From IMG/VR virus record IMGVR_UViG_3300025736_000014, positions 5,708 to 69,707 of that record: a stretch of 64,000 nucleotides of DNA; one strand, given 5' to 3'. The notes beneath the pieces were generated by a model, which searched no databases, was not told the DNA's origin, and saw nothing but the letters and a program-made list of their open reading frames with translations. Positions 1 through 64,000 of this stretch are shown piece after piece (positions within the stretch are counted from its first letter, which is position 1; every line of letters begins with the position of its first letter). The DNA is from a virus. Both the position numbers and the translations under genes were made by a program.

Positions 1-13
1 TAACATATACTAG

Positions 14-42
14 AGTATATAACGACTCTAGTATATTGTCAA
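14..42 (-). promoter_or_regulatory. sigma70-type promoter overlapped by a 12-bp inverted repeat
   Basis: TTGACA (42-37)-N17-TATACT (19-14); ATATACTAGAGT (5-16) / ACTCTAGTATAT (25-36). Confidence 0.7.
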
Positions 43-43
43 T

Positions 44-562
44 TTATGATTCATCATATATCCAAGTGAATCCACCATAAGGAGTGTCTCCAGCAGGAGC
101 CGAAGCACCTGATGTCAACTGAACTCTCAAATATGAAGGTCCATAACCTGTTGCACTTCCTAGCGTAAGTGTAGCTAGGGCAATAGCAGCATTGGTAGCT
201 GAACCAGTTGGAACACCAGTATCACTAGCACCACCAGCGGTAGCTGCTGTAGCAGATGCAGTTGATTGTGTATAACCAGCAGCACTTGTGCCAACAGCGG
301 CATAGTTTGTGTTTGTGAATGTAGTTGATTGGTAAAATCGAATATTACTAAAAGTATTTGTTGCGTTTGTAGAAAAATAAGGTCTAAAGTGTAGACCAAA
401 AGAGTTCTGACCAGCAGGAATATTTGAACCAGCAGAATTATAGTTCTGTGTACCAGCGTTAGTAGCTTGCTTGAAGTTCCAAAGAGAACCTGTAGCACCT
501 AGTAACGAAGCAGAACCAGTATCTGATCCATATTGCTGAGCAACACTAAAAGTAGCAGCCAT
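44..562 (-). CDS. Ala/Gly/Thr/Ser-rich putative virion structural protein
   Basis: 172 aa ORF, GGAGG-like RBS (AAGGTGGTGA), low-charge beta-rich composition, downstream of head genes. Confidence 0.5.
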   Translation of the reverse strand: MAATFSVAQQYGSDTGSASLLGATGSLWNFKQATNAGTQNYNSAGSNIPAGQNSFGLHFRPYFSTNATNTFSNIRFYQSTTFTNTNYAAVGTSAAGYTQSTASATAATAGGASDTGVPTGSATNAAIALATLTLGSATGYGPSYLRVQLTSGASAPAGDTPYGGFTWIYDES

Positions 563-592
563 GTATTATTCACCACCTTTCAAAATTACAAA

Positions 593-814
593 TTAGCCTT
601 TCTTGGCTTTTATATATTTCTTCTCACTAATTTTTTTAGCTTTTAAATAAGCTTGTTGATCTTCTGGAGTAGCATCCACCAAAGGTAGACCTGTTGAGTC
701 AATACACTCAACCACCTTGTCTTTCTTTAAAATTTTCTTAGCCGTCTTGTCGTCAACAAAGACAACATCTCCAGCTTTATTACTTTTCATATTCACTAAA
801 TATCTTATCCACAT
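593..814 (-). CDS. small hypothetical protein in structural operon
   Basis: 73 aa ORF with AAGGAGG RBS. Confidence 0.6.
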   Translation of the reverse strand: MWIRYLVNMKSNKAGDVVFVDDKTAKKILKKDKVVECIDSTGLPLVDATPEDQQAYLKAKKISEKKYIKAKKG

Positions 815-835
815 AGAACCTCCTTTTTAAACAAT

Positions 836-857
836 AAAAAAACCGCCAATGCGGTTT
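836..857 (-). terminator. intrinsic terminator in the leader of the structural operon
   Basis: minus strand AAACCGC-attg-GCGGTTT followed by T-tract. Confidence 0.6.
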
Positions 858-915
858 CTAATAGATTAGATTCCAAATAAGAGCCTGAATGCCCTTAAAG
901 AAAACCCTTCATACT

Positions 916-945
916 ATTCTAGACAAATAAATCTAATTATGTCAA
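916..945 (-). promoter_or_regulatory. sigma70-type promoter
   Basis: TTGACA (945-940)-N18-TAGAAT (921-916). Confidence 0.6.
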
Positions 946-1301
946 GTGCGGATAAAGCCAAGGATAGTAGTACCAGATAGAGTAGTAACTATTACTTGAG
1001 AATTAACGAAGAATTTTCTTACTTCACCTGGATCAAGTTTATATCCACCCATCCCTGTTGTTGATAGATAGCATGGAAATTTACCCTGATTCTTAATAGT
1101 AGCTTGACCCTGTGTATATCCATCAAAAAGTTTGACTTTTCCCTTGATAGGAATTTCTCCAATTAATAGTTCTAAGCACTCGTCACGCAAAAACTCAGGC
1201 ATGAAATCTTTTAATCCACGAAGAAAATCAAAGTAAAGTTTCTTTAATTGCTTTCTGTCGTCAGCGTTTGGAATTTCTGGATTATCTACTCCCCTGCCCA
1301 T
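942..1301 (-). CDS. hypothetical protein
   Basis: 119 aa ORF coupled to the gpF-like gene. Confidence 0.6.
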   Translation of the reverse strand: MGRGVDNPEIPNADDRKQLKKLYFDFLRGLKDFMPEFLRDECLELLIGEIPIKGKVKLFDGYTQGQATIKNQGKFPCYLSTTGMGGYKLDPGEVRKFFVNSQVIVTTLSGTTILGFIRT

Positions 1302-2110
1302 AAAATCTTTACCTCTTTACTAAATTTTGGCATTGTCATACAACGACAACGAACATGTTGTGGCGATGATAAAACCCCTCCTGGGAATTCATCACCAACT
1401 TTTACATCACCAGCTTCTTCATTGGTCATACATTCAACACAAACCATCTCATCCCTACTCGTTATCCAACTATGAAGTTTGATCTTGTTACGCTTAAATA
1501 CTTCAACTTCCATCTCTCCCATAATTAAAGCAGCCTCTTGTTCGGCAACTACCTCAGCTCTCTCTTTAGCAGATGAAGTGGCGTTTCTTCTAAGCATAGA
1601 GGCAATCTCATATTCAGATAAACCTTTATTAACGCCCTCTTCTATTGTTCTAGCAATCCAATCTTGTGTTGTTCCATCAACGAATTTAACTAACTCTGAT
1701 GGTCTTTTTTTGATAGAAGCAAGTAGAGCTTTATTCTCAAGTTTGAACTTAAGATCAGACTTAAGCTTATTAACACCAGACTGACCACCTTTATTCCCAG
1801 CCCATTCAATATACGAAGCTATCTCAACTTCAGTAATAAAATTAGTCAAAGGAATCCATATCAATATAATGTTCTTAAGTAAATCTTTATTATTAAGTTC
1901 TTTAACTGCTTTATTCACTCCAATAACCTGAGCAACTTTATTCTTTTTAGAAAAAAACAAAATCTGCTTAAGGATAGCCTTCTCAATCTTCTTTCTAAAA
2001 TCGTGGTGTTTCTTGTTATCTAAGGTGTCATGTAGGGCAATATTAAATCTAGCTTTATAAAAGAAAGCCTCAACTGCTCTTTTGACCCTTTTTAACTGTT
2101 GTTTTTTCAT
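1286..2110 (-). CDS. phage minor head protein, Mu gpF/SPP1 gp7-like
   Basis: C-terminal W-x-T-x2-D..C-x2-C..P-x-H-x2-C-R-C motif; follows portal. Confidence 0.85.
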   Translation of the reverse strand: MKKQQLKRVKRAVEAFFYKARFNIALHDTLDNKKHHDFRKKIEKAILKQILFFSKKNKVAQVIGVNKAVKELNNKDLLKNIILIWIPLTNFITEVEIASYIEWAGNKGGQSGVNKLKSDLKFKLENKALLASIKKRPSELVKFVDGTTQDWIARTIEEGVNKGLSEYEIASMLRRNATSSAKERAEVVAEQEAALIMGEMEVEVFKRNKIKLHSWITSRDEMVCVECMTNEEAGDVKVGDEFPGGVLSSPQHVRCRCMTMPKFSKEVKILWAGE

Positions 2111-3845
2111 CGACTATATCTTTCACATTATCATAAAGCTCTAACATAGATGTTAGCATGTTATTCTCATGACTAATGAAAGGATCAAATAATTGATCTA
2201 TATCCTCTCTTTTCTTGATTGTCATTAAGCCATCTCCAATAATCCTCTTAGTTCTAGAATCAATTATTTCAGAACTGAAAGCTCTAAATTCACGATTCTT
2301 TTTGAAATCGTTTTTAGTTGCCTTTTTCCATCTCTTCAACTCTTCAAACAATTCTTTATCAGCAATTTTTTTAATCTTGCTAGTAACTGAATTATCTTTA
2401 GGTGGAGCTGTCTTATCTTTTGGTGTACCAGGTTTATCTTTCGGTACGGGTGGTTGTCCAGTTCCATCTTTAGGTAAATATGATTGTGGCAATATAGGTG
2501 TTCCTTGCTCTGACATCTCAATCAAGTCTTTAACAAACACTGGACCTGTAGGCGTAGTAATATAGTGACCCATCCCAATCGGCTCATAACCTTCTCCAAT
2601 CCTCCACTCGTCAACTGATACGGCACCATACCCAACCAATTTAGCGAATACATCAGCCTCCTCTTTCTTATTAGTTGGATTGATATTTGTCCATACAAAT
2701 TCAAGCTCATCTTGTCCTAAATCTTCCTGAACCATGCGATCAAAGATCTCTTTCAAGAAGTTAGCAGTTGGATAAAGACCACGTTCTTTACCGATTTCCC
2801 ACTCTGCCTCAGTTGCCCCTTTGCCCCTATCAAATTGAAAACCAATAGACTGTGGTGGTACTTCCATTACTGAACAAGTATTAAGCAATAGCCACTTCTC
2901 AAACCTATCAAACTTCATATCGTCTGGTTTTCTAATTGGATGCCACTGCATTCCCTCTGGTAAGAATTTAATCTTTCTCTGAAATCTTGGATCACCTGAA
3001 AACATAGCATCCCACTTGCTTTGCCATACCTGCATCTGCTCTGGGCTATCAGCAACTTCCTTTGGAAGTTCGACAAAGCCCTCTGGAACATTCCCTTCTG
3101 TTAAGTAAGCAAGGTTATAAGAAGACAGTTTTAAAGCTGTTGTTACTGTGATAATTAGTGTTTCTACTGGGCTTAACCCATATGGGGTGTTAGTCCTTGG
3201 GTTCATAAGTCTATAAATTAATTCATCTGTAGATAGCTTCGCTGTTAATTTCCCATCAATGACCTGAACGTATGCTTTACGTGGTGCCGCAGGAACTGTC
3301 CCATCCTTATTTAGCATCAATTTAATGGTTGCACTATCTATTGGTAAATATCCATATAAATCACCTTTCCTATTCAGACGCTTATAGATAGACACAGCAT
3401 CCAATACCATCAAGTCCTCAATGATTTTATTAACAAATATTCTGAAACTCATTGTTTCATCTCCAGTAGGATATTTTAAGAAATCTTTTGTAGTCTTAGA
3501 TTCTTCTCTTAATCTATCTTTCTTCTTCTTATCTTTAACAACTTCACGAGGAACAATATCCCAATCTAACTGTGTAATTTGTCTTTTGCGATAATTGACA
3601 CAAGACCTAAGGATCGGATAGAACAAAGCAAACTCTCTTAAAATACCATAACTGATTCCGCCAGGGAAACTCTTCTTAACTACCTTTCTATTAATCGTAC
3701 CAGCACCATCTGGATATGTGTCAATTGGTAATGACTGTGTCGTTAATCTCTTTTTTAATTCTCCATCTTTCTCAATCGTTTCTTCGAGTGATTTCTCAAT
3801 CACAGGGTTAATAACTCTCTTCAAAAGATTATCAAAAATTCCCAT
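2070..3845 (-). CDS. phage portal protein
   Basis: 591 aa directly after TerL; portal-like motifs (YGLSP, GNVPEG, VPPQSIG). Confidence 0.85.
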   Translation of the reverse strand: MGIFDNLLKRVINPVIEKSLEETIEKDGELKKRLTTQSLPIDTYPDGAGTINRKVVKKSFPGGISYGILREFALFYPILRSCVNYRKRQITQLDWDIVPREVVKDKKKKDRLREESKTTKDFLKYPTGDETMSFRIFVNKIIEDLMVLDAVSIYKRLNRKGDLYGYLPIDSATIKLMLNKDGTVPAAPRKAYVQVIDGKLTAKLSTDELIYRLMNPRTNTPYGLSPVETLIITVTTALKLSSYNLAYLTEGNVPEGFVELPKEVADSPEQMQVWQSKWDAMFSGDPRFQRKIKFLPEGMQWHPIRKPDDMKFDRFEKWLLLNTCSVMEVPPQSIGFQFDRGKGATEAEWEIGKERGLYPTANFLKEIFDRMVQEDLGQDELEFVWTNINPTNKKEEADVFAKLVGYGAVSVDEWRIGEGYEPIGMGHYITTPTGPVFVKDLIEMSEQGTPILPQSYLPKDGTGQPPVPKDKPGTPKDKTAPPKDNSVTSKIKKIADKELFEELKRWKKATKNDFKKNREFRAFSSEIIDSRTKRIIGDGLMTIKKREDIDQLFDPFISHENNMLTSMLELYDNVKDIVDEKTTVKKGQKSS

Positions 3846-3846
3846 A

Positions 3847-6549
3847 TTATTTTACCTCTTTTATCCTTTGGGCGTTTACTCTTATCCAATCTATCAAGCC
3901 AGGATTTTCATCCTTACCTGGTTGGCTGTAGTAATCCAAAAGAGCCTTTCCTGTTAACGCTCGAGATTGAGCCATACGAGCAAAATTTAAGGCGTGGAAA
4001 TAGTGGTCAGTTCCTTGCCTGGTCTCAACCCAGAAAGCAGTTTCCTCACCAGTTCTTCTGTTTTTCTTCGTAACTCTCGTTAACGATCTTAACTGGTTAT
4101 AGAAACCTGGAACTGTTTCTATGTTCCTTGGCAGCTCTACCACCTTATTTTGTATATCACTTACAAGATAATCCAGACTGATCGTCCTGTCAAGTTTAAC
4201 CTCATATTTTATATTGTCCCACCTAAAATATTCTTTGACAGTAAACTTGGATGACGGATAGGTTGCTGCAAATATCCTCCTGGGAAATTTCTCTATCAAT
4301 TCTTTTACTAACCCCTGTTCTGGCAATTTATCAACGACAGCAATTTTAATATCATAAGCTCCCATAACACTCTCAATGCTATTAGCTGGTCCGAAGAATT
4401 TGCTAACAATACCTGCCCAAACTACACGATATCCTTCGCCTTTTATTTTCTGGACAACAACAACGTTATGGACTTTACTACCAATATCAATACCAGCGAA
4501 ACAAGACTTTTTGGATTCAATAGGAATCTCATACTCTTTTTTACATGCGTTTAACTCAGAAATTTGGACAACCTGTCCTGAAACCTCGTAAGGAAGCCCA
4601 AGGTCTTGATTATAAAACTGCTGTAAAGCAGAAAAACCTATAAGTTTTGCACTCCGATATTTCTTAACAATATCAGCAATAGTTACTGATGGATTATACA
4701 TCCCATTAACTCTATATCCATGAACATCACTAGATGGGTTTTGAGCTTCCCATCTACCATCAACAATTCTTTTCATCTTCTTTTTACACTGACGGCAAAC
4801 ACAAGTTTTATTTTTATAATTAATATTCTTAAAGAAATCTAACTCTTGCCATAATCCACAATTCTTACACTTAATCTGCCATACTCTTTGATCGCTATCT
4901 AAATAGGCTTGGTGAATAGCATGCTTTGGTAGAGTAGGAGTAGAAATTTCACGTCTCCACTTTAGATCAGAAGCGTTCATACGCTTATCAATAAAAGGAA
5001 CATTCCTTTCGTCAAACCTATCTCGTTCATCTAAGAAAACACAATCAGCATCAACAGAAATAATCTGTTTCTCGTTTGTGCTACCACGAAAATAAATATC
5101 TCCTTTGCCTATCTTTTTTAAACCCAACGTCTCGACTCTTTTTCCCTGAACAGACTCAACCCGATCTTTTAAGTAGTCAGACATGTTAAGAACTGGATTA
5201 AGACGAGCTTGGACAAACTCTTGTAACTGCTTCTGGGCGGGGAATGTGTTACCAGTCCAATAAATTGATCCCTTTCTCCTAGCTAAAAATGTTCCGTTAT
5301 CTGTTCTTGGACACCAAACAATACCATCATAGTCAATATGCTTCCTATGTAACTTCCTTACAGATATATTATTAGATAGATATAATTGCATATTAGATGA
5401 TCCGTCTTTTCTTTTTACAATCCTTGTTGATATGCCAGCTAAAGAGCAAACCATAGTCCATATGTCAATTCTTTGCTTATTCTTCTGTGTAAAGGCTCTA
5501 ACTAGATTGCCTCTCTTTGTTTTTCTTCTCCACCCGTCTGCATCTAGTGATGTTTCTATAAATATATTCAATTGGTTTTTTGTTAAAGATAAAATAAATT
5601 CTATTGATGGAACTTTGTTTGGCATTACTAACCTTATTTTTCTTGCTACCTCTCCCTTAAACATAAGCTGAACACAATTAGAGTCGTTATTGGAAAGATG
5701 TTCTTTATAGCTAAGTTTGTTGAGTTTTAGACATCTTTTTATCTTCTGAACTTTATCATGATTAACTTTCTCTGATTGTGTTATACCTATTAAACTTGGT
5801 CCTATGCCTCGAATTCCTTTTCCCTGTGCTTTTGCAAAGTGTCCATCTGTCCAAACCCAAGCACATAATTCAACAAATTGATTTGAGTATGTTTTGTCCT
5901 TTGGTAAATCGGCACAAGAAACAGCACGAGGAATATATTTATCTCCAATAAACATATCTTTGGTTTGTGTAAAGTAAAAACCCTGCTTCTTATGTTTGTT
6001 GATCCACCCATCTTTTACTATCCATCTATGATTGTTAGTAACAAGTGCAGAAAACTTATTTGTCTCCAATAAAATAAGTTTAGTTTTAACCTTCTTGGTA
6101 AAAAGCTCTTTAGATTTTTTCCACTCACTCTTTCCAGTTATTTTATTCATAGTAAGTATAACTTCACCATCTCTTATCTGATTAAACCTTAACCACCCTC
6201 TTTTAGATAAAAGCTCTGTTTTTTCGTCTACGCAATAGAGTACATTCTTCCCTAGAATATCAGCAATCCACACAGCCTCAGAAATACCACGCTCAGACAA
6301 TCCCATCTGTGATGCCTTGGTATACACAATATTGTGATACTGGTCAGTATAGATTTGTACTAAATATTTCCTGTCGGAGAATTTAAGAGGTTTCCCCTTT
6401 GAGGTAAGCCAAACTGCTTTTACCCAAGTGAAATAATCAGACAACTTCTCCTTCTTGAACTTCTGCTGTGCCTTTATTAGCAGTTGCTTCTCCAGCACGG
6501 CTAGCTCTTTCTCGTTTAACTTCTGCAAGGAGCTTGAGAACGCCTTCAT
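3847..6549 (-). CDS. terL: terminase large subunit, GpA-like, intein-containing
   Basis: KASQMGLSE Walker A variant, VFLDERD Walker B, ISTPT coupling motif, CxxC..CxxC, C-terminal nuclease (GIDIG, DHYFHA). Confidence 0.9.
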   Translation of the reverse strand: MKAFSSSLQKLNEKELAVLEKQLLIKAQQKFKKEKLSDYFTWVKAVWLTSKGKPLKFSDRKYLVQIYTDQYHNIVYTKASQMGLSERGISEAVWIADILGKNVLYCVDEKTELLSKRGWLRFNQIRDGEVILTMNKITGKSEWKKSKELFTKKVKTKLILLETNKFSALVTNNHRWIVKDGWINKHKKQGFYFTQTKDMFIGDKYIPRAVSCADLPKDKTYSNQFVELCAWVWTDGHFAKAQGKGIRGIGPSLIGITQSEKVNHDKVQKIKRCLKLNKLSYKEHLSNNDSNCVQLMFKGEVARKIRLVMPNKVPSIEFILSLTKNQLNIFIETSLDADGWRRKTKRGNLVRAFTQKNKQRIDIWTMVCSLAGISTRIVKRKDGSSNMQLYLSNNISVRKLHRKHIDYDGIVWCPRTDNGTFLARRKGSIYWTGNTFPAQKQLQEFVQARLNPVLNMSDYLKDRVESVQGKRVETLGLKKIGKGDIYFRGSTNEKQIISVDADCVFLDERDRFDERNVPFIDKRMNASDLKWRREISTPTLPKHAIHQAYLDSDQRVWQIKCKNCGLWQELDFFKNINYKNKTCVCRQCKKKMKRIVDGRWEAQNPSSDVHGYRVNGMYNPSVTIADIVKKYRSAKLIGFSALQQFYNQDLGLPYEVSGQVVQISELNACKKEYEIPIESKKSCFAGIDIGSKVHNVVVVQKIKGEGYRVVWAGIVSKFFGPANSIESVMGAYDIKIAVVDKLPEQGLVKELIEKFPRRIFAATYPSSKFTVKEYFRWDNIKYEVKLDRTISLDYLVSDIQNKVVELPRNIETVPGFYNQLRSLTRVTKKNRRTGEETAFWVETRQGTDHYFHALNFARMAQSRALTGKALLDYYSQPGKDENPGLIDWIRVNAQRIKEVK
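5248..6234 (-). mobile_element. intein (329 aa) with LAGLIDADG homing endonuclease in TerL
   Basis: starts CVDEKTELL, TxxH block B (TNNH), two LAGLIDADG-like helices (AWVWTDG, TSLDADG), ends WTGN followed by Thr; exteins rejoin as NVLY/TFP. Confidence 0.92.
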
Positions 6550-7003
6550 AATCAGAATCCTTTAATAATTTGTCTAAATTTGTATTCGGTAATTCAATGT
6601 TAATCTGCGTTAATCCTCCACCATGAGGAGCCCTTTCGCCCATACCTAAAGCTTTTCGCTCTTCTTTCATCCCAGCAATAACCATACGTCTTGCCTCATC
6701 AATAGTTTCAATCTCTAACGTTTTTAATTTCTTTGCAGCTTTAGCTTGAAGATATCTCGCCAATCTTGCCTGTCTTTGTCTGACAGCAGTTACCTCATCA
6801 ACACTTTGACTAACCATCTTATTCTTAGCCTCATCTGTCATCCTCTCTTGAAGTGCCTTCTTCTCAGATGCCCACCCCGCTGTCTGGTTAAAATTAGTAG
6901 TAGGAATTTTCTTAGATTCTAGAAACTTCTTTACCGTCAACCAATCTCCAGTGAGATATTCACGCTTCAATTTAGGCCAATTCCACTTACCTCTTGTTGC
7001 CAT
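6437..7003 (-). CDS. putative terminase small subunit
   Basis: 188 aa basic helical protein immediately upstream of TerL. Confidence 0.55.
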   Translation of the reverse strand: MATRGKWNWPKLKREYLTGDWLTVKKFLESKKIPTTNFNQTAGWASEKKALQERMTDEAKNKMVSQSVDEVTAVRQRQARLARYLQAKAAKKLKTLEIETIDEARRMVIAGMKEERKALGMGERAPHGGGLTQINIELPNTNLDKLLKDSDYEGVLKLLAEVKRERASRAGEATANKGTAEVQEGEVV

Positions 7004-8483
7004 GTTTTTTTACCTTCTTTGGTGGCTTCCAATTCTTACGTTCCACCTTAAGATTATTATACACCTCAGTGAATAAATTGTCCCATAGTGGTGAAATTTT
7101 CTTCCAACTATAATCTTGTACCCACTTGTATGCCCTCTCTGTTATTTTAGTTACCTTGTCTGGATTATCGTAAATCCAAATCATCTTCTTGACCGCATCT
7201 TCAACGTTGCCAAGTGGTCTGATTCTTTCATAGTCAGCAGTGCCATATGTCGCCCACTCTGAACTATTAGCACCACTCTTATATGGAATACCCCTCACTT
7301 TCTTGGCTAAAGATTCTATATCATCTAGACTATCAGACTTATCATAATTAAATAACTCTGGATGAACGGTATTATCAGGAGCTAAAACAGGAGTTTTAGT
7401 AGCAAATCCCTCCATGTTATAAAAACCAAATCCTTCGCCCAAACTTGTACTAATAATCATATCAGACACGTTATAGATTAGGTTCATAGCTTCTACAGGA
7501 AATCCTGTATTAGCAGAGAATTTCGCAGGAACAGCCCAGTCTTTACCCATCTCTAGGTTGAACTGCCTACCATACTCTAATAGCGATCCCCAAGCATCAG
7601 TTTCCTGACAGTGAAGATATAAGAAAGAATCTGGTCGACGCTTTTGAAATTCCTTAAATATTTTCATCGTTCTTGGTAAGTCTTTTCTCTGTTGATTCCT
7701 AGCAACGGCAGTTACTAAGAAAGTCTCTGGTTTGACTTTACCATCAAATAACTGCTTCCTATACTTTACTTTTTCCTTATCACTAATTGGATTAAAAATA
7801 TCTGTATCTACACCGTGATAAATAACTCTTAATCTCTTAGGAACTTCAGTTGGTCTATCCAAAGTATTATCAGCTTTGATAATCTCCTCTTTTCCATACT
7901 TAGTGTATGCCACTGGATAATCAGCCATAGAAATCGAGTTTTCAACCCAATTAGCTTTTAGGGGAGAATCAACTGGCCAGTAAGAAACAACCTTAAAGTG
8001 CCAATCTGGCGGAAGACTATCCTTTGAACTCTTTTGCGTCTTCTTAATTACTTTCATAGTTCCTACATTAAAAACAGGAAGGGGCTGTTCTAAGATAAAA
8101 GCATCATTAAGTGTAAAGACAATATCCCAAGGGGGAAGTATATCTGGATCTTTACCTAGTAACGCTGCTACCAGTCTAGCTCTACCATAAATATCTCCTC
8201 CTATACCTAGTTGAGCACCAGGTTTAGCAGGAAAAATTCTATAAGGATATTTAATCGGATTTTTCCAGCCACCCCTATCGTTCACCCCAATAATATCAAT
8301 ATCATACTTTCTAGTCTTTCCATCTGCTTTCTTAAGCATGGCGATATAATTAAAAATTCCTCTAGCAACCGTAGCGAACCCTGTAGCACAAGAAGGAGAA
8401 TCAATCCATATAAGTAATCTAATCCTATCTGTTTTTTTATTAGTATTTGGTAAAACTATCTTAACTTTATTTTTCTTACTCAT
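6987..8483 (-). CDS. GT-B glycosyltransferase (GT4-like)
   Basis: DSPSCATGFA N-terminal motif, RNQQRK, EGFGFYNMEGFA (E-x7-E); probable start MSKK at 8483. Confidence 0.85.
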   Translation of the reverse strand: MSKKNKVKIVLPNTNKKTDRIRLLIWIDSPSCATGFATVARGIFNYIAMLKKADGKTRKYDIDIIGVNDRGGWKNPIKYPYRIFPAKPGAQLGIGGDIYGRARLVAALLGKDPDILPPWDIVFTLNDAFILEQPLPVFNVGTMKVIKKTQKSSKDSLPPDWHFKVVSYWPVDSPLKANWVENSISMADYPVAYTKYGKEEIIKADNTLDRPTEVPKRLRVIYHGVDTDIFNPISDKEKVKYRKQLFDGKVKPETFLVTAVARNQQRKDLPRTMKIFKEFQKRRPDSFLYLHCQETDAWGSLLEYGRQFNLEMGKDWAVPAKFSANTGFPVEAMNLIYNVSDMIISTSLGEGFGFYNMEGFATKTPVLAPDNTVHPELFNYDKSDSLDDIESLAKKVRGIPYKSGANSSEWATYGTADYERIRPLGNVEDAVKKMIWIYDNPDKVTKITERAYKWVQDYSWKKISPLWDNLFTEVYNNLKVERKNWKPPKKVKKHGNKR

Positions 8484-8484
8484 A

Positions 8485-8823
8485 TTATTTGTTTCCTTTC
8501 TTAGGTCGACCATGATAATGGACATGATCGGGAATAGACCTCATATTTTTATCAAGAGTCCACTTTCCCTTTCCATATACTTTATCACAAACCTCCGATA
8601 ATCTCCAAACCATCTGACTGTCAACCCTATGTCTAGCTTCTTTAACATGCTTTCTGAATACAATCATTGGACACTTACACTTTACACAGTCAAGTACTAC
8701 ATACTTCTTGGATTCAAAATACCACTTCGTCTTTTTTTCTAGCTCACAAAGCTCACAACCCTCCTCTGGTTTCTCTTTTTCTAATGCCTTAGCTATATCA
8801 GCTATTGATGAATTAACGTCCAT
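8485..8823 (-). CDS. HIT-like protein
   Basis: N-terminal CxxC and C-terminal HxHxH (PDHVHYH). Confidence 0.6.
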   Translation of the reverse strand: MDVNSSIADIAKALEKEKPEEGCELCELEKKTKWYFESKKYVVLDCVKCKCPMIVFRKHVKEARHRVDSQMVWRLSEVCDKVYGKGKWTLDKNMRSIPDHVHYHGRPKKGNK

Positions 8824-9112
8824 CTTCTACCTCCTTTAATTTTGCTTTAAGATAATTAACTTCAGATTTTAATCTTGCTGAGTCATCTTTTAGTACTATT
8901 ATTTGCTGCTCTTGATCTTTAGTAGTATCAATAAGTGCTTGGAAATTACTATTTATATCTTTAGCACCAATTATATCTCCGTCATTAAAAACCTTACAAG
9001 TGTTGGCGTTCTTTTTCACCGCTCCACACTCACACACATAATCAAAGCCATGGGCTTTCCACTTATGGTCCCCTAATAGCTTGTGCATTGTTTTATCTGC
9101 TTTTCTTATCAT
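8813..9112 (-). CDS. small Zn-finger protein, paralog 4 of tandem array
   Basis: MHKLLGDHKW..CECG N-terminus, coiled-coil C-terminus. Confidence 0.7.
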   Translation of the reverse strand: MIRKADKTMHKLLGDHKWKAHGFDYVCECGAVKKNANTCKVFNDGDIIGAKDINSNFQALIDTTKDQEQQIIVLKDDSARLKSEVNYLKAKLKEVEDGR

Positions 9113-9456
9113 GATGCCGCTCTCAAATCGCTAATAGATACTGAACCGACTGGCGTATTAATATACTGAGATGCCGTACTCAAGTGATTCATTGACTTTG
9201 GTTTCTTAGTACTATATCCAGATTGATAACCAACAGATGTTGTCCCTAATGCAGATGTAGTATAAGTACCTGATCCGCTAAAAGAAGGTACAGAACCATA
9301 TGTATCTTTTGGATAAAGGAGATTGCCACACTTAGTACATCTAGTTATTGGATTGCCATAACTATCAAAGTCAGCAACTGGTTGATGACCATCATCACCA
9401 CAGTCTAACAATCTACGCATGGTTTTATCGAATTTTTTAGGTTTCGTCATACTCAA
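9109..9456 (-). CDS. small Zn-finger protein, paralog 3
   Basis: DKTMRRLL..H..CTKCG, Ser/Thr-rich tail. Confidence 0.7.
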   Translation of the reverse strand: MSMTKPKKFDKTMRRLLDCGDDGHQPVADFDSYGNPITRCTKCGNLLYPKDTYGSVPSFSGSGTYTTSALGTTSVGYQSGYSTKKPKSMNHLSTASQYINTPVGSVSISDLRAAS

Positions 9457-9730
9457 ATCTTAATTTTTTCGGTAATAAATAAAGTGGTGAACTTACTGGC
9501 TTATTGTTTTCCAAGGTTGCGACTGCTTCTTCTATGTCCTTTAAAGTTAAAGTACCACCAGTATTAGCAGTGTAAATAGTAGAAGAATAGTTTCTATAAA
9601 AATCTTTAAAAATAGGTGACTTGCGAGTTTCACCACAAATAGAACAAATCTCGACAGAAATATCAATACCATCTGTTTCCCACTCATGATTCCCCAATAA
9701 CTTATGCATTACTAAGTCAACCTTCCTCAT
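9437..9730 (-). CDS. small Zn-finger protein, paralog 2
   Basis: MHKLLGNHEW..CSICG. Confidence 0.7.
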   Translation of the reverse strand: MRKVDLVMHKLLGNHEWETDGIDISVEICSICGETRKSPIFKDFYRNYSSTIYTANTGGTLTLKDIEEAVATLENNKPVSSPLYLLPKKLRFEYDET

Positions 9731-10161
9731 AATGGATCTTTTAATGAGGCTAATTCAGACTTATATTCTTTAAGTACTTCTCCGACTTCTTTCGGTGTCA
9801 TAGTGTAGGATGTAGACGAGCCGATATTTGTTCCAAATGTAACACCAGATGATCCACTTCCACCTCCACCTACATAAGTTGTCTCCGTACCCTCAGTTGT
9901 AGTAGTCCATGGCTGCTGTGGGTAAGTAGTAGTCCAGTCTTCAGTTCCTTTCTTTGTATTTTGTGCCAACTGATTTTCTAAACCAGCAATCCTAGCTTCT
10001 AGTAGAGCAATTAGCTGATTAAGGGCATCTTCATCTACAGTTTCTTTTCCACAATTTTTACACACCTTAGTAAACTTACCTTTCTTCTTCCACTCATGGT
10101 CATCAATGAGTTTACACATCACTTCTTTTGGTGGACGTTTTTTAGGACACTTTTTTACCAT
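9727..10161 (-). CDS. small Zn-finger protein, paralog 1
   Basis: MCKLIDDHEW..CKNCG, coiled coil, Thr/Gly-rich tail. Confidence 0.7.
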   Translation of the reverse strand: MVKKCPKKRPPKEVMCKLIDDHEWKKKGKFTKVCKNCGKETVDEDALNQLIALLEARIAGLENQLAQNTKKGTEDWTTTYPQQPWTTTTEGTETTYVGGGGSGSSGVTFGTNIGSSTSYTMTPKEVGEVLKEYKSELASLKDPL

Positions 10162-10927
10162 ATGGCTCCTTATATTTGAATCTTATTGAATCATCGTTTG
10201 GCGTAACACGATTGTGAGGATCAAATCCCCACTTATCTCTAAAATAGGCACGATTAGTTTCATAACTACGTCTGTTCTTAATACCTAACTCCTCATCTAC
10301 TTTAATAGTCCTAGACCCAAAGTGATAAAACAAAGATGAAGCTGTTTTGCCAGCTTTTTGTCCAGCTCTTAAAATCCGATTATGATAATCTCCATCTTCA
10401 AAATATGCTGGTTTATAGCCTTCATCAAAAAGCCCTGGGTATGTCTCTCTTGTATTTAATTCTTTCTTTCTAAGAATCTCTACTGTCTTAGGTGAAATCA
10501 TGAAACATGAGAAGTGTGGATGCTCATCGAAACTATCTCCAATGGGAGCACTATTGATTGTTCTCATATCAATATGTTCTGCTGATGTCCACATAATAAA
10601 CTCTGGGTGATCCTCAGCAAATTTAACTAAGTTATCAATAGCTTCTGGATGAAAGATTAAATCGTTGTTTGGGATAATAATGTAATCAGAATTGTTATTT
10701 AAACCATGCTTAATGCCAATATTCCAAGACTTAGACAAGCAATTCTCATCGTTATTATAAAACGTACCAAGCTTCTTCATGCGTGGTATAAATTCTGACT
10801 TACAGTAGTTATTAACTATCACAATCTCATAATCATGTGATGACTTAATAGACTCAACTGTCTTTTCGGTAAACTCAGCAAGAAGCTCATCTGAGATATA
10901 GATAGGTATAGTAATAGTTACTTTCAT
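10142..10927 (-). CDS. GT2-family glycosyltransferase
   Basis: IVIVNN, NNDL (DxD-like), YFEDGD motif. Confidence 0.85.
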   Translation of the reverse strand: MKVTITIPIYISDELLAEFTEKTVESIKSSHDYEIVIVNNYCKSEFIPRMKKLGTFYNNDENCLSKSWNIGIKHGLNNNSDYIIIPNNDLIFHPEAIDNLVKFAEDHPEFIMWTSAEHIDMRTINSAPIGDSFDEHPHFSCFMISPKTVEILRKKELNTRETYPGLFDEGYKPAYFEDGDYHNRILRAGQKAGKTASSLFYHFGSRTIKVDEELGIKNRRSYETNRAYFRDKWGFDPHNRVTPNDDSIRFKYKEPYGKKVS

Positions 10928-11202
10928 AAATCTTCCAGTAATCTTACCATAGTTATCTCTGCTTTTGTAGGTGGTATTCCCCCCATCTTCCTAATCACTA
11001 TTTCTGCTATTTCTTTCTCACTATAAGCAAATCTTAACTCATCTCTGTTAAAATAGACTCTACCGCTACCCCTTCTTCTACCTTTTGAATAAACAAAAGC
11101 AATTTCGTTCTTTTTTGGTTTGTCAAATATTGCCCACTCACCACCCTTAAGTTTTATTAATTCTTCCTTAATTAAATCTAGCGAGAACTTAAATTCATCC
11201 AT
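10924..11202 (-). CDS. hypothetical protein
   Basis: 92 aa ORF coupled by overlaps on both sides. Confidence 0.6.
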   Translation of the reverse strand: MDEFKFSLDLIKEELIKLKGGEWAIFDKPKKNEIAFVYSKGRRRGSGRVYFNRDELRFAYSEKEIAEIVIRKMGGIPPTKAEITMVRLLEDL

Positions 11203-11896
11203 AGCTTATTTTTTCCCTCCATCTAATTATTTCCTTTATGGTTTTATTCCTGTCTTCATAATGATTCTTGCGTTTATGATATAAGCCAATACCCTTCTCA
11301 TCAAGTTCTATAGCCATATTTGGCAAAACAAAATTCTCAGCGTGTCCAAAATAAGTATTCCCCATAGACAACACAATGTCATCTTGAATCATACCGTTTA
11401 TATTCAAATCTATTTGAGTGGTAATCTGATGTGCGTGAACAAGCTTAGATCGTTTAAAGAATTGTAGTCTACCTAACACAATATCTACCATCGTTGGTGT
11501 ATCAACATCTCTAACATCTTTCCCAGATGTGTACGGAGTGTCTATACTATTACCAATATTCTTACCATAAAAACCTAAAATAGCTTCTGGGAATAATTGT
11601 GACTGTTCGATTAAATATTCAAGCGTATTAGGTTTAACTGTCAAATCATCATCTATAAATAAACAGTGTTCAGTTCCAGACAATAACCCAATTGAATGTC
11701 TAGCTACACAGCTAAAATTATGACTAGAGTTAATACAAATCTGGTTATCTAAATGAGGTTTAAGTTCTGTCTTCGGATCGTTATTCCAGACAATTATCTT
11801 ATCGGGTTTAACTGTTCCTTTGTCTAAATCTTCAATCAACCTAGTAACGTTTGATGCTCTCTCTGGCCAATAATGCAGAATAATTACTGAGATCAT
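11195..11896 (-). CDS. GT-A fold glycosyltransferase, tandem copy B
   Basis: IIVWNN, LFIDDDL, DDIVLS motifs; close paralog of 11941-12639. Confidence 0.8.
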   Translation of the reverse strand: MISVIILHYWPERASNVTRLIEDLDKGTVKPDKIIVWNNDPKTELKPHLDNQICINSSHNFSCVARHSIGLLSGTEHCLFIDDDLTVKPNTLEYLIEQSQLFPEAILGFYGKNIGNSIDTPYTSGKDVRDVDTPTMVDIVLGRLQFFKRSKLVHAHQITTQIDLNINGMIQDDIVLSMGNTYFGHAENFVLPNMAIELDEKGIGLYHKRKNHYEDRNKTIKEIIRWREKISYG

Positions 11897-11948
11897 ACCA
11901 TAGTTATCTCTGCTTTTTTAGAATTAATGAAAACTTAAATTCATCCAT
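11896..11948 (-). pseudogene. internally deleted remnant of the 92 aa gene (10924-11202)
   Basis: keeps the ATGGATGAATTTAAGTT start and a 22-bp match to the 3' part (11896-11917 = 10945-10966). Confidence 0.75.
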
Positions 11949-12639
11949 AACCCATCCTTCTACTCCATGCTAATATTCTCTTAAGAGACTTATCCCTTCT
12001 TGGATAATGATTTTTAGTGTAGTGATAACCAACACCCTTCTCATCAAGTTCTATAACCCGATTTGGAAAAATATAATTACTCTCCATCTCAAATATTTTA
12101 TTAGCCATAGATAGCACAATATCTTCTTCAACAACTCTATTAATCAATAGATCGACCTCTGTCTCTAACTTAAAAGCGTTAGCAAGTTTTGTTCTTTTAC
12201 AAAAGTGTATTCTACCTAAGACTATATCTACCTTTCTCATAATATCAACGTCTTTAATATCATGACCAGAAGTGTATGGATGATTTACATCTAGACCGAT
12301 ATCCTTACCATAAAATCCCAATATAGATTCTGGGAAGATTCCAGACTTTTTAACTAAAAACTCAAGCGTATCTCTTTTTACCGTCAAATCGTCATCTATA
12401 AATAAACAGTGATCTGATTCAGAAATTAACCCAACAGCATACCTAACTAAACAGTGAAAATTGTGACTGGAGTTAATACAAATCTGATTGTCTAGATGAG
12501 CTTCTATCTTTGACTTTGGGTCGTTGTTCCAAACGATTATCCTGTCTGGTTTAACAGTGCCAGAATTTAAGTCTTTTATAATCCTGGCTATATTACCAAC
12601 TCTTTGTGGCCAATAATTAAGAATTACCGCAGAGATCAT
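11941..12639 (-). CDS. GT-A fold glycosyltransferase, tandem copy A
   Basis: same motifs as copy B. Confidence 0.8.
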   Translation of the reverse strand: MISAVILNYWPQRVGNIARIIKDLNSGTVKPDRIIVWNNDPKSKIEAHLDNQICINSSHNFHCLVRYAVGLISESDHCLFIDDDLTVKRDTLEFLVKKSGIFPESILGFYGKDIGLDVNHPYTSGHDIKDVDIMRKVDIVLGRIHFCKRTKLANAFKLETEVDLLINRVVEEDIVLSMANKIFEMESNYIFPNRVIELDEKGVGYHYTKNHYPRRDKSLKRILAWSRRMGYG

Positions 12640-13571
12640 ATCATGAAGTATGGAACTTCATCTTTCATATCTGCTGGCACTTTCTTCCACCAATCAACAC
12701 ACTTTTTAATGCCATCTTGGAAAGATGTCTCTGGTTTCCAGCCAAAATCGTCTAACACTTCTTCACTGGTCACGTTTTTCAGCTTAGGCTCTACTCTAGC
12801 TTGCGTAATATAGGAAATCTTAGCTGGATAGTGTTTGACAACTTCTTCAGCAATTTCGCGAATAGTAACAAACTCAGGACTGCCTAAGTTATAAACCTTA
12901 TTATCAGCTTTTTTGTCAAGCAATCTAACTTGGGCATCACACATATCTCCTACATATAGGAAGTTTCTACCCTGTAGACCATCACCCATAATTGAAATCA
13001 CTTTATATTTCTCTGCTTGTTGCATAAAAGCTCTCACAACTAAGCCATCCCACATACGCTCACCATAGGGAATCCCGTAACGCATGATAGTAAAATTAGG
13101 TGCTTTTTTCTCCGCAAGCATCGCATAAAATACCATCTCACTAGAGAGTTTCGTTGCACCATAGATTGTATTCATCTTGTGAACTTCAAAAGGATCTAAT
13201 TCGCTCACTACATCGCCTACCTGAAGCCCTGCCATCCAAGTGCTAGATGCGTACAGAACACGGGGTATATCGTTCTTTAAACAGGCACTAGCGACGTTAA
13301 AAGTGCCTTGTAGGTTCGTTCCATATGCTTTTCTTGGAAATTGTCCGCACGCACGAGCATTAGCAACAGCCGCTAGGTGGTAAACAGCGTCATAACCACT
13401 AATAACATCATCTAAATTCTCTCTAATATCTTTATTAATCCACTTTGTTATTAAAGAGCTATCGACTGGTTTCCTAACATCTAAAATATCTACCTTATGC
13501 CCTGCAGCTCTCAGCTTTTCAACTAAGTGAGAGCCGATAAATCCTGAACCGCCAGTAACTAGAACTTTCAT
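12636..13571 (-). CDS. NAD-dependent epimerase/dehydratase (extended SDR)
   Basis: TGGSGFIG, HLAA, YxxxK (YGATK). Confidence 0.92.
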   Translation of the reverse strand: MKVLVTGGSGFIGSHLVEKLRAAGHKVDILDVRKPVDSSLITKWINKDIRENLDDVISGYDAVYHLAAVANARACGQFPRKAYGTNLQGTFNVASACLKNDIPRVLYASSTWMAGLQVGDVVSELDPFEVHKMNTIYGATKLSSEMVFYAMLAEKKAPNFTIMRYGIPYGERMWDGLVVRAFMQQAEKYKVISIMGDGLQGRNFLYVGDMCDAQVRLLDKKADNKVYNLGSPEFVTIREIAEEVVKHYPAKISYITQARVEPKLKNVTSEEVLDDFGWKPETSFQDGIKKCVDWWKKVPADMKDEVPYFMI

Positions 13572-13573
13572 AT

Positions 13574-13732
13574 TTAACCCCTTAAGTTATATTTTTTAAC
13601 AATTAAGTCATAAATCTTTTCATAATCTTTAGTTGGACTATCTAGAAAGGCATAGGCTCTTACAAAAGCCCAAAGCAATACTGATCCTGGTAGCTTCCAT
13701 GCTATCCATCTAGCAAATTTATAATCTGTCAT
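13574..13732 (-). CDS. 52 aa hypothetical protein, not in ORF track
   Basis: MTDYKFARWIAWKLP..., ATGA overlap with the DegT stop; fills the gap. Confidence 0.55.
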   Translation of the reverse strand: MTDYKFARWIAWKLPGSVLLWAFVRAYAFLDSPTKDYEKIYDLIVKKYNLRG

Positions 13733-14850
13733 AAATGCTCCTTTATATTCTTTTTAATAATTTTGATTACATAGTTTATCTCCTTTTCAGTCATGCCATA
13801 CCATGATGGCATACAAATCATCCTTTTTATCTTCTCTAGCCAAACTTCATTCATATTAGTCATGACCTTATCTTTCAAATAAACTGGTTGTTCTGGTAAT
13901 GTCCAATCATAAACGTTTCCTTGAAATTTAACTCCATCTTTAGCACATCGTTCGATAAACTTAGACTTATCAATATTAAATGCTAAATAGGCAATTATCT
14001 TATAGCCGTTAAAAGAGTGTTTCCCCTTTGGCTCTGGATTAAAAGATAACCCAGTAATAGCATTAAGTTTCTTTCCATATAATTTCCTAATTTTCTTTCT
14101 ATTATTGATTATCTTGTCATCTTCAATCTGCGGAAGTAATACAGCAGCAGAGAATTCACCCATACGACAATTCCAACCCTTTGCATAATGATATGACACC
14201 CAAGGATTATCTTTCCCAAAATTACGATACATCTTTACATGATATGCATAATTAGGATTATCAGTTAATACTGCACCACCCTCACCACCAGTAACAACTT
14301 TAGTGGCAAAAAAGGAGTAAGCTCCTATATCAGCGAAAGTCCCCGCATGTTTTCCTTTAAGAGTACTACCATATGCTTGACAAGCATCTTCACACACCCA
14401 AAGTCCATTACTCCTACAGGCACGGATAAATCTCTTAACATCCTGTGGGATATTACCACCCAAGTCAACGAAAACAGCACCAACACAATGCTTCATGTAA
14501 TTCTCCAAGTCAGCATCATAAATCTTATTGAAACCGTTACAATAAAAAACGGTTTCGAATCCAAGTCTCTCAAAAGCTAAAGAAGTAGCTAGAAAAGTAT
14601 TTGCGGGTATCAGAACTTTTCCGACACCATGCTCTTTCCTAAAAGCATAAGCGGCTGACTCTAGAGCAGAAGTTCCACTTGATACAGCGAAGAAATTTTT
14701 AACCCCAACCTTCTCTTTAATACGATCTTCTACTTCCCTGACATATTTTCCAGTTGCAAACATCCCAGAATCCAATACATCACTTATATTTTCCTTAATT
14801 TTACTTTTAAGTGTTTTTGATAAATCAATCTTAAAACTTGGTAATTCCAT
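13729..14850 (-). CDS. DegT/DnrJ/EryC1/StrS PLP-dependent sugar aminotransferase
   Basis: SSGTSAL, EDACQA, SFFATK catalytic Lys, GEGG, GWNCRM. Confidence 0.92.
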   Translation of the reverse strand: MELPSFKIDLSKTLKSKIKENISDVLDSGMFATGKYVREVEDRIKEKVGVKNFFAVSSGTSALESAAYAFRKEHGVGKVLIPANTFLATSLAFERLGFETVFYCNGFNKIYDADLENYMKHCVGAVFVDLGGNIPQDVKRFIRACRSNGLWVCEDACQAYGSTLKGKHAGTFADIGAYSFFATKVVTGGEGGAVLTDNPNYAYHVKMYRNFGKDNPWVSYHYAKGWNCRMGEFSAAVLLPQIEDDKIINNRKKIRKLYGKKLNAITGLSFNPEPKGKHSFNGYKIIAYLAFNIDKSKFIERCAKDGVKFQGNVYDWTLPEQPVYLKDKVMTNMNEVWLEKIKRMICMPSWYGMTEKEINYVIKIIKKNIKEHL

Positions 14851-15535
14851 ATTTACCCTTCTCCCAATATTTTCTCCATGCCGATTTGCCTTTATATATA
14901 ATTACAGAGAAAGAGTGAGGCATGTATGAGTGATCTATAACCACTCTTTCTGACAAAGTATGAGCAAACTGAAAAACCTTTTCTGGATAAAACAAAGCCT
15001 GAGCTTCTTCATCAATCGTTTTGTAGGCCGATAAAAAGGTAACATATACCCCCTCACTCGCTTCGTGAACCATCTTCTCTAACATCTTCTTAGCATAAAC
15101 AACTGTGTCAGGCATATTTCCAAACTTACGATCAAAAATAGAAAAAGCAATTATCACATCCACACCACCTTCTACGTCAACATCTAAATAGTTCTTTTTC
15201 GCCCAAGTGGTGTTAATTTCTCCACCATATTCTTTATCGAGTTCTTTAGCCTCTTTTATCATATCTTTTAACGGATCAATCCCAGTAAATCTAGATGGCT
15301 TAATTCCCCTATCAACAAGATACTTTAATAAATCTCCCCTTCCACAACCAACGTCTAAAACTTTCTTCCCGTCTAAACCAAAATATCTCAATATGTTCTT
15401 GAATCTTTCAATCTGAGATGGAATAGACCCATATAAATTATTCCCCTTTTTAAGCTCTTGTAAATAATAGTCATCAACTACCTTTTGATCGAATTTCTTA
15501 GTAAATTTATTCATGTTGACTCTTCCAATCATCAT
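14831..15535 (-). CDS. class I SAM-dependent methyltransferase
   Basis: VLDVGCGRG motif I. Confidence 0.85.
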   Translation of the reverse strand: MMIGRVNMNKFTKKFDQKVVDDYYLQELKKGNNLYGSIPSQIERFKNILRYFGLDGKKVLDVGCGRGDLLKYLVDRGIKPSRFTGIDPLKDMIKEAKELDKEYGGEINTTWAKKNYLDVDVEGGVDVIIAFSIFDRKFGNMPDTVVYAKKMLEKMVHEASEGVYVTFLSAYKTIDEEAQALFYPEKVFQFAHTLSERVVIDHSYMPHSFSVIIYKGKSAWRKYWEKGKYGITKF

Positions 15536-17924
15536 AGTTCTTATATCGTTTGATTATTATACCATGTTTAGCACATTCGTCAACAAATTCCCCTGTTCCG
15601 AACTTCTGTCTTTCACACATCTCTGATCTATACCAACGACCTTCTTCTTTATATGGAAGTCTAAGTTCGTTATCTTTTTCTAACTCAACTTGTTGGGCTA
15701 GAGAATAATATGTTTTATCTCCATCCTTTGAATGGTCAATTCCAATCAAATTAATTCTTCTAGCACCCATGGTTAAAACAGCAAATAATATGCTATGTAA
15801 TACTGTAGAATATGCTCCAGCAATAACTGGTTCATGCTTAATTGCCTTTCTTATCAACTTCCTGAAATCAGTGCCAAGCAAATAACTTTCATCTTTAGTA
15901 TATCTAACCAGAATTGGGAGTGGTTTTCCTGAAGATGCTCCAAGATCGTTACCAAGATAATATTGTACTGGAATATCTGGATGAAAGGGATTAGTACAAA
16001 TAAGTTTTTTATCAAAAAATTCTGGCTTCGATTTTAGAAAATATCTAATAATCGGACTTTCACAAACACCACGGTACGAAGCATCTGGAAATTTAAGATA
16101 AGCCAAGTGTAATGTTACCCCAGTTTTATCATCTAAAAAATTATCTGGATAAGTATCCAAAGACGGTCCTGAGCCAGCAATATAAATATCTTTCCCGCTC
16201 ATAAGGTTTTTCTTATCCTCTGCATACTGCATCTTCGCTCTAAATTTATATCTATCAATATTACCCCCAAATCCTTTTACAATTATTTTGTCAAACCCGC
16301 GATCTTTCCAGAACTCTTCGTTTGTAAAACTATACATACCATCATACCCAACACCTTTATATCTTAAAGTTTCAGTATGTAACCCCAAATATCCAACCCT
16401 ATAAGCACAAAATTCAAGCACAAGGTCTGTATTAGGTTCAGGAGCAATCTTTGATAACTGTTTGCGTTTGTTTGCTAAATAACTAGCTCCACTAATCAAA
16501 TCTTTATAATCACAATCTTTAACGATTTCCATATACTTCTCGAAATATGGTTTAATATCTTTCCATGTTTGTTTCCAAAAACCCTGTTCCCATCTTTGAG
16601 CAAAACCATATTGAACCTTATCTCTTAGGTGTTTCTCAAATCTATTATCCCCTTCAAATTTACCTCGAATATATGATGTTTGCAAAATCCCAGCTTTTTT
16701 ATTATCTTTAAACTGTTTGAATAGTGTCTTAATCGTCTTAATATAATGTCTATTAAGATTTAGATCATTATCTAGCATCATCACATACTCATATTGTGGA
16801 AAAAGTGTTGATAGCATCTCATATTTTTGAATGGCAGTCTGATTATTTTCGTGCTTGAAAACAATTGTTTTGTTTGGTATGGGTGACACTTGGATAGCCC
16901 TTAAACACTTAAAAGCATCCACATCTTGAGCATATCTCTTCCCAGAGAAAGGGTTTATAGCACCATCTATATAAAAATAAAAATCAACATTACGTGGGTA
17001 GTTCTTTTTTATATCTGACAATAAAAGCTTTAACCTCTCTACCCTCTTGAGTGTTCTTATCGCTACGCAAAGCTTGTTCCTAAAAACCTTAAATTTTTTG
17101 ACATTATTCACTTTGGGCAAAATAATTTTATCTAACCCTGACTCCTCCCACTTTTCAGGAGTAAAAGTATATAAACCATGAATGCCAACGCCTCTATGTC
17201 TAGGAAGTCGAGTACATACTCCTTTTAACCCCGATATAATCATGGCGATTTCAATAGATTCATCAACGTGAAACGAGCCATATTTCTCAAGTAATTTTTC
17301 CCTGATCGTGCCAAAATTAGGCTCATGGAGTAATTGTTTAAAATCATAATTTTTAAGCTCATCATAGAGTGGTTTCAACTTAGGCCAAATCTTTTTCCAG
17401 CTACGCTTCCATAGTCCTTGTTCCCATCTCCTAGAAAACGTAAACTGAATTTGATCTTCCAACTCTAATACTTTCTTGCTTTTTAAAGGAACATCTAAGT
17501 AGCTTCTTAAAGAAGTTTGAATCATTCCCACTGATGGGTTTTTCCTAAACTGTTCAAACAAAGTCAACAAAGTTCGAACATAGTATTTGCTAAAAACAAG
17601 ATCGTTATCTACCGACACCACATACTCGTATCCTTTGGAGAATAACTCTCCAAATATCATCAATCGTTGTAAACCAGCCCCAATATTATCTTTATGTTGT
17701 CTAACAAATCTATTAGGTAATTTTGATTTTTTGAATAAATCAACGCACTTCTGTATCGTTTTGCCATCAACGTATTGCTCGCATGAGCATGAATTTACTC
17801 CGCCATCTTGATATAAATAGAAATCAACTTTATTAAGACTCAAGTTTTTCTCTAAAGAACTTAAGCACTTTTTTAGATATTCTGGTCTATCTAGACTATT
17901 AATAGCAATCGCCAATTTGTTCAT
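15507..17924 (-). CDS. fusion of two GT-A domains and a DUF115/Maf-like domain
   Basis: two internal repeats (DNDL, SRRWEQG/AQRWEQG) plus C-terminal AGSGPSL..IGID domain. Confidence 0.7.
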   Translation of the reverse strand: MNKLAIAINSLDRPEYLKKCLSSLEKNLSLNKVDFYLYQDGGVNSCSCEQYVDGKTIQKCVDLFKKSKLPNRFVRQHKDNIGAGLQRLMIFGELFSKGYEYVVSVDNDLVFSKYYVRTLLTLFEQFRKNPSVGMIQTSLRSYLDVPLKSKKVLELEDQIQFTFSRRWEQGLWKRSWKKIWPKLKPLYDELKNYDFKQLLHEPNFGTIREKLLEKYGSFHVDESIEIAMIISGLKGVCTRLPRHRGVGIHGLYTFTPEKWEESGLDKIILPKVNNVKKFKVFRNKLCVAIRTLKRVERLKLLLSDIKKNYPRNVDFYFYIDGAINPFSGKRYAQDVDAFKCLRAIQVSPIPNKTIVFKHENNQTAIQKYEMLSTLFPQYEYVMMLDNDLNLNRHYIKTIKTLFKQFKDNKKAGILQTSYIRGKFEGDNRFEKHLRDKVQYGFAQRWEQGFWKQTWKDIKPYFEKYMEIVKDCDYKDLISGASYLANKRKQLSKIAPEPNTDLVLEFCAYRVGYLGLHTETLRYKGVGYDGMYSFTNEEFWKDRGFDKIIVKGFGGNIDRYKFRAKMQYAEDKKNLMSGKDIYIAGSGPSLDTYPDNFLDDKTGVTLHLAYLKFPDASYRGVCESPIIRYFLKSKPEFFDKKLICTNPFHPDIPVQYYLGNDLGASSGKPLPILVRYTKDESYLLGTDFRKLIRKAIKHEPVIAGAYSTVLHSILFAVLTMGARRINLIGIDHSKDGDKTYYSLAQQVELEKDNELRLPYKEEGRWYRSEMCERQKFGTGEFVDECAKHGIIIKRYKNYDDWKSQHE

Positions 17925-18484
17925 AATTTATTTGCTCGAATGATTGTTACTTCATCGACTCTATGTAGGTTGGTACGATATGATTTAATTACTTTAAACA
18001 AGTCTATCTCCCATCGACCAGATATAAAAAATCTTTGCCAATCTTCAAGGGTTGCAATCCTCAGCATCGTGTCGATTGGATCCTCATGGTAGGGATAGCC
18101 TGTTGATGGACAACTTGCATAACACACACCCTTTGACTTTAATACTCTATAAATCTCAGAAATAGCACTATGGGGATAAAACAGATGCTCTATTGTATTA
18201 GTGAATAGAACAGCATCATAGATTTTGTCTCCGACTTTTCTTCTCATATCTTGGCAATCACAAATAATATCAACGCCTTCCCCCTCAACCATATCTAATC
18301 CATGAATCTTATTTTTTCTATACATCAATGGGTTAATAACATCATCAAGGCACCATGGGTGGTATCTTATTAATTGTTTTGTTGACATACTTCCTATGTT
18401 TAAAATCGTTTTCTTTTTTAAACCTTTAAGTAGTACTCTTAGAACTTTTGCCTCTTCAAGTAACATATTTTTTTGCCTCATCAT
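17921..18484 (-). CDS. SAM-dependent methyltransferase (type 11-like)
   Basis: ILNIGS, GLDM..GVD, IEH, YPYHEDPID. Confidence 0.75.
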   Translation of the reverse strand: MMRQKNMLLEEAKVLRVLLKGLKKKTILNIGSMSTKQLIRYHPWCLDDVINPLMYRKNKIHGLDMVEGEGVDIICDCQDMRRKVGDKIYDAVLFTNTIEHLFYPHSAISEIYRVLKSKGVCYASCPSTGYPYHEDPIDTMLRIATLEDWQRFFISGRWEIDLFKVIKSYRTNLHRVDEVTIIRANKL

Positions 18485-19220
18485 AACTTTTAATCCAATT
18501 TATCTTCGTATAAAACTTAGACCTATTAATTATCTTTTCAGTTCCCTCTTTCATCAGTTTGCCTTTCTTTGCATAAGGCGTAGATGTGTCTCGATATTGG
18601 TTATTATCATTAGCAAGTTTAAAGTGTTCTAAACCATCTTTAGATTCATGATTACAACCAATAATATTAATTGGTTTCCCATGCATCATCAGTGCTACAT
18701 ATAAAGCTCCATGAAGACATGTTCCCCAACCACCGAAGTCAACTCCTCTTGCGTGCCATGCCCTAACAACGCTTGTCTTTTTTGGATAAGGTCTAAGTGC
18801 CAAGAAATAATAATTTTCTCTGTCTAAGTCTATCAAAGAATTACACTCTCTCTCTGTCTTGTTATAGAAGGGGAAAGCAAAAATATTATCTTTATCTAAA
18901 TACTCTGGACGATTCTCTTTAAACCACTTCACTCGATCATATTCGTTAGCATATCTATAGGTAGTGTTTGGGAACTTAAGATACGCTAGATGTAGTGCTA
19001 TAGAGAACTTATGGTGTAGGAAATCGTCTGGATACTCATCAAGTGATGGTCCAGAACCAGCGATCCATATTGGAGCGTTTTCTAAAATATTCTCAGCTTT
19101 TTTTGCTAAATTTGTTATCCACTTCATGAATTTTCCTTGTTTCAAGTTTAGTAATCCACTTTCTAAAATAGTATTCCCTAACCTCCTGAAATTCATCCCC
19201 CTTGTGTAGTGCTGTATCAT
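18456..19220 (-). CDS. DUF115/Maf-like protein, paralog of the C-terminal domain of 15507-17924
   Basis: IAGSGPSLDEYPDDFL..HLAYLKFP; true start probably near 19127. Confidence 0.65.
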   Translation of the reverse strand: MIQHYTRGMNFRRLGNTILESGLLNLKQGKFMKWITNLAKKAENILENAPIWIAGSGPSLDEYPDDFLHHKFSIALHLAYLKFPNTTYRYANEYDRVKWFKENRPEYLDKDNIFAFPFYNKTERECNSLIDLDRENYYFLALRPYPKKTSVVRAWHARGVDFGGWGTCLHGALYVALMMHGKPINIIGCNHESKDGLEHFKLANDNNQYRDTSTPYAKKGKLMKEGTEKIINRSKFYTKINWIKSYDEAKKYVT

Positions 19221-19812
19221 CGGTCGCTTCTTTCAATAATTCATATTTATCAGTAGCAACCACAGTCATCTTCTCAACCTTACCACACACTTTAAGCCAG
19301 TGTTCCCACCACCAATCACCCATAACGAATATCTGTTTACCAGAGAAAAACCTGGTAGGAATGCTCATAGGATCAAACCCAACAAAGTTCTTTTTATGTC
19401 CTAAGATACAAAGCCCACAAAGATAATCAACATCTGTATCTTCTTTGAGATTTTCACCTCTATATCCAGTAGCATCATAGTAAGTTGCCCCAGTAAACTT
19501 CTTTCCCATAATCCCAACAAGTGATTTGTCAGTCCAAGACCCAAGTAAATCTCCAGCTAAATCGGCTTTAGCAACCAAGTCATCATCTCCCCAAATAATC
19601 AGCTTGTTTTTAGCTAAAAGTGGGGCAACATATCTAAAATATGTTCCATAATTTTTATTGCTATTCAATACAATCACTGGTAGATCAGTTTTAAAAGTTC
19701 CAGAGTTATCGCAAACAATAACCTCATCGACCTCGTCCTGATCTAGCCATGACTGAATAACTCTTTCAAAATTATCAAATCGTTTGTAACAAAGAAGTAT
19801 CACTGTTATCAT
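19093..19812 (-). CDS. GT-A fold glycosyltransferase
   Basis: LLCYKR, IVCDNS, WGDDDL. Confidence 0.8.
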   Translation of the reverse strand: MITVILLCYKRFDNFERVIQSWLDQDEVDEVIVCDNSGTFKTDLPVIVLNSNKNYGTYFRYVAPLLAKNKLIIWGDDDLVAKADLAGDLLGSWTDKSLVGIMGKKFTGATYYDATGYRGENLKEDTDVDYLCGLCILGHKKNFVGFDPMSIPTRFFSGKQIFVMGDWWWEHWLKVCGKVEKMTVVATDKYELLKEATDDTALHKGDEFQEVREYYFRKWITKLETRKIHEVDNKFSKKS

Positions 19813-20450
19813 ATTTTTCTAAAAATACCAAAATATTTCTTTAATTTTTGTCCAGACTCCTTCACATGATCTTTGGTGTTTGAAAACTCTAATTCTAATC
19901 CTCTGCTAATAATCCAATCAATTGATTTCTCATCTATATAGTGAGGGTGGGCGACAGTCTTGGCTGGTCGATACAGATTTACATAAAGCAAGAATACTCC
20001 ATTATGTTTAAGAATCCTTATTACTTCATCTGTTCCTTTCTTCCAATCATTCCAATGATCTAATGAATTAAAGGTTAAAACCATATCAAGAGAACCGTCT
20101 GTAAAAGGCATATCCTCAGCATATCCAGCAATAGTCTCTACATCACTGGAAATATTTTTGTAACCTTTTAATAGTTCTCCAAATTCTTTGGCTAATGGGT
20201 CGAGAACAACTCTCCTGCTTGACTCTAAGAATGGCCAAAAGTGTAAACCGCTAAGTGGTCCACCACCAATATCTAGAACCGACTTGCCAACAAACGTATC
20301 TGGTTTAAGTTCAAAATCTTCTATAAGTGTTCTTTTATAACTCCTATTTTCCCAAGTTTCAGGATTTCTTATTTTCTTTCCATCATTATCTACTTGGCTA
20401 TACTTCTTTTTATGATAATTTAATTCTTCTTGTTGACCTGATGTTAACAT
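19809..20450 (-). CDS. SAM-dependent methyltransferase (type 11)
   Basis: VLDIGGGP, AEDMPF, NSLDH. Confidence 0.85.
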   Translation of the reverse strand: MLTSGQQEELNYHKKKYSQVDNDGKKIRNPETWENRSYKRTLIEDFELKPDTFVGKSVLDIGGGPLSGLHFWPFLESSRRVVLDPLAKEFGELLKGYKNISSDVETIAGYAEDMPFTDGSLDMVLTFNSLDHWNDWKKGTDEVIRILKHNGVFLLYVNLYRPAKTVAHPHYIDEKSIDWIISRGLELEFSNTKDHVKESGQKLKKYFGIFRKI

Positions 20451-20452
20451 AA

Positions 20453-20827
20453 TTATTTTACTAATTTATTCCATATTCTATCATAGAATACATACATGAT
20501 AATTTTTATAACAGTATATGTTCCAGTAATATAAGTCACTGATTTCCATGTACCAGTAAAGAAATAGACTATTAAACCACCAAGACCCATCCCTAAAATA
20601 ATTTCATAGGTAATAGCCTTAATCCAATGGGTTGGTTTTCTAAGCCATAACCAAAATCTCTCATGTAAATAAAACACTATTAAGAAAGTTGTGTGATGAA
20701 CAAGCGTGCTTCCTAGCGTAATTTGCCACTTCCTTGTAAAGAAGTAGAAAATACTCGCATAAACAAAAACGCCCATGATTCTCCAAACAAGACTTTTTAA
20801 AGCTGAACTTTTATGAGTTGCCATCAA
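20453..20827 (-). CDS. DUF2061-like membrane protein, two repeats
   Basis: LKSLVWR..YLHERFW / IKAITY..FYDRIW. Confidence 0.7.
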   Translation of the reverse strand: MMATHKSSALKSLVWRIMGVFVYASIFYFFTRKWQITLGSTLVHHTTFLIVFYLHERFWLWLRKPTHWIKAITYEIILGMGLGGLIVYFFTGTWKSVTYITGTYTVIKIIMYVFYDRIWNKLVK

Positions 20828-21244
20828 TTATTCACCGTCCTCCCAATTATCTTTAATATTCTTTTTTATCTTTGTAGAACTTTGTCCACCATAATACGGC
20901 ATGACAATTACCTTTTTACCTAATCCTCCCATAACTCTTTTTGCTTCAGCGACAGCCTCATCAGTATGACTTGTACTCTCAAACAAAATATCAGCAATCT
21001 TTGATGCATTATCTAATGGAGAATAAGTCTCCTGAGATACAGCAATATCAACACACTCAAATGCTTGAACAAGACGCAATCTTTCATCAAAGGGGATAAC
21101 TGGTTTAACTTTATTCTCCATCACAGATTTATCTGTCAATACTCCAACGACTAATTTATCACACAGTTTACTACAAGCTTCTAAATGATTAAGGTGTCCG
21201 ACATGAATCAAATCAGCACAAACATATGCATAACCTATCTTCAT
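20828..21244 (-). CDS. cytidylyltransferase-like nucleotidyltransferase (TagD-like)
   Basis: DLIHVGH (HxGH), SSTKIK. Confidence 0.85.
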   Translation of the reverse strand: MKIGYAYVCADLIHVGHLNHLEACSKLCDKLVVGVLTDKSVMENKVKPVIPFDERLRLVQAFECVDIAVSQETYSPLDNASKIADILFESTSHTDEAVAEAKRVMGGLGKKVIVMPYYGGQSSTKIKKNIKDNWEDGE

Positions 21245-22608
21245 AATTTCTTCTTTTTGTTAACGATTTTCATATACAATCTGTTTTCTTTTCTTTTTTG
21301 CTCAAATAGATCAAAATTCTTATCAGATTTAGACCTCTTATGACTACTTGCACCACCAACATGTTTTAAATACACATCTTTTCTCCAGATTGTCTTGAAA
21401 TTAGATTTCTGAACTCTATGTAACCATTCCATCTCTGAATGAAGATAAAAATCATCACTAAAGAAACCAACCTTATTGAACACATACTTTGGAAAGAGTA
21501 AACAAATATTAGATAACTGAAACGCCTTGCCGTACTCTTCTTTAAAATCAACGACCGTCCTTCTTTTTGGGACGGATGATTTTTCTAGTTTCTGTGCAGT
21601 CCAGCACTTATCAAAAGATGGTCCAACAGCACCCACATCTTTTTGTTTTAACTCGTAAAGCAATTTCTCTAACCATCTCTTTGGCAATTTAACATCACTA
21701 TGAAGCAAACAGATGTATTTAGCATTAGACTTACCAATAATGTCATTCCAAATCATAGATAAAGAATCTTTCTTCTTGTAATTATCATAAAAGGTTACCC
21801 TAGTATTGGGGTACCTAGTATTATCAACAATAGAATTAAAGCAAGCCTTATCCATATCAGTAGTATTAAACCTAATGACAATAATATCTACGAGATTATC
21901 TGTATTTAAGGGAATCGCATCTTTCTTCTTTTTCTTGGTTTTAACCTTGAAATAATGATCGTGCTTCTTTCTTATATAATCCTCTGCTTCACTTAGGTCT
22001 TCACTAGAAGTAATGTCACTATTCCTAGATGAAGTATTAAACAAAACTTCATCCACCAATATACCGCTACCGCCTTTACCAAGAATAGATAACCATAAAT
22101 CACGATCTTGTAATCTTTTTAGATTCTCATCAAACCCCGTAAAAGACTTAGCTCTAATTAAAGAACACATATCAATCAACAGTTCTCCAGTCTTAAGTTT
22201 TTCTTTATCAAACTCTTTAGTCTTATTGTGGACACCATCTCTTTCGAACCAACAATAAGCATATGCTTTATCCTTATTAGTTAATAATTCTTTAAATAAT
22301 GAGCTTAATGCGTTAGCTTTTAAAAGCTTATCTGCATCCAAAAATAATAGAAATTCACCCTTAGCTTCTTTATAACCCCTATTTCTAGCTATGTTTGAAC
22401 CCTGATGCCCTTGTTTAACTCTAGTAACCTTTATTGGCGGAACGAGTGCTAAATACTGATCTAAAAGCAATTGAGTAGCATCTGTCGAACCATCATCAAC
22501 AACTATTACTTCAAAGTCATGAAAATCTTGTCTTTCTAACTCTACTAAAGTTCTAATTAGATGTTCGCCGCAATTATATGTTGGTATTATTATTGATATT
22601 TTTGACAT
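21241..22608 (-). CDS. glycosyltransferase with two GT2 domains
   Basis: IIIPTYN..VVDDGSTD..FLDAD..QDRD; second domain LLHSD. Confidence 0.88.
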   Translation of the reverse strand: MSKISIIIPTYNCGEHLIRTLVELERQDFHDFEVIVVDDGSTDATQLLLDQYLALVPPIKVTRVKQGHQGSNIARNRGYKEAKGEFLLFLDADKLLKANALSSLFKELLTNKDKAYAYCWFERDGVHNKTKEFDKEKLKTGELLIDMCSLIRAKSFTGFDENLKRLQDRDLWLSILGKGGSGILVDEVLFNTSSRNSDITSSEDLSEAEDYIRKKHDHYFKVKTKKKKKDAIPLNTDNLVDIIVIRFNTTDMDKACFNSIVDNTRYPNTRVTFYDNYKKKDSLSMIWNDIIGKSNAKYICLLHSDVKLPKRWLEKLLYELKQKDVGAVGPSFDKCWTAQKLEKSSVPKRRTVVDFKEEYGKAFQLSNICLLFPKYVFNKVGFFSDDFYLHSEMEWLHRVQKSNFKTIWRKDVYLKHVGGASSHKRSKSDKNFDLFEQKRKENRLYMKIVNKKKKL

Positions 22609-22631
22609 ATTATTTGATTAATTATACTCAA

Positions 22632-22760
22632 TTACTTTCTTTTGGTAAATCCTTTATGGACATAAGTTACCCATAAATCCATAGCTTTAGTTAATTTATC
22701 CCAATATTCGCCCTTAATTGATTTTTCTCTTATTGTGGGGATAACAATAGTTGCCTTCAT
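22632..22760 (-). pseudogene. 42 aa collapsed remnant of a GT-A gene (RGP/UDP-sugar mutase-like ends)
   Basis: MKATIVIPTIRE joined directly to YWDKLTKAMDLWV. Confidence 0.5.
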
Positions 22761-23434
22761 TCTGTGATTACTCCCTCTGGGAAATTTTGTTTCTCCTCTT
22801 CATCATGACCAGTAGTATTACCACCAAAGGTGTTTCTTATCCCACAATGATAAATAACTTGATTCTTCATCCTTGCGATTTCCCATCCTTTTTCAGATGC
22901 TAAGGTACAAAACTTACAATCTTCTTTGCCTAATTCTTGGGTTGGATAATGTAAGAATGGTCCAGTATCTAACCAAGTTTCTCTCCTGATTAACATAGAA
23001 AAACCTGGCTGTTGATAACAAATTTCTATACCTAAACCTCCTACATCTCTACTTTCTATCGCACCATGATATGCATGCCCTTTGCCACCTAACACTCCAA
23101 TCTTCTTAGAAGTTTCCATAATCTTAATCATCTTCCCAAGCCACCCTTCTGTAAAATATATATCGTTATCTGAGTGATAATAATATTGACTATTTTTAGC
23201 AACAGCCATTCCAGCATTCCTAGCGACAGCACAACCCTTTGCGTCACGCATCAAAGTAACCCTAGCTTTCCCAGAAATAGATTTTAGATAATCAACTGTT
23301 TCCTGCCCTGAATTATCAGAAATAATTATTAACTCAAAGGGGTATTTTGTGTTATTAAAAAGAGATTCAATTGTCTGCCTAGTTAAATTTAATCTGTCTT
23401 TAACTGGCATGATTATTGGAATTTTATTTGTCAT
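22757..23434 (-). CDS. GT2-family glycosyltransferase
   Basis: IIMPVK, ISDNS, ARNAG, HSDND, KEDC. Confidence 0.88.
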   Translation of the reverse strand: MTNKIPIIMPVKDRLNLTRQTIESLFNNTKYPFELIIISDNSGQETVDYLKSISGKARVTLMRDAKGCAVARNAGMAVAKNSQYYYHSDNDIYFTEGWLGKMIKIMETSKKIGVLGGKGHAYHGAIESRDVGGLGIEICYQQPGFSMLIRRETWLDTGPFLHYPTQELGKEDCKFCTLASEKGWEIARMKNQVIYHCGIRNTFGGNTTGHDEEEKQNFPEGVITE

Positions 23435-23594
23435 ACTTCATATGTCTAGTAACTAGACTACCATCTTTCAATTTAACTATACACTCTGCCATACCGATCT
23501 TAGCACTATATAAAGGTTTGTTCCACTTTTTACCCTTCATCTGTTTTCTGTTTTTCTTATGCTTCGAGATTAATTTGACTATTTTTGAGGGCAT
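23424..23594 (-). CDS. 56 aa basic hypothetical protein, not in ORF track
   Basis: MPSKIVKLISKHKK...; overlaps both neighbours and fills the gap. Confidence 0.5.
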   Translation of the reverse strand: MPSKIVKLISKHKKNRKQMKGKKWNKPLYSAKIGMAECIVKLKDGSLVTRHMKYDK

Positions 23595-24457
23595 ATCGCA
23601 TCTCCTTTAAAATCATAGTGTGGTCCCGCTGGTCCTACTCTAAAGCTAAAATCGTCCTCTACATATAGTGGCAGAACATCTTTCCACTTTTCTGTAAATA
23701 ATCTAGTGTTTTCTTCATGCGTCCACTTATCTCCAGTAAAGCCAACGTTTTGGGTTTTATTATCAATCCAAGTCTGATATTCAGAGCGATTAGCAGTCAA
23801 GCCTGACAAGTGATGACACGGTATATCCACCACTATATTCTTATATCCATGTTTGAGACTCTCTAAGGCTGAATCTCTATCATACAAGTGATGAAAGTGA
23901 TATCTTTGGTCAAACCCATTAGATTTCTTTAACATCTCCATACGGAAAACTTGCATGAATCCATCGAAGATAGCGGCTGAACGCCATGGTTGTTCTAATC
24001 TCATTCCATGAATCTCCGCTTCAAGCATATTTGACATACCAGCAGCTATACCAGATGGAACATCTTGGATTCTCTCTCCGATTGGACCACAACCCTGTGA
24101 ACCAAAGAAACCAACACCACCGAGATCAGGCATCTTCTCAAAATATGAGATGACCTTCTTATCCCAATCCTTTTCATAAACTAACACATCGTTATGAGAA
24201 AGAGCAATGAGATCAGTACTACAATTTTCATAAGCCTGTTGAAGTGTCTTCAACATCCCTAGATTCTCTTGATTTCTGATATAATTCAATCTCTTTGGTC
24301 TTAAAGATTTTCTCAAAAAGTTCTCAACTGGATCGGTTGAACCGTTATCTATAACCATAAATTCAGTATCATCTGATGTCATGTATCTAAACGTACCCAT
24401 ACAACCCTTTGAGTCATTAAGTTGATTATAGACTGGGATCACAAGAGTTAAATTCAT
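23579..24457 (-). CDS. GT2-family glycosyltransferase
   Basis: VIPVYN, IDNGSTD, HNDV, HLYD. Confidence 0.88.
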   Translation of the reverse strand: MNLTLVIPVYNQLNDSKGCMGTFRYMTSDDTEFMVIDNGSTDPVENFLRKSLRPKRLNYIRNQENLGMLKTLQQAYENCSTDLIALSHNDVLVYEKDWDKKVISYFEKMPDLGGVGFFGSQGCGPIGERIQDVPSGIAAGMSNMLEAEIHGMRLEQPWRSAAIFDGFMQVFRMEMLKKSNGFDQRYHFHHLYDRDSALESLKHGYKNIVVDIPCHHLSGLTANRSEYQTWIDNKTQNVGFTGDKWTHEENTRLFTEKWKDVLPLYVEDDFSFRVGPAGPHYDFKGDAICPQK

Positions 24458-24699
24458 GTATCATCCTCTCCTAATAATTTATCCATAGTTCCACCTTTTA
24501 ATTCTACACCTATTTCAGGTTTAGCTACATAGTCATCTGGAACATCTATATCAACCTCTGGTACAAATCTCTCGAAAAACTTATCAGAAATTGTCAAATT
24601 AAGTTTGACCGCCACTTCATTACTATTTAACTTAGGTTTCCCTTTTCTAAGAGATAGAACCCCATGTTTAGTAAGTATTACATAGGCTGATGTTTTCAT
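24454..24699 (-). CDS. hypothetical protein
   Basis: 81 aa ORF in operon. Confidence 0.55.
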   Translation of the reverse strand: MKTSAYVILTKHGVLSLRKGKPKLNSNEVAVKLNLTISDKFFERFVPEVDIDVPDDYVAKPEIGVELKGGTMDKLLGEDDT

Positions 24700-25895
24700 A
24701 TTTTAGGAGAAAGACTTTGCCAATTTTTCTCCTCTCCCATCAATTTTCCATAACGCTTTCTTATCACATCGACATATTTTGGATCAATTTCCATCATAAA
24801 ACATGTTTTGCCCAACTTCTCGCAAGCTACCAATGTAGTACCACTTCCACCAAAAACATCTAAAACAGTATTCGGTTGAAAACTCTTAATAATATCCATA
24901 TATAACGATAAGGGTTTAGGGCAAGTATGTTTAACATGTTCACCAGAAATATTATGCTCAAATAAATCTGTTGGTCGTCTTTTTTTTGTCATCCCATAAA
25001 AAATAATCGGCTCCCAAAGTCTAAGGTGGCTAATCTCTCCGTTATTCATGGCGTTTTTCTTAATCCATGGTGCAACAGACCTCCAAGGTTTTATTTTTGC
25101 CCACATCGCTAAATTAACAGTACCAGGCGTAATTACCTGAAAATTGCTATTCTTCTCTAATATCTGGAACCATTTAAAACAAAAAGATTCATACTCTTCA
25201 TTGGTCTTATTATCTTCGTAGGAATTATATTCATATCCAACATTATATGGAGGATCAGTTAAAGCCATATCAACTTTTATATAATTTAATAAAGATTCAA
25301 CCTGATCTATTTTCAAAGCATCCCCGCACATTAATCTATGTTCTCCTAATTGATAAATCTCGCCAAATTTGCTTTCTGCTTTACCTGATAACTCAGGGAC
25401 TTCGTCATCATCGCCCACATCTTCGTCTGGTCCAAATTTATCCATTACCTTAGCGAGCGACTCTGGAAATTCTAAACTAACTTTATAATCTTCTATATCG
25501 AAATCATCCTCATATTTGAATAGCAACTCAGCTAACTCTTCATCAATATAATACCCCGCACTATCGTTATCAGATAACGCATAGGCCAGCTTCTCCCCTT
25601 CTGTCTTAGGATGTACTGGAGAAACCCAACACTTAGTTTTACCAAGTTGTTGATAAGCTTTAAGTCTCATGTTCCCGCCCAAAATCTCACCTTTCACTGG
25701 AATATGGGCGCCGCTATTAACAATTAGCGGTTTATATTCACCCAAATCTTGAATCTGTTTTTTCAGTCTTTTGAAGTCATCTCCCTTTATCGCCCTCGGA
25801 TTATCTTTCCATGGGATTAGAGAATCTATCGGCCAATATTCTCTGCCGTGTGCTGATTCATCTAGAAATTTATTTGCTTTATCTTTTTTGCTCAT
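24696..25895 (-). CDS. ParB-like N-domain fused to amino-DNA methyltransferase (N6/N4)
   Basis: PWKDNPR..ILGGNMR ParB/Srx-like; TDPPY and DVFGGSGTT. Confidence 0.88.
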   Translation of the reverse strand: MSKKDKANKFLDESAHGREYWPIDSLIPWKDNPRAIKGDDFKRLKKQIQDLGEYKPLIVNSGAHIPVKGEILGGNMRLKAYQQLGKTKCWVSPVHPKTEGEKLAYALSDNDSAGYYIDEELAELLFKYEDDFDIEDYKVSLEFPESLAKVMDKFGPDEDVGDDDEVPELSGKAESKFGEIYQLGEHRLMCGDALKIDQVESLLNYIKVDMALTDPPYNVGYEYNSYEDNKTNEEYESFCFKWFQILEKNSNFQVITPGTVNLAMWAKIKPWRSVAPWIKKNAMNNGEISHLRLWEPIIFYGMTKKRRPTDLFEHNISGEHVKHTCPKPLSLYMDIIKSFQPNTVLDVFGGSGTTLVACEKLGKTCFMMEIDPKYVDVIRKRYGKLMGEEKNWQSLSPKI

Positions 25896-26608
25896 CTTTT
25901 TTTAAGATTCCAATAACTACCAACCTCATACAAAGCGTCAAACGTTCCAGCATCTCTCCAGAAACCATCAAGCTCAGACCAACTAAGTTTACCTTCTTTA
26001 ACGTATAAATTATTCACATCAGTAATTTCTAACTGACCACGCTTTGACGGTTTACATTGTCTGATTTTATCCCAAATAGTATTATCATAAATATAAAGAC
26101 CAGTAACAGCTAAATCACTCTTAGGTTTTCGTGGTTTTTCTTGTATTTCTACTATGTCGTTATCTTCATTAAAGACTGGTACTCCAAACCTTTTTGGATC
26201 AGAAACCTGTTTTAGAAAGACTACTGCCCCATCTTTGAAATTCTTGACTGATTTGGAGATATCAGCATCGGTACAGTTATCCCCTAAAATTACAGTTATA
26301 TTACCATCGTCAGCAAAATTCTCAGACATACTCAATGCATCTGCAATCCCTCCTGATGGACTCTCCTGATAAAGATATTCAATTCTACGAAGTCCTAGCT
26401 CAGAGCCACTTTTAATAGCTCTAATAAAGTGACCTACGTGTGGACCAGAAGCAATAATCGCTACCTCATCAATCCCCGCTTTTACCAACGTTTCGATTGG
26501 ATGATATATCATCGGCTTATCGTACACAGGAAGTAAGTGTTTGTTAGTAATGTGAGTAAGAGGATAAAGACGGGTTCCAAGACCACCCGCACAAATCACA
26601 CCGCGCAT
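25892..26608 (-). CDS. rmlA: glucose-1-phosphate thymidylyltransferase (RmlA/RfbA-like)
   Basis: AGGLGTRLYPLT..KHLLPVYDKPMI, EKP, LEITD, WRDAGT. Confidence 0.92.
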   Translation of the reverse strand: MRGVICAGGLGTRLYPLTHITNKHLLPVYDKPMIYHPIETLVKAGIDEVAIIASGPHVGHFIRAIKSGSELGLRRIEYLYQESPSGGIADALSMSENFADDGNITVILGDNCTDADISKSVKNFKDGAVVFLKQVSDPKRFGVPVFNEDNDIVEIQEKPRKPKSDLAVTGLYIYDNTIWDKIRQCKPSKRGQLEITDVNNLYVKEGKLSWSELDGFWRDAGTFDALYEVGSYWNLKKR

Positions 26609-26678
26609 AGATGTCTCCTTATCTATTTGTTATATATACAAATACAATATACCACAAAACCCAAAGATTTCAAATAGA

Positions 26679-28013
26679 CTAAGATTGCATCACTATTACC
26701 CTACCAAAAGGAACTTTACGGTCTTTATCATAATTATTCTTAGGAACTAACCATAAGACGGGATAGCTAGGTTTATTTCTAGGAAAATCTGTCCACAAAT
26801 CTGTAAAACAAACAACAACTTTTGGCTGCCAGCCTTCTTTCTTTATTGCCCTGAAAACAGGGACATGGGAAGTACCTCCACCTCCATAAAACCTTTTTGT
26901 TTTCTTTATATCTTCTAGTGGTAATATTTGTCCAACCTCAGCATCACAATCCATAACCCAACCTTTAGAATTAGGGAAATACTTCATCAATCCTTTAATT
27001 TCACTTACAAAAGTATTCAGTTCTCGTTCACTAATGCTTCCGCTAGTATCTAGAACAAAAACAGCGTTTTTTAACTCGTCCTCGTTTCCTAAATCTGGAA
27101 GATAGAAAGGCTGACCTAATGTCCGTCTGTCACGTCTCATAAAGTCAAAATCTGTTTTTGACGAAGATAAGTAAGTAGCTAAAATCTTTCTCCAATTCTC
27201 TTTAGGTTTCAAATCCTCGACAATTCTCTTGAAACCAGCAGGAGTCTCTCCTTTACTTTTAGATACAGCGTCTTCCATCGCAGCTCTCCACTTACGTTGT
27301 AAACGCCTCATCTGCCTTTTAGATAGTTTCTTCCCTCCTGGTTTATCCCAAAAAGCATGGCTAGAACAACACTTGTGGCTTGTTGTAGTAGCTTTTTGTC
27401 TCTGCTTACCACTCTTTTTACCTTTGCCCTTATCTTTGCCCTTACCCTTGCCCTTACCCTTACTAGGACTTCCGCCCTTACCCTTTTTTTCTTTACCTTT
27501 ACCACCCTGCCCAATTTCTTTTAATTCCTTGCCACAAAAAGGACAAACAACTTTAACATCAGGAAGTTTGCTATAAATCTTCTCTGCGTTCATCTTCCTG
27601 TATTTTTGGCTAAACAAACAGCCTGGGGGAAGCTCGTATCCGTTATCTGTAATAATTAAGTTAGTAGCGTAATCAGCGGCAAAATTCCACTTATGTTTAT
27701 GTCTCTTATTTCTTCGCCAAATATGCCCCATTGCGGCATGGATAACTTCGTGAATTAAAACACTCAGTAGATGATGATCTGACAAACTATTAATGAACTT
27801 ATAATTATAATAAAGTTTATCTCCATCAGTTCCCGCAGTTGGCACCCACCAGTTTTCCTCCATCGACATATGAAGGCATAGTGTTCCGAAAAAAGGCTCT
27901 TTTCTAGTTAAAGTGATTCTCGCCTTAATTAGTTTCTCCTCTGCTTTTTTACGAGCCACTTCATCCCTGTCTTGCTCCTCTTTCTTGACTTGCTTCTTCT
28001 TGGCTTTTCCCAT
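26679..28013 (-). CDS. DUF2201-type metallopeptidase-like + VWA domain protein
   Basis: TAGTDG, HEVIH (HExxH), A-x-D, G/K-rich linker, DTSGS MIDAS, GGGT, FTD. Confidence 0.85.
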   Translation of the reverse strand: MGKAKKKQVKKEEQDRDEVARKKAEEKLIKARITLTRKEPFFGTLCLHMSMEENWWVPTAGTDGDKLYYNYKFINSLSDHHLLSVLIHEVIHAAMGHIWRRNKRHKHKWNFAADYATNLIITDNGYELPPGCLFSQKYRKMNAEKIYSKLPDVKVVCPFCGKELKEIGQGGKGKEKKGKGGSPSKGKGKGKGKDKGKGKKSGKQRQKATTTSHKCCSSHAFWDKPGGKKLSKRQMRRLQRKWRAAMEDAVSKSKGETPAGFKRIVEDLKPKENWRKILATYLSSSKTDFDFMRRDRRTLGQPFYLPDLGNEDELKNAVFVLDTSGSISERELNTFVSEIKGLMKYFPNSKGWVMDCDAEVGQILPLEDIKKTKRFYGGGGTSHVPVFRAIKKEGWQPKVVVCFTDLWTDFPRNKPSYPVLWLVPKNNYDKDRKVPFGRVIVMQS

Positions 28014-28014
28014 C

Positions 28015-28140
28015 TTATGTTCCTACAATCATAATTGAAATAATAATAGTCAACAATATTAAGACTAACGTTCTATAAAGATATTCATGTCTGGCAATCC
28101 AAGTTAGTAATATACCAAGTAAAAAATATGTCCAATTCAT
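28015..28140 (-). CDS. 41 aa hydrophobic peptide between AAA and VWA genes
   Basis: MNWTYFLLGILLTWI..., exactly fills the gap. Confidence 0.45.
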   Translation of the reverse strand: MNWTYFLLGILLTWIARHEYLYRTLVLILLTIIISIMIVGT

Positions 28141-28141
28141 A

Positions 28142-29140
28142 TTAATCTAGATAATTTCCAAATTTATTAGACCACTTATTCCAATATTTTCCCTCTTGAA
28201 TTTTCTCTGCCCACCCGCTTCGTGCGGCATCTCTAACAGCAAGTGTCGAAAACTCTGGTTGTAATCTAATCACATATTTCATGAAGTTCTCTAGATTTTC
28301 ATCACTTAATTTAGTTGTTAAAGCACCAACGAGAGCATATAGTACGTCTGTCTTCTTGGGGATTTTTGTAACTTTCCCAGCCAATATTCCATCTACATCT
28401 GGTAAATCCTTATAGATACCCAAAAAGGCATAAAATTCTTTACACGGACCTTCCCCCACAATTCCATCAACTACTTTCTCCGCCATATCTATATCAGAAT
28501 AGTTTTTAAGGGTTCTTGATACAAACTCCCATGAACGAGGTGTTGGATAAGCTTTAATCTCATCTTTTGGTAAGTGGGATAACAGTTTCGGTCTGTAGTT
28601 CAAGAAAGCGATAATTCTCTCGTCAATCTTACCTACTGCCCACTTTTTCCAGTCTTCTATATTAGCATCAACATTAATATGTATTAATCTGTTAGCAAGT
28701 GGAGATGGCATTGTAGTCACAGCAGCCTTATCTGTTTCCCTGTTCCCAGCGGCAATAATTCTCCACTTCTTAGGAAAGAAGTAATTTCCAATATGTCTAT
28801 CTAGAAGTAACTGGTAGGCGGCAATCTGAACTGATGTAGGTGCGGTATTCAACTCATCTAGAAATAAAATTCCCTGTTTCTTCCAACCATTGTCTTCAGT
28901 GGGCAAAAATTCTGGCTTAAGCCACACTGCTGTATTCTTATCTTTACCTAGATATGGCAATCCCCTTAAATCAACAGGGTTTAATAGAGATAAACGCAAA
29001 TCGACTAACTGCCAACCCTTCTCACTACAAATCTGTTTTATAATACTAGACTTCCCAATACCAGGCGGTCCCCATACAAAAACTGGAATAGTATCCTTTA
29101 AGAGATTGTCTAAATGGCTTTTGGCTTCGTTAAGATACAT
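28142..29140 (-). CDS. MoxR-like AAA+ ATPase, partner of the DUF2201/VWA protein
   Basis: GPPGIGKS, LFLDE, AAGN, LANR, PTPRSW. Confidence 0.9.
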   Translation of the reverse strand: MYLNEAKSHLDNLLKDTIPVFVWGPPGIGKSSIIKQICSEKGWQLVDLRLSLLNPVDLRGLPYLGKDKNTAVWLKPEFLPTEDNGWKKQGILFLDELNTAPTSVQIAAYQLLLDRHIGNYFFPKKWRIIAAGNRETDKAAVTTMPSPLANRLIHINVDANIEDWKKWAVGKIDERIIAFLNYRPKLLSHLPKDEIKAYPTPRSWEFVSRTLKNYSDIDMAEKVVDGIVGEGPCKEFYAFLGIYKDLPDVDGILAGKVTKIPKKTDVLYALVGALTTKLSDENLENFMKYVIRLQPEFSTLAVRDAARSGWAEKIQEGKYWNKWSNKFGNYLD

Positions 29141-29177
29141 AGTATTTCCTTTATCTCATCTATTTTATATATAAGTG

Positions 29178-29206
29178 ATTATAATATAGTTTACTCAAGA
29201 AGTCAA
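29178..29206 (-). promoter_or_regulatory. sigma70-type promoter
   Basis: TTGACT-N17-TATAAT. Confidence 0.75.
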
Positions 29207-29562
29207 ATATTGTCTTCCCCAGATTGATCTTTATCTCTGATCTTTTTGCCAACAGCCTTCCAACCCTTCGGGTCGCGATTCAAATTATATCTCGTTTCTG
29301 ATGGATCAAATCTTTTACCCTTCTTATCAATTGCTATTGGTTGACCAGTTTTTTTATCATGACCAAAAGCTACTGGTTCTTTATACTTCTTTACATGAGG
29401 TGCACCAGTAAATTTAGATGAACCTTCCCACCAAGCACTACCCTTACACTTTGGACATTCATACCAAGCTCTGTCTTTTTTACCTTTAAACGTATAGCCA
29501 CAATCAACACAGATAAATTTCATATTAAGATAAGTAACTTTTACTTTTTCCTGGCTTACCAT
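29203..29562 (-). CDS. Zn-ribbon protein
   Basis: CVDC..CPKC. Confidence 0.6.
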   Translation of the reverse strand: MVSQEKVKVTYLNMKFICVDCGYTFKGKKDRAWYECPKCKGSAWWEGSSKFTGAPHVKKYKEPVAFGHDKKTGQPIAIDKKGKRFDPSETRYNLNRDPKGWKAVGKKIRDKDQSGEDNI

Positions 29563-29941
29563 GAGTCATACCAAGGTAATGACTTAATTCATGCTTGAGA
29601 ATATAATAGAGATGTTCTTTAATCAAATCCTTCTGCCATAAATTAACAGCCATAACATCAAGTCTGTAAACTAGAATCAAGGCCATATCAGCCTTTGGCT
29701 TCCCTATAAATCTACCAAAACACCAATCCATACCCATATAGTGTTTCGTTTCATCACCCTGCTTTACTAAAACACGTATCTTGCGAGCTAGATCTCTAGT
29801 ATTTTTTTTCTCGTTTATCACTTTAATCCAAATCTTAAGCATAAAGTCATTAAATTCCTTAAGATTTGGATTCCAACACTTAAGTTTCTTCACTCTTTTA
29901 CTCCTTAACTCAACTAATTCTTGTTCGTTTTTTGTTTTCAC
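29525..29941 (-). CDS. hypothetical protein with zincin-like motif
   Basis: HELSHYLGMTH (HExxHxxGxxH). Confidence 0.55.
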   Translation of the reverse strand: MKTKNEQELVELRSKRVKKLKCWNPNLKEFNDFMLKIWIKVINEKKNTRDLARKIRVLVKQGDETKHYMGMDWCFGRFIGKPKADMALILVYRLDVMAVNLWQKDLIKEHLYYILKHELSHYLGMTHGKPGKSKSYLS

Positions 29942-30174
29942 TTTATGAACTCCTCAAACTTCTTCTTCATGAAAAACTTTTTAATACAGTCTTGATTACA
30001 AAAGTGAAGCACAGTAGGGGCAAGTTTACTTCTGAACTTCCACTTGTTAGATTCTTTTGGGTCTACCCATCCCCACTCTTTCAGATCCAGAACAATATGA
30101 CTAATTGCTATGTTCTCAGATGGGTCACTCAGGGCTTTTTTACATCCATCGCAAACATACTTATAAACTCTCAT
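29938..30174 (-). CDS. small Zn-binding hypothetical protein
   Basis: CDGC..HFC..C. Confidence 0.55.
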   Translation of the reverse strand: MRVYKYVCDGCKKALSDPSENIAISHIVLDLKEWGWVDPKESNKWKFRSKLAPTVLHFCNQDCIKKFFMKKKFEEFIK

Positions 30175-30356
30175 GATTTCTTTGCTCCTTTATATTTACA
30201 CATATGTTCAATGTACTTCTCATCATTGCCGAATACAACTGCTTCAACGTTGTCCTTTTCCTTATCTGGAACATAGATTGCCACGTATTTGAATAAACCC
30301 TTCGCACATAGACAAATAGTGTTCATCAATAAAGTTTTAAACCATCTATCAATCAT
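30171..30356 (-). CDS. hypothetical protein
   Basis: 61 aa, ATGA-coupled. Confidence 0.5.
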   Translation of the reverse strand: MIDRWFKTLLMNTICLCAKGLFKYVAIYVPDKEKDNVEAVVFGNDEKYIEHMCKYKGAKKS

Positions 30357-30976
30357 AAAAGTTCCTTTGCTATTCCCTTAGTTATAAGAGTTGACCATGG
30401 AATACAAACAGATAAAGATAATCCTTTCCCTTTAGCACTAACAACAAATTTATGTTTAGATGGACTAGAGTCGTAACCCCTCATATTTTTTCTAAACCAT
30501 GTAACATCTCGTTGTGTTAGCCCATCGCCTGTACGCTCTGCTTCTTCCATAGCTACTTTTGGACTAATCAATATCGGAAACTGCTGTTTTAATTTAGACA
30601 TGTCGACAGCATAAATCTTTTTAGGTTCTTCAGCATCAACTGATTCACAAAAAACATTAATTACTTGTTCTGATTTACAATGATAAAACCAACCAAGTTT
30701 GTATCCACTCATAGGTGGCAAAACATCCTGTAATATCTCAATCAAGAAATCATTCCAGACATGAGTGCGAAACTTTTCCTCTATTTTAATCTTTCTACCA
30801 TCTCTCCCTAAAAATAAATCCCTACCGACCTCGCCATCTTTAGTGTATCTACTAATAACCTCATAGCCTAATCCCTTATAAAACTTGTCCATCCATGGTT
30901 TTAGTCTTTTTTCAAAAGACTTAAATACGTCAACCTGTTTTTGACTAAAAGCGGTATTGTATTTTGAAGTCTGCAT
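30353..30976 (-). CDS. possible PD-(D/E)xK nuclease
   Basis: RDLFL..IEEK pattern. Confidence 0.4.
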   Translation of the reverse strand: MQTSKYNTAFSQKQVDVFKSFEKRLKPWMDKFYKGLGYEVISRYTKDGEVGRDLFLGRDGRKIKIEEKFRTHVWNDFLIEILQDVLPPMSGYKLGWFYHCKSEQVINVFCESVDAEEPKKIYAVDMSKLKQQFPILISPKVAMEEAERTGDGLTQRDVTWFRKNMRGYDSSPSKHKFVVSAKGKGLSLSVCIPWSTLITKGIAKELL

Positions 30977-31002
30977 ATTATATCTTATAGTTACTTATAA
31001 TA

Positions 31003-32091
31003 TCACAGTTTATTCACTTCGTCAACTCTCTTGAGACACATCTTGTGCCAATATTTGTCTGGTTCTACTCCAATAAATTTACGATTTAATCTTTTAGCAG
31101 TTGATAACACCTCTCCTGAACCAGAAAAAGGGTTAAAAATTAAGTCGCCTACATTAGTCGACATCTCAATCAATTCTTCCAATAACGCTACTGGTTTTTC
31201 TCTATCATGCCCGTATACTGATTTAGAATCATATTCCCAAACATCGCCACGGATTTCGTTTAGATTATATATAAGCTTATCTCTTGAGCCACATAAAATT
31301 AGTTCGTGTTGAAAACTGAGGCTATTAATATTGGCTGGCTTTGAGAAATTTGGTTTTTTCCAGACTAAGATTCTAACTTTAGAGAATCCTTTCTCCCTTA
31401 AGCTCTCTAAATATTCCCTACAGTTACGATGGTCGACAAATACTAAAATTTGACCAGATTTCTTAATCTTATCTGAGAAAACCGTAATCGCATCTTCATC
31501 TGGAATAGTCGGTGGAGCGAAAATCATCGCATCAATAGAGTTATCGGCAATTTTATTCAAAACACTCGCATTCGAGCCTAATATGATCGAGTTATTACCA
31601 ACACTATCGCCAACATCAGTCTGGATATCAGTCTTTAATGGCTCATCTATTACTTGCTGTTGTAATTTTAATCTTTCTTCTTTCAGCTCTTTGCGTAAAT
31701 CAATTGTTCTTAGTTCTCTAGCCTTGTCGAGCCACTCGTTAGTTGTATTAGGTTTCTTCTTAACAATAGAGAGGATGTCAAATAACTTAGTAACATCTAT
31801 TTTCTTAAGTGAAGATGTCTTCACTTTCTTCTTTACTACAAAAAACTCGTGAATCGAAATTAGATACCACGCCATCCTGACTGAAATCCCTAGAGTAGAA
31901 AACCAATCAGTAATGTTCTCAAACCCTAATTCAACATGGAGTCTATCTTCTCTGATCTCGAATAAAATCTTACCAATATCTAGAAAGGTCAAATTAATGT
32001 CCTCTTTCTTGGCTATTAACTCCTTTTCTAAGGCAAAAGCACGATCGGCTCGTTTTTCAATAGCAATATTTCTTTTTTCAAGAGTAGACAT
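31003..32091 (-). CDS. DNA methylase-like protein with degenerate catalytic motif
   Basis: FAPP in place of DPPY, EKP..L, NPFSGSG; helical N-domain. Confidence 0.65.
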   Translation of the reverse strand: MSTLEKRNIAIEKRADRAFALEKELIAKKEDINLTFLDIGKILFEIREDRLHVELGFENITDWFSTLGISVRMAWYLISIHEFFVVKKKVKTSSLKKIDVTKLFDILSIVKKKPNTTNEWLDKARELRTIDLRKELKEERLKLQQQVIDEPLKTDIQTDVGDSVGNNSIILGSNASVLNKIADNSIDAMIFAPPTIPDEDAITVFSDKIKKSGQILVFVDHRNCREYLESLREKGFSKVRILVWKKPNFSKPANINSLSFQHELILCGSRDKLIYNLNEIRGDVWEYDSKSVYGHDREKPVALLEELIEMSTNVGDLIFNPFSGSGEVLSTAKRLNRKFIGVEPDKYWHKMCLKRVDEVNKL

Positions 32092-32092
32092 A

Positions 32093-32590
32093 TTATCCTT
32101 TCTTAATTGACCAAAAGCTTCTACCTAATAAATTTGGATCTAATCTAAACTCATCTTTTGGATCAAAGTGCTTATCTACAAAATAAATAAGCGTCGACGG
32201 TTTCGGATATAAATTAGCACAACCATGCATAACACCTTTGGGAATTCTTAATAACTGATTCTTATGTCCGCCCATCACAAATCTCATCACTAAATAGCGT
32301 GTGGGAGAACCTGATCTTAAATCTTTTAATCCTACTAATAATCTAGAACTTGGGGGAACAAACCAAACATCATCTTGTTTCTCGTGGAAGTGAAAAGCCT
32401 TTACAGTATTGGGTTGCATTACTGAGTAGTTAATCTGCTTTACTTTAAAGTCATCAAAATAATTCAGACTGCCACTCTTTTGGATGCGACCTAATTCGGT
32501 AAAATCTCCACCTTCATCTGGGAATAGTTTTAAATCTATAAATTCTACCCCATCTATATTTAATTTTTTACTATAGTCTTGTAATTTCAT
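32093..32590 (-). CDS. rmlC: dTDP-4-dehydrorhamnose 3,5-epimerase (cupin)
   Basis: DEGGDFTE, KAFHFH, GLKDLRSGSPT, GVMHG. Confidence 0.85.
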   Translation of the reverse strand: MKLQDYSKKLNIDGVEFIDLKLFPDEGGDFTELGRIQKSGSLNYFDDFKVKQINYSVMQPNTVKAFHFHEKQDDVWFVPPSSRLLVGLKDLRSGSPTRYLVMRFVMGGHKNQLLRIPKGVMHGCANLYPKPSTLIYFVDKHFDPKDEFRLDPNLLGRSFWSIKKG

Positions 32591-32867
32591 ATAGCTTGGT
32601 TGCGCCACGAGAGGCCCCTTGTTCTCTTAGAGTTACTTGCTATTAAATTCAAACGTGCGACGTTTGCTCGTCTCTTACATGCATCTTAGATAGCTAATCT
32701 AATAGCCGATGTGGACATTCGTTTCAGCCCTTTTCCATCTGTTTTTAACGACGGCAGACAATTCCGTCGGGGTAAACACCTTGCTCACGCCAATCTAGAT
32801 TGCTGTCTAGATAACATCAGCCCCTTGGCGAAGTCTTCTGGATTTATAGTCCGCCCTAAGACTACAC

Positions 32868-33158
32868 TTATGTTCTCTGCGGCGGTATTGATCTGTCAAT
32901 TATATCGTATGTTCGTCTGAGGCTACGCTTAACCTCAAACACCATATCTTTTAATACTTTATAGTTTTTAAATAATTCAAGCGGGTTCGCTAGACCATCA
33001 CCTGAAAAGTATTCATCACAGATACTTTCAGCAACTTCTAGCGGTTCAAATTTAAAGAATATCTGAGTAGGATCGCTTTTATCTAATCCAATAAATTTAA
33101 CATCCTCCTTTGTATATAGGTATGATGCTAACGATAGTAAGTTAGTTTGGTATGTCAT
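32868..33158 (-). CDS. DUF5659-like protein
   Basis: TNLLSLASYL..FFKF..YKVLKD pattern, recognised from memory. Confidence 0.55.
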   Translation of the reverse strand: MTYQTNLLSLASYLYTKEDVKFIGLDKSDPTQIFFKFEPLEVAESICDEYFSGDGLANPLELFKNYKVLKDMVFEVKRSLRRTYDIIDRSIPPQRT

Positions 33159-33192
33159 AACTAAGCTTATAATAACACAAAGAGAGCTAAAA

Positions 33193-33354
33193 TCAACAGC
33201 AACTAGGGCAGACATAGAGAATCATCTTACCTTTGCCGACTACGCAGAGCTTCTTAAGAAGTTTATTACTCTCAATTGGCTTGCCACACTCTTGACAATA
33301 GCTATAGTTGTCCTGAACGTATGCTTTGCTTTTGTTGTAATCTTTTTGAGCCAT
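33193..33354 (-). CDS. 53 aa Zn-finger protein, not in ORF track
   Basis: CQECG..CPSC. Confidence 0.55.
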   Translation of the reverse strand: MAQKDYNKSKAYVQDNYSYCQECGKPIESNKLLKKLCVVGKGKMILYVCPSCC

Positions 33355-33355
33355 A

Positions 33356-33607
33356 TTATTTATAGAGATTTACGTATTGTATTATAATAAGAATTATATA
33401 AGCTAGACCCACTCCATATGTCGTATATGTCAAAAATTTCCTTTTAACCATTAATTTACGTAATTCACGTTCCCATCTACTCATCTTCTTCTCAGTTGAT
33501 TCCTGTTTAGACTTTAGTACATCAATATCTTCTCTGTCATTCTTTAACTTATCTCTAATACTCTCTTGATTAGAACCTAGTAGTTTTTCCATTGTGCTAT
33601 CAATCAT
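33356..33607 (-). CDS. coiled-coil protein with C-terminal TM helix
   Basis: 83 aa; hydrophobic C-terminus. Confidence 0.55.
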   Translation of the reverse strand: MIDSTMEKLLGSNQESIRDKLKNDREDIDVLKSKQESTEKKMSRWERELRKLMVKRKFLTYTTYGVGLAYIILIIIQYVNLYK

Positions 33608-33609
33608 AA

Positions 33610-34092
33610 TTATGGAGCCGTATTGGTACCTGATAATCCTCCTAATGTTTTGAAAATATCTCGATCAGATGGTTCCTTATCCTTAGCGGCTTCGTTAATA
33701 AATCTTTTTGCCCCTTCTTTCTTGCGAACAATTTCGTGACACTTTTTATGAAAAGGAGAAGGCGTGTATTGATCGGGTTTGCGTTGGTAAGAATCTTCTT
33801 TCTTAATATACTTATCACACCAACGACATCTAGCTCTTTTATAAGTAGGTTTGACCCTAGACATTAAATATCCAAGCCAATAAGCGAAAAGATGAGAACT
33901 CCCCTTAGATGATATATTAAACTCATGTAGGAATTTTGTGATAGAAGAAAACTTTTGTTGGGGTATGTCAATTCTAAAACCATCATGAACAACTACATAT
34001 CCACCCATTGTTTTCTGACGAATAGTTGGCTTACTTTGAGTAGGTTTTTCTGCGTCTGACATATGAATAGATTTTTGTGGGGTGTATGCCAT
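33610..34092 (-). CDS. hypothetical protein with CxxC..HxxC
   Basis: 160 aa ORF. Confidence 0.55.
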   Translation of the reverse strand: MAYTPQKSIHMSDAEKPTQSKPTIRQKTMGGYVVVHDGFRIDIPQQKFSSITKFLHEFNISSKGSSHLFAYWLGYLMSRVKPTYKRARCRWCDKYIKKEDSYQRKPDQYTPSPFHKKCHEIVRKKEGAKRFINEAAKDKEPSDRDIFKTLGGLSGTNTAP

Positions 34093-34093
34093 A

Positions 34094-34423
34094 TTATGAT
34101 GATGTTGTTATAATATTAGCGTTTGGGTTTAAATTCATTCCAGACAGAGTTGGACCAGAAAAATATTCACCGTTAACTGCCTCATCTAAGAATCTTTCTG
34201 CTTTTTCTGTTTTAGTCATATCTCTTAATTGACCAGTCTTTTGATCTAGTATCATACCCCTAGGCTGTTCATTATATATAGACCATCTATGAGTACGACC
34301 TTTGATATTAACAGCATCAGGATATGTTCTCAGTCCAGATGCTAAATTTAGAGAGTCTTCTGAAATTTCATTATCTGGTGTAAAATTAGCAACCATGAAT
34401 ACACTCCCCTTTTTTATTACCAT
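34094..34423 (-). CDS. hypothetical protein
   Basis: 109 aa ORF. Confidence 0.55.
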   Translation of the reverse strand: MVIKKGSVFMVANFTPDNEISEDSLNLASGLRTYPDAVNIKGRTHRWSIYNEQPRGMILDQKTGQLRDMTKTEKAERFLDEAVNGEYFSGPTLSGMNLNPNANIITTSS

Positions 34424-34565
34424 GAGTACACAAACCAGAGTTAGCAGATTCCTTTAAGAATTTTGAAGCCTTATTTTTTCTTTTACGATGATACATCGTT
34501 TTACATGAGGCACCACAAAAAACATGTCGATCTAGAGGTTTTTTACAATAAGAACATCTCAGCAT
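34386..34565 (-). CDS. 59 aa Cys-rich protein, not in ORF track
   Basis: CSYC..C..SC and C-terminal CTHGNKKGECIHGC; TTTACT-N17-TATAAT promoter upstream. Confidence 0.55.
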   Translation of the reverse strand: MLRCSYCKKPLDRHVFCGASCKTMYHRKRKNKASKFLKESANSGLCTHGNKKGECIHGC

Positions 34566-34637
34566 ATTTATATAATCTTATTATACAACACAGTTGACCC
34601 AAAGTAAACAGTTTTATGTATTATGGGTCATCAAGGT

Positions 34638-34835
34638 CTATTTACACCCAAATTTACAGAGACCCGTAGCAAATCCATGCTTACAGGTCTTTTTTTCTCC
34701 GTTAGGCTTTTTTCTTTTGGAGCCAAACATATGAGTGATTTTCGCCACTGGTTTATTGTACCTCGTTAATACTATAGGTAACTTATCTAAGTATTCTGAA
34801 GCGTGTCGTTGAAATTTTCTTACAGAGATTCTCAT
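34638..34835 (-). CDS. Phd/YefM-like N-terminus plus Cys motif
   Basis: ISVRKF..PIVLTRYNKPVA and CKHGFATGLCKFGC. Confidence 0.55.
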   Translation of the reverse strand: MRISVRKFQRHASEYLDKLPIVLTRYNKPVAKITHMFGSKRKKPNGEKKTCKHGFATGLCKFGCK

Positions 34836-35134
34836 GAATTTATTTCAATTTTATACTTTTCTTTAACTTTTTCTTTTACATGTCTGAGGGAAAATAAAAC
34901 AGCGTCTAAGATGACGCTACGTTTAATGGATTCTTCCTTTTCGGGATCCATCTTGGAGATTCTATTGACGAATAACTCATCCTCAAATTGCTTTATCGCC
35001 CATAGAACATCTTTCTCAGCTTGCTTTGTTAACGCTACAATAGCACCTTCTGGGGTTTTGATATTTCGACCATAAATTAAATCCGCAGCTAAACTGCGGA
35101 TGTCTTCAGGTTTGTTTGAGTTTTCGGTTTTCAC
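34832..35134 (-). CDS. hypothetical protein
   Basis: 100 aa ORF. Confidence 0.55.
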   Translation of the reverse strand: MKTENSNKPEDIRSLAADLIYGRNIKTPEGAIVALTKQAEKDVLWAIKQFEDELFVNRISKMDPEKEESIKRSVILDAVLFSLRHVKEKVKEKYKIEINS

Positions 35135-35477
35135 TTCTTAGTCCCCTAATTTTCGTTTTTAACTTATTGATTTGGGTTTGATGGTTTTCTTCTATCGTTT
35201 CTATTTTATCTATTTCTTTCATCATAGCTCTGCCTTTTTCGTTTTGTCTTATATATTGCTGGATATACATACCAAATCCGAGAAAAGACAATCTTATCGA
35301 AAAGTGTTCTCCACACATACGATCTAGCTCTACTTCAAACTGAATAAGCTTAAAGTCAAGCCAGTTATATCCTCGTTGATGAGCAAACTGTGACCAGTCG
35401 TTAGATAGTTTAACGTATCCTTTTTCCCACTCTATAAAAGTGCGATAACCGTTTTCGTCTGTATTAAAAAATTTCAT
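35106..35477 (-). CDS. hypothetical protein
   Basis: 123 aa ORF directly after the tRNA array. Confidence 0.55.
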   Translation of the reverse strand: MKFFNTDENGYRTFIEWEKGYVKLSNDWSQFAHQRGYNWLDFKLIQFEVELDRMCGEHFSIRLSFLGFGMYIQQYIRQNEKGRAMMKEIDKIETIEENHQTQINKLKTKIRGLRSENRKLKQT

Positions 35478-35480
35478 GTG

Positions 35481-35555
35481 TCAGGATGACTGGATTTGAA
35501 CCAGTGATCTCATCGTCCCAAACGACGCGCGTTGGCCAGACTACGCTACACCCTG
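35481..35555 (-). tRNA. tRNA-Pro(UGG)
   Basis: cloverleaf, loop TTTGGGA. Confidence 0.9.
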
Positions 35556-35582
35556 TTTTAGCTATTACTGTTGTTGTCTTTG

Positions 35583-35655
35583 CAAGAACGGTAAGAATCG
35601 AACTTACCCACGGGGATTTGGAGTCCCCATCGCCAGCCTTGGAACATTCGCTCTT
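35583..35655 (-). tRNA. tRNA-Trp(CCA)
   Basis: cloverleaf, loop CTCCAAA. Confidence 0.9.
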
Positions 35656-35661
35656 ATTTTG

Positions 35662-35743
35662 CGGAAGGTATAGGATTCGAACCTATGAACGGTTGCCCGT
35701 TACGGCTTAGCAAGCCGCTCCATTACCACTCTGGCAACCTTCC
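35662..35743 (-). tRNA. tRNA-Ser(GCU)
   Basis: long variable arm, loop TTGCTAA. Confidence 0.9.
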
Positions 35744-35889
35744 TAGTCAATGGCGGAAGTTTACATAAGTTACGATAGGTTTGACAGCTCATGTCTGGTT
35801 CCGCCGAGCGACTATAAGCTCTTAATTATATGCTACGCCCCAACCTATTGGGGTGTTTAAAGTAGCACATCTATCTTACTTTATTTTAG

Positions 35890-35963
35890 TACTCCTAGCA
35901 AGATTCGAACTTGCAACCTGCGGTTTCGAAGACCGACGCTCTTGTCCATTGAGCTATAGGAGC
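35890..35963 (-). tRNA. tRNA-Arg(UCG)
   Basis: loop CTTCGAA. Confidence 0.9.
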
Positions 35964-35967
35964 TTTG

Positions 35968-36040
35968 TGAGTCATATAGGTCTCGAACCTACGACAACCT
36001 CGTTAAGAGCGAGGTGCTCTACCAACTGAGCTAATGACCC
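35968..36040 (-). tRNA. tRNA-Lys(CUU)
   Basis: loop CTCTTAA. Confidence 0.92.
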
Positions 36041-36046
36041 ATTCTG

Positions 36047-36121
36047 TGAGTGCAGAGGGACTTGAACCCCCGACATTCTGCTTAAAAGGCAGACGCTCTT
36101 GACCAACTGAGCTATGCACCC
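36047..36121 (-). tRNA. tRNA-Lys(UUU)
   Basis: loop CTTTTAA. Confidence 0.92.
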
Positions 36122-36125
36122 GTTA

Positions 36126-36394
36126 TCAGAAAGTAATAAGCCAGATTCTGTTTTATGATGACATCTGTCTATGCCTTCGAACTTTAGACCTTGGTGGAAC
36201 ATCCTCAAACGGTCAATTCGGAAGTTGCTGCGACGGAGATTGCTCGTTTCACCATGCGACCTTCTAGTAGAAGGCGGCGTGCTCGTCTCTGTAGCTCTAA
36301 TCAGCGGTTTTACCCGTCTTAGGATTTAACCTAAGCAGTCTGTTCCATGCAGTCTGGACTTTCCTCTTTTTCAAGCGTCATCTCGCTTTCTGAT
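36126..36394 (-). ncRNA. rnpB: RNase P RNA, compact bacterial type (~269 nt)
   Basis: GAGGAAAGTCC, GGTGAAACG and AAACAGAATCTGGCTTA conserved blocks; P1 TCAGAAAG/CTTTCTGA. Confidence 0.9.
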
Positions 36395-36396
36395 GT

Positions 36397-36468
36397 TACC
36401 AAGGTAGGTCTCGAACCTACAATCTTGTGGCTCAGAACCACACGTGTTGCCGATTACACTACTTGGCA
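36397..36468 (-). tRNA. tRNA-Gln(CUG)
   Basis: loop TTCTGAG. Confidence 0.9.
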
Positions 36469-36469
36469 G

Positions 36470-36541
36470 TGCCTCCACAAAGAATCGAACTTTGATCCGC
36501 GACTTAGAAGGTCGCAATTCTGTCCGTTGAACTACAGAGGC
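36470..36541 (-). tRNA. tRNA-Arg(UCU)
   Basis: loop CTTCTAA. Confidence 0.9.
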
Positions 36542-36545
36542 TTTG

Positions 36546-36618
36546 TACTCTCGATAGGAATCGAACCTATGTATGCCTGATTAGGAATCAGGTGCGTTGT
36601 CCCCTACGCTACGAGAGT
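36546..36618 (-). tRNA. tRNA-Arg(CCU)
   Basis: loop TTCCTAA. Confidence 0.9.
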
Positions 36619-36624
36619 ATTTTG

Positions 36625-36696
36625 TTGGGGAGATAGGATTCGAACCTATAACCTACTCTGTATAAGAGAGTTGCTCAGCCATTGAGCTAATCCCCA
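36625..36696 (-). tRNA. tRNA-Ile(UAU)
   Basis: stem ACTCT/AGAGT, loop CTTATAC. Confidence 0.85.
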
Positions 36697-36700
36697 ATTG

Positions 36701-36775
36701 TAGGCGATGAGGGATTTGAACCCCCGACGAACGGTATGTAACACCGCCACTCTGACCAGGCTGAGTTAATCGCCT
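36701..36775 (-). tRNA. tRNA-Val(UAC)
   Basis: loop GTTACAT. Confidence 0.88.
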
Positions 36776-36779
36776 ATTG

Positions 36780-37095
36780 TGGACTTGGTGGTATTGAAAC
36801 CACGTCCAGACTATTAATTTAACATCATCTACATGTTTAGTATCCTAATGGATGCGTAAGGTATATGACACCCTCATCAGCGTTTTTGATTTTAAGCTCA
36901 AATAGCAAAAGCGTAGTTTGCGTTGGTTGGTGAAAAAAACATGCCCACAAACGAAACGATTGTTTCTTTCACGTCCTCTTTAAGTTGGGCGAGGAAACCC
37001 CTAATTGTTTTTGCAATTATGTCTTTGGACCTTTAACGATGTGTCAATCGACATGCAGATATTAAACTTGTAATCTGTCGAAACTATACAAGCCC
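36780..37095 (-). ncRNA. ssrA: tmRNA with a 38-codon tag
   Basis: 5' GGGCTTGTATAGTTTCGAC, 3' T-arm plus CAAGTCC-A acceptor with G3.U70; ATAATT-GCA resume context; tag ORF 37014-36898. Confidence 0.9.
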
Positions 37096-37198
37096 ATATG
37101 CGGCTATAAACCATATCTTACGACTTAGATTTACGCCGTTAATTCCCCTCTTGAAACCCTTACGAGTGAACAGACGCTCTTTCGAGGTAGGGACTGTG

Positions 37199-37270
37199 TA
37201 GATGAGATTGGATTCGAACCAATGATCTCCTCTGTATCAGAGAGGTACCTTACCGCTTGGCTACTCATCT
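37199..37270 (-). tRNA. tRNA-Ile(GAU)
   Basis: loop CTGATAC. Confidence 0.9.
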
Positions 37271-37305
37271 GTAGCTGAGTATAACACGGATGTAATACTT
37301 CAGCA

Positions 37306-37382
37306 TGGTGCTACTTGAAAGATTCGAACTTTCACTACTCGGGTTTTGAATCCGATCCCTCTACCAGTTGGGGTAAAGTAGC
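37306..37382 (-). tRNA. tRNA-Leu(CAA), short variable loop, CCA encoded
   Basis: loop TTCAAAA, 5-nt variable region. Confidence 0.85.
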
Positions 37383-37435
37383 AAACGGGGCACGTTCGGG
37401 ATTCTTCGGAGTTCCTCAGATTCCCCATGCCCGTG

Positions 37436-37509
37436 TGCTTCAAATAGGATTCGAACCTATACTGTGTCGGTTTTAAGCCGATTACCTCTACCAGTTGGGT
37501 TACTGAAGC
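37436..37509 (-). tRNA. tRNA-Leu(UAA), short variable loop
   Basis: loop CTTAAAA, 5-nt variable region. Confidence 0.85.
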
Positions 37510-37588
37510 ATAGTAGCCTGTCTCCCAGCTTGTAGGCTACAAACCTACGCGTGGTTTCAAGAGTAAAAACTCTTTCAGACTACTTGTG

Positions 37589-37670
37589 TGCCAAATATAG
37601 GATTCGAACCTACATACCTTACGGCACGAGTTTCTAAAACTCGCGTGTATACCTATTCCACCAATTTGGC
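37589..37670 (-). tRNA. tRNA-Leu(UAG)
   Basis: loop TTTAGAA, long variable arm. Confidence 0.9.
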
Positions 37671-37671
37671 T

Positions 37672-37748
37672 TGGTGACGATAATGGGGATCGAACCCATA
37701 GTCTCTGCCTTGAAAGGGAAGTGTGTTGGCCATTTACACTATATCGCC
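37672..37748 (-). tRNA. tRNA-Glu(UUC), CCA encoded
   Basis: loop CTTTCAA. Confidence 0.88.
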
Positions 37749-37754
37749 TTTTAG

Positions 37755-37825
37755 TAGCCCTGTAGGGAATCGAACCCTAGCCTGATGTCTGAGAAACATC
37801 TGTCCTGCCTCTAGACGACAGGGCC
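37755..37825 (-). tRNA. tRNA-Glu(CUC)
   Basis: loop TTCTCAG. Confidence 0.88.
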
Positions 37826-37826
37826 G

Positions 37827-37898
37827 TAGCGGAATCTGAGAATCGCACTCAGTTAAGACAGGTTATGAGCCTATCGAGATACTTACCTCCCACCCGCT
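37827..37898 (-). tRNA. tRNA-Met(CAU), probably initiator-like, atypical T-loop
   Basis: loop CTCATAA; purine11-pyrimidine24-type D stem; T-loop TGCGATT. Confidence 0.75.
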
Positions 37899-37907
37899 AT
37901 ATTTAAC

Positions 37908-37918
37908 TGTCAAAGAAC
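37908..37918 (-). promoter_or_regulatory. internal boxA-like antitermination site
   Basis: minus GTTCTTTGACA in a tRNA spacer. Confidence 0.55.
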
Positions 37919-37927
37919 TTAAACGGG

Positions 37928-38012
37928 CGGAAGATGTAGGAGTTGAACCTACAAGACCTTGCGGTCGCTGTTTTCAAAACAGAGGCGGTGCCAATTACGC
38001 GTGTAATCTTCC
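37928..38012 (-). tRNA. tRNA-Ser(UGA)
   Basis: loop TTTGAAA, long variable arm. Confidence 0.9.
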
Positions 38013-38017
38013 ATGTG

Positions 38018-38101
38018 TGCTGATTCTAGGTAATGCTCCTAGGTTGGCGATTAGGCTACGGGTTTACAGTCCGCTCTCCCTCTTTAGAAGACTACATCAG
38101 C
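38018..38101 (-). tRNA. tRNA-Tyr(GUA), non-canonical T-loop
   Basis: loop CTGTAAA; T-arm CTAGG-AGCATTA-CCTAG. Confidence 0.7.
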
Positions 38102-38107
38102 TTTTTG

Positions 38108-38179
38108 TTACGGAACTAGGATTTGAACCTAGAATCTGAGGGGTCAAAGTCCTCCGTGTTGCCGTTACACTATTCCGTA
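38108..38179 (-). tRNA. tRNA-Gln(UUG)
   Basis: loop CTTTGAC. Confidence 0.9.
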
Positions 38180-38184
38180 GTTTG

Positions 38185-38257
38185 TGCAAAGGATTGGAAT
38201 CGAACCAATATCTGATGTTTTTCAGACATCCGTCGTGACCAACTTGACTACCTTTAC
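38185..38257 (-). tRNA. tRNA-Phe(GAA)
   Basis: loop CTGAAAA. Confidence 0.9.
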
Positions 38258-38262
38258 ATGTG

Positions 38263-38334
38263 AGACCTGTACTGGGATCGCACCAGTGCATAACCGTTTT
38301 GCAAACAGCTGCGTTTCTCCTTCGCCAACAGGTC
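38263..38334 (-). tRNA. tRNA-Cys(GCA)
   Basis: loop TTGCAAA, U73, T-loop TGCGATC. Confidence 0.85.
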
Positions 38335-38417
38335 ATGGGGGAAGTAAAATACAATATATGTCATCTCACTTCCCAAGATCAATCCAGTAAGGCTTTAAAA
38401 CCGAACCAGTTGATTTG

Positions 38418-38491
38418 TGGACAAGATGGGAATCGAACCCATCACAGTTTGCTTGCAAAGCAATCTCGCCAGCCTTGGTACATGCTCGCCC
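38418..38491 (-). tRNA. tRNA-Ala(UGC)
   Basis: loop TTTGCAA, G3.U70. Confidence 0.9.
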
Positions 38492-38499
38492 AATTTGTG

Positions 38500-38568
38500 T
38501 TGCGATAGTGGGAGTCGAACCTACTTGCAACTGATTATGATTCAGTGCCTCTACCCAAGATTATCGCA
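38500..38568 (-). tRNA. tRNA-Met(CAU), elongator-like, reduced D-arm (69 nt)
   Basis: stem ACTGA/TCAGT, loop ATCATAA. Confidence 0.65.
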
Positions 38569-38573
38569 GTTTG

Positions 38574-38647
38574 CGGCTTGTACGGGATTTGAACCCGTGA
38601 TTTCTACCTTGACAGGGTAGTGTCATACCAGACTAGACTAACAAACC
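38574..38647 (-). tRNA. tRNA-Asp(GUC)
   Basis: loop CTGTCAA, G73. Confidence 0.9.
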
Positions 38648-38653
38648 ATTCTG

Positions 38654-38724
38654 CACTCACGCTAGGATTCGAACCTAAATCTTCTCCTTAACAGGGAGTC
38701 GTTCTGCCGTTGAACTACACGAGT
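38654..38724 (-). tRNA. tRNA-Asn(GUU)
   Basis: loop CTGTTAA. Confidence 0.9.
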
Positions 38725-38725
38725 A

Positions 38726-38801
38726 TGGAGCTATATGTTGGACTCGAACCAACCACCTTCTGATTACAAAACAGATGCTCTACCAGATGAGCTAATACAG
38801 C
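38726..38801 (-). tRNA. tRNA-Thr(UGU), CCA encoded
   Basis: loop TTTGTAA. Confidence 0.92.
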
Positions 38802-38802
38802 T

Positions 38803-38814
38803 TGGAGCAAGATA
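38803..38814 (-). repeat. duplicated 3' end of tRNA-Gly, downstream of the HNH gene
   Basis: GAGCAAGATA at 38805-38814 and 39312-39321; this copy carries the CCA. Confidence 0.75.
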
Positions 38815-38815
38815 C

Positions 38816-39277
38816 TTATTCTTTCCAAGATTCTTGCCTTAACATAGTACCGATTGTACTATATGCTAATTTATATTTCTTTGCTAATCCCCTATGAGTC
38901 AAACTATAATCTTTAGAATAATCTTCTCTAATTTTTCTTACTAATTTCCAAGTTAGTTTGTGACATCCTTGCTTTTCTCCAGTTGCTCTATTACTTCTAT
39001 TTGGCAATCTATGTCTTTTTTTCGACATAGCATCGGCAGTATTTTCTTTCATGCTACCGAGAAACAAGTGTTTCGGATTAACACAAAGTCTATTATCACA
39101 CTTATGACAGACAACTTTATTTTTAGGAATTTTTCCAAAGTGTAAATTCCAACTTAATCTATGAGAGTCAACAGTTTTACCATCTACCTTTATACAGCCA
39201 TATCCAGTACCTCTATTGGCACCAGTCCATAACCAACAGGATTTAGTTTTATTAACTTTACTCCAAAATCTATCCAT
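38816..39277 (-). CDS. free-standing HNH homing endonuclease
   Basis: FWSKV..CWLWTG..GYG..HRLSW..VCHKCDN..CVNPKHL. Confidence 0.92.
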
Positions 39278-39312
39278 AAATAAAATAAATTATTTTATAA
39301 AAGTTAAATATG

Positions 39313-39383
39313 AGCAAGATAGGAGAATCGAACTCCTGTCAACTGATTGGAAATCAGTAGTTAAGCCACTTAACTAATCTTGC
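39313..39383 (-). tRNA. tRNA-Gly(UCC)
   Basis: loop TTTCCAA, U73. Confidence 0.9.
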
Positions 39384-39460
39384 TGGGGTAGTCGATGGGA
39401 TTCGAACCCATGTGGGTCACTTCACAGGCAACCTTCTGAGACCTCTCGAATACGACCACC
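39384..39460 (-). tRNA. tRNA-His(GUG), G-1 and CCA encoded
   Basis: loop CTGTGAA, G-1:C73. Confidence 0.9.
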
Positions 39461-39469
39461 ATATTAAAT

Positions 39470-39481
39470 TGTTAAAGAGCA
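39470..39481 (-). promoter_or_regulatory. rrn-type boxA antitermination site
   Basis: minus TGCTCTTTAACA, identical to the E. coli rrn boxA consensus, 10 nt before the first tRNA. Confidence 0.8.
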
Positions 39482-39662
39482 ACAACAGCTTTCGCTTAAT
39501 ACTGGAGAGCTTAATGATCTATCCTGCTTGGAAGATCGAAGCGACTCCCCAGATTTAAGAGAACGCAGATTTTAGCAGTTTATTACTAAAACTTGTTTTT
39601 TATTGCTTCAGAAAGGGTTTACCTAAATAAGCGATATCTAGTCCACTCACTAGAGCAACTCT

Positions 39663-39692
39663 AGTATACAAAAGTGTCGACACACTTGTCAA
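39663..39692 (-). promoter_or_regulatory. sigma70 promoter of the RNA operon
   Basis: TTGACA-N18-TATACT, with palindrome GTGTCGACAC in the spacer. Confidence 0.8.
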
Positions 39693-39802
39693 GTGTAATT
39701 TTATGAAGTATAATTATGAGGTATTAACCAAGTATACTAGATAGGAGAATCTCATGGCAACGTGATAGTTTAATCACAAAAGTTGATGACTATACGTCTG
39801 TT

Positions 39803-40165
39803 ATGAGCCACACACATAAACATGAGTGGAAATATCGTAGTAAGCAGTATTGGCTTAACTACGGACCACTTATTATAAGAGAAAAGAAACTTATTCCCCC
39901 AAGTGATACTACTTGTGACTTGATGAATCGCTTAGCTGGCGACTATGTTGAAATTGAATATAGATTGCCAAGACCTGAACAGGGAAGTCCCGATCCATAT
40001 CCATATCATCATTGTGAGATAGATGATGATAGAAAGAAAGAAGTTAAGCAGATGCTCTGGAGAAGACATCGTAGAAGTTGGAAACAAGCTTTAAGACAGA
40101 GAGATTGGGACAAGCTCGTTAAATTACCACGTAGGCCAGGAAGATATGCTTGGATTCTTTGGTAA
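39803..40165 (+). CDS. basic hypothetical protein, lone rightward gene
   Basis: 120 aa ORF with Arg-rich C-terminus. Confidence 0.55.
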   Translation: MSHTHKHEWKYRSKQYWLNYGPLIIREKKLIPPSDTTCDLMNRLAGDYVEIEYRLPRPEQGSPDPYPYHHCEIDDDRKKEVKQMLWRRHRRSWKQALRQRDWDKLVKLPRRPGRYAWILW

Positions 40166-40166
40166 A

Positions 40167-40560
40167 GTTTACGATTAGTCAACATGTAGGTGTTACATTA
40201 CAGAATGTTACAGAATGTTACAGCATTACACAGCGTCACATGTTCACTACATTGTGCGACACTAATTAAGACTATAGGTTTGTGAAGATAAGGATTAGGT
40301 TCAAAGTCTGACTTTGTTGTGTTTACGATTAGTAGACAGTTTATCACCTGTATATCATGTAGCATCATATAATTCGCTGATTTTGTGTATTTCTAGGAAT
40401 AAAGTCGACCTTTTTGTGTATTTTCAGTCAAAATAATATCAAAGTTGGGTATAAAGTCGATTTATTTATCACTTTTTGTCTAAAATAGAAAATAACTCTA
40501 CCTATTCGACTAATATTTGACTAATATTCGACTATTGTAAAGTTATTTGTAAAGTTAATT
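40167..40560. repeat. non-coding region with short tandem and dispersed repeats
   Basis: GTTACAGAAT tandem, GACTAATATT tandem, TTGTAAAGTTA x2, GTTTACGATTAGT at 40167 and 40321. Confidence 0.6.
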
Positions 40561-40570
40561 GTCAAATTTG

Positions 40571-40780
40571 CTATATTGAATCCTTTATTGCTGATTTTGC
40601 TTTTCCCCATTTGTGTACTTCGTCAGTTAATTCTATACACCGAGCCATTATATCTTTATAGGGGTCTTCCCCGCTTGTCTTGCGACTTGCTTGTTCCCAT
40701 GCTATTCCACTAACCATATCTATCAATTCCAAAACTACCTCTTTTAAGTCCTTCTTTGGTTTATAAAGTTGTTTTAGCAT
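40571..40780 (-). CDS. hypothetical protein
   Basis: 69 aa ORF. Confidence 0.5.
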   Translation of the reverse strand: MLKQLYKPKKDLKEVVLELIDMVSGIAWEQASRKTSGEDPYKDIMARCIELTDEVHKWGKAKSAIKDSI

Positions 40781-40790
40781 AGTTAATCCT

Positions 40791-40940
40791 TTAGGGTGTT
40801 AGTAACTTTCTTCTACCATATTTTGTTTCATAAGTGTAAACATCATCATTAAAGAATATCTCTGAGGCTTGCCTCAAAGGAAACCAAGTTGAACCATCCT
40901 TGAATTTTATGTATTCCTTTACTTTCTTTGATTTATCCAT
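40791..40940 (-). CDS. 49 aa protein sharing start and end sequences with the Fic gene
   Basis: MDKSKKV..LLTP; strong RBS. Confidence 0.55.
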   Translation of the reverse strand: MDKSKKVKEYIKFKDGSTWFPLRQASEIFFNDDVYTYETKYGRRKLLTP

Positions 40941-40964
40941 AACTTAATCTCCTTTTTGGTTATA

Positions 40965-41912
40965 TCAAAATAACTTCTTAAAGTATTCTATGCCCTGAAG
41001 AATATCTTTGAATCCTAAAATCTCATGCTTATTGCTATTCATCAATAAAGCAATTCCTCCAATTTGTCCTGTCCTCTGAGCCTCTTTACTTAAAAATCTG
41101 TCTTGAAGTTTGTAACCTCCTGAAGCACAATATAGAACGTCACGCTTACCTTCCCAATCTTCTACCTCATCATGGTCAACTGCTCTTTCGTGGTGGTGGG
41201 CGGTTATGAAAGCATCAGCTCCGTGGAAGCGATCTCTTTCGAGGCGCCTAGCGGCGTGGCTAATTGAGTAAATAGACGAGCCTTTTCCTTTGTGACAACA
41301 GGCTATTTTATACATCTGATTTCCGACTACAATCTCTATTTTAGCTGGACCAATCATAAACGGGAAATCCCCAATCGCCCTCTGAATCCCCCGATACATT
41401 GATAACCCTGATCTTTTAAATCCCCACACTTCATCATGGTCGCCACCTAAAGTAAAAGCTAACTTGTCTTTGTTAAAATATTCCCTCATTACTTGTTTAG
41501 CCCATAGGTGTTGAAACTCAGGTTCGTGAGTTTGCTCATACATCCCTGAAGCAAACCAAGTATTGTCCACAATATCCCCTAATAAAGCAACTTTAGCGTT
41601 GGGAGTTTCCATGATCGCTTTACGATCCTTCTCGAACTTATTTACTTCCATTGACCTCGCCCCAAAGTGAGTGTCTGATTGGACACATAATAAAACAGGA
41701 CTGTCGCCATAGACAATCCTTGTGTAAAAAAAGTGAGGATCGAGAACATCCATGTCCACTTTTCTTTCGTCAGCCTTTTTTGCGAACCAAGCGGCATCTG
41801 GAGCAGGTACTGTAGCCATATCAAATAGAGGTTTTATCTCCTTACAATTTTTTATTGCTATTTCGTTTCTGCTCAAAAACGCACCATCTGGGTAGAACAA
41901 ACACTCTTTCAT
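40965..41912 (-). CDS. calcineurin-like metallophosphoesterase
   Basis: SDTHFG, GDIVD, GGDH, CH, AHHH motifs. Confidence 0.85.
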   Translation of the reverse strand: MKECLFYPDGAFLSRNEIAIKNCKEIKPLFDMATVPAPDAAWFAKKADERKVDMDVLDPHFFYTRIVYGDSPVLLCVQSDTHFGARSMEVNKFEKDRKAIMETPNAKVALLGDIVDNTWFASGMYEQTHEPEFQHLWAKQVMREYFNKDKLAFTLGGDHDEVWGFKRSGLSMYRGIQRAIGDFPFMIGPAKIEIVVGNQMYKIACCHKGKGSSIYSISHAARRLERDRFHGADAFITAHHHERAVDHDEVEDWEGKRDVLYCASGGYKLQDRFLSKEAQRTGQIGGIALLMNSNKHEILGFKDILQGIEYFKKLF

Positions 41913-42212
41913 ACCATTCCCTTATTTGTTTATTCAACACTTTATCCATGTTCATAGATGTTTCAGGTTTATGTTTCTCTGAGTTATTATAGCACGTTTT
42001 TCCCATAAAGATATGGCTAATTTAAGTTCTGTTCTTTTTGAAATTCTTCAGCTTTCTCTCGAGTAGAAAACCAAGTACGCTCGAATCCTTCCCTACCTCT
42101 CTCATTGATTGTCTTTATAGTAACAACCCACATATTTGCCTTCTTAACGTGCTTTATCATATCGTGTAGATGTAAAAAGGGTTGTCATGAATGAGTTTTT
42201 TCATGTAAGGAT

Positions 42213-42242
42213 ATTATACTATGTGGAAGTATAAAGTGTCAA
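42213..42242 (-). promoter_or_regulatory. consensus sigma70 promoter
   Basis: TTGACA-N18-TATAAT. Confidence 0.8.
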
Positions 42243-42340
42243 GTAATGCTTTTAACGTAGATGACTGATGAAACTAATCACTAGAATAGAGATAGCGATA
42301 AGAAAGGCAATAATAGAGAAAAGATGTTGATAGTCTTTGT

Positions 42341-42715
42341 TCATCTTTCAAATATCTCCTTACAAGTTACCCAGAGGGCATCTATTAATTCTTTCCTGAA
42401 TCTACTGTTATGATGTGTTGTATCTGTAACACTATATTTATTATTAGCCCACTTTGATATTCCTATAAACTTCCATCTCTCATCTAAAAACTCTATCATC
42501 TGACCTATGTTGAGGAGAGGGTTCTTTTCCATATACTCAACTTCAGCATATGTCTTTAGAGTTTTAGGATCTTCAAGAGCCTTTTTATCACCAAATAATT
42601 CTTTTATTAACTTATAATCTCTATCTAAATACTTCTTAATCCACAAGTCCTCGTACCTCTTTTTCCCCTTCTTAGATAACTCATCTCGTTGTTTAACTGT
42701 GATGTGTTGTTTCAT
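42341..42715 (-). CDS. hypothetical protein
   Basis: 124 aa ORF. Confidence 0.55.
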   Translation of the reverse strand: MKQHITVKQRDELSKKGKKRYEDLWIKKYLDRDYKLIKELFGDKKALEDPKTLKTYAEVEYMEKNPLLNIGQMIEFLDERWKFIGISKWANNKYSVTDTTHHNSRFRKELIDALWVTCKEIFER

Positions 42716-42780
42716 AGGTTAATCCTTCTGATAAATTAAGAATAATAAAACTATAATAATTAAACCCCCTAAGCTCATAT

Positions 42781-43047
42781 CTATCTCCTTATAAATCCAG
42801 GTTGATAAATTTCTAATTCATCTCTGATATTTTTTATCTTAAACCAATCACCAAGCAATATAATCTCTAAGCCTCTTTTAAGCCCTCTTAAGTGATGCTC
42901 ATGACTTACTAAAATAGTGTTTTCTTTATCTATATTATTTTCTCTCAAGTATTCCTTGTAAATTGGATGATGTGGTGTAATTATAATTTGTTCTTTCATA
43001 CTTTCCTTTCTGGGTTTCCCAATTTGTTTAGATATAGGTTGTTTCAT
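42781..43047 (-). CDS. hypothetical protein
   Basis: 88 aa ORF. Confidence 0.5.
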   Translation of the reverse strand: MKQPISKQIGKPRKESMKEQIIITPHHPIYKEYLRENNIDKENTILVSHEHHLRGLKRGLEIILLGDWFKIKNIRDELEIYQPGFIRR

Positions 43048-43346
43048 AAAAACTTCTGTAAATACTTAATAGGGTCTCTACCTTCTTGAATCTCATCTAA
43101 CATTTGGTGTTGGTAATATTCCCACCCTTCAAGTGGTTCTTCACCAAAAAAAGCCTTAGCAAAGTCAGGGGAGAAATAAAACCTTTCGCCTAATATACTC
43201 CCATCGTTTAACTTCCAACCCCCAGGACTATATAATTCCCAAGTTACAGAATAGTCATTTTTAATAAGTTCTAAATCCAAATCACCCCTCCACCCATTCT
43301 TTACTGCTTTGGCTATGGCTTTCTTTAAGATTGTTTCGTTTTTCAT
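43044..43346 (-). CDS. hypothetical phage protein
   Basis: 100 aa ORF. Confidence 0.55.
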   Translation of the reverse strand: MKNETILKKAIAKAVKNGWRGDLDLELIKNDYSVTWELYSPGGWKLNDGSILGERFYFSPDFAKAFFGEEPLEGWEYYQHQMLDEIQEGRDPIKYLQKFL

Positions 43347-43430
43347 ATAGACCTTTATATAATAATTGTTAATATTTAATGTTCTTGTTCATAATCACGC
43401 CATAATCGCGACATTAATCACGCCAATTAT

Positions 43431-43697
43431 TTAATGTTCTTGTTCATAGATTGCTTGTCTTAGATAAACTACTAAATCTAAAGCCTCTTCGTAGGCGTCC
43501 TGTAAAACGTTTCTACCATTATGGGGCTGTAATCTGACACCATATCTCTCCAGGCCGAATTTATCTCTCTTATTCATATCCAAAATAACTAGATCCCAGA
43601 CTGCGGGTAGTTTGTTTTTCTTTGGTCTAGGCTGTTTCTTATTCATATAGTAATTTAAACATTGGTTCTTTCCAAGCACGTTCTTCTTTGTATCCAC
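43431..43697 (-). CDS. all-alpha NTP pyrophosphatase-like phage protein
   Basis: G-x2-RYG..L..HNGR..DAYEEALDLVVYL. Confidence 0.5.
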   Translation of the reverse strand: MDTKKNVLGKNQCLNYYMNKKQPRPKKNKLPAVWDLVILDMNKRDKFGLERYGVRLQPHNGRNVLQDAYEEALDLVVYLRQAIYEQEH

Positions 43698-43947
43698 AAT
43701 GAGAGCAGGTGTAGTCGACTAGATATGACACTTCTATCCTAATTTTACTTGGAACTGGGCACGATGAATAAAGATTTTCATAAGTTATTGGCAATAGGTT
43801 CTCTATTTTTTTATCTATGCTCGGGGTGATGTGGGCAATAACATGAGATTTACAGCTACGGCATTGAAGGGTACAAATACCGCGTGTTCTTCTCTTAAGC
43901 CGATCTTCGGCACTAAGAGGATCGTAAGCTGAGGAAGTAATCGCCAT
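43639..43947 (-). CDS. Zn-ribbon hypothetical protein
   Basis: CRSC..CSHCG. Confidence 0.5.
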   Translation of the reverse strand: MAITSSAYDPLSAEDRLKRRTRGICTLQCRSCKSHVIAHITPSIDKKIENLLPITYENLYSSCPVPSKIRIEVSYLVDYTCSHCGYKEERAWKEPMFKLLYE

Positions 43948-43974
43948 ATATAGATTATATCATAAATAACTCAG

Positions 43975-44067
43975 TAGCTGGGGCAAGGACTTGAACCTTA
44001 CAAAGAGCCCGTAATATCAGGAATCGGGCAACACCTGAACATTCTGCGATTCGTTCGCCTCCCAGCT
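43975..44067 (-). ncRNA. tRNA-like RNA with a pseudoknot replacing the anticodon arm
   Basis: acceptor AGCTGGG/CCCAGCT, D-like GCGA/TCGC, T-arm with TTCAAGT loop; TCAGG/CCTGA and GCCCG/CGGGC interleaved. Confidence 0.6.
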
Positions 44068-44099
44068 ATTCAGTTATCAAAGAGTAGCTTATTATAGCA

Positions 44100-45300
44100 T
44101 ATGTGTCGACAGATTTCTATCGCCATTTACCTTTCTATTTTTTTTAATTACCGTCTTTTGTAGTAAAGACTATAGGGTATTTGTCATTGATTTTAGGGCA
44201 GGCCTAACGGAAGTAGCTAGTTTACGATTAGTAGACATAGTCTCCTGGATTGCTCCATTGCTTCCAGAGTAGAAAACCCCGTTCCCATTATATATAGCAT
44301 TACATTAGGGAAAGTGTCGACAGATGGGTATATGAAGTACAGTTTAAGCAATAACGATGTACGGTACCCACTATAGGCTATCCACAATAGATTTTCTGAC
44401 TAGGGGGCCTATAGTGTTCCACATGAGAGAAGAAAACGCATAACTACTCTGTTAAAATTCCGTTTGATATAATCTTTTCTATACTATGAGTTGTCCTATA
44501 GTAGAGTGATGATACTACTAATCAAGAGATAGTCCTATAACAATACACTAGAAGATATACGCTATATAATTCCATTCATCTATCTACTAACTACTAACAC
44601 TGTAGTATTTACTATGGGGAAATCATCTATGTAGTACTAGAATCCTATAACATAAACTATACAGTCTAGTTCTAACTATAACTATTACTATAAGTTATGT
44701 CCTGTAGTATCACACTATAGTCTTAGATCCATAGAGAAATGACTTATAGTGTTGACTATACTGCCTGTTAAGTGCGTTTATAATAAACACTATTGGATAA
44801 CTTATAATGTAGTACTATATCATCATCTTTTGTCCTATAGTAATGTGATCATCTGTATAGTCCTATAGTATGATGTAAGATGATATAAGATACACTATAG
44901 TAACTACTATCGGACACGAAACTGTTACTTCTAAGACACGCTGTTTTTCATATCGCATAAATCATCATCAATAATAATAAAATGCGTTAGAATTGAACAG
45001 GACAAGTCTTTTAATATCTTTAATCTGTTATCTAAGTATATATAGTCGAAATAGTAAAAATTCCAACAGACCTCGAAACTGATACTATAGGATTCTGATG
45101 ACTTTCTTCTCTGTTATATTGCTACTTGACAATTTTGTATAATAGTTTATCGTTAAGTTACTGATGATATTAGTATAAGTAATTTTTCATCGTCTCAGAT
45201 ACAGAAAAGAGATCACACTTTAACAAACAGATCAGACAACAACAGACTTGATACATCTGATGATCTTAAAATCTGATAGTCTTATCTAAGTAGTCAAGAG
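44100..45300. other. divergent non-coding switch region with iterated (G)TCCTATAGTA-like motifs
   Basis: no ORF in track; GTCCTATAGTA at 44493, 44832, 44860 (and 46392); variants at 44532, 44642, 44699. Confidence 0.6.
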
Positions 45301-45313
45301 AATTGAGATACTT

Positions 45314-45652
45314 ATGATAGATAAAATAGAACGATTTATTTATTTAACTGTATTGTTTTTGTTTTACTCAATGTTATTATTTAACATATCGAGAAGTTAT
45401 GAAAGAAAAGACTTCGAGTTTACTGTTGAGAATTGCTTGATAAAAACATCAGACAATCAATTGCAAGTGTTAAAAAAATACGATTGTTACGAATATTTTT
45501 ACTCACTTGCTTATGATCTTAATTATGCGATCAATGAAGACATAAGTTTCCAATCTGTTAAAAAATGTTTAACTTATGTTAACAATAACAGATACGAAAT
45601 AGTCGCAACTGACGCTTGTTTAGATTATTTTTACAATCTTGAAAACTACTAA
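45314..45652 (+). CDS. hypothetical protein with N-terminal TM segment, no Gly/Pro/Trp
   Basis: 112 aa; first rightward gene; in the GG/CC-free block. Confidence 0.6.
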   Translation: MIDKIERFIYLTVLFLFYSMLLFNISRSYERKDFEFTVENCLIKTSDNQLQVLKKYDCYEYFYSLAYDLNYAINEDISFQSVKKCLTYVNNNRYEIVATDACLDYFYNLENY

Positions 45653-45738
45653 CTTACTAATTATTTATACTTGACTGCTTAACTAAGACTATCAGAACTG
45701 ACTGACTGCTTTATATAGTCAAGTGAAAAGAGATTTTT

Positions 45739-45957
45739 ATGACTAACTTATATAAAAAGATGTTAACAAAAAAACAAAGAAAAGTTTTTTCTTCTGTTTT
45801 ATCACTTGATTATTTTAACGATCTGCTAGTTTTTCTTCGTGATGATGATAAACTTAACGCTGACAGTTGTTTCGATTGTGTTGCTTATCATAAGTTATCA
45901 CAACTTGATGATAACTTTTTAACAGAGTTAAACAACTTAAGACAAAAATATCAATAA
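45739..45957 (+). CDS. hypothetical protein, no Gly/Pro/Trp
   Basis: 72 aa; AGTGAAAAGAG leader. Confidence 0.65.
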   Translation: MTNLYKKMLTKKQRKVFSSVLSLDYFNDLLVFLRDDDKLNADSCFDCVAYHKLSQLDDNFLTELNNLRQKYQ

Positions 45958-46041
45958 AAAAATAAATCTTGACTATATAACGAAGTCAGTCAGAAAACGC
46001 TTGACTAACACAATCAGTCAACAGAGTGAAAAGAGATATTT

Positions 46042-46344
46042 ATGAGTAATACAATTAAAAATTACAATAAAATCGCTGTTGAACTGAGAAAACTAGAACA
46101 ATTGCGACAACAACTCAGAGAACAGAAGAAAAAACTTGTTAACTCTGAAGATTATAAGTCAGTTAAAAGACAAGAAGACAATAAGAAAAAGAAGTATTGG
46201 AATAAGGCCCATAATACTTCTGCAAAATTGTTTCGAGATATGTCTGTCGATACTGTCAATAAGATTAAGAACATAGTCTCTAACGATCAAAAGACTATGA
46301 TTGATGTTATCGTTTCTAACTTGAAACAGTATCAAGGCCGATAA
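46042..46344 (+). CDS. coiled-coil hypothetical protein
   Basis: 100 aa; same AGTGAAAAGAG leader. Confidence 0.65.
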   Translation: MSNTIKNYNKIAVELRKLEQLRQQLREQKKKLVNSEDYKSVKRQEDNKKKKYWNKAHNTSAKLFRDMSVDTVNKIKNIVSNDQKTMIDVIVSNLKQYQGR

Positions 46345-46640
46345 TTATAAATTATAAGTTAAAATCTTTGTTGATTGATTAAGTTAGTCAAGTCCTATAG
46401 TAAAAAACTCAATTTCCAAGAGTGATATTATGAAAAAATCAAACACGAAAATTCCACGAAAGATTTTCAGTGTTTTTTTTCAAAACTATTCCATGCGAAA
46501 ACAAGAGCATACAAAAACCAGATGTATAGCAAATCCATGAGTATGAGCTACCCACCTAGAAATTTGTGATTTTGCTCAGGGAGCGAGAACCTTCTTGAGC
46601 TAAATTCCAAATTATCAATTAAATCCATAAACGGTGAATT

Positions 46641-46889
46641 ATGGAATATGAAATAGATAAAAATATAATCAGAGAATCCGTCCATCTCGCTTGGGTTTCC
46701 GATACACTAAGCGAAACTCTAGTTGGAAGAACTAGAAGATGGATGGAAATAAAATATCATAAGTCTATATCCAAGCTAAAGAAGCTTGGACAACCCAAGT
46801 CAACGAGTATCCAATTACTCAGAGCCTTGGGTGTTTCAGTTCCTGAGATACATGTAAGGAAAATAAAAGTTATTAAATTACCCAAATAA
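46641..46889 (+). CDS. hypothetical protein
   Basis: 82 aa ORF. Confidence 0.55.
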   Translation: MEYEIDKNIIRESVHLAWVSDTLSETLVGRTRRWMEIKYHKSISKLKKLGQPKSTSIQLLRALGVSVPEIHVRKIKVIKLPK

Positions 46890-46891
46890 AT

Positions 46892-47098
46892 ATGTTTTAC
46901 AGATTAAGTGTTATATTACCCGATAAAACTATTGAAGAAATCGGAGAGTTTCGCACTAACAAACGCCAAGCTCTCGTATATTCCAAGCAATTACTAAGGG
47001 TAGCCCCCATTGGAATTGTGCGGATAGAAAGAAAACGAAGTTTAGACGGGAAATATCAACCTTGGATCAAGAGAAGTTTCTCGTCCAAGAAAAAATAA
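46892..47098 (+). CDS. hypothetical protein
   Basis: 68 aa ORF. Confidence 0.5.
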   Translation: MFYRLSVILPDKTIEEIGEFRTNKRQALVYSKQLLRVAPIGIVRIERKRSLDGKYQPWIKRSFSSKKK

Positions 47099-47112
47099 AG
47101 GAGGTGAAAGTT

Positions 47113-47301
47113 ATGCTAAAAACAATCAAATTAACCGAAGCAGAACAGCAATATCTTTCCGAAATACTTTTGAAGCAGATAAAAATATTAGCTGATATCT
47201 TGGATAAAAACAAAGCGGAAAAATACTTAAGGAAAATAGATAAAAACCACGCCTATACAATTTACCAAAAGATTATTAATAAAGGAGCTATTTATGGATA
47301 A
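47113..47301 (+). CDS. hypothetical protein
   Basis: AGGAGGTGA RBS before ATG 47113. Confidence 0.6.
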   Translation: MLKTIKLTEAEQQYLSEILLKQIKILADILDKNKAEKYLRKIDKNHAYTIYQKIINKGAIYG

Positions 47302-47456
47302 AAGTCCGTATAGTGATGAATCCTTGGAGTATGAGGAGGAAATTTTAGAGCTTGTGGATAACCGAGATGAATTTACTCGGAGTGATTTACAAGCTATAGT
47401 TACCGCTTTAGTCCAGAGGATAATATCAGAAACAAAGAAAAGGAGGTGAAAGTTAT

Positions 47457-47813
47457 ATGTCCAAACAGTCTACATGGGATAAAGTAATGGCTTGTAAGCC
47501 CAAAGATACTAGACATAATGGATTAGCTAATAATCTAAAACCAGATGAACTAGAAACAGTCTTAGCCACTTTAGACTTCTTTGGAGGCAATATTCAACAA
47601 GCTAGTTTTGACTTAAAAATAGCAAAATACCGAATTTTCGATTGGATAGCTATGGGAGTCCAAGGAGATAGAATGGGTAATCTCTGTGCTACTCAAGTTA
47701 TAGCTTATTCCTTCCTAAAGTGCGAAGGAGATATTGATAAGTGGATCGAAGATTTAAGAGTTAGTGATTACCAGATGGACACAGCTTGGGAGAATACCAA
47801 GTTGGGTTATTAA
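47457..47813 (+). CDS. hypothetical protein, possible HTH
   Basis: GNIQQASFDLKIAKYRI; strong RBS. Confidence 0.55.
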   Translation: MSKQSTWDKVMACKPKDTRHNGLANNLKPDELETVLATLDFFGGNIQQASFDLKIAKYRIFDWIAMGVQGDRMGNLCATQVIAYSFLKCEGDIDKWIEDLRVSDYQMDTAWENTKLGY

Positions 47814-47970
47814 AATAAATCGCAGTGGGGTAATACTCGACCCAAGTTAACAGCTTGGGTGGCGGATTAGATGTGGGAGGGACTAGATGCCCGATGATCC
47901 TTCTGATCCGTTGCCTGAGCTGTTAAAGCTCAATTAACAATTTAATATCCGTAAGGGAGGTGAAACCTTT

Positions 47971-48459
47971 ATGACAAAAGGTAAAGCCGTCCCTCGCTGG
48001 AAGTTCGAAGTTGTCGTTATAACGCTTTTAGTTATAATCCTAGCGATACTAATTCGGGTCTACAAAGTAACTTTTGATACTCACGAAATTTTATCGCCTG
48101 TTGCAACTCAGACAATAACAATTATCCGACAAGAAACTGTGGATAATATGATTTCTGAGGCAGCCGTTGAATATGGCGTTCCAAGATATGTGCTTCACTG
48201 TGTAATCTTCCATGAAAGCAACAGAGGCATTGGTCAATATGACCAAAACGCTGTTGGGGATAATGGAAAAGCAATGGGATTCGCACAATTTTGGCTTAAC
48301 ACATGGAAAGGATTTCAAAGACTAAGAAATCGACCAACGACAATCAGTAGAACAAATCCAAGGGAGTCTATTGATGCTCTTGCTTGGGCAATCGCCAATG
48401 GCAGGGGAACTCATAACTGGACTCCAATCAGCGATGGACGATGTCCACTCAGCTACTGA
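47971..48459 (+). CDS. membrane-anchored lytic transglycosylase-like protein (SLT/lysozyme fold)
   Basis: N-terminal TM helix, VIFHES catalytic Glu, AMGFAQF. Confidence 0.75.
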   Translation: MTKGKAVPRWKFEVVVITLLVIILAILIRVYKVTFDTHEILSPVATQTITIIRQETVDNMISEAAVEYGVPRYVLHCVIFHESNRGIGQYDQNAVGDNGKAMGFAQFWLNTWKGFQRLRNRPTTISRTNPRESIDALAWAIANGRGTHNWTPISDGRCPLSY

Positions 48460-48536
48460 GTGTGGGGAGAGATTAATTTCTCTCCCTTACTGAATAGCTA
48501 AGTAAAAATTATAACCACGAAAGGTGGTGGAAAATT

Positions 48537-48737
48537 ATGGCAGAAAAACAATACTGCTTTGAAGTTAACATAAAGTGGGTTCATATTCTATCCGCTAAAA
48601 ATCTTAAAAAAGCAAGGAAAGCTGTAAAAGATATTTTCCGTGAAACTTACAATTTTACACCCGAAGACAAGGAAATTATCCATGTTAAAAAACTTAGTGA
48701 TTTGGATGATGATTTGTGTATTGAATCCAAAGCTTAA
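48537..48737 (+). CDS. hypothetical protein
   Basis: 66 aa with RBS. Confidence 0.55.
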   Translation: MAEKQYCFEVNIKWVHILSAKNLKKARKAVKDIFRETYNFTPEDKEIIHVKKLSDLDDDLCIESKA

Positions 48738-48813
48738 GATTTGTTAGGGTAACTGAAATTATCGGTTACCTAATAGAAATCTTAATTATTACCAATAAAG
48801 GAGGTGAAAAGTT

Positions 48814-49191
48814 ATGAAACCGTTATATTATAAGCGTGATGGAACTCCCTATACTAGCAAATGGGCTACTAGACGCTGGGCAAAAGACTATGAAAATAAA
48901 AAACTCCGAGAAGTCAAGCAGGAAACTCTGAAAAACGGGTTGTATATATCAACCGTTTGGCTCGGACTAGATCATAGTCATGGACTTGGAAAACCTCTTA
49001 TATTTGAAACTATGGTATTTGAACATAAAAGAGGAAAGGGGTTATCTAGTCTAGGAAAAAGCTTAGATCAGCAAAGATGGTCAACCGTAGCTGAAGCCTT
49101 TGCTGGACACTATCTTATGATTAAGAAGTGGAGCAGTTTCCGAGGATTAAAACCTTTTAGAAAATACTTTGCCAATAAGGGGGTGAAATAA
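48814..49191 (+). CDS. conserved phage protein
   Basis: ISTVWLGLDH..PLIFETMVF motif. Confidence 0.6.
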   Translation: MKPLYYKRDGTPYTSKWATRRWAKDYENKKLREVKQETLKNGLYISTVWLGLDHSHGLGKPLIFETMVFEHKRGKGLSSLGKSLDQQRWSTVAEAFAGHYLMIKKWSSFRGLKPFRKYFANKGVK

Positions 49192-49193
49192 AT

Positions 49194-49457
49194 ATGCTAT
49201 CCATAATCGAAGTCGACGATTTTTTAAGGCGACTTGGAAGCAAGGAAGGATGTAATTTCCGTGTAGATAAAAGAGGAGAAAACATCTGGAATTGCGAAAA
49301 CGATCACAAATACGCCAAAGCTATCTTGAAAAAGATGGGCGTTTCCAAAGCTAATGTTAAAAAGCTTTTAGGAATAGCCAAAGCTAACGGTGGACATTGT
49401 GATTGTGAGATATTATTTAATGCGGAGGATGCTTTATATGATAAAGCGACCAATTAG
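49194..49457 (+). CDS. DUF2695-like protein
   Basis: GGHCDCEIL. Confidence 0.6.
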   Translation: MLSIIEVDDFLRRLGSKEGCNFRVDKRGENIWNCENDHKYAKAILKKMGVSKANVKKLLGIAKANGGHCDCEILFNAEDALYDKATN

Positions 49458-49675
49458 AACGCAGATTTCTCTCTTTCCTCTTAAGATGCTTGGATGGAGG
49501 GAAATCGGAAAGTTTGGGAAAGGAACAATCTTTTCCAGAGGTAAAAAGAAAAGAGTCGTTGGAAGATACGGCTTTAATTTTACCATGAGCAAATCTTAGA
49601 ATTTGTGCGGTTGGTTGAGTTAATCTTGACCAACTAGCAGAAATCCTAAATTAAACCTTAAAGGAGGTGAAAAAT

Positions 49676-49915
49676 ATGACAGCCAGAAAATTAACTTGGT
49701 TGTGCTTTATAGTTGGCATGTTTATGCTTTGGAAAACAACACATAACTGGACAGCTATGTTTTGGGCTTGGATAGCATCTCTTAACTTTACTTTTCCAAA
49801 TGATAATGTCCAAAAGGAATGGGAAAAATTAAAAGTTGAGTGGAAAGAACTTGTAAAGCAAGCCCATAAAGCTAAAAGAGCTAAGGAAGCATATAAGAAA
49901 GCTAAGTCCAAATAA
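49676..49915 (+). CDS. membrane protein with C-terminal coiled coil
   Basis: two hydrophobic segments; AGGAGGTGA RBS. Confidence 0.55.
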   Translation: MTARKLTWLCFIVGMFMLWKTTHNWTAMFWAWIASLNFTFPNDNVQKEWEKLKVEWKELVKQAHKAKRAKEAYKKAKSK

Positions 49916-49984
49916 AGAGATTTGCCCATCGAAAGGTGGGCAAACCTAATTAGTTGGAGTCAAACTGTGATTTATTTCACCCTA

Positions 49985-50013
49985 TTGACTTATAAGCTAT
50001 ACTATGATATAAT
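49985..50013 (+). promoter_or_regulatory. sigma70 promoter
   Basis: TTGACT-N17-TATAAT. Confidence 0.8.
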
Positions 50014-50072
50014 AAGATATATTAACCAGTTAAATAGTGGAGAATAATATCTATTACTCCACGCTTGTTATG

Positions 50073-50110
50073 TCCACTTAGTAATTCCTACTCTAAGTGG
50101 AGTTTTTATT
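50073..50110 (+). terminator. terminator-like hairpin about 55 nt after the promoter
   Basis: TCCACTTAG/CTAAGTGGA followed by GTTTTTATT. Confidence 0.6.
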
Positions 50111-50126
50111 AAGGAGGTGAATAGTT

Positions 50127-50474
50127 ATGAAAAAGATAAATCTTAGAGAACATAAATTCTGGGTTAAAAAAACTCAGTTAGATTTATTCTGGGGCAACCG
50201 TATTGTTTGTTTTGTTGAATTCCCTGGAGAGATGAAAGTTGATAATGTTGTTAGGGAGCTTTTTTGGGCTAAAAGTTGGGAGGTTGTAGAAATGTATGAT
50301 GGTCTAAAAGTTAGGTGTCATGTTAAACCTTGGCATTGGAAAGAATTTATCAAAGTTAATAAGGGAAGGTTTTTAAGACATAAGTGTTTGGTTGGTGGAA
50401 CTAAAAAAGAACCAAATATTGTATTTGAAGTAAGGGAGAGTCCAAATTGTAGTTCCCTTTATCACTTTAATTAA
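50127..50474 (+). CDS. hypothetical protein
   Basis: 115 aa, AAGGAGGTGA RBS. Confidence 0.6.
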   Translation: MKKINLREHKFWVKKTQLDLFWGNRIVCFVEFPGEMKVDNVVRELFWAKSWEVVEMYDGLKVRCHVKPWHWKEFIKVNKGRFLRHKCLVGGTKKEPNIVFEVRESPNCSSLYHFN

Positions 50475-50518
50475 ATAAATAATAAAAATACCGTATTTAT
50501 AAAGGAGGTGAACATATT

Positions 50519-50884
50519 ATGGAGAAAAATTATATAGAGCTAACTATCAAAACACCAGACGGAGATATCCAAAGAAGGAAAGTCCGAGGGTTGGTTTATA
50601 TTGCACAGTCGATTAAAAATTCCGACGCAACCATGTGTGGAACAGTTGGCACGGGAGGTAATCTAGCAAAAACAATGTCTCAATTAGATGGAGCCGTCAG
50701 GAGATTAAAGAAAAGATTTATAGAACAGTTCGTAAACCAACATCCTAAAGTAGCAGAAAAAGTAGCAGAAGATATGAAGGATTTTATTTCTAGTCTTAGT
50801 TCAAAAAACCCAGAGATGGGTAAAAAACTGTCAGCACTTGCTAGAAGCAGTCGTCCGCTTACTCGACAGAAAGTTGTTAATTAA
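50519..50884 (+). CDS. hypothetical protein
   Basis: 121 aa, AAGGAGGTGA RBS. Confidence 0.6.
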   Translation: MEKNYIELTIKTPDGDIQRRKVRGLVYIAQSIKNSDATMCGTVGTGGNLAKTMSQLDGAVRRLKKRFIEQFVNQHPKVAEKVAEDMKDFISSLSSKNPEMGKKLSALARSSRPLTRQKVVN

Positions 50885-50964
50885 GTTTTGACTTCATGGG
50901 TTAATTTACCCATGAGGCTAATACTCAATATAAAAATAAACCCTTGAGAGGGGGTGAAAAAATA

Positions 50965-52098
50965 ATGGAAAAAACAAACAAAAAGAAGTTTTCCTATGGC
51001 GGACATAAGATAGATATCCTCTATCAGAAATCCAGCCTTATTCCAACTGAAGCTTTTGATATAAAGCTACCCAGTGCTGATAAGGAAGCCATTGCGATTG
51101 CTATGGTAAAAGATCTTCCAGCCCTATTCGTAGGTGAAGCTGGTACAGGAAAAACTTCTATTGTCCGATATTTAGCTTATAAACGAAAACAGGGATATAC
51201 CCGTATCAATATGCATGGTTATAACACTCCAGATGAATTGATTGGCTCTAAGTCAGTCAAGAACGGCTCTACTTACTACGAGCAGGGGATTTTAACCGAT
51301 GCTATGATTAGAGGACATATGGTTGTGTTGGATGAGATTAACGCTACTCCACCCGATTGTATGTTTATTCTTCATGGCTTATTGGACGAAGATAAAAGAA
51401 TATCTTTACCAAACGGTGATATTATAAGACCGCATAAAGACTTTCGGTTTTTTGCCACTATGAACCCCGACTACGAGGGGACTAGAGGATTAAACCGAGC
51501 GTTCTTAGATAGGTTCGCTGTTGTTTTGGACATTGAAGTATTGAAACCTGCCAAAGAAAGAAAATTGCTTAAAAGCAGATTGGGTATCAATGAAGAACTA
51601 ATTGAAAAGATGGTAACTGTTGCTTGGATGGCTAGAAAAGCCTACAACGAGCAGAAAACCATGCTTTGTATTTCTACTAGAACCCTACTTCACTGGGGGA
51701 ATTTGATTCTTAACGGAATTTCTCCAGAAGTTGCTTATGTTAAAGCAATCGCTAACAAATCCAGAAAGGATGAGAGGCTAGCTTTTACAGATTTCTACCA
51801 TGCTGTGTTTAAGTCCGCTGCAGATAGCGTGGATAATGATACTCCCATACTAACAACTAAGGGAGAGATCAAAAGATTGGAACAACAAGCTACGAATTTC
51901 AGAGAAAGCTATGAAAAGAAAGTGGAAGACCTGGAAAAAATACAGGAACAAATCTATAAGGTAGAATCCAAGCTTAAAAGATCAGTTACTAAGATAACCC
52001 ATAACAAACTACGAAGGGAAAAGGTAAAGTTAGAAATCAAATTAAGAGTAGAGAAGAGACGGGTTAGAAAATTAGAGAGAGTACCGAAAAAGTCTTAA
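50965..52098 (+). CDS. MoxR/CbbQ/CobS-like AAA+ ATPase
   Basis: GEAGTGKT, VVLDEIN, ATMNP, LNRAFLDRF; C-terminal coiled coil. Confidence 0.9.
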   Translation: MEKTNKKKFSYGGHKIDILYQKSSLIPTEAFDIKLPSADKEAIAIAMVKDLPALFVGEAGTGKTSIVRYLAYKRKQGYTRINMHGYNTPDELIGSKSVKNGSTYYEQGILTDAMIRGHMVVLDEINATPPDCMFILHGLLDEDKRISLPNGDIIRPHKDFRFFATMNPDYEGTRGLNRAFLDRFAVVLDIEVLKPAKERKLLKSRLGINEELIEKMVTVAWMARKAYNEQKTMLCISTRTLLHWGNLILNGISPEVAYVKAIANKSRKDERLAFTDFYHAVFKSAADSVDNDTPILTTKGEIKRLEQQATNFRESYEKKVEDLEKIQEQIYKVESKLKRSVTKITHNKLRREKVKLEIKLRVEKRRVRKLERVPKKS

Positions 52099-52165
52099 GT
52101 CTTGAGGTATGGCGGGTGGATGCCCGCCTTCCTGAATACTTAATTATAAATTAAAGGATACATAT

Positions 52166-53725
52166 ATGGATGCTACCCAACAATATATAGAAGCCTTAAC
52201 AGTAGGTTTATCCAGTCAAACTGGTATAAAAATTAAATCTGGTGATAACTGGTCAGCTAACGTTAAGGATAAAGTGCTAGTATATAACTTAGGACACTTA
52301 ACTAGCTTACCTTTTGGAGTAGTCCGTGGTCTACTTCTACATGAAATTGGACACTTATTATATTCAAAATCTATAAAAAGATCCCCTGCTGTTAAAAAGT
52401 ACGGTGGAAAGATGATGGAATTATATAATCCACTAGAAGATATCAGGATTGAAAGAAAATTAGGGAATGATTATGTATATTATGCCCAAGAGCCTATTAA
52501 CGAGATGAATTTCTGGGGTATTCAAAACCTTCTTAATCAATATAATAAAGATTTTACAAAATTACCCAAAATAAGACAGTTTTCCTTCATCTGCTTATTT
52601 AGTATAGCTTCCTCCAGAGATGACTTTACTAGAAGGTACCTTGTTGGGTATGGAGCAGAGTGGGCAAAAAGATGCCAATATGGATTTAAGTTTGATAAGA
52701 AAGTTACAGATAAATTCAAAAATCATCATGTAGCAATCAGCGATATTCTCTGGGAATGTGAACGGCTTAATAGTATAAGTAAACTCCAAGAACTCATAGA
52801 CACTAGATTATTACCTCTGGTTAAAGACTTGTTTGATGACAAGGGTAAGGGCAAGAAATCAAAATCAAACAATAAGAAAAGTGGTCAGAGTAGTAAGGGT
52901 AGAGGTGGTCAGGGTAATAGTAATAAAAAAGATAAGGATAAGAAACAACGAGGAAAACAATCTAATGCCAGTTTATCGGATGCCAGTAAAGGCAATAAAT
53001 TCGGACTACGACCTACTAAGAACAAAAGACCAATAAAATCCCGCCCCACAGAGTCAGAAGCAACAGCTCTTATGTATCCATATGCTGTCACTCTGGCTCA
53101 AAGATTAAGGGATATTCTTAAGGAACAATCAGCTCTCCGTTGGAGAGGACAACATCTGAGTGGAAAATTATTAGGCAAAGATACCTATAAAGTTTGTATT
53201 CCTAAAGCAAAAAGAATATTTAGCAAGAAAACAACGCCAGATGCTCCCGATTACGATATGTATATGGCTATAGACAGTAGTGGATCTATGAATGGAGAAA
53301 GATCCGTTCATGCTTTTATGTCTGCTTGTTTATTGAAAAAAACCTGCCAAATATTAGGTTTTGACTTGAAATTATATAAATTTAGTATTGATTGTGATAA
53401 ATTGGACACGCTAGATGATTATAATTCAACTGGAGACGGTACGGTTGATGGTAGTGCTTTTGAAGCGATTAGTAAAGATATGAGCGACAAACCAAGTATA
53501 GTATTTATCGTTACTGATGGAGAAACATCAAAAACGTTTGGAGATCGTAATAGCTATATAAAAGATATTAAGAAAAAAGGTGGGACTATTTATGGTATTG
53601 GTATTGGCTCTGATATTAGCGAGTCAACCATGAGAACGAACTATGAAAATCCTGTTTTAATAAATAAATCTGAAAACCTGCCAAGAGAAATAATATCAAT
53701 TATGAGGAAAATAATTAAAAGATAG
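52166..53725 (+). CDS. CobT-like VWA protein, partner of the AAA+ ATPase
   Basis: HEIGH, NPLEDIRIE, S/K/G linker, DSSGSM, GT, TDG. Confidence 0.85.
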   Translation: MDATQQYIEALTVGLSSQTGIKIKSGDNWSANVKDKVLVYNLGHLTSLPFGVVRGLLLHEIGHLLYSKSIKRSPAVKKYGGKMMELYNPLEDIRIERKLGNDYVYYAQEPINEMNFWGIQNLLNQYNKDFTKLPKIRQFSFICLFSIASSRDDFTRRYLVGYGAEWAKRCQYGFKFDKKVTDKFKNHHVAISDILWECERLNSISKLQELIDTRLLPLVKDLFDDKGKGKKSKSNNKKSGQSSKGRGGQGNSNKKDKDKKQRGKQSNASLSDASKGNKFGLRPTKNKRPIKSRPTESEATALMYPYAVTLAQRLRDILKEQSALRWRGQHLSGKLLGKDTYKVCIPKAKRIFSKKTTPDAPDYDMYMAIDSSGSMNGERSVHAFMSACLLKKTCQILGFDLKLYKFSIDCDKLDTLDDYNSTGDGTVDGSAFEAISKDMSDKPSIVFIVTDGETSKTFGDRNSYIKDIKKKGGTIYGIGIGSDISESTMRTNYENPVLINKSENLPREIISIMRKIIKR

Positions 53726-53741
53726 AAAGGAGGTGAAAACC

Positions 53742-54341
53742 ATGCATTATAGACTAATAGTAACTATAGATAAAAGACACGCTCAAACATCCAAAAAGGC
53801 TCGTGAATATGTAAATAATCAGCTATCTGATGATAGTAGCTTTTGTGGTGAAGGCGGGAGGTTTTCTTCCCCGATAGCTGACTGGTTTCTGATTGGTGGG
53901 CGTTGGTCTGGTGAATTATCAAACAAAACATGGGCAAAGGGTGTTGTAAAGAAAATTACAGCACTTGAAAAAGATAAAGATATCCGAGTCGCTGGTGTCC
54001 ACTATGGTGATGACAAAAAGAAAAAAGAACAAGCCAAAGTTAAAGATATGGAAGAGGCGATGTATAAAGCAGCCACACCAAAGAAATATAAGAATAAAGG
54101 TTTATGCTGGGATAGAGATTCATATAATCAGACGGGATATGAAGATGACGCTATGATCGTTGATGAGGAATTATACAAAGCCTTCTTGAAAGGATGGGAG
54201 GGCGAAGATAGTGGTTATGACAAGAAAGAATATGATAACCACTCATGGAAAGAATTACACTTTGTTGACCTAGATGGTGATTGTGTAGATAAAGACATGA
54301 TTGGTAAGAAGTGGATAGTCGTAGTGGACTATCATACATAA
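53742..54341 (+). CDS. conserved phage protein
   Basis: DWFLIGGRWSG..VVVDYH motif. Confidence 0.6.
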   Translation: MHYRLIVTIDKRHAQTSKKAREYVNNQLSDDSSFCGEGGRFSSPIADWFLIGGRWSGELSNKTWAKGVVKKITALEKDKDIRVAGVHYGDDKKKKEQAKVKDMEEAMYKAATPKKYKNKGLCWDRDSYNQTGYEDDAMIVDEELYKAFLKGWEGEDSGYDKKEYDNHSWKELHFVDLDGDCVDKDMIGKKWIVVVDYHT

Positions 54342-54420
54342 TTGATTATCGCTCATAGATAACTGCTTCTGTTCCTAGTGATCGCTGGGAACAGGGCTCA
54401 GTTATTTAAGAAAGGAAAAT

Positions 54421-54819
54421 ATGATTGAAGTAAAAAAAGCTGAGGATGCCATTAAGTTGGCTAAGCATAAAATAAGAAGTTGGGATAAAGAACATCTTAT
54501 TGGTCTATATCTCGATTCAAAAAACAACCTCAAACATTCTGAGTTAATTAGTATGGGCTTATTAGATAGCACACTGTTAGCACCCAGAGAAATACTACAG
54601 CCAGCAATCCTGTATAGCTCGGCTGGTTTTGTGTTGTTACATAATCACCCAAGTGGTGATGTTAAACCATCTAAAGAGGACATAGCAGAAACTTTAAGAA
54701 TAGAAAAAGCCTCTAAGATCATGGGAATTTTGTTTATCGACCATATTATATTCTCTAAGGGTAAAATTTATTACTCTATGAGGGCAAATAAAAAGATGAA
54801 GGGAGGTGAAAAGCTATGA
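54421..54819 (+). CDS. radC: RadC-like JAB domain protein
   Basis: KEH..YLD, PREI, HNHPSGD..PSKED, DHII. Confidence 0.9.
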   Translation: MIEVKKAEDAIKLAKHKIRSWDKEHLIGLYLDSKNNLKHSELISMGLLDSTLLAPREILQPAILYSSAGFVLLHNHPSGDVKPSKEDIAETLRIEKASKIMGILFIDHIIFSKGKIYYSMRANKKMKGGEKL

Positions 54820-55193
54820 GTAAGGAAAAATTACCGCTTAATAAGTGGATAAAAGTCGGCATGTGTCCTGTTGATAGCGGACAAATCATGTTAGTCGATC
54901 CATGCTATGTATTAGCAGATGGAAAAGCTAAAGGTTATAGCTATAAGAAACTAATTGACCAGTGGGATTACGCTACTAAGGACATTGTTAAAAGTAAAGT
55001 ACTTAATCCAATCTTTTCTGGTATAGCAGGAGAGGGCGTTGTGGTTAGTAGCGGATTAGGAGACGGATGCTACGCTGTTTATGCCAAATTTACTGATATT
55101 GGTGACGGAGATATTCGTATAGCCGAAGTAAAAATTAAGTTCTTACCCCATTCTTTATTGGGTAATGATTTATCAAAGCTAGGAGGTGTATGA
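54816..55193 (+). CDS. DUF4241-like protein
   Basis: VDSGQ..DPCY..SSGLGDGCY. Confidence 0.55.
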   Translation: MSKEKLPLNKWIKVGMCPVDSGQIMLVDPCYVLADGKAKGYSYKKLIDQWDYATKDIVKSKVLNPIFSGIAGEGVVVSSGLGDGCYAVYAKFTDIGDGDIRIAEVKIKFLPHSLLGNDLSKLGGV

Positions 55194-55399
55194 CCGATAC
55201 ACAGTTAAAAAATATCGTGGCGTTTTGTGCCTTGATGGAAAACGGTAGCGGGATCTCAGGTAAATCCCCTAGCTATATCGAGGAAAAATTCAAACGCTAC
55301 TGCTTATCTGACCAAGATGAAACCAAGTGGGGATTAGATGGAATCCGTCAAGTCATAGTTATTGCTTGGGAAATAAGATGGTTAAAAAATAAAAAGTGA
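55190..55399 (+). CDS. hypothetical protein
   Basis: 69 aa, AGGAGGTG RBS. Confidence 0.55.
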   Translation: MTDTQLKNIVAFCALMENGSGISGKSPSYIEEKFKRYCLSDQDETKWGLDGIRQVIVIAWEIRWLKNKK

Positions 55400-55431
55400 A
55401 GACATCTTCACACAAAGGAGGTGAATAAAAT

Positions 55432-56085
55432 ATGGGACAATATTATAAACCTGTCAGTTTAGATAAAAAAGAATATCTATACACCCATGATTTTAAGACT
55501 AAACATACCAGAGATGATGGAAAAACATTCATAACTGGAGAAGGATTAAAACTAATGGAACATAGCTATATCGGGAATAAAATTATGAACGCTGTTGAAA
55601 ATCTAATTATTCCTGGCGGTAGCTGGTGTTTTACCAGACTCGTTTGGGCTGGGGACTATGCTGATAATGAAAAAGATACAGAAGACAACATCAATTCAAT
55701 TATGGAGGAAAAAGGTAAACAAATAAAACCGTCTACTAAAAAAGTTGATAAAGCGTATCGCTATCTACACAACCACACCAAGAAATTAGTGATCGACTTA
55801 TCGAAAATAAAAGACATTGAGGGTGAAAAGGATTTTAAGATACACCCCCTATCTTTGCTGGTATGTGAGGGTAACGGTAGAGGTGGTGGTGACTTCCGTG
55901 GCAAAGATCCACGAATAGGAGTCTGGGCTAGAAGTGTTATTTCTTTGGAGAAAACTGTCTTAGCTGGTTATAAACTAATAGATGGTAACTTCTCAGAACA
56001 AAGAGAAGCTAAAGGAATTACTATGAAAAGCGGAAAAGCAAGTACTTTGAAGCCAGACATGGTAATCGGACTGAAAAATAGTTAG
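55432..56085 (+). CDS. conserved phage protein
   Basis: MGQYY..KLMEHSY..WAGDY..HPL..GRGGGD. Confidence 0.65.
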   Translation: MGQYYKPVSLDKKEYLYTHDFKTKHTRDDGKTFITGEGLKLMEHSYIGNKIMNAVENLIIPGGSWCFTRLVWAGDYADNEKDTEDNINSIMEEKGKQIKPSTKKVDKAYRYLHNHTKKLVIDLSKIKDIEGEKDFKIHPLSLLVCEGNGRGGGDFRGKDPRIGVWARSVISLEKTVLAGYKLIDGNFSEQREAKGITMKSGKASTLKPDMVIGLKNS

Positions 56086-56603
56086 CACGGGTGGATTGAG
56101 TTTTGATGTGGTAGCCAAGCGTCCTTGACTACCACCGCATAAACTTAATTAAAAAAGAGGTATGTTTACCTGCCTCAAGCTCTAAAAGTCGCTTAGAAAC
56201 GATCTGGTAAGTTCATCTTGAGTAAAAAAATAATAAAAACTAACTTATAAGGTTAATTAAACCAGAATTATAGGATAAAGGGGGTGAAATAATATGAAAA
56301 CTATTAACCATCTAGGACATAGGTGGACTATACACAAAAGCAGTTTAGGAGATAAGTTTGTTCTATTAAAACGAACAAACTGGCTATCTGATCTTAAAAG
56401 ATTAGGTCAAGTAGCGACTGCTATTGATGTTCATAAAATAAACTTAATTAAATAAGGAGTATATATGACTGATAAAGAAATTATCAAATTAGCCGAAGAA
56501 TTAGGAGATGAAAACCCCAACTTTGAGTTTTACAGAACTCATACAGTTGAAGAAATAAAAGAAGCACTAATAGCAATAGATGAATAAAGGAGGTGAAATA
56601 AGC

Positions 56604-56780
56604 ATGAAAGCTAAAGAATTAAAGAAGATGTTAGAGATCATCCCAGATAATGCTGAGATTATTATGTCATCAGACGCAGAAGGAAATGATTTTTCTGAAG
56701 TAGATGGCGTATATGGTCAAAAGGGTGATGATTTTGATGGATATTGTTTATATCCTTCTCACGACCGTTTAAAAATTTGA
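56604..56780 (+). CDS. hypothetical protein
   Basis: SSDAEGNDF motif; RBS. Confidence 0.55.
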   Translation: MKAKELKKMLEIIPDNAEIIMSSDAEGNDFSEVDGVYGQKGDDFDGYCLYPSHDRLKI

Positions 56781-56801
56781 AAGAATTGAAAGGAGCAGTA
56801 T

Positions 56802-57026
56802 ATGAAATTTTTTAAAGCAGTATTAAAGGAAGTTAAAGACCCTATGTCTTACGCTTATGGTCTTGGTTGTAATACCAGAATAGAAGATAGAATAGAAAAA
56901 AACGGTAAGTGTCCCGAATGTGGTAAAGACAAGTGGTTCTTCTTACCTAAAGAAAGTAGTTCTGTCAGAACTGGTGGAAAACCATATATCGAATGTCTCG
57001 GTTGTGGTTATACATCCCACTTATAG
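56802..57026 (+). CDS. Zn-ribbon protein
   Basis: CPECG..CLGCG. Confidence 0.6.
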   Translation: MKFFKAVLKEVKDPMSYAYGLGCNTRIEDRIEKNGKCPECGKDKWFFLPKESSSVRTGGKPYIECLGCGYTSHL

Positions 57027-57084
57027 GCTTGACTTATTTTAGCAGTCGTGTTATTATACTGCTAATATATAAATATATGAAAAG

Positions 57085-57939
57085 ATGATCGCTACACCCA
57101 TAAATTTAATTCCAACCGATAATATGAAAAGACTTAAGTCTGGTATTATTGGTTTTGACAAATTGCTTGGAGGTGGGTTTGTTCCAGGTCAAGCAATACT
57201 ATTCGCTGGGGTTCCTGGGGCAGGGAAATCTACCCTCGTTTTTCAAATTGCCAACTCAATAGCAAAGCATGGATATAAAGTTTTGTATGCCACTGGGGAG
57301 GAAAGCTTAGGGCAGATTAAATTACGAGCAGAGCGGATAAAAACGCTTGAACCCAAAATCTTATGCTCAGATAAAATTAAGCTAGAGGAAGTTATAAAAG
57401 CATCTAATGAAATTAAACCTAAGGTAATTATAGTGGATAGTTTACAGATGATTTCTTCAGTATCGCTTCGGCAATCACCTGGTTCTCCATCTCAGATGAA
57501 GTATGGGCTTTCATCTTTAATAGAGCATGTAAAAGAAACAAACCGAATCCTAATTGCGATTGGACACTCAACTAAAGCTGGACTGATAGCAGGAATGCTA
57601 GGAATTCAGCACATGGTCGATGCTTCTTTCTATATGCTAATTAAGGAAGATAGTTCGAGGGAAATATTTAGCAAGAAAAACCGCTTTGGGGAATCTCAAA
57701 TTAGTTGGGTAGTTAGCATGACCGCTAGTGGAATAAAAGATCCAGCAATCAAAGAGGTTGAAATCGAGACTAAGACAATCAAAATTAAATCAAAGCAAAT
57801 TAAAAAAGCACTAGAAAATACTGGGTATATAAATAGAAATATAATTAAGAGCGATTTTGAGTGGTTATTAAAAAATATAACTGGCAAGAAAAAAAAGATA
57901 GCTAGTTATGATATAATCTACCAACTTGAGGAGAAATAA
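57085..57939 (+). CDS. RadA/Sms-like RecA-fold ATPase lacking Zn finger and Lon domain
   Basis: GVPGAGKST, YATGEES..RAER, IIVDSLQ, HMVD, KNRFG; TTGACT promoter at 57029. Confidence 0.85.
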   Translation: MIATPINLIPTDNMKRLKSGIIGFDKLLGGGFVPGQAILFAGVPGAGKSTLVFQIANSIAKHGYKVLYATGEESLGQIKLRAERIKTLEPKILCSDKIKLEEVIKASNEIKPKVIIVDSLQMISSVSLRQSPGSPSQMKYGLSSLIEHVKETNRILIAIGHSTKAGLIAGMLGIQHMVDASFYMLIKEDSSREIFSKKNRFGESQISWVVSMTASGIKDPAIKEVEIETKTIKIKSKQIKKALENTGYINRNIIKSDFEWLLKNITGKKKKIASYDIIYQLEEK

Positions 57940-57940
57940 T

Positions 57941-58405
57941 ATGAGTTATGATAAATATTACAGAGTAAGATGTGATATGTGCGGATTGTATTGTATCCCC
58001 TTTGATGATGAAACCCCTTATGGTTGTAGTTCTTATGATCCCCCAGAACCTCACGATCCATATCATTATTGTAGGAAGTGTTATCCAGAGTTAAAAAAAC
58101 AATGGCTAAAACAACTCAAAGATTCTCCTAGCAATGGTGATTGGCATAAATCTAGGGCAGAGAATTGGGCAGCCAAAAAGTTAGGTTTAGCATGGTCTAA
58201 CGGGATAGGCATATTGGGTTCAAAAGGAGATTGGGCTGACGCTCATCAATACATAACACAAAAAGAATATGATCGCTTATCAAAATTACCTTATTGGGGA
58301 TATTGTGAGAAGTGTGGAAGTAAAAACGACTCTTGTCATGTTCTTTATGGAATGGTTTGCTCTAATAAAAAGTGTAAAAGATATAGAAAATATAAGCAAA
58401 TATGA
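57941..58405 (+). CDS. Cys-rich hypothetical protein
   Basis: several CxxC pairs. Confidence 0.55.
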   Translation: MSYDKYYRVRCDMCGLYCIPFDDETPYGCSSYDPPEPHDPYHYCRKCYPELKKQWLKQLKDSPSNGDWHKSRAENWAAKKLGLAWSNGIGILGSKGDWADAHQYITQKEYDRLSKLPYWGYCEKCGSKNDSCHVLYGMVCSNKKCKRYRKYKQI

Positions 58406-58764
58406 AGATAAAACTAACTAATCCGTTTAATAAAAAGAAATATGAGCTAGTCCTTAGACCAGAGTTTGTAGCTCCGACTAAGCCCCAAGTTGATATGACA
58501 CCCACTTCGGTTACAATCAAAAATACTTTTGTAGGTGCCTATTATCTAGCTATGGGCGGAAACTTAGCAAGTGTCAGAAAAATTAGACTTACTAAGAAAA
58601 AAGCAGGGAAAAAAGGTTATCCTATACAGTGGATCATGACTATCGCTAATGTTCCTAAGCATGCTATTAACTTATATCAATCAGGGAAAGCTACTTGTTC
58701 CGTTGATATGTTGGCAAACTGCCGAAGAAAATTAAAAAGAGAAATTTATAGGTTATTACCATGA
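58402..58764 (+). CDS. hypothetical protein
   Basis: 120 aa ORF. Confidence 0.55.
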   Translation: MKIKLTNPFNKKKYELVLRPEFVAPTKPQVDMTPTSVTIKNTFVGAYYLAMGGNLASVRKIRLTKKKAGKKGYPIQWIMTIANVPKHAINLYQSGKATCSVDMLANCRRKLKREIYRLLP

Positions 58765-58887
58765 GTGCTATTTGGCGAAAAAGAAAACGAAGAAAAATAA
58801 ATAAGAGGAAACGCAGAAGGCGGGGAAAGAAGAAGTGAAAGGTACTATTGACAAAGTTATTAACTATGCTATACTATTTATAAATAT

Positions 58888-59253
58888 ATGAAATCTAATA
58901 CAACAAAAGCCAATATCGCAACCAAACAAATTCTCCAAGATGTTGCCGAAGGAATAAAGCGTAATACCCGCAAAAAAGAAGAAGAACTACGGAATATTCT
59001 ACACACTGAATACGATCATGATTGTAAAGCTGGACCCGAAAGTGGTTGTCGTGTTTGTGCTTGGATTGATAACGCAACCCTGCCCGAACTAATAGCCAAG
59101 AGAAAAGAACTGGATAACGATCTTCAGTTGGGAAGAGATGAGCATATAGAAGGAGATGAGCATGAACATCCAACCCCATCAGATACCAAAAACGCAATAG
59201 ATAATTTTGGAGTTAATCTGGATAATAAATCAAAAACAAGTAAGATACTATAA
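58888..59253 (+). CDS. hypothetical protein
   Basis: 121 aa; TTGACA-N16-TATACT promoter at 58848-58875. Confidence 0.55.
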   Translation: MKSNTTKANIATKQILQDVAEGIKRNTRKKEEELRNILHTEYDHDCKAGPESGCRVCAWIDNATLPELIAKRKELDNDLQLGRDEHIEGDEHEHPTPSDTKNAIDNFGVNLDNKSKTSKIL

Positions 59254-59277
59254 GAGAAATTAAATAAGAAATAATTT

Positions 59278-59478
59278 ATGAAAAGAGAAACTATAGTTAA
59301 AAAAATATTAAAATTTGTAGCTGAAGAATGGGAGTTTGAATCAGAATATGCTGGAAGAATGGAAGATTATTGTAGGTTTTGTGGTAAGTATCAAGAACGA
59401 GAACATAAAGGAGAACAGCATAATAAGAGTTGTTTAGCATTAAAGGCTAGAAAATTATTAAATAATGAAGATAAATAA
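59278..59478 (+). CDS. small Zn-binding protein
   Basis: CRFC..H..C. Confidence 0.55.
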   Translation: MKRETIVKKILKFVAEEWEFESEYAGRMEDYCRFCGKYQEREHKGEQHNKSCLALKARKLLNNEDK

Positions 59479-59590
59479 TATGTTTTTAATATTCTATTTA
59501 TTATTTGTAATCTTAACACCCGCCAAATTCAGTTGGTTCTGGTTCATCTTCTGGCTAATTATGAGTGGGATATTTAATGAGGAGTAATAT

Positions 59591-59836
59591 ATGAAATATA
59601 CCCCAGAACAGATCAAAGAGTGTAAAGACTATCTTGGCTTATGCGTTAAAGAAGGTTACATGGATACACCAGAGGCAGAGGAGATTATAAAAAAGAAAGA
59701 CTGGAAGAAAGTTTATTACTATATGGACAAAGCTGAGTCTATGGCTAATGATAACGAATATCAAGAACGAGCGGAAGATGAACCAGAACCAGATCCAGAG
59801 GACTTTCCAGATTATAAACCAAATAAAAAGGAGTAA
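59591..59836 (+). CDS. acidic hypothetical protein
   Basis: 81 aa with RBS. Confidence 0.55.
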   Translation: MKYTPEQIKECKDYLGLCVKEGYMDTPEAEEIIKKKDWKKVYYYMDKAESMANDNEYQERAEDEPEPDPEDFPDYKPNKKE

Positions 59837-59837
59837 T

Positions 59838-60182
59838 ATGAAGAAAATAAGATTATTTGATAAACCATCAGAGGAATTTTCCCATCCTGCTGGAGGTGGG
59901 AGTGGAATAGCAAAAAAGTATTATTTTGCTAATGGTTATGGAGCAAGTGTAGTTAGATTTAAGTTGGGTAGCGATCCTTCTGTTAAAATGTTCGCTGAAA
60001 ATAATAGATATGGGAGTTACACAAGTAACGAAAAGGAATGGGAGTTAGCTGTCATAAAAAAGACAAAGGGCGAATGGGGATTAACTTATGATACTCCGAT
60101 TACTGATGATGTGATTGGACACCTATTAGAAGATGACGTAGAGAAGATACTACAGAAGATTAAGAAATTACCTAAGGAGTAA
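59838..60182 (+). CDS. conserved phage protein
   Basis: FANGYGASVV..WELAVI..TPITDDVIG. Confidence 0.65.
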   Translation: MKKIRLFDKPSEEFSHPAGGGSGIAKKYYFANGYGASVVRFKLGSDPSVKMFAENNRYGSYTSNEKEWELAVIKKTKGEWGLTYDTPITDDVIGHLLEDDVEKILQKIKKLPKE

Positions 60183-60184
60183 AT

Positions 60185-60538
60185 ATGATTAAATATATTC
60201 TTATAGTTGTAGCCATATATACGATAGGTTGTTGGAAAGAGATAGTTAAATTTATTAAGAAAAAAACAGAGTATTGGAATATTGGAGAGATTTTCTTAGG
60301 TTTGTTTTTCTTAGCAATGATAGGATTCTTTATATTTGGTATCTATAAAACAGCAACATCTGGGAGCTATGGAGAGAATGGATGCGATAAGTTTGGAGAA
60401 ACTCATAAGATAGAAACAGTCTATGATGGCTATACCTGTTGGGTAGTTACTCTAGATGGGAAAATAGATTCAGGTGCTTACAGGAATTCGTTAATTGATA
60501 AAGGCCATAGCATACTTAAATATTATGAAAGTAACTAA
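60185..60538 (+). CDS. membrane protein
   Basis: two TM segments. Confidence 0.55.
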   Translation: MIKYILIVVAIYTIGCWKEIVKFIKKKTEYWNIGEIFLGLFFLAMIGFFIFGIYKTATSGSYGENGCDKFGETHKIETVYDGYTCWVVTLDGKIDSGAYRNSLIDKGHSILKYYESN

Positions 60539-60548
60539 AGGAGGATTT

Positions 60549-61306
60549 ATGGCAAAACCAAAATTGCCAGTAAAGAAGTTTTATCAAAAAAGAGTTATCG
60601 AGGATACTCCAGATAAAGAGAACGGATTATCTGAAAGCCCAACATACTTCCGTTATTTTTTTATTGCGGTTATTGTTGCGGTAATTTCTGCTTGTGCTGG
60701 GCTTCCCCTACGAAAATCATGGGGTGAAATCATGTTCGCTATACAGCATCCAGAAATTGTCAGGGAAGTAAAAAACCTTTATCAGATATCACATGATGAA
60801 GCCGATAAAGAAATCCTGCTCAGGCAGAGAATGGCTCTTCCGACTGAAGAAGTAAAAAAAGAGTAGAACTTGCCGACGCCCCTGCGGTAAGTACCAGTCT
60901 AGACATAAGGGGAAAAGATTCTCGGCTTGCTATCGAGTTAATTATTAGAAATCAATTAAAAGGTACACCTATGCAAGGATTAGAAAACCAATTTACCGCT
61001 TGCGAAATTGATCCTATACTTTTAACAGCAGTGGGAATAGAAGAATCTAGGCTGGGTTCTGCTTATTCTAGTGAATTTAATGCTAGACATCATAATGCTT
61101 TCGGAATTATGGATGATAATGGGCTAAAATCCTTTTCATCTTGGGAAATAGGAATTTTTGAAGCCTGTGGGATATTAAAGAGACAAATTAACAAGGGGGC
61201 TAAAAATCTAGACATGCTAGGGGCTGTTTATGCTACTAGCTCTAGTTGGTCTACAAAAGTAGGAACTATTTATAACAAGCTATTACACGAATTAGAAGTT
61301 TTATAG
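60549..61306 (+). CDS. TM-anchored glucosaminidase/lysozyme-like protein split by a -1 frameshift at 60854-60860
   Basis: frame 0 ends TAG 60864; -1 frame open 60848-61306 with IDP.LL.AV..EES..G..NAFGI..F.SW motifs; A7 slippery site plus pseudoknot. Confidence 0.7.
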
Positions 61307-61503
61307 TATAATATGAAGAATGAAAGGCATGCTCACTACTAAACAAAAATTAGATATTCTAAGGAGAAGGTGGATGAACGAACCACAAAACAGAGAAAGA
61401 ATAGAAAATCGAGCAAGCCTATTAAAGATGGCCGAAGAAGAGAAATCTAAAGGGTTCATCAGAGATGCCGAAAAGATTTTCGGAGCAAGTGCAAAATAAC
61501 TAT

Positions 61504-61935
61504 ATGGCAGAACGATTTAACAAGATATTTAACCAACGCCAACAGCAACGCGAACAGAAAATCAACGAAGCCTTCAAACGGCAGAGATTAGATTTACCTG
61601 TAGATATTGAGCCAATTCATCGCCTAACAGAAGATTTAATTGATAGTGAGGGTTGGACTGAGAAGTGTCCAGTAGGGAAAGGTATTCTATACACTAAGGG
61701 TAATGAAAGAAAAGTAGTTACTCCTGGCATGGAAGATTTACGCTTTGTTTCCCCAGTGGTTATCTACCAAGCCCCTAAGGGTATGGAGAAGAAAAGCCCT
61801 GAAGAACTGAAAAAGAATTTGGAAGAACACAAGAAAGCCAAGCAAGCCAAAGATTGTGCTGATGAAATTCACCCTGATAATGGAAGAAAAACCAATGGCA
61901 AAAAACATAAGGGGAATTGGGGGAAACACAAATGA
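61504..61935 (+). CDS. hypothetical protein
   Basis: ORF, probable start 61504. Confidence 0.5.
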   Translation: MAERFNKIFNQRQQQREQKINEAFKRQRLDLPVDIEPIHRLTEDLIDSEGWTEKCPVGKGILYTKGNERKVVTPGMEDLRFVSPVVIYQAPKGMEKKSPEELKKNLEEHKKAKQAKDCADEIHPDNGRKTNGKKHKGNWGKHK

Positions 61936-62093
61936 GAGATAAAACTGAATTATATATAAATGCTTGGTGGAATAGAACGCTTGATTGTATTGATTTGGAC
62001 AACGATGGAGTAAAAATACCTAGATGGAGTAAAGGAAGATGGAAGATGTGGGTTAGAAAAGAACTAAAGAAATTACTAAAAGGAGATTAAGTT

Positions 62094-62603
62094 ATGGATA
62101 AATCAAAGAAAGTAAGGGAGTTTTTGAGAGAGAGTAATGCTATTGAGGGAGTTTTTGATGAGGATAGTTTAAAACAAGCGGAGATTGCTTGGAAGTATTT
62201 AGAAGAACAGAAGGAATTAGACATCCAAGTTATTTTGAGAACCCATAGAATCCTTATGCTTAACCAGCGAATTAGAGGATTTGAAAGGGGATATTTTAGG
62301 AAACGACCTGTTTTTATAGGTGGTAAAGAAGCCTTACATTATTCAGAAATCAGGGGTGCGATTAAAAGTTGGCTCAAGGATGTTGAAACCTCAATTGAAA
62401 TGCCTGGTAAGAACGGCAAACATATTCAACTAGACCATATTACTTTTGAGAAGATTCACCCGTTTATTGATGGCAATGGCAGAATCGGTAGGATATTTAT
62501 GAACTGGCAAAGGAAGAAAGCGGGATTGCCAATACTCGTTATTAAAGAAGCAGAAAAACAAAAGTATTATGATTGGTTTACTAACACCCTAAAGGGAGAT
62601 TAA
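62094..62603 (+). CDS. Fic domain protein
   Basis: HPFIDGNGRIGR; SNAIEG. Confidence 0.92.
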   Translation: MDKSKKVREFLRESNAIEGVFDEDSLKQAEIAWKYLEEQKELDIQVILRTHRILMLNQRIRGFERGYFRKRPVFIGGKEALHYSEIRGAIKSWLKDVETSIEMPGKNGKHIQLDHITFEKIHPFIDGNGRIGRIFMNWQRKKAGLPILVIKEAEKQKYYDWFTNTLKGD

Positions 62604-62606
62604 GTT

Positions 62607-62774
62607 ATGGATAAATCAAAGAAAGTAACAGATTGGGATAAATACTACAAAAAGAATAAAGCGAATTTGTGGTGGAGATTTAGAATATGGATATACAACC
62701 TTATTAACAACCAAAAAGGAGAGAAAAACCAAACTCCTAATGGTGGATCAGAAGGATGGAAAGGTGGAGGCTAA
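62607..62774 (+). CDS. 55 aa protein with the same first 7 codons as Fic
   Basis: 34-bp direct repeat 62082-62115 = 62595-62628. Confidence 0.5.
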   Translation: MDKSKKVTDWDKYYKKNKANLWWRFRIWIYNLINNQKGEKNQTPNGGSEGWKGGG

Positions 62775-62796
62775 AAAATATGGAGAAAGATTATGT

Positions 62797-64000
62797 ATGA
62801 AGTATATAGATTTATTTGCTGGCGTAGGAGGATTCCGTTATGGGCTTGAAAAGGTTAGGCAACATTTACAAGTCGGGAGGACAAGCAGGGATGATATACG
62901 ACAAAACAGGGTTAAGTCCGACACTAACACCAGCCAAAAGGGGAGGAAAAGCGGCAATGCCTTTAGTTGTGTGTGGTCCAGCAAACTCGAAAAAGTCAGA
63001 GTATCAGGGAATAGGAGTTCACGATCCGTACACGGGCGAGGCAAAAAGAGTTTACAACCCCAAGGGGAAAAGCCCTCCATTAAAGAGACACCCTTACTTG
63101 TGTCCTACTCAAACGAATGGGACAAATACGCCAACTCAGTCTACCGATACCACTACAAAGAATGCGACCAAAGAGACATCAGAGCAGTTAAAGCTGACGA
63201 AATCCCCAAACACGACCTCTTATGTGGAGGTTTTCCCTGCCAATCTTTTAGCGTGGCTGGAAAAAGGGGAGGATTTGAAGACACTAGAGGCACTCTCTTT
63301 TTTGAAATCGCTAGGATTCTCAGGGACAAAAGACCCCGATATTTACTACTCGAAAATGTTAAAGGTTTACTTAGTCACGACAAGGGAAAAACTTTCCAGA
63401 CAATCATTGGGGTTCTCTCCGACATTGGGTATGGAGTGCAATGGCAAGTACTTAATAGCAAAGACTTCGGAGTTCCCCAAAATAGGGAAAGAGTGTTCAT
63501 TATCGGACATTCTCGAAAAGTCAGTCGACCAGAAGTATTTCCTATCAGACAAACAAACCCAAAGTCTCTTAACTACGTTGGAGCAATAATGAGCAAGCAA
63601 AATAAACAATGGTTAAAAGATGGTAAAAAACTAAGTAGAAATTTCCCACAAGGGCAAAGAGTTTATAATAGTAGTGGAATAGGAGCCACAATGGCAAGTA
63701 ACGCTGGCGGGTTAGGTGCTAAAACTGGATTATATATGGTAGATGATCCATCTAGAAAAAAAGGGATCATAGATAAAAATATTGCCCCCACTCTTAGGAA
63801 AGAATCTCATGGCAATCTTCCTGCGGTAGTAATGCCAGTTCTTACCCCAAATAGATTAAAGAAACGCCAACATGGTAGAAGATTTAAGACAGATGGTGAA
63901 CCTAGTTTTACACTTACAGGACGGGACATTCATGGGGTAGCAATCCAGAATCCATTGAAAGGAAAAACAAAATATGGTTGGCACTTTGAACAGAATGTTT
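62797..64000 (+). CDS. C5-cytosine DNA methyltransferase, runs off the window end (absent from ORF track)
   Basis: DLFAGVGG (I), GGFPCQSFS (IV), ENVKGL (VI), QNRERVF (VIII). Confidence 0.92.
   Translation, partial: MKYIDLFAGVGGFRYGLEKVRQHLQVGRTSRDDIRQNRVKSDTNTSQKGRKSGNAFSCVWSSKLEKVRVSGNRSSRSVHGRGKKSLQPQGEKPSIKETPLLVSYSNEWDKYANSVYRYHYKECDQRDIRAVKADEIPKHDLLCGGFPCQSFSVAGKRGGFEDTRGTLFFEIARILRDKRPRYLLLENVKGLLSHDKGKTFQTIIGVLSDIGYGVQWQVLNSKDFGVPQNRERVFIIGHSRKVSRPEVFPIRQTNPKSLNYVGAIMSKQNKQWLKDGKKLSRNFPQGQRVYNSSGIGATMASNAGGLGAKTGLYMVDDPSRKKGIIDKNIAPTLRKESHGNLPAVVMPVLTPNRLKKRQHGRRFKTDGEPSFTLTGRDIHGVAIQNPLKGKTKYGWHFEQNV
62840..63589 (+). CDS. overlapping +1-frame ORF in the methyltransferase gene, beta-subunit-like
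   Basis: GQAGMIYDKTGLSPTL and KRVYNPKGKSP repeat modules; C-terminal CSLSDILE..KYFLS. Confidence 0.5.
   Translation: MGLKRLGNIYKSGGQAGMIYDKTGLSPTLTPAKRGGKAAMPLVVCGPANSKKSEYQGIGVHDPYTGEAKRVYNPKGKSPPLKRHPYLCPTQTNGTNTPTQSTDTTTKNATKETSEQLKLTKSPNTTSYVEVFPANLLAWLEKGEDLKTLEALSFLKSLGFSGTKDPDIYYSKMLKVYLVTTREKLSRQSLGFSPTLGMECNGKYLIAKTSEFPKIGKECSLSDILEKSVDQKYFLSDKQTQSLLTTLEQ

Follow-up and report, generated by a model that had tools for sequence, protein, structure and literature searches.

A phage tRNA operon with embedded RNase P RNA and tmRNA that may be tuned to a modification-poor Patescibacteria host

Why should a tailed phage carry tRNA genes for nearly every decoding task in a single operon, and why with one particular choice of anticodons? 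The locus that raises this question lies in a window of 64,000 nucleotides (positions 5,708 to 69,707 of IMG/VR virus record IMGVR_UViG_3300025736_000014), whose numbering is used throughout. Portal and TerL genes and the IMG/VR virus record mark the contig as a phage, and the identical sequence is also found on contigs from at least four additional salt-lake samples. ARAGORN at its default setting places 26 tRNA genes at 35480–39459, all on the minus strand, and finds no further tRNA genes outside this array in the 76.7-kb record, which is approximately 74% complete. The array is genuine: 25 tRNAs reach the Rfam gathering score (GA), comprising 24 of the 26 ARAGORN genes and one CAU tRNA. It is not a family trait, since a complete 103-kb relative has only tRNAs Gly-UCC and Pro-UGG.

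All components lie on the minus strand and are given here in that direction; unless stated otherwise, each tRNA is called by ARAGORN and its Rfam score is in brackets. A sigma-70-like promoter candidate (TTGACA-18-TATACT, 39663–39692; a consensus match only, at 11 of 12 positions) stands approximately 200 nt upstream of the first gene, tRNA-His(GUG) (39384–39459; 43.8 bits), which encodes both G-1 and CCA. It is followed by tRNA-Gly(UCC) (39312–39383; 63.6 bits), a 153-aa ORF for an HNH homing endonuclease within the array (38816–39277; phrog_1872, E=4.6e-32; phrog_6254, E=1.1e-26), and the tRNAs Thr(UGU) (38726–38801; 62.7 bits), Asn(GUU) (38653–38724; 60.8 bits) and Asp(GUC) (38573–38647; 66.4 bits). 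Ala(UGC), with G3:U70 (38417–38487; 27 bits), precedes Cys(GCA) (38262–38334; 46 bits), Phe(GAA) (38184–38257; 63.9 bits) and Gln(UUG) (38107–38179; 62.7 bits). Further along lie Glu(CUC) (37754–37825; 57.4 bits), Glu(UUC) (37672–37748; 61.1 bits), Leu(UAG) (37588–37670; 59 bits), Leu(UAA) (37435–37509; 54.1 bits), Leu(CAA) (37306–37382; 54.4 bits) and Ile(GAU) (37198–37270; 68.6 bits), then a tmRNA, and then Val(UAC) (36700–36775; 56 bits), Ile(UAU), with the loop CUUAUAC as in Patescibacteria Ile-UAU (36624–36696; 61.6 bits), Arg(CCU) (36545–36618; 65.7 bits), Arg(UCU) (36469–36541; 57.4 bits) and Gln(CUG) (36395–36468; 59.9 bits). The last of these adjoins an RNase P RNA, beyond which are Lys(UUU) (36046–36121; 72 bits), Lys(CUU) (35967–36040; 66.4 bits), Arg(UCG), the sole CGN reader (35889–35963; 68.8 bits), Ser(GCU) (35661–35743; 59.7 bits), Trp(CCA) (35582–35655; 28.9 bits, with the Sec model only) and Pro(UGG), which has the sole G37 in the set (35480–35555; 60.8 bits). 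Ala-UGC and Trp fall slightly under the gathering score, though ARAGORN calls both, and they have an unusual D arm in common. CCA is encoded in four genes only (His, Thr, Glu-UUC and Leu-CAA). No terminator-like hairpin was found on the minus strand in the array interior, and the first one 3′ of the array (35081–35101) comes after an ORF at 35106–35477.

A reading made from the sequence only had counted 30 tRNAs for all 20 amino acids. The bulk of that count stands, with 26 genes in ARAGORN and 25 in Rfam, but the Met-CAU, Ser-UGA and Tyr-GUA genes are sub-threshold and non-canonical, and firm coverage amounts to 18 amino acids. Coverage of Met comes from one borderline and one sub-threshold gene. 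The former (38500–38568; 29.2 bits against a GA of 29) is not in ARAGORN, has A32 in its loop and is probably an elongator tRNA; the latter is an initiator-like candidate (37826–37898; ARAGORN at -ps80 only; 22.1 bits) with A11:U24, the T loop UGCGAUU and an irregular acceptor stem. A gene resembling this candidate is present in the metagenomic viral array G007. Tyr is covered by one candidate gene without any program call, tRNA-Tyr(GUA) (38018–38101), recognized by hand reading and folding, with an acceptor of 6 bp, a long variable arm, the T loop AGCAUUA and a D loop that lacks GG. Ser-UCN depends on one sub-threshold candidate, tRNA-Ser(UGA) (37928–38012; 24.4 bits, with the Rfam tRNA-Sec model only), in which the acceptor, anticodon, variable and T arms are good and three additional bases stand 5′ of the D stem, compared with other Ser-UGA genes. 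The further claim that the set alone reads all 61 sense codons is overstated, hanging as it does on these four weak genes and on presumed four-way reading by U34.

The choice of anticodons is as that reading described it. U34 is the sole wobble base in seven firm four-codon boxes (eight with the weak Ser-UGA); U34 and C34 tRNAs are both encoded in all five purine-ending split boxes (Leu, Gln, Lys, Glu and Arg); Ile-UAU serves AUA, Arg-UCG replaces ACG, and A34 is absent; CCA is as rare as claimed; and the only duplicated anticodon is CAU. How much of this is peculiar to the locus? An ordinary compacted array would be the product of selection for the smallest gene set with which an AT-rich phage can still cover the code, hence U34-only four-codon boxes, with Arg-UCG and Ile-UAU incidental and unrelated to host modification enzymes. 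Sets of all 20 isotypes are known in 8 viral tRNA clusters (PMC6409571), and in T5, KVP40, P59 and the metagenomic arrays G006 and G007 U34 is found in 29 of 35 four-box tRNAs. U34-only four-codon boxes are thus not diagnostic, because low-GC phage arrays without any relation to this one normally have them; G007 in addition has U34 and C34 in four of the five NNR boxes, and Ile-UAU is found too in Lb338-1, the phage of a TilS-bearing host, and in GC-rich viral contigs. However, the CGN reader is Arg-ACG in all four low-GC arrays that have one (KVP40, P59, G006 and G007) and in GC-rich Bxz1, while T5, KVP40, Bxz1, G006 and G007 have CAU tRNAs without Ile-UAU, and P59 lacks CAU and UAU genes alike. 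Among the compared arrays, the salt-lake array alone replaces both Arg-ACG and the CAU-type Ile. These replacements also coincide with losses in the lineage that emerges from the portal, RNase P RNA and tRNA-Ser comparisons, and we consider ordinary compaction unlikely. What is distinctive is the use of Arg-UCG in place of ACG, Ile-UAU, a C34 partner in each of the five NNR boxes, the lack of duplicates, the near-absence of CCA, and the presence of an RNase P RNA and a tmRNA within the array.

The two embedded RNAs, on which the sequence-only reading was silent, bear on the host. The RNase P RNA (36121–36394; 274 nt; Rfam RF00010, 100.8 bits against a GA of 100, over the full model span) is a reduced class-A molecule that sits flush between tRNA-Gln(CUG) and tRNA-Lys(UUU). 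In its alignment 43 and 24 consensus positions are deleted, segments that we read as P13/P14 and P18, and L15 lacks GGU. It shares three strings with all five RNase P RNAs examined from the order of the closest metagenome-assembled genome (MAG): GAGGAAAGTCCAGACTGCA, the P4 partner CTGGCTTA and the GGU-less L15. Its identity is 58–61% to RNase P RNAs of this candidate order versus 51–55% to other viral ones. Of 401 sampled Patescibacteria, 10 contain the RNase P 19-mer, six of them in the candidate order; of 28 IMG/VR RNase P loci, none does. In five further IMG/VR contigs a viral tRNA array likewise contains RNase P RNA (136–208 bits); there, almost every tRNA gene encodes CCA and the RNase P RNA retains GGU, whereas the salt-lake array has neither feature. 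The tmRNA (36777–37095; 319 nt; RF00023, 98.8 bits against a GA of 47) also ends without CCA, and its open resume frame would, by hand reading, encode a 38-residue tag.

Ultra-small bacteria of the closest MAG's order, in the Patescibacteria (CPR), are the likely hosts, to judge from several sequence comparisons. Searching 185,579 species genomes with a portal profile gives three matches, all in Patescibacteria MAGs, the best at 54% identity over the full length and on a contig with a GC of 0.34. The best tRNA match is Ser-GCU (83–87% identity), with best matches concentrated in the same order. Codon usage in the phage and the candidate order is similar (RSCU r=0.90; GC3 0.30 versus 0.32; AUA 22 versus 32 per 1000). 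The assignment is indirect: the link consists of phage contigs that share bins with MAGs rather than of a CRISPR spacer or an integrated prophage, and the portal of the closest relative is no more than 54% identical. Candidate-order tRNA genes nearly all encode CCA, unlike the phage array, and the order's tmRNA tags (AEKAFVPAMAYVNA type) differ from the phage tag, so the true host may be another lineage. In the bin of MAG G012, a further tRNA array includes Arg-ACG.

Which modification enzymes do these candidate hosts possess? Above the cut-offs, TilS and TadA are each found in 0 of 61 candidate-order genomes, MnmG, MnmE and TrhP each in 0 of 41, and TrhO in 3 of 41; MnmA, the positive control, is found in 38 of 41. 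Weak TilS matches also occurred in the order, and those checked by coordinates were MnmA genes. Across sampled Patescibacteria TilS is present in approximately 45%, including the other two MAGs that contain distant portal relatives. Checks of candidate-order genomes confirmed Ile-UAU in 30 of 30 and Arg-GCG in 30 of 30. In MAG G012, Arg tRNAs carry GCG and UCG and Ile tRNAs GAU and UAU; this MAG also has two CAU genes, and both U34 and C34 tRNAs in its NNR boxes. The proposed match to a CPR host thus gains from portal relatives, RNase P signatures and enzyme losses in a Patescibacteria order, but the exact host is unproven. Decoding without modification enzymes holds insofar as TadA and TilS are avoided and C34 makes MnmE/G-type U34 modification unnecessary; ‘modification-independent’ is too strong, as MnmA is kept and s2U34 is probably used.

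On balance we judge it somewhat probable that the tRNA operon of this uncultured, tailed salt-lake phage of approximately 100 kb is tuned to a modification-poor Patescibacteria (CPR) host; its full decoding self-sufficiency is unproven. The operon encodes one tRNA per decoding task (26–30 non-redundant genes) and, in addition, a tmRNA and a reduced RNase P ribozyme. A single precursor may be transcribed from the promoter-like site at approximately 39.69 kb, and RNase P, its catalytic RNA contributed by the phage, would cut the 5′ ends; the lack of the CCA-binding GGU fits CCA-less precursors. Host enzymes would trim the 3′ ends and add CCA, and host synthetases would charge the tRNAs. The host lineage appears to have lost TilS, TadA, MnmE/MnmG and the ho5U route while keeping MnmA. 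Because of the loss of TilS, AUA would be read by Ile-UAU and not by a lysidine-CAU tRNA, and because of the loss of TadA, CGN would be read by Arg-UCG and not by inosine-ICG. In the NNR split boxes, a U34 tRNA (with s2U at most) would read NNA and a C34 tRNA NNG, while in four-codon boxes the one U34 tRNA, which probably lacks a C5 modification, would read NNA and NNG, to which superwobble may add NNU and NNC. Unmodified U34 reportedly reads four ways in tRNA-Val of L. casei (PMC11571807).

What would the phage gain? Classical codon compensation, in which phage tRNAs serve codons used more by the phage than by the host, is the most widely accepted general account of phage tRNAs (PMC10264068), and U34 tRNAs do read the A-ending codons common in an AT-rich phage. 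Yet every box is covered, including by G34 and C34 readers, beyond the biased codons; NNU, not NNA, is commonest in seven of eight four-codon boxes; and the codon usage match given above makes compensation unnecessary, so that this account is very improbable. The same match, together with a completeness and non-redundancy exceeding what supplementation needs, would suit a replacement or counter-defence pool, in which a phage or host anticodon nuclease destroys host tRNAs and the phage set, RNase P RNA and tmRNA sustain translation. In other phages such a role of tRNAs is an established hypothesis (PMC10264068), and the atypical T and D loops of several tRNAs could evade tRNA-targeting enzymes. 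The anticodon loops are, however, canonical (all 30 have 7 nt and U33), and no tRNA nuclease, tRNA ligase, repair enzyme or other translation protein is found among approximately 50 ORFs scanned, weak evidence in a record of this completeness. The earlier suggestion of such a pool seems decidedly unlikely as the main account; it is compatible with host tuning and does not exclude it. Under host tuning, the likely benefit is additional or independent decoding capacity: the predicted host, with a genome of approximately 0.8 Mb and apparently single-copy tRNA genes (from the MAG G012 list, phage-like arrays set aside), would have to express a phage genome approximately one-eighth the size of its own.

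Several known systems resemble this operon in part. Like the phage tRNA clusters of Morgado and Vicente 2019 (PMC6409571), some with all 20 isotypes, the salt-lake array is dense (6.5–7.5 tRNA genes per kb) and near-complete, has an HNH homing endonuclease inside and lies in a tailed, apparently virulent phage of approximately 100 kb. It differs in embedding RNase P RNA and tmRNA, in encoding CCA in so few genes, in its freedom from Arg-ACG and lysidine dependence and in its five C34 partners; its predicted host phylum, Patescibacteria, is absent from the five host phyla (34 genera) of that survey. Van den Berg et al. 2023 (PMC10264068) propose that phage tRNAs counter tRNA-depleting defences, and a full set could stand in for host tRNAs that have been depleted, though with no anticodon-loop deviations, nuclease or repair genes seen in the present case. 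Coliphage T5, Vibrio phage KVP40 and Bacillus phage P59 share U34 as the sole or nearly sole four-box wobble base, G34 in NNY boxes and few duplicates. Instead of Arg-UCG, KVP40 and P59 use Arg-ACG and T5 has no CGN reader called by ARAGORN; in all three most C34 partners are missing, almost every gene encodes CCA, and no RNase P RNA was seen. Huge phages, reportedly described by Al-Shayeb and colleagues in 2020, also combine tRNAs with tmRNAs; the present genome is only approximately 100 kb long, and its RNase P RNA, of a Patescibacteria sequence type without GGU, sets this operon apart from the five other viral copies. Minimal ‘superwobble’ decoding sets occur in Mollicutes and plastids; Mycoplasma mobile decodes AUA without TilS by means of tRNA-Ile(UAU), and some Mollicutes decode CGN without TadA. 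Like these sets, the phage operon assigns a single U34 tRNA to each four-codon box, AUA to Ile-UAU and CGN to Arg-UCG, without inosine or lysidine. Unlike them, it is phage-borne, would work beside a host pool with G34 and C34 isoacceptors, and keeps in every NNR box the C34 partner that minimal cellular sets usually drop.

The tRNA array at 35480-39459 is carried on a linear IMG/VR virus record of 76.7 kb (approximately 74% complete; GC approximately 0.36), of which the window is part. A portal protein (PF04860, E=1.3e-26) and the ATPase and nuclease domains of a GpA-type large terminase are encoded on the same contig as the array, which marks it as a virus genome; many glycosyltransferases are also present, and strong ribosome-binding sites of AGGAGGTGA type are found at many of the phage genes. 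The terminase is 900 aa long (window 3847-6549), with an ATPase domain that begins only at residue 436, and the window also contains a RadC-like JAB ORF (54421-54819) and a Fic/DOC-family ORF (62094-62603).

Viral tRNA gene clusters have been defined by at least 15 tRNA genes, with at least 2 per kb, in a virus genome (Morgado and Vicente 2019, PMC6409571). ARAGORN at default settings returns 26 tRNA genes, every one on the minus strand at 35480-39459, and none outside the array in the whole 76.7-kb record; these 26 firm genes (30 with candidates) lie within 3,980 bp of a virus genome, above both the number and the density of the definition. The array is a phage tRNA cluster, a known kind of element. 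A strong promoter-like site lies approximately 200 nt upstream, and a hairpin scan found no terminator-like hairpin ahead of 35101 downstream of the array start, which makes a single operon plausible. An HNH endonuclease ORF breaks into the array at 38816-39277; at a further locus (L053:395-1912), a metallophosphoesterase ORF is split by a LAGLIDADG-like domain. The longer spacers of the array (35744-35888, 37096-37197, 37383-37434, 37510-37587 and 38335-38416, minus strand) form stable hairpins, with minimum free energies of -24 to -41 kcal/mol; they match no Rfam family and may represent small RNAs or signals for processing.

A sequence-only reading had counted 30 tRNAs for all 20 amino acids. 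Eighteen amino acids are firmly covered by the ARAGORN genes; for Met, Tyr and the UCN box the calls are weak. The Rfam gathering score is reached by 25 tRNAs, comprising 24 ARAGORN genes and a CAU tRNA at 38500-38568 (29.2 bits, at threshold); Ala-UGC (27 bits) and Trp are called by ARAGORN only. The latter two, tRNA-Trp at 35582-35655 and tRNA-Ala at 38417-38487, are both under the Rfam tRNA threshold and have an unusual D arm in common (CCAAGGCTGGCGA), which suggests that one may have been derived from the other by a change of anticodon and acceptor. Met depends on the 29.2-bit CAU gene and on a candidate Met-CAU at 37826-37898, which is found by ARAGORN under relaxed settings only (22.1 bits) and has an A11:U24 pair and the T loop UGCGAUU. 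The candidate Ser-UGA at 37928-38012 scores only 24.4 bits, with the tRNA-Sec model, and has three additional bases ahead of the D stem; its acceptor, anticodon, variable and T arms are all sound. Tyr relies on a candidate Tyr-GUA at 38018-38101, called by no program, with the T loop AGCAUUA and a D loop without GG.

The candidate Met and Tyr genes both combine a G55 T loop with a D loop lacking GG. An unrelated viral array on another IMG/VR contig, G007, contains a similar initiator-like gene (T loop UGCAAUU) that ARAGORN calls by default, and the Tyr genes of G007 and of a second such array, G006, also have G55 T loops, so the weak genes of the window are possibly real but atypical tRNAs. 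The combination may represent an altered elbow contact and not decay. Such loops recur in unrelated phage arrays (UGCGAUU, AGCAUUA, UGCAAUU and UGCGAGU, in the window and in Tyr/Met genes of loci L048 and L047). All 30 anticodon loops have seven bases with U33. The array sequence was found identical in contigs of several other salt-lake samples; contigs from four more DNA runs are identical without informative variants and therefore give no covariation signal for the weak tRNAs.

The anticodon pattern itself stands as originally described when checked by ARAGORN comparison. A U34 tRNA is the sole reader of each four-codon box in the phage set, firmly so in seven of eight boxes and weakly in the eighth (Ser-UGA). 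The Leu, Gln, Lys, Glu and Arg split boxes have both U34 and C34, and NNY boxes have G34. Isoleucine is served by Ile-GAU and Ile-UAU, the latter at 36624-36696 (ARAGORN, and Rfam with 61.6 bits), and CGN by Arg-UCG at 35889-35963; there is no A34 tRNA, and so no Arg-ACG, anywhere in the record, and only CAU is duplicated. The early count of encoded CCA is also borne out, with only four of 30 genes (His, Thr, Glu-UUC and Leu-CAA) having it.

Two further RNA genes lie among the tRNAs. A class A RNase P RNA of 274 nt (36121-36394) is set flush between tRNA-Gln(CUG) and tRNA-Lys(UUU), and scores 100.8 bits with RF00010 over the full model (positions 1-367), marginally above the gathering score of 100. 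A CR-I motif scan of IMG/VR returned 28 loci, of which five are RNase P RNAs inside tRNA arrays (136-208 bits; G005:305811-306131, G006:10407-10724, G007:15664-15932, G008:32277-32583 and G009:38585-38898; L047-L051). Their contigs include two complete genomes, one of 168 kb, with terminal repeats, and one of 463 kb, with a completeness rating of 100%. These five RNAs are reduced (269-321 nt) and have the string ACAGAGACGAG in common with the window's copy; they may belong to a family of viral RNase P RNAs. In the five other arrays CCA is encoded in almost all tRNAs and the CCA-binding GGU of L15 is kept, whereas in our array most tRNAs lack CCA and the RNase P RNA has AGUU in place of GGU, so ribozyme and substrates look matched. 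No paper on RNase P RNA encoded by phages, or on such a viral family, came up in literature searches. Three of the arrays are GC-rich (L051, L049 and L050, on G005, G008 and G009; GC 0.55-0.63) and, within 20-kb stretches, contain only tRNAs for GNN codons plus Cys, an odd selection in which Val, Ala, Asp, Glu and Gly have U34, C34 and G34 isoacceptors; G008 and G009 additionally carry a tmRNA and an Ile-UAU with a long variable arm.

The second gene, at 36777-37095 (minus strand), is a tmRNA that scores 98.8 bits with RF00023 (gathering score 47) and includes a tRNA-like domain as well as a frame for the tag; ARAGORN at default settings makes no tmRNA call here. From the conserved GCA onwards, the resume frame has 38 codons without a stop, and its last residues are NANYAFAI.

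Evidence on the host comes from several directions. A profile of five portal sequences was run against one genome per species from 185,579 prokaryote species and gave three matches, all named 'Patescibacteria group bacterium', which are phage contigs binned with metagenome-assembled genomes (MAGs) and not proven prophages. The closest, from MAG G012, is 54% identical over its full length and lies on a 10.9-kb contig with a GC of 0.34; those of two further MAGs, G010 and G011, are 35% and 32% identical. A search of the species genomes for a DegT-like aminotransferase found nothing. We refer to the order of G012 as the candidate order. Its own RNase P RNA genes score 84-98 bits, and all five that were examined have three strings in common with the window: GAGGAAAGTCCAGACTGCA, its compensating P4 partner CTGGCTTA and a GGU-less L15 (AAG..GTNTAAAG). 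Identity of the window's RNA to those of the candidate order is 58-61%, as against 51-55% to the other viral copies. The 19-mer among these strings occurs in 10 of 401 sampled Patescibacteria, with six among the approximately 16 candidate order members sampled, and in none of the 28 IMG/VR loci. When the whole array was compared by BLAST with the same 401 genomes, nine or 10 of the 14 strongly matching genomes belonged to the candidate order, the strong matches being to tRNA-Ser-GCU (83-87% identity).

Two differences count against an exact host match: nearly all tRNA genes of the candidate order encode CCA, unlike the array, and its tmRNA tags differ, being of 14-15 residues (AEKAFVPAMAYVNA) and unrelated to the phage tag, for which reason the tmRNA was dropped as a host marker. 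The proposal of a modification-poor host from the candidate phyla radiation (CPR) has real if indirect support, from portal, RNase P RNA, tRNA-Ser-GCU and the codon usage and enzyme losses described below. MAG G012 also contains three short, dense tRNA-array contigs that are probably phage-derived (L072 on C70, L071 on C114 and L060 on C107); the C70 array is mostly without CCA, as in the window, and C114 carries Arg-ACG despite the lack of TadA in the candidate order. These small contigs contain neither RNase P RNA nor tmRNA, and their tRNAs are not close to those of the window.

Wobble-modifying enzymes were sought in the candidate order. TilS (TIGR02432; lysidine) and TadA (NF008113; inosine) exceed the cut-off in none of 61 genomes: the weak TilS matches that were compared by coordinates fall on MnmA genes, and TadA mostly gave no match, with a few sub-threshold deaminase matches of up to 82 bits. 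MnmE and MnmG (xm5U34) and TrhP (ho5U) are each over cut-off in 0/41 genomes and TrhO (ho5U) in 3/41; the TrhP and TrhO counts are an indirect pointer to unmodified U34 that could read all four codons of a box. MnmA (s2U34) is present in 38/41, which indicates that these MAGs are complete enough for the absences to carry meaning; it also makes the label 'modification-independent' too strong for the array. TilS is found in G010 and G011 (182-184 bits) and in 90 of 201 sampled Patescibacteria (approximately 45%, a tally that takes in one unpublished genome, G223), and its loss is therefore confined to part of the phylum.

The tRNAs of the candidate order agree with these losses. In 56/61 genomes there is a match to the Ile-UAU gene over its full length; the anticodon is UAU in 30 of 30 fetched loci, and 30 of 30 fetched Arg loci have GCG, not ACG. 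G012 has Arg-GCG and Arg-UCG, Ile-GAU and Ile-UAU, two CAU genes (one initiator-like), and both U34 and C34 in Gln, Glu, Lys and Leu; its four-codon boxes hold G34 and C34 isoacceptors, so U34 is not the sole reader in the candidate host cell. In the sampled genomes of the order (G012-G072; loci L080-L150), CGN is decoded with Arg-GCG and Arg-UCG, and AUA with tRNA-Ile(UAU). Among the top-ranked papers of a literature search, none combined Patescibacteria with TilS or lysidine. A by-product that may itself be new is a whole Patescibacteria order that lacks TilS, TadA and MnmE/G and uses Ile-UAU and Arg-GCG.

The usual explanations for phage tRNA arrays are codon bias and evasion of defences that cleave tRNAs. 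Compensation for a codon usage that differs from that of the host is unlikely here, and was rejected as the main explanation, since phage and candidate order match (RSCU r=0.90; GC3 0.30 versus 0.32; AUA frequent in both). The most parsimonious reading is that the array is a phage tRNA operon adapted to a Patescibacteria host whose repertoire of wobble modifications is reduced. Ile-UAU would replace lysidine-CAU, Arg-UCG would replace inosine-ICG, C34 partners would read NNG because U34 would carry s2U at most, and one U34 tRNA would serve each four-codon box; in effect, taking the G34 and C34 isoacceptors out of the four-codon boxes of the host-type set gives the phage set. Reading of all 61 codons by the phage set alone would require that the four weak genes work and that U34 reads four ways. 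The latter point is important because NNU is the codon that the phage uses most in seven of its eight four-codon boxes; if U34 fails to read NNY, host G34 tRNAs must do so. Approximately 50 ORFs scanned with Pfam or PHROGs include no CCA-adding enzyme, RnpA, SmpB, synthetase, tRNA nuclease or ligase, so the kit still leans on host proteins. That the array replaces a lost host tRNA pool or counters a defence is possible and compatible with tuning to a modification-poor host; the lack of a tRNA nuclease or ligase among those ORFs, in a record about 74% complete, is weak evidence against it. More tentatively, and with more doubt than confidence, the array can be read as a Patescibacteria-phage RNA kit (complete tRNA set, RNase P ribozyme and tmRNA), its anticodons co-evolved with a clade without lysidine, inosine, xm5U and ho5U, and the whole phage genome decoded by its own tRNAs through superwobble of unmodified U34, largely independently of the host pool. 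We found no paper on such a phage kit, nor on an order that decodes AUA via Ile-UAU and CGN without inosine.

Anticodon choice here appears to track the wobble-modifying enzymes kept by the host lineage. If true, the decoding chemistry of a host could be read from the tRNA repertoire of its phage, which would be a new clue in predicting hosts. A large uncultured order without TilS, TadA and MnmE/G provides natural test cases for accurate reading of split boxes, AUA and CGN in the absence of these modifications. In addition, the array contributes a compact RNase P RNA that looks matched to precursors without CCA, and its 30 tRNAs are a natural candidate set for use in reconstituted translation.

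Eight viral clusters with all 20 isotypes were already known (PMC6409571). Megablast and blastn searches of 50,697 phage records with the array gave generic single-tRNA matches only, the array-adjoining exonuclease used as an anchor gene had no match in IMG/VR, and no portal relative in IMG/VR shares the array; one relative with a complete 103-kb genome, 55% identical in its portal, has Gly-UCC and Pro-UGG as its only tRNAs and lacks RNase P RNA. Comparator arrays run with the same program include those of phages T5, KVP40, P59, Bxz1 and Lb338-1, and of contigs G006-G009. U34 occurs in 29 of the 35 four-box tRNAs of T5, KVP40, P59, G006 and G007 together, the exceptions being four Arg-ACG, one Ser-GGA and one Gly-GCC, while GC-rich Bxz1 has mixed wobble bases in its four-codon boxes. 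U34-only boxes, once singled out as special, are thus what low-GC phage arrays normally have, and say nothing particular about this one. The distinguishing features lie elsewhere. C34 partners are present in all five NNR boxes of our array, against four of five in G007, and the near-absence of encoded CCA sets it apart from the comparators. The array has Ile-UAU where the large comparator arrays have CAU genes only and P59 has neither, a tRNA also present in Lb338-1 and in the GC-rich contigs G008 and G009; and it reads CGN with Arg-UCG, whereas every comparator with a CGN reader uses ACG.

What the first reader, a model, noticed from the sequence alone, without database searches (positions are those of the whole stretch)
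36126..36394. Phage-encoded, minimal RNase P RNA inside the tRNA operon
Seen: the universally conserved RNase P blocks lie in about 269 nt between tRNA-Gln and tRNA-Lys. Established: typical bacterial RNase P RNAs are about 350-400 nt and need the RnpA protein in vivo; no RnpA-like ORF is in this window. Inference: the phage supplies the ribozyme that matures its own polycistronic tRNAs, and this may be a naturally minimised catalytic core.
Basis: partly seen in the sequence, partly recalled or inferred. Interest (0 to 1): 0.7.

Follow-up and report, generated by a model that had tools for sequence, protein, structure and literature searches.

The report
Phage-borne RNase P RNA, CPR type
An uncultured salt-lake phage carries, inside its own tRNA gene array, a complete 273-base copy of the RNase P ribozyme that trims tRNA precursors. 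Its small size is the normal build of this RNA in one group of tiny-genome (CPR) bacteria, not a phage-made shrinkage.

Summary
Window 36122-36394 (minus strand) matches Rfam bacterial class A RNase P RNA end to end (100.8 bits, cut-off 100, E 1e-29). Every helix I mapped, including pseudoknots P4 and P6, forms with standard pairs. All 40 positions that are at least 95% conserved in 82 other RNase P RNAs carry the consensus base.

The gene sits between tRNA-Gln(CUG) and tRNA-Lys(UUU) with 1-nt and 3-nt linkers, in a 26-tRNA plus tmRNA array of a 76.7-kb phage record that has no rnpA.

The "minimised catalytic core" reading is only partly right. The specificity domain (P7-P12) is kept; only P13/P14, P18 and most of P3 are missing. 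That build, and the missing CCA-binding GGU, is what cellular RNase P RNAs of CPR Microgenomatia have (261-322 nt). They are also its best matches (up to 160 bits), and 8 of 9 such genomes tested encode RnpA.

Most likely it is a host-type rnpB captured by the phage, released by tRNA processing, working with host RnpA to mature the phage's tRNAs. Activity, expression and host are untested.

This scan found phage RNase P RNAs before on other DNA. I found no paper describing one.

The parts
36122..36394 (-). RNase P RNA gene (273 nt; RNA position n = window 36395 - n)
   Evidence: RF00010 at 100.8 bits, E 1.3e-29, full model. Own model R1 built from it.
36125..36136 (-). P1 3' strand (RNA 259-270). 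It pairs with RNA 1-11 (window 36384-36394).
   Evidence: 10 standard pairs. Helix 1 is 96% paired across 83 RNAs, with changes on both sides at all 9 pairs.
36366..36375 (-). P3 reduced to 3 bp capped by a GAAA loop (RNA 20-29)
   Evidence: The P3 region is 11 nt here, against 3-37 nt in cellular Microgenomatia RNAs.
36353..36365 (-). CR-I, the 5' strand of P4 (AGGAAAGUCCAGA, with bulged U37)
   Evidence: Pairs with RNA 250-257: 8 bp. P4 is 99.4% paired in 83 RNAs, with covariation at the last 3 pairs.
36137..36151 (-). CR-V, the 3' strand of P4 (ACAGAAUCUGGCUUA)
36342..36346 (-). P6 5' strand (GGAAC). It pairs with the L17 loop GUUCC at window 36196-36200.
   Evidence: 5 Watson-Crick pairs. 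82.9% paired in aligned RNAs against 32-54% when slid.
36232..36340 (-). Specificity domain: P7, P8, P9, P10, P11, J11/12 (CR-II ACAGAGA), P12, J12/13 (CR-III GGUGAAA)
   Evidence: All pairs standard. Helices 6-12 are 88-98% paired with compensatory changes.
36244..36247 (-). Place where P13/P14 would be: 43 model positions are absent
   Evidence: Rfam alignment shows *[43]* against *[0]*. The same 4-5 nt is found in Microgenomatia RNAs.
36175..36224 (-). P15-P16-P17 arm. The 3' side of the L15 internal loop reads AAAGUUC (36179-36185) and has no GGU.
   Evidence: Only 2 of 23 Microgenomatia RNAs have GGU there; L271 has the identical AAAGUUC.
36172..36175 (-). Place where P18 would be: 24 model positions are absent
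   Evidence: Rfam alignment shows *[24]* against *[0]*. The same holds in all aligned Microgenomatia RNAs.
36396..36468 (-). tRNA-Gln(CUG), directly upstream. One nucleotide (C36395) separates its discriminator from the first base of P1.
36046..36121 (-). tRNA-Lys(UUU), directly downstream. Its G+1 follows the ribozyme's AAC tail, so RNase P cleavage here makes the ribozyme's 3' end.
36777..37095 (-). tmRNA gene in the same array
   Evidence: RF00023 at 98.8 bits
35480..39459 (-). Array of 26 tRNA genes (ARAGORN), all on the minus strand. 15 of the 27 junctions have spacers of 0-5 nt, and only 4 tRNAs encode CCA.
39663..39692 (-). Promoter-like site (TTGACA-18-TATACT), about 200 nt upstream of the first tRNA. 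Consensus match only.
35081..35101 (-). Terminator-like hairpin downstream of the array and of a 123-aa ORF. Consensus match only.

Best explanation
This is a genuine rnpB-type gene carried by a phage: a bacterial class A RNase P RNA with the reduced build typical of CPR Microgenomatia. It keeps P1-P12 and P15-P17 with pseudoknots P4 and P6, and lacks P13/P14, P18 and the GGU motif. Inferred mechanism: it is transcribed as part of the roughly 4.6-kb tRNA/tmRNA polycistron. Its 3' end is made by RNase P cleavage at the 5' end of tRNA-Lys(UUU), and its 5' end by 3' processing of tRNA-Gln(CUG). It then assembles with the host's RnpA protein, because the phage record has none. The added RNase P capacity cuts the closely packed phage pre-tRNAs and pre-tmRNA apart, most plausibly when host transcription is shut off or host RNA is degraded. 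The gene was most likely captured from a Microgenomatia-like bacterium, which is therefore the best (tentative) candidate host. Shown: homology, intact structure, phage location, tRNA punctuation, and no rnpA in the record. Inferred: expression, processing, RnpA partnership, catalysis, host.
For: The full-length RF00010 match is over the curated cut-off. All 15 mapped helices, including P4 and P6, use only standard pairs. All 40 near-invariant family positions are kept. On 83 aligned RNAs, 95.1% of cells pair, against 57.9% when shuffled and about 40% when slid, and 65 of 66 pairs change on both sides. P4 is 99.4% paired and P6 82.9%.

The record is a phage: it has a GpA-type terminase and PHROG hits and is an IMG/VR virus record. 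The linkers to the flanking tRNAs are 1 nt and 3 nt, 15 of the 27 junctions in the array have spacers of 0-5 nt, and only 4 of 26 tRNAs encode CCA, which fits a ribozyme without GGU. The record has no rnpA, CCA-adding enzyme or RNase Z-like gene.

The best matches are cellular Microgenomatia RNAs: 117 of 151 genomes match, up to 159.6 bits, with the same missing helices. The controls are lower: Elusimicrobiota 3 of 61 genomes with a best of 46.6 bits, and other phage contigs at most 94.8 bits. RnpA is encoded in 8 of 9 such CPR genomes, including two whose P3 is as small or smaller.

The gene sequence is identical in contigs from three further salt-lake samples. The layout recurs: 40 of 65 IMG/VR contigs carrying the RNase P signature have it inside a tRNA cluster. 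In contrast, 0 of 25 cellular Microgenomatia rnpB loci have a tRNA within 1.5 kb.
Against: There are no expression data and no activity data. The Rfam score clears the cut-off by only 0.8 bits. Syntenic relatives of this phage (ATPase 62-69% identical) have no RNase P RNA within 10 kb of that gene, and fewer or no tRNAs there, so the gene is not conserved in the phage lineage and may be a recent, dispensable gain. E. coli RNA lacking P18 is over 3000-fold slower without protein (PMC11143913), so protein dependence is likely strong. The Microgenomatia affinity rests on this one RNA. The clade has only 89/71 support, and an AU test cannot reject a single clade of all phage RNAs (p 0.35). One related phage contig is binned in a MAG labelled Elusimicrobia.
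Confidence: 0.7

Rival explanations
1. It is a passenger or relic: a host rnpB picked up together with tRNA genes, not (or no longer) contributing to infection and on its way to decay.
For: It is absent from the syntenic relatives of this phage within the DNA examined. The Rfam score is barely over the cut-off. There are no transcription data (no RNA holder listed, which is not evidence either way).
Against: No helix is broken, all 40 near-invariant positions are intact, and both pseudoknots are kept. At about 60-70% identity to the nearest cellular RNAs, it has diverged while keeping every pair, which implies selection on structure. It is fitted to within 1-3 nt between two tRNAs, unlike any of 25 cellular loci. 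The same arrangement recurs in dozens of unrelated phage contigs.
Confidence: 0.1
2. It acts mainly as a competitor for the host's RnpA. By capturing the protein, the phage RNA displaces host RNase P RNA and redirects, or throttles, host tRNA maturation. Its own catalysis is secondary.
For: The phage has no rnpA and must draw on the host pool. The RNA has the same build as cellular RNAs that coexist with RnpA.
Against: The entire catalytic and substrate-binding apparatus is conserved (CR-I to CR-V, the bulged U in P4, J5/15 AA, J11/12 and J12/13). A mere protein sponge would not need it. The heavy phage load of pre-tRNA argues for more activity, not less.
Confidence: 0.1
3. It works as a protein-independent ribozyme in vivo, or with an unrecognised phage protein instead of RnpA, perhaps favoured by the high-salt habitat.
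For: No rnpA is found in the record. The source is salt-lake metagenomes. Bacterial RNase P RNAs are active alone at high ionic strength in vitro (established knowledge; PMC11143913).
Against: The interdomain struts P13/P14 and P18 are missing, and their loss makes E. coli RNA far less active alone (PMC11143913). The cellular RNAs of the same build coexist with RnpA. Cytoplasmic ionic conditions of the unknown host are not known. The record is only 74% complete.
Confidence: 0.07

Closest known systems
Bacterial class A RNase P RNA (E. coli M1 RNA / rnpB; Rfam RF00010)
   Same: The core is the same: P1-P5, pseudoknots P4 and P6, P7-P12, P15-P17, and all conserved blocks CR-I to CR-V.
   Different: It is 273 nt against 377 nt. 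It has no P13/P14, no P18 and no GGU in L15, and P3 is cut to 3 bp. It is encoded by a phage and embedded between tRNAs rather than being a free-standing chromosomal gene.
Diverged RNase P RNAs of the Candidate Phyla Radiation (Lui et al. 2021, PMC8172020), here specifically class Microgenomatia
   Same: The same set of helices is missing, the CCA-binding motif is usually absent, and the element sizes are the same (P15-17 about 50 nt, J11/12 12 nt). These are the best covariance-model matches, up to 159.6 bits.
   Different: Those are cellular genes with no tRNA within 1.5 kb (0 of 25). This one is in a phage tRNA array. Identity is only about 60-70%.
Phage tRNA clusters processed by host RNase P (T4 tRNA operon; reviewed in PMC11143913)
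   Same: A polycistronic phage tRNA array with very short spacers that needs RNase P to be cut apart.
   Different: T4 relies wholly on the host enzyme. Here the phage also supplies the catalytic RNA subunit. I found no report of that.
Other phage-borne reduced RNase P RNAs seen in this scan and in IMG/VR contigs fetched here (L002-L012, L300-L353)
   Same: An RF00010-like RNA inside or abutting a phage tRNA cluster, often 0-7 nt from a tRNA.
   Different: They are not close relatives (R1 at most 94.8 bits), and they sit in phages unrelated by terminase. This one is a fairly complete form, whereas some of the others are 150-240 nt.
Engineered or natural minimal RNase P RNAs (Min 1 and Micro P constructs; Mycoplasma fermentans 276-nt type B; Pyrobaculum type T). 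This comparison is from my own knowledge and was not checked here.
   Same: Similar length, and the same logic of dropping peripheral stabilising helices while keeping the core.
   Different: Those are laboratory constructs or cellular genes of other structural types. This is a natural type A form on a virus, and it keeps P12 and the specificity domain.

Membership tests
Bacterial RNase P RNA class A (RF00010) | Covariance-model score at or above the curated gathering score, over the full model | tested here: met
   100.8 bits against 100, model 1-367, E 1.3e-29. The margin is small.
Bacterial RNase P RNA class A (RF00010) | Conserved blocks CR-I to CR-V with the universally conserved nucleotides | tested here: met
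   40 of 40 columns that are at least 95% conserved in 82 other RNAs carry the consensus base.
Bacterial RNase P RNA class A (RF00010) | P4 long-range helix with a bulged U (catalytic centre) | tested here: met
   8 bp with U37 bulged. 99.4% paired across 83 RNAs, with covariation.
Bacterial RNase P RNA class A (RF00010) | P6 pseudoknot between J5/7 and the L17 loop (a type A trait) | tested here: met
   GGAAC pairs with GUUCC, 5 bp. 82.9% paired in relatives against 32-54% when slid.
Bacterial RNase P RNA class A (RF00010) | Specificity domain with P7-P12, J11/12 and J12/13 | tested here: met
Bacterial RNase P RNA class A (RF00010) | P13/P14 and P18 tertiary struts (present in E. coli-like members, variable in the family) | tested here: not met
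   43 and 24 model positions are deleted. The same loss is normal in CPR members (PMC8172020), so this does not exclude membership.
Bacterial RNase P RNA class A (RF00010) | GGU in the L15 loop pairing with the 3' RCCA of pre-tRNA | tested here: not met
   The 3' side of L15 reads AAAGUUC. This is consistent with 22 of 26 phage tRNA genes lacking CCA.
Bacterial RNase P RNA class A (RF00010) | Endonucleolytic 5' maturation of pre-tRNA, with the RnpA protein in vivo | not testable with these tools
   There is no rnpA in the phage record. RnpA is present in 8 of 9 CPR genomes whose RNA is most similar.
CPR (Microgenomatia)-type reduced RNase P RNA | Best similarity to members of that class, compared with other groups | tested here: inconclusive
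   R1 scores: Microgenomatia up to 159.6 bits (117 of 151 genomes), other named groups at most 83.5, Elusimicrobiota at most 46.6. In the tree the window falls inside the Microgenomatia clade, but at only 89/71 support, and the AU test does not reject an all-phage clade.
CPR (Microgenomatia)-type reduced RNase P RNA | Free-standing cellular gene | tested here: not met
   The gene lies in a phage record between two tRNAs. Cellular loci: 0 of 25 have a tRNA within 1.5 kb.
Archaeal RNase P RNA type A (also lacks P13/P14/P18) | Groups with archaeal sequences | tested here: not met
   Three archaeal RNAs form a separate clade (100/99) and the window is among bacteria. Rfam's clan competition keeps the bacterial model. 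A tmRNA in the array points to a bacterial host.

The most novel reading that the evidence does not exclude
A roughly 100-kb phage of a CPR (Microgenomatia) bacterium carries the host-type RNase P ribozyme as a tRNA-punctuated cistron. The ribozyme's own activity (in trans) cuts it free at its 3' end. Together with 26 or more tRNAs and a tmRNA, it lets the phage keep tRNA maturation running after it shuts down a host that has only about 1 Mb of genome. This would be a virus supplying the catalytic subunit of an essential, universal ribozyme, and one of very few handles on CPR-phage biology.
Probability: 0.3. Interest if true: 0.8.

Novelty: new member of a known kind. Interest (0 to 1): 0.62.

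Why it matters
RNase P RNA is treated as a strictly cellular (and organellar) housekeeping ribozyme. Reviews of RNase P and of large phages that I could search do not mention a viral copy. A phage that supplies the catalytic RNA but not the protein poses a testable question about how a virus takes over tRNA maturation.

The case also offers a natural, compact, tRNA-flanked ribozyme for biochemistry. Its close resemblance to Microgenomatia RNAs gives a rare lead to a host among the uncultured CPR bacteria. It also corrects the idea that small size here reflects phage-driven minimisation.

Tried and rejected
1. Minimum-free-energy folding of the 274 nt gave z = -1.61, and the RNase P fold is not the MFE. 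This is uninformative for a pseudoknotted ribozyme.

2. blastn of this RNA and of two other phage RNase P RNAs against 50,697 GenBank phage records found no match.

3. The search for related loci with single neighbouring proteins found no relatives in IMG/VR.

4. Public sequencing runs: 20 salt-lake DNA runs hold the stretch, and no RNA holder is listed. So there is no evidence on expression either way.

5. Laying contigs of four runs showed no sequence variants inside the gene, so population-level covariation could not be assessed.

6. A sequence-only model of the phage tmRNA (R2), meant as an independent host test, gave weak matches in both groups: at most 22 bits in Microgenomatia (5 of 101 genomes) and 26 bits in one Elusimicrobia-labelled MAG. 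This is uninformative.

7. The terminase as a host marker: GpA-type homologs at 27-33% identity occur in 16 of 401 Microgenomatia genomes. This is too weak and too generic.

8. The sister grouping with the L004 phage RNA (99/94) is probably a long-branch effect. That phage shares no detectable terminase or DUF2201 protein with this one, and its RNA aligned badly at the 3' end.

9. Searches in the phage record for rnpA, a CCA-adding enzyme and an RNase Z-like gene found none. The record is 74% complete.

10. The MAFFT alignment of six phage RNAs was too poor for structure work and was replaced by model-based alignments.

Full report
**What is there**

Rfam's bacterial class A RNase P model (RF00010) matches window 36121-36394 on the minus strand over its whole length. 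The score is 100.8 bits against a curated cut-off of 100, with E 1.3e-29. The window belongs to a 76.7-kb IMG/VR virus record that CheckV rates 74% complete. The record encodes a GpA-type large terminase, DNA methylases, an HNH endonuclease and other phage families.

The match lies in a minus-strand array of 26 tRNA genes (ARAGORN) and a tmRNA gene (RF00023, 98.8 bits) spanning 35480-39459. The refined gene is 36122-36394 (273 nt), because 36121 is already G+1 of tRNA-Lys(UUU).

**Anatomy**

From the Rfam alignment I mapped every helix and checked the pairs in the sequence (RNA position n = window 36395 - n):
- P1: 1-11 with 259-270.
- P2: 13-18 with 233-238.
- P3: a 3-bp stem with a GAAA loop (20-29).
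- P4: 34-42 with 250-257, 8 bp with U37 bulged.
- P5, then the P6 pseudoknot: GGAAC at 49-53 with GUUCC at 195-199 in the P17 loop.
- P7, P8, P9, P10, P11 and P12 (117-139).
- P15, P16 and P17.

All pairs are standard. Forty-three model positions (P13/P14) and 24 (P18) are simply absent.

The 3' side of the L15 internal loop reads AAAGUUC, so the GGU that pairs with the tRNA 3' CCA in E. coli (PMC11143913) is missing. That fits the substrates: only 4 of the 26 tRNA genes encode CCA. So this is not a bare catalytic core. Both the catalytic and the specificity domain are present, and only peripheral struts and most of P3 are gone.

**Is the structure conserved?**

I built a covariance model (R1) from the window sequence and this structure. 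I aligned 82 other RNase P RNAs to it: cellular bacterial, archaeal, metagenomic and phage.
- 95.1% of cells form standard pairs, against 57.9% in shuffles and about 40% when the partners are slid. 65 of 66 pairs show changes on both sides.
- P4 is 99.4% paired, with covariation in its last three pairs. P6 is 82.9% paired, against 32-54% when slid.
- Forty alignment columns are at least 95% conserved among the other 82 RNAs, and the window has the consensus base in all 40.

One caveat applies: the alignment was fitted to the window's own structure, which favours it.

**The small size is not a phage invention**

A pattern scan (GGAAAGTCC, a gap of 189-219 nt, then ACAGAANNNGGCTTA) of metagenome and species-representative genome collections returned many cellular RNAs of this size class.

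R1 scored highest on contigs without any tRNA nearby (up to 150.6 bits). Among named genomes it scored highest on an unnamed MAG (141.4 bits) and on Candidatus Beckwithbacteria (138.1), Collierbacteria (108.8) and Daviesbacteria (95.7), which are all CPR Microgenomates. The next group, Burkholderiales, reached 83.5 bits.

An unselected sample of the class that holds the Beckwithbacteria genome gave matches in 117 of 151 genomes, with a best score of 159.6 bits and about 30 genomes at 100 bits or more. A control phylum, that of an Elusimicrobia-labelled MAG, gave 3 of 61 genomes with a best of 46.6 bits.

Of the 25 best class-wide RNAs, the 23 that I aligned are 261-322 nt long. All lack P13/P14 and P18. 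Only 2 have GGU in L15, and their P3 region ranges from 3 to 37 nt. One (L271) has the identical L15 sequence AAAGUUC.

This agrees with Lui et al. 2021 (PMC8172020). They reported that CPR RNase P RNAs often lack P13, P14, P16/P17 or P18, and that 23 of 35 lack the CCA-binding motif. So the window RNA falls entirely within the normal range of cellular Microgenomatia RNase P RNAs.

RnpA (PF00825) is encoded in 8 of 9 such genomes tested, including two with a P3 as small or smaller. This RNA build therefore works with RnpA in cells.

One genome of the class-wide sample (G072, locus L270) is flagged unpublished. It contributes only to the counts '117 of 151' and '0 of 25 loci with a tRNA', and it is not in any alignment or tree.

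**How firm is the donor or host inference?**

It is not very firm. In a maximum-likelihood tree of 83 RNAs, the window falls inside a clade holding all 28 Microgenomatia RNAs. That clade has only 89/71 support, and the window's starred sister, the phage RNA L004, sits on a long branch. Without L004 the nearest rows are the unnamed MAG, metagenome contigs and Microgenomatia, at up to 70% identity. An AU test does not reject forcing all phage RNAs into one clade (p 0.35).

A sequence-only tmRNA model was uninformative. Terminase homologs in Microgenomatia genomes are too distant to count. One syntenic relative of the phage is binned in a MAG labelled Elusimicrobia. That MAG has no detectable RNase P RNA at all.

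I therefore treat 'captured from, and probably infecting, a Microgenomatia-like bacterium' as the best lead, not a result.

**What is phage-specific**

The phage-specific feature is the gene's setting. The first base of P1 follows the discriminator of tRNA-Gln(CUG) after one nucleotide. The last pair of P1 is followed by AAC and then G+1 of tRNA-Lys(UUU). In 25 cellular Microgenomatia loci there is no tRNA within 1.5 kb of rnpB.

Fifteen of the 27 junctions in the array have spacers of 0-5 nt. RNase P cleavage at each 5' end is therefore the cut that separates neighbouring tRNAs. The same cut at tRNA-Lys would create the ribozyme's own 3' end. A 3-nt tether looks too short for cleavage in cis, so I expect cleavage in trans by host or phage enzyme (inference). 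B. subtilis RNase P is reported to process its own RNA precursor (PMC11143913), which is a partial precedent.

A promoter-like site (39692-39663) and a terminator-like hairpin (35101-35081) bracket the array, but these are consensus matches only. The record has no rnpA, no CCA-adding enzyme and no RNase Z-like gene. The phage would thus depend on the host for the protein subunit, for 3' trimming and for CCA addition.

**Distribution**

Five gap-size bins of the same strict two-block pattern found 65 IMG/VR contigs. Forty of them have the signature inside a tRNA cluster (at least 3 tRNAs within 2 kb). Among the reduced-size classes the figure is 29 of 36.

All 11 contigs examined with Rfam carry an RF00010-like RNA of 235-301 nt. 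In 9 of these 11 it lies within 16 nt of a tRNA (mostly 0-7 nt). None is close to the window RNA (R1 at most 94.8 bits), and the phages tested share no terminase with this one.

Syntenic relatives of this phage (ATPase 62-69% identical, same ATPase-DUF2201-glycan locus) have 14, 5 or 0 tRNAs and no RNase P RNA in the 10-kb flanks. So the gene looks like a lineage-specific gain that travels with large tRNA arrays, and it may be dispensable.

The stretch is present in 20 salt-lake metagenome runs. Contigs of three further samples cover the gene with no differences, and one of them (X8) spans both tRNA junctions.

**Literature**

I found no paper describing a phage- or virus-encoded RNase P RNA, either in full-text searches or in three reviews:
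- a 2024 RNase P review (PMC11143913);
- a 2021 comparative study of jumbo phages (PMC7824862);
- a 2026 jumbo-phage review (PMC13282480).

Subscription-only papers are not covered by these searches. Earlier agents of this scan reported the same kind of object in other phage genomes, so within the scan this is a repeat of a recurrent class. The new element here is the demonstration that this copy has the CPR/Microgenomatia build.

**Verdict**

Most likely (about 0.7) this is a functional, host-derived rnpB carried in a phage tRNA operon, released by tRNA processing and dependent on host RnpA.

The rivals are a decaying passenger gene, an RnpA competitor, or a protein-independent ribozyme. None is excluded, but each fits the fully preserved catalytic and substrate-binding architecture less well. 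Decisive tests are biochemical (cleavage with and without RnpA) and transcriptomic (end mapping).

Noticed in passing
window 35480-39459 (3' ends of the tRNA genes): In 21 of the 22 tRNA genes that do not encode CCA, the base after the discriminator is C. It is usually followed by A-rich sequence (N73-C-A...), one C short of CCA. I have no explanation for this regularity. It may relate to how 3' ends are trimmed or repaired.
   Followed up: partly
window 35744-35888 and 37826-38106: Two gaps of 145 nt and 281 nt inside the tRNA array have no ARAGORN or Rfam hit, even at E 0.1. They could hold unrecognised structured RNAs or degenerate tRNAs.
   Followed up: no
L010:2438-2853 (IMG/VR contig of 114.8 kb): A GOLLD RNA (RF02032, 199.7 bits) lies in the same tRNA/tmRNA/RNase P RNA cluster of another phage contig.
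   Followed up: no
L004 (IMG/VR contig of 96.9 kb with direct terminal repeats): A complete phage genome with at least 36 tRNAs, a tmRNA and an RNase P-like RNA whose J2/4 region carries an insertion of about 22 nt. It is unrelated to this phage by terminase.
   Followed up: partly
L282/L283 (104-kb contig in a MAG labelled Elusimicrobia; 64-kb Logan contig): These are syntenic relatives of this phage, with the same ATPase-DUF2201-glycan locus. They carry 14 tRNAs, mostly on the opposite strand to the genes, and no RNase P RNA. A phage contig appears to be binned into a bacterial MAG.
   Followed up: partly
window 38816-39277: An HNH endonuclease gene (PF13392) is inserted in the tRNA array between tRNA-Gly and tRNA-Thr. 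A related phage has an HNH_3 gene in its array too (L283:5943-6401).
   Followed up: no
IMG/VR loci L326-L328, L333, L337, L340, L343, L346: Several full-size RNase P RNA signatures sit at the very ends of 'viral' contigs and score identically (46 bits). This looks like the same host rnpB at prophage borders rather than phage genes.
   Followed up: no

Follow-up and report, generated by a model that had tools for sequence, protein, structure and literature searches.

For decades phages have been known to encode RNAs that resemble tRNAs and lack a usable anticodon, such as T4 RNAC and RNAD (the species 1 and 2 RNAs) and T5 RNA1 (T5s03, annotated as 'tRNA-like stable RNA with unknown functions'), and no function has been assigned to them. 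They are encoded in tRNA clusters, are 119-144 nt long and carry long hairpin inserts, and in T5 RNA1 a Leu-like D arm and a T arm flank an oversized middle. The TLD-only tmRNA of mycobacteriophage DS6A is likewise a small, non-decoding phage RNA, in which the upper half of the tRNA shape is retained (PMC4131195). In the PKI domain of the dicistrovirus IGR IRES a pseudoknot reproduces the anticodon:codon helix (PMC8002689); this domain comes from a eukaryotic virus, where it forms one component of a triple-pseudoknot IRES that initiates an ORF, and has neither an acceptor nor a T arm. The element described here, known from sequence alone, appears to join the phage non-decoding tRNA mimics. It shares with T5 RNA1 and T4 RNAC/D the phage origin and the tRNA-like frame without usable anticodon, but with about 93 nt it is smaller, it lies by itself in an early slot, and it contains a putative compact codon-anticodon pseudoknot. 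Kinship was not detected: the T5 RNA1 region scored 10.5 bits, below ordinary tRNAs, and T4 RNAC and RNAD gave no match. From the DS6A tmRNA it differs in lacking the alanine identity pair, in having a D stem and in the lack of an Rfam tmRNA match. What would be new is the lock of an anticodon to its own codon, a design of which no description was found in the literature.

The window analyzed here is a stretch of 64,000 nucleotides from a linear virus record of 76,726 bases (76.7 kb; 36% GC; completeness about 74%). The phage is uncultured and its DNA occurs in salt-lake metagenome DNA runs. Bacterial matches to the phage RmlA that bear names are mostly from Patescibacteria, which makes this the probable host phylum. 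Between 35.5 and 39.5 kb of the window there are 26 tRNAs called by ARAGORN, a tmRNA, and an RNase P RNA at 36121-36394. The element is located 4.5 kb upstream of this cluster, adjoining a strand switch and at the head of a leftward region of small ORFs, and searches with the proteins of its neighbors returned almost no relatives. In the cluster itself ARAGORN missed four genes on the minus strand, i.e., tRNA-Tyr(GTA) at 38018-38101, tRNA-Ser(TGA) at 37926-38012, and tRNA-Met(CAT) at 37827-37898 and 38500-38568, of which three have non-standard T or D loops or low scores; with these four included, the phage tRNA set spans all 20 amino acids. A hairpin at 39495-39575 (minus strand; z -4.0) lies just upstream of the boxA that heads the cluster, has no Rfam match and recurs in a related phage (L295:2435-2510) with the outer stem kept and the inside altered. 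Three spacers in the cluster (37508-37590, 37383-37432, and 35745-35885, minus strand) also fold well (z -3.4 to -3.8) and are without Rfam match.

Every motif listed in an earlier, sequence-only reading of this locus was found again in place on the minus strand (Table 1). The T arm described there is present, although its stem has 6 bp rather than 5. This stem holds one G.U pair, whereas the acceptor stem (8 bp including the outermost pair) and the D stem (4 bp) are free of mismatches. Predicted pair probabilities in the acceptor, D, and T stems are 0.84-1.0, with 0.67 for the outermost acceptor pair, and the folding z of a 120-nt stretch is -2.3. The acceptor can be read in two registers, either with A1-U72 and A73 as discriminator (7+6 = 13 bp to the T loop) or with G1-C72 and U73 (6+6 = 12 bp). 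A predicted leader-trailer helix would stack outside the acceptor stem with a small internal loop between them. As in many tRNA genes of the same phage, CCA is not encoded. Position 8 is A rather than U8 and the D loop has one G and lacks G18G19, so that the elbow may be imperfect.

Table 1. Positions in the window of the tRNA-shaped element, its parts and flanking signals, and of the phage tmRNA.
Feature	Position	Strand	Remarks
Palindromic TGTCGACA box before promoter	44104-44111	.	Outside swapped cassette
Extended -10 box, left fixed cassette border	44091-44099	-	
Whole exchangeable cassette	43965-44090	-	Comparison with sister strains L188, L189, L287
Leader-trailer helix, 6 bp	44077-44072 with 43971-43966	-	Prediction only
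boxA-like tRNA-operon leader	44067-44084	-	Motif comparison within genome
tRNA-shaped body	43975-44068	-	Acceptor 44068-44061 with 43982-43975
Acceptor stem, 7 bp	44067-44061 with 43982-43976	-	One further pair, 44068:43975
D hairpin, 4 bp, 5-nt loop	44058-44055 with 44049-44046 (span 44046-44058)	-	
Former anticodon loop, positions 32-38 (UUCAGGU)	44033-44039	-	U33, CAG 44037-44035, G37
Pseudoknot stem 1, 5 bp	44038-44034 (U33-G37) with 44021-44017	-	Leu codon CUG at 44020-44018
Pseudoknot stem 2, 5 bp	44029-44025 with 44011-44007	-	Putative class II variable-arm stem, 13-nt loop
T arm, 6-bp stem and 7-nt loop	43983-44001, loop 43995-43989	-	
Second extended -10 box, right fixed cassette border	43954-43962	-	6 nt before ATG 43947
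Full phage tmRNA	36777-37095		

A descriptor made of the T arm, a 7-bp Watson-Crick acceptor and the D hairpin matches only the element and real tRNAs in the genome and has no match in 200 shuffled genomes. The element occurs at 100% identity in two other assemblies (L281 and L282) and is thus not an assembly artefact, and the reads of four DNA runs, at low depth, showed no variant within it. In three sister-strain contigs (L188, L189, and L287) the match to the window runs to the -10 box at 44091 and resumes at 43964, and a 74-codon zinc-ribbon ORF (CxxC...CxxC) stands where the RNA would be; the distance between the two -10 boxes is 137 nt with the RNA vs. 228 nt with the ORF. As the swap is between shared -10 boxes, the RNA fills a gene slot with borders at 44090 and 43965. 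Small zinc-ribbon ORFs, and no RNA, are also found behind the same type of promoter in a relative that is further removed (71% identity in the 46042 ORF), which suggests that the RNA is probably the later arrival in the slot. Small CxxC...CxxC ORFs (L188:123-347; L289:17-817 and 1430-1700) occupy the slots behind extended -10 promoters with a GTCGAC box in this group of phages. In the L188 sister ORF the ATG is only 2 nt past the -10 box, and the true start or promoter may differ. Compared with L188 the leftward early region 41900-43960 is a mosaic in which near-identical blocks are interspersed with swapped gene halves and whole ORFs.

The palindromic TGTCGACA box upstream of the promoter recurs at 44315, before the promoter of the tRNA cluster (39675) and before the equivalent promoters of the relative L289, and it may be an operator or activator site. 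Transcription would start near 44085, directly followed by a leader motif which presumably resembles rRNA boxA. This motif has three matches in the genome, each before a tRNA or the element, the other two directly preceding tRNA-His at the head of the cluster (39479) and a tRNA-Met (at about 37917). In other loci the search pattern, which was derived from these same three sites, had three matches, each with a T-loop motif 59 nt further on. Within this genome the boxA-like leader was found only before tRNA-His, tRNA-Met, and the element, so that the cassette resembles the opening unit of a tRNA operon. No terminator was found after the element, and the mRNA of the next ORF, which begins close behind the second -10 box, is probably leaderless. 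The swap of the cassette, the tRNA-type leader, the lack of any overlapping ORF of at least 20 aa and the lack of an Rfam match together bear out the original proposal of a stand-alone gene for a tRNA-shaped non-coding RNA. The element is very probably a real RNA gene, and it appears to be a sharply bounded orphan.

The element does not fall into a described class. ARAGORN made no call, and the Rfam comparison suggested earlier (tRNA, tRNA-Sec, YrlA, and tmRNA) gave no match to any known family even at E-values up to 10. A canonical tRNA (RF00005) has to be rejected: the acceptor, D, and T arms are present, but the anticodon stem, the Rfam and ARAGORN scores, U8, and G18G19 all fail. With tRNA-Sec the only shared trait is the 13-bp total of one of the two registers, while the in-register triplet is CAG and not UCA, the D stem has 4 bp, the stem of the arm does not close and there is no Rfam match. 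In the bacterial Y RNA YrlA the T arm precedes the D arm and a Ro60-binding stem is present; the order in the element is D and then T, and YrlA gave no Rfam match. A coding function was rejected (no ORF of at least 20 aa). Similarly, an attP site was not supported, as no tyrosine integrase was found in the record (about 74% complete) and no long exact match of the 3' end was found in 401 genomes.

Two interleaved 5-bp Watson-Crick stems had been proposed to replace the anticodon arm. Both are present and without mismatch. It had been overlooked that the putative pseudoknot is formed from the anticodon loop of a Leu(CAG) tRNA and the codon which that anticodon reads. With 5+5 bp and loops of 4, 3, and 5 nt the H-type geometry is feasible. 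When the middle (44 nt) was dinucleotide-shuffled 40,000 times, a compact 5+5 H-type arrangement arose in 43 cases and is therefore improbable by chance. H-type patterns are common throughout this AT-rich genome (80 and 73 overlapping matches on the two strands). Alternatively, stem 1 may be extended by pairing 44043-44040 with 44016-44013 into a long simple hairpin, which competes at equal predicted energy (-31.4 vs. -31.5 kcal/mol) and, judged from the geometry, excludes the pseudoknot because a single linker base remains. The folding program draws no pseudoknots, and in its predicted ensemble stem 2 alone has a probability of 0.39 and stem 1 one of 0.58, the latter often extended into the long hairpin. 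The odds are judged to lean slightly toward formation of the pseudoknot. The statement that no valid anticodon loop can be drawn holds for the stem, where 27-31 fails to pair with 39-43 (two of five pairs are kept), but not for the loop, the sequence of which is that of a canonical Leu(CAG) loop in register. With only two of the five pairs of the ancestral anticodon stem left, the RNA could not decode even if it was unlocked.

The register follows normal tRNA numbering from the D stem onward, with one base at 26 and five at 27-31, and in this register the U33, NAG, and G37 of a Leu anticodon loop are found. On the Leu(CAG) reading, stem 1 would join the CAG anticodon to the CUG codon that it reads, which lies in an enlarged variable loop, and stem 2 would be the stem of a class II variable arm with a loop enlarged to 13 bases. 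Positions 32-41 are identical to E. coli leuV (L288:180-266) in 10 of 10 bases; an equally good in-register match to any of 470 tRNA 10-mers arises in 28 of 20,000 shuffles, leuV having been added after the match was noticed. Twenty Leu(CAG) genes of Patescibacteria (L318-L337), retrieved with a search pattern in which the anticodon was fixed, match the element across the D-stem blocks, loop, and T-arm core. One of them (L319) begins with the same six bases and is identical to it throughout the 7-nt loop, and the T loop of the element is the one seen most often in Patescibacteria tRNA-Leu(CAG). In the D stem a purine-purine pair of the Leu consensus is replaced by A-U. A Patescibacteria Leu(CAG) profile ranks first among 33 tRNA profiles (10.8 bits, the next at 8.8), with 33 of 500 shuffles of the middle scoring as well, i.e., the real middle adds only modestly. 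An unanchored best-hit test of Leu ancestry was not significant (score 20 vs. a shuffle mean of 19.9). With a single-sequence model the top scorers were two Patescibacteria tRNA-Met genes (L300:1501-1577 and L299:5-80), which have an extra T-stem/acceptor pair and the 13-bp register as in the element; a 6-bp T stem with a 13-bp register is present in only 7 of 576 tRNAs checked. Ancestry from tRNA-Met is nevertheless not preferred, as the Met profile scores 7.7 against 10.8 and the loop and variable region are Leu-like. E. coli Leu(CAG) is also rejected as donor, since the whole arm was not beyond chance in 301 Patescibacteria genomes, and the match to it serves as an illustration.

On these grounds, which are of moderate strength, tRNA-Leu(CAG) is the likely ancestor. 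With bacterial class II tRNA-Leu(CAG) (RF00005) the element shares the start of the acceptor, the D-stem blocks, loop 32-38, a long stemmed variable region, and the T loop, whereas the anticodon stem is broken, the anticodon can be paired to an internal CUG, the short D loop lacks G18G19, the T stem has 6 bp and the score is below any Rfam tRNA threshold. E. coli LeuRS requires A73, G18G19, A20a, and D-T contacts including tertiary pairs, and not the anticodon (PMC9976931). In the element A73 is present in the 13-bp register only, and leucine charging is unlikely because the 5-nt D loop is without GG; the RNA is thus probably not leucylated.

Diverged homologs, from which covariation could be read, were sought in several ways, by exact patterns or in samples, so that the searches do not demonstrate absence. 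None was found by blastn of phages, in a metagenome scan, in the tRNA cluster of a related phage (L295-L297), or in a GTDB scan, which gave one chance match. Exact and degenerate patterns for the 3' end, the frame, the D hairpin, stem 2 with the T arm, and the core of the pseudoknot were run against IMG/VR and returned ordinary tRNAs, chance matches, and other families. In Patescibacteria neither the element as DNA (401 genomes) nor a covariance model (150 genomes) detected a diverged homolog, and the same was the case when a covariance model was run on 58 loci, where the best matches had been fetched by element-derived patterns and hence were not independent.

How may such an RNA have arisen and what may it do? 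A class II tRNA gene, most likely tRNA-Leu(CAG), would have been acquired along with its boxA leader and turned into a non-decoding mimic, which fills the first slot behind the early leftward promoter. Transcription would begin early, from about 44085, the transcript would fold into an L-like, tRNA-like body and RNase P, either that of the host or that encoded by the phage, would probably trim it at 44067 or 44066. Burial of the anticodon in an intramolecular codon-anticodon helix would prevent decoding and leave no free loop for anticodon nucleases. The RNA could then serve as a stable decoy that binds a host tRNA-recognising factor and is itself not consumed, and the most plausible target would be a tRNA-cleaving nuclease or a tRNA-sensing defence protein. 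A non-decoding decoy for a host tRNA-binding defence factor is the reading we prefer, with a probability of roughly 0.4, because the RNA is predicted to be uncharged, non-decoding, early, and with a buried anticodon, and because small accessory ORFs can take its place. Defences that cleave tRNAs are known to be countered by phage tRNAs, although in the cases examined this was by resupply and not as decoys (PMC11555353). A version in which the Leu(CAG) body locked on its own codon would mimic tRNA and mRNA at once, and either occupy ribosomes or disarm tRNA-sensing or tRNA-cleaving immunity of Patescibacteria, is rather improbable.

Other explanations have to be weighed against the decoy. The boxA-like motif at the predicted start of the transcript, the lack of a terminator after the element, the leader-trailer helix, and the RNase P RNA encoded by the phage are all consistent with a cis-acting leader, in which the antitermination complex of the host would be loaded at boxA to serve the early leftward operon, with the fold as no more than an RNase P processing or stabilising site. 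However, the next ORF has its own extended -10 box, sister strains without leader and fold retain the same downstream ORF, and a processing site would have no need of an anticodon-codon helix; we consider such a role unlikely. It is also conceivable that the element is the relic of a tRNA-Leu gene, caught in a recombination-prone slot and scrambled by a short inverted duplication of the anticodon arm, with the pseudoknot as a by-product. The insert and the anticodon arm are nearly complementary, which is what one would expect after a template switch, the region is a mosaic of interchangeable modules and the element is an orphan without diverged homolog in the searches made. On the other hand, the acceptor, the D and T arms, stem 1, and stem 2 are free of mismatches in a sequence unlike any tRNA found, the D stem has exchanged the purine-purine pair of the Leu consensus for A-U, and promoter and leader are intact, and we would not expect this of a relic, which is given the same low standing as the cis-acting leader.

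The composition of stem 1, an anticodon with its cognate codon, could mean that a locked PKI-like helix fills the decoding site without mRNA and stalls, parks, or redirects host ribosomes. This is quite improbable, as the anticodon stem needed for tRNA geometry is broken, no in-frame ORF follows the codon and domains like PKII or PKIII that would recruit the ribosome are missing. The same CUG segment is complementary to the Leu(CAG) loop consensus of the host phylum, and Leu(CAG) is missing from the phage's own tRNA cluster; the segment could pair in trans with the anticodon loop of host tRNA-Leu(CAG) and remove this tRNA while the phage uses its own Leu(UAG). Here the intramolecular partner should win, and the avoidance of CUG is no stronger than that of other G-ending codons, its share of 0.08 being like that in most four-codon boxes, which makes such an anti-tRNA very unlikely. 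The suggestion of a mini tmRNA-like molecule made in the sequence-only reading did not hold up. A TLD-only tmRNA titrating SmpB has been proposed for DS6A (PMC4131195; PMC11915505), and the tmRNA pseudoknot lies 3' of the tRNA-like 5' part, but the element has no G3.U70 in either register (C3-G70 or U3-A70), its D stem is paired over 4 bp, no Rfam tmRNA match was obtained at E-values up to 10 and the phage already has a full, intact tmRNA of different sequence (Table 1), and there is hardly any room left for this alternative.

Whichever explanation applies, the element offers a minimal test object, as it is small, a natural swap with a protein gene defines where it begins and ends, its ancestry is readable, and the sister strains provide a natural pair with and without the RNA. 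Should it bind ribosomes or a defence nuclease, it would be a counterpart in a bacterial phage of the PKI trick of the IRES and an RNA-based counter-defence. Should it be a relic, it would still show how such mimics may originate from a tRNA.

An uncatalogued family of tRNA-shaped RNAs was noted in probable cyanophages (L131:6415-6507, L123:792-888, L109, L186, L187, L193, L200, L203, and L204). Its members have a variable acceptor, a hairpin stacked on the acceptor, an invariant linker, a long middle hairpin with an internal loop, and a T arm, always precede the same small ORF in the loci read, and were without Rfam match in the four loci tested. The tRNA frame, a non-canonical middle, the stem-2 pentamers, and part of the T-arm linker are common to this family and the element, but the middle of the family is one long hairpin without a pseudoknot, and membership was rejected as the covariance model of the family (R1) scores the element at 10.5 bits (E 0.19), a value that ordinary T arms reach as well. 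Oversized tRNA-like elements that ARAGORN and Rfam miss were also seen in other phage loci (L052:635-737, L022:4443-4547, L011:392-496, L021:1512-1615, L076:4446-4551, and L072:1951-2053), their structures being read by eye. Among these, the anticodon stem of L022 may enclose a small pseudoknot, and L052 has a Cys-type loop in register and a complementary segment downstream.
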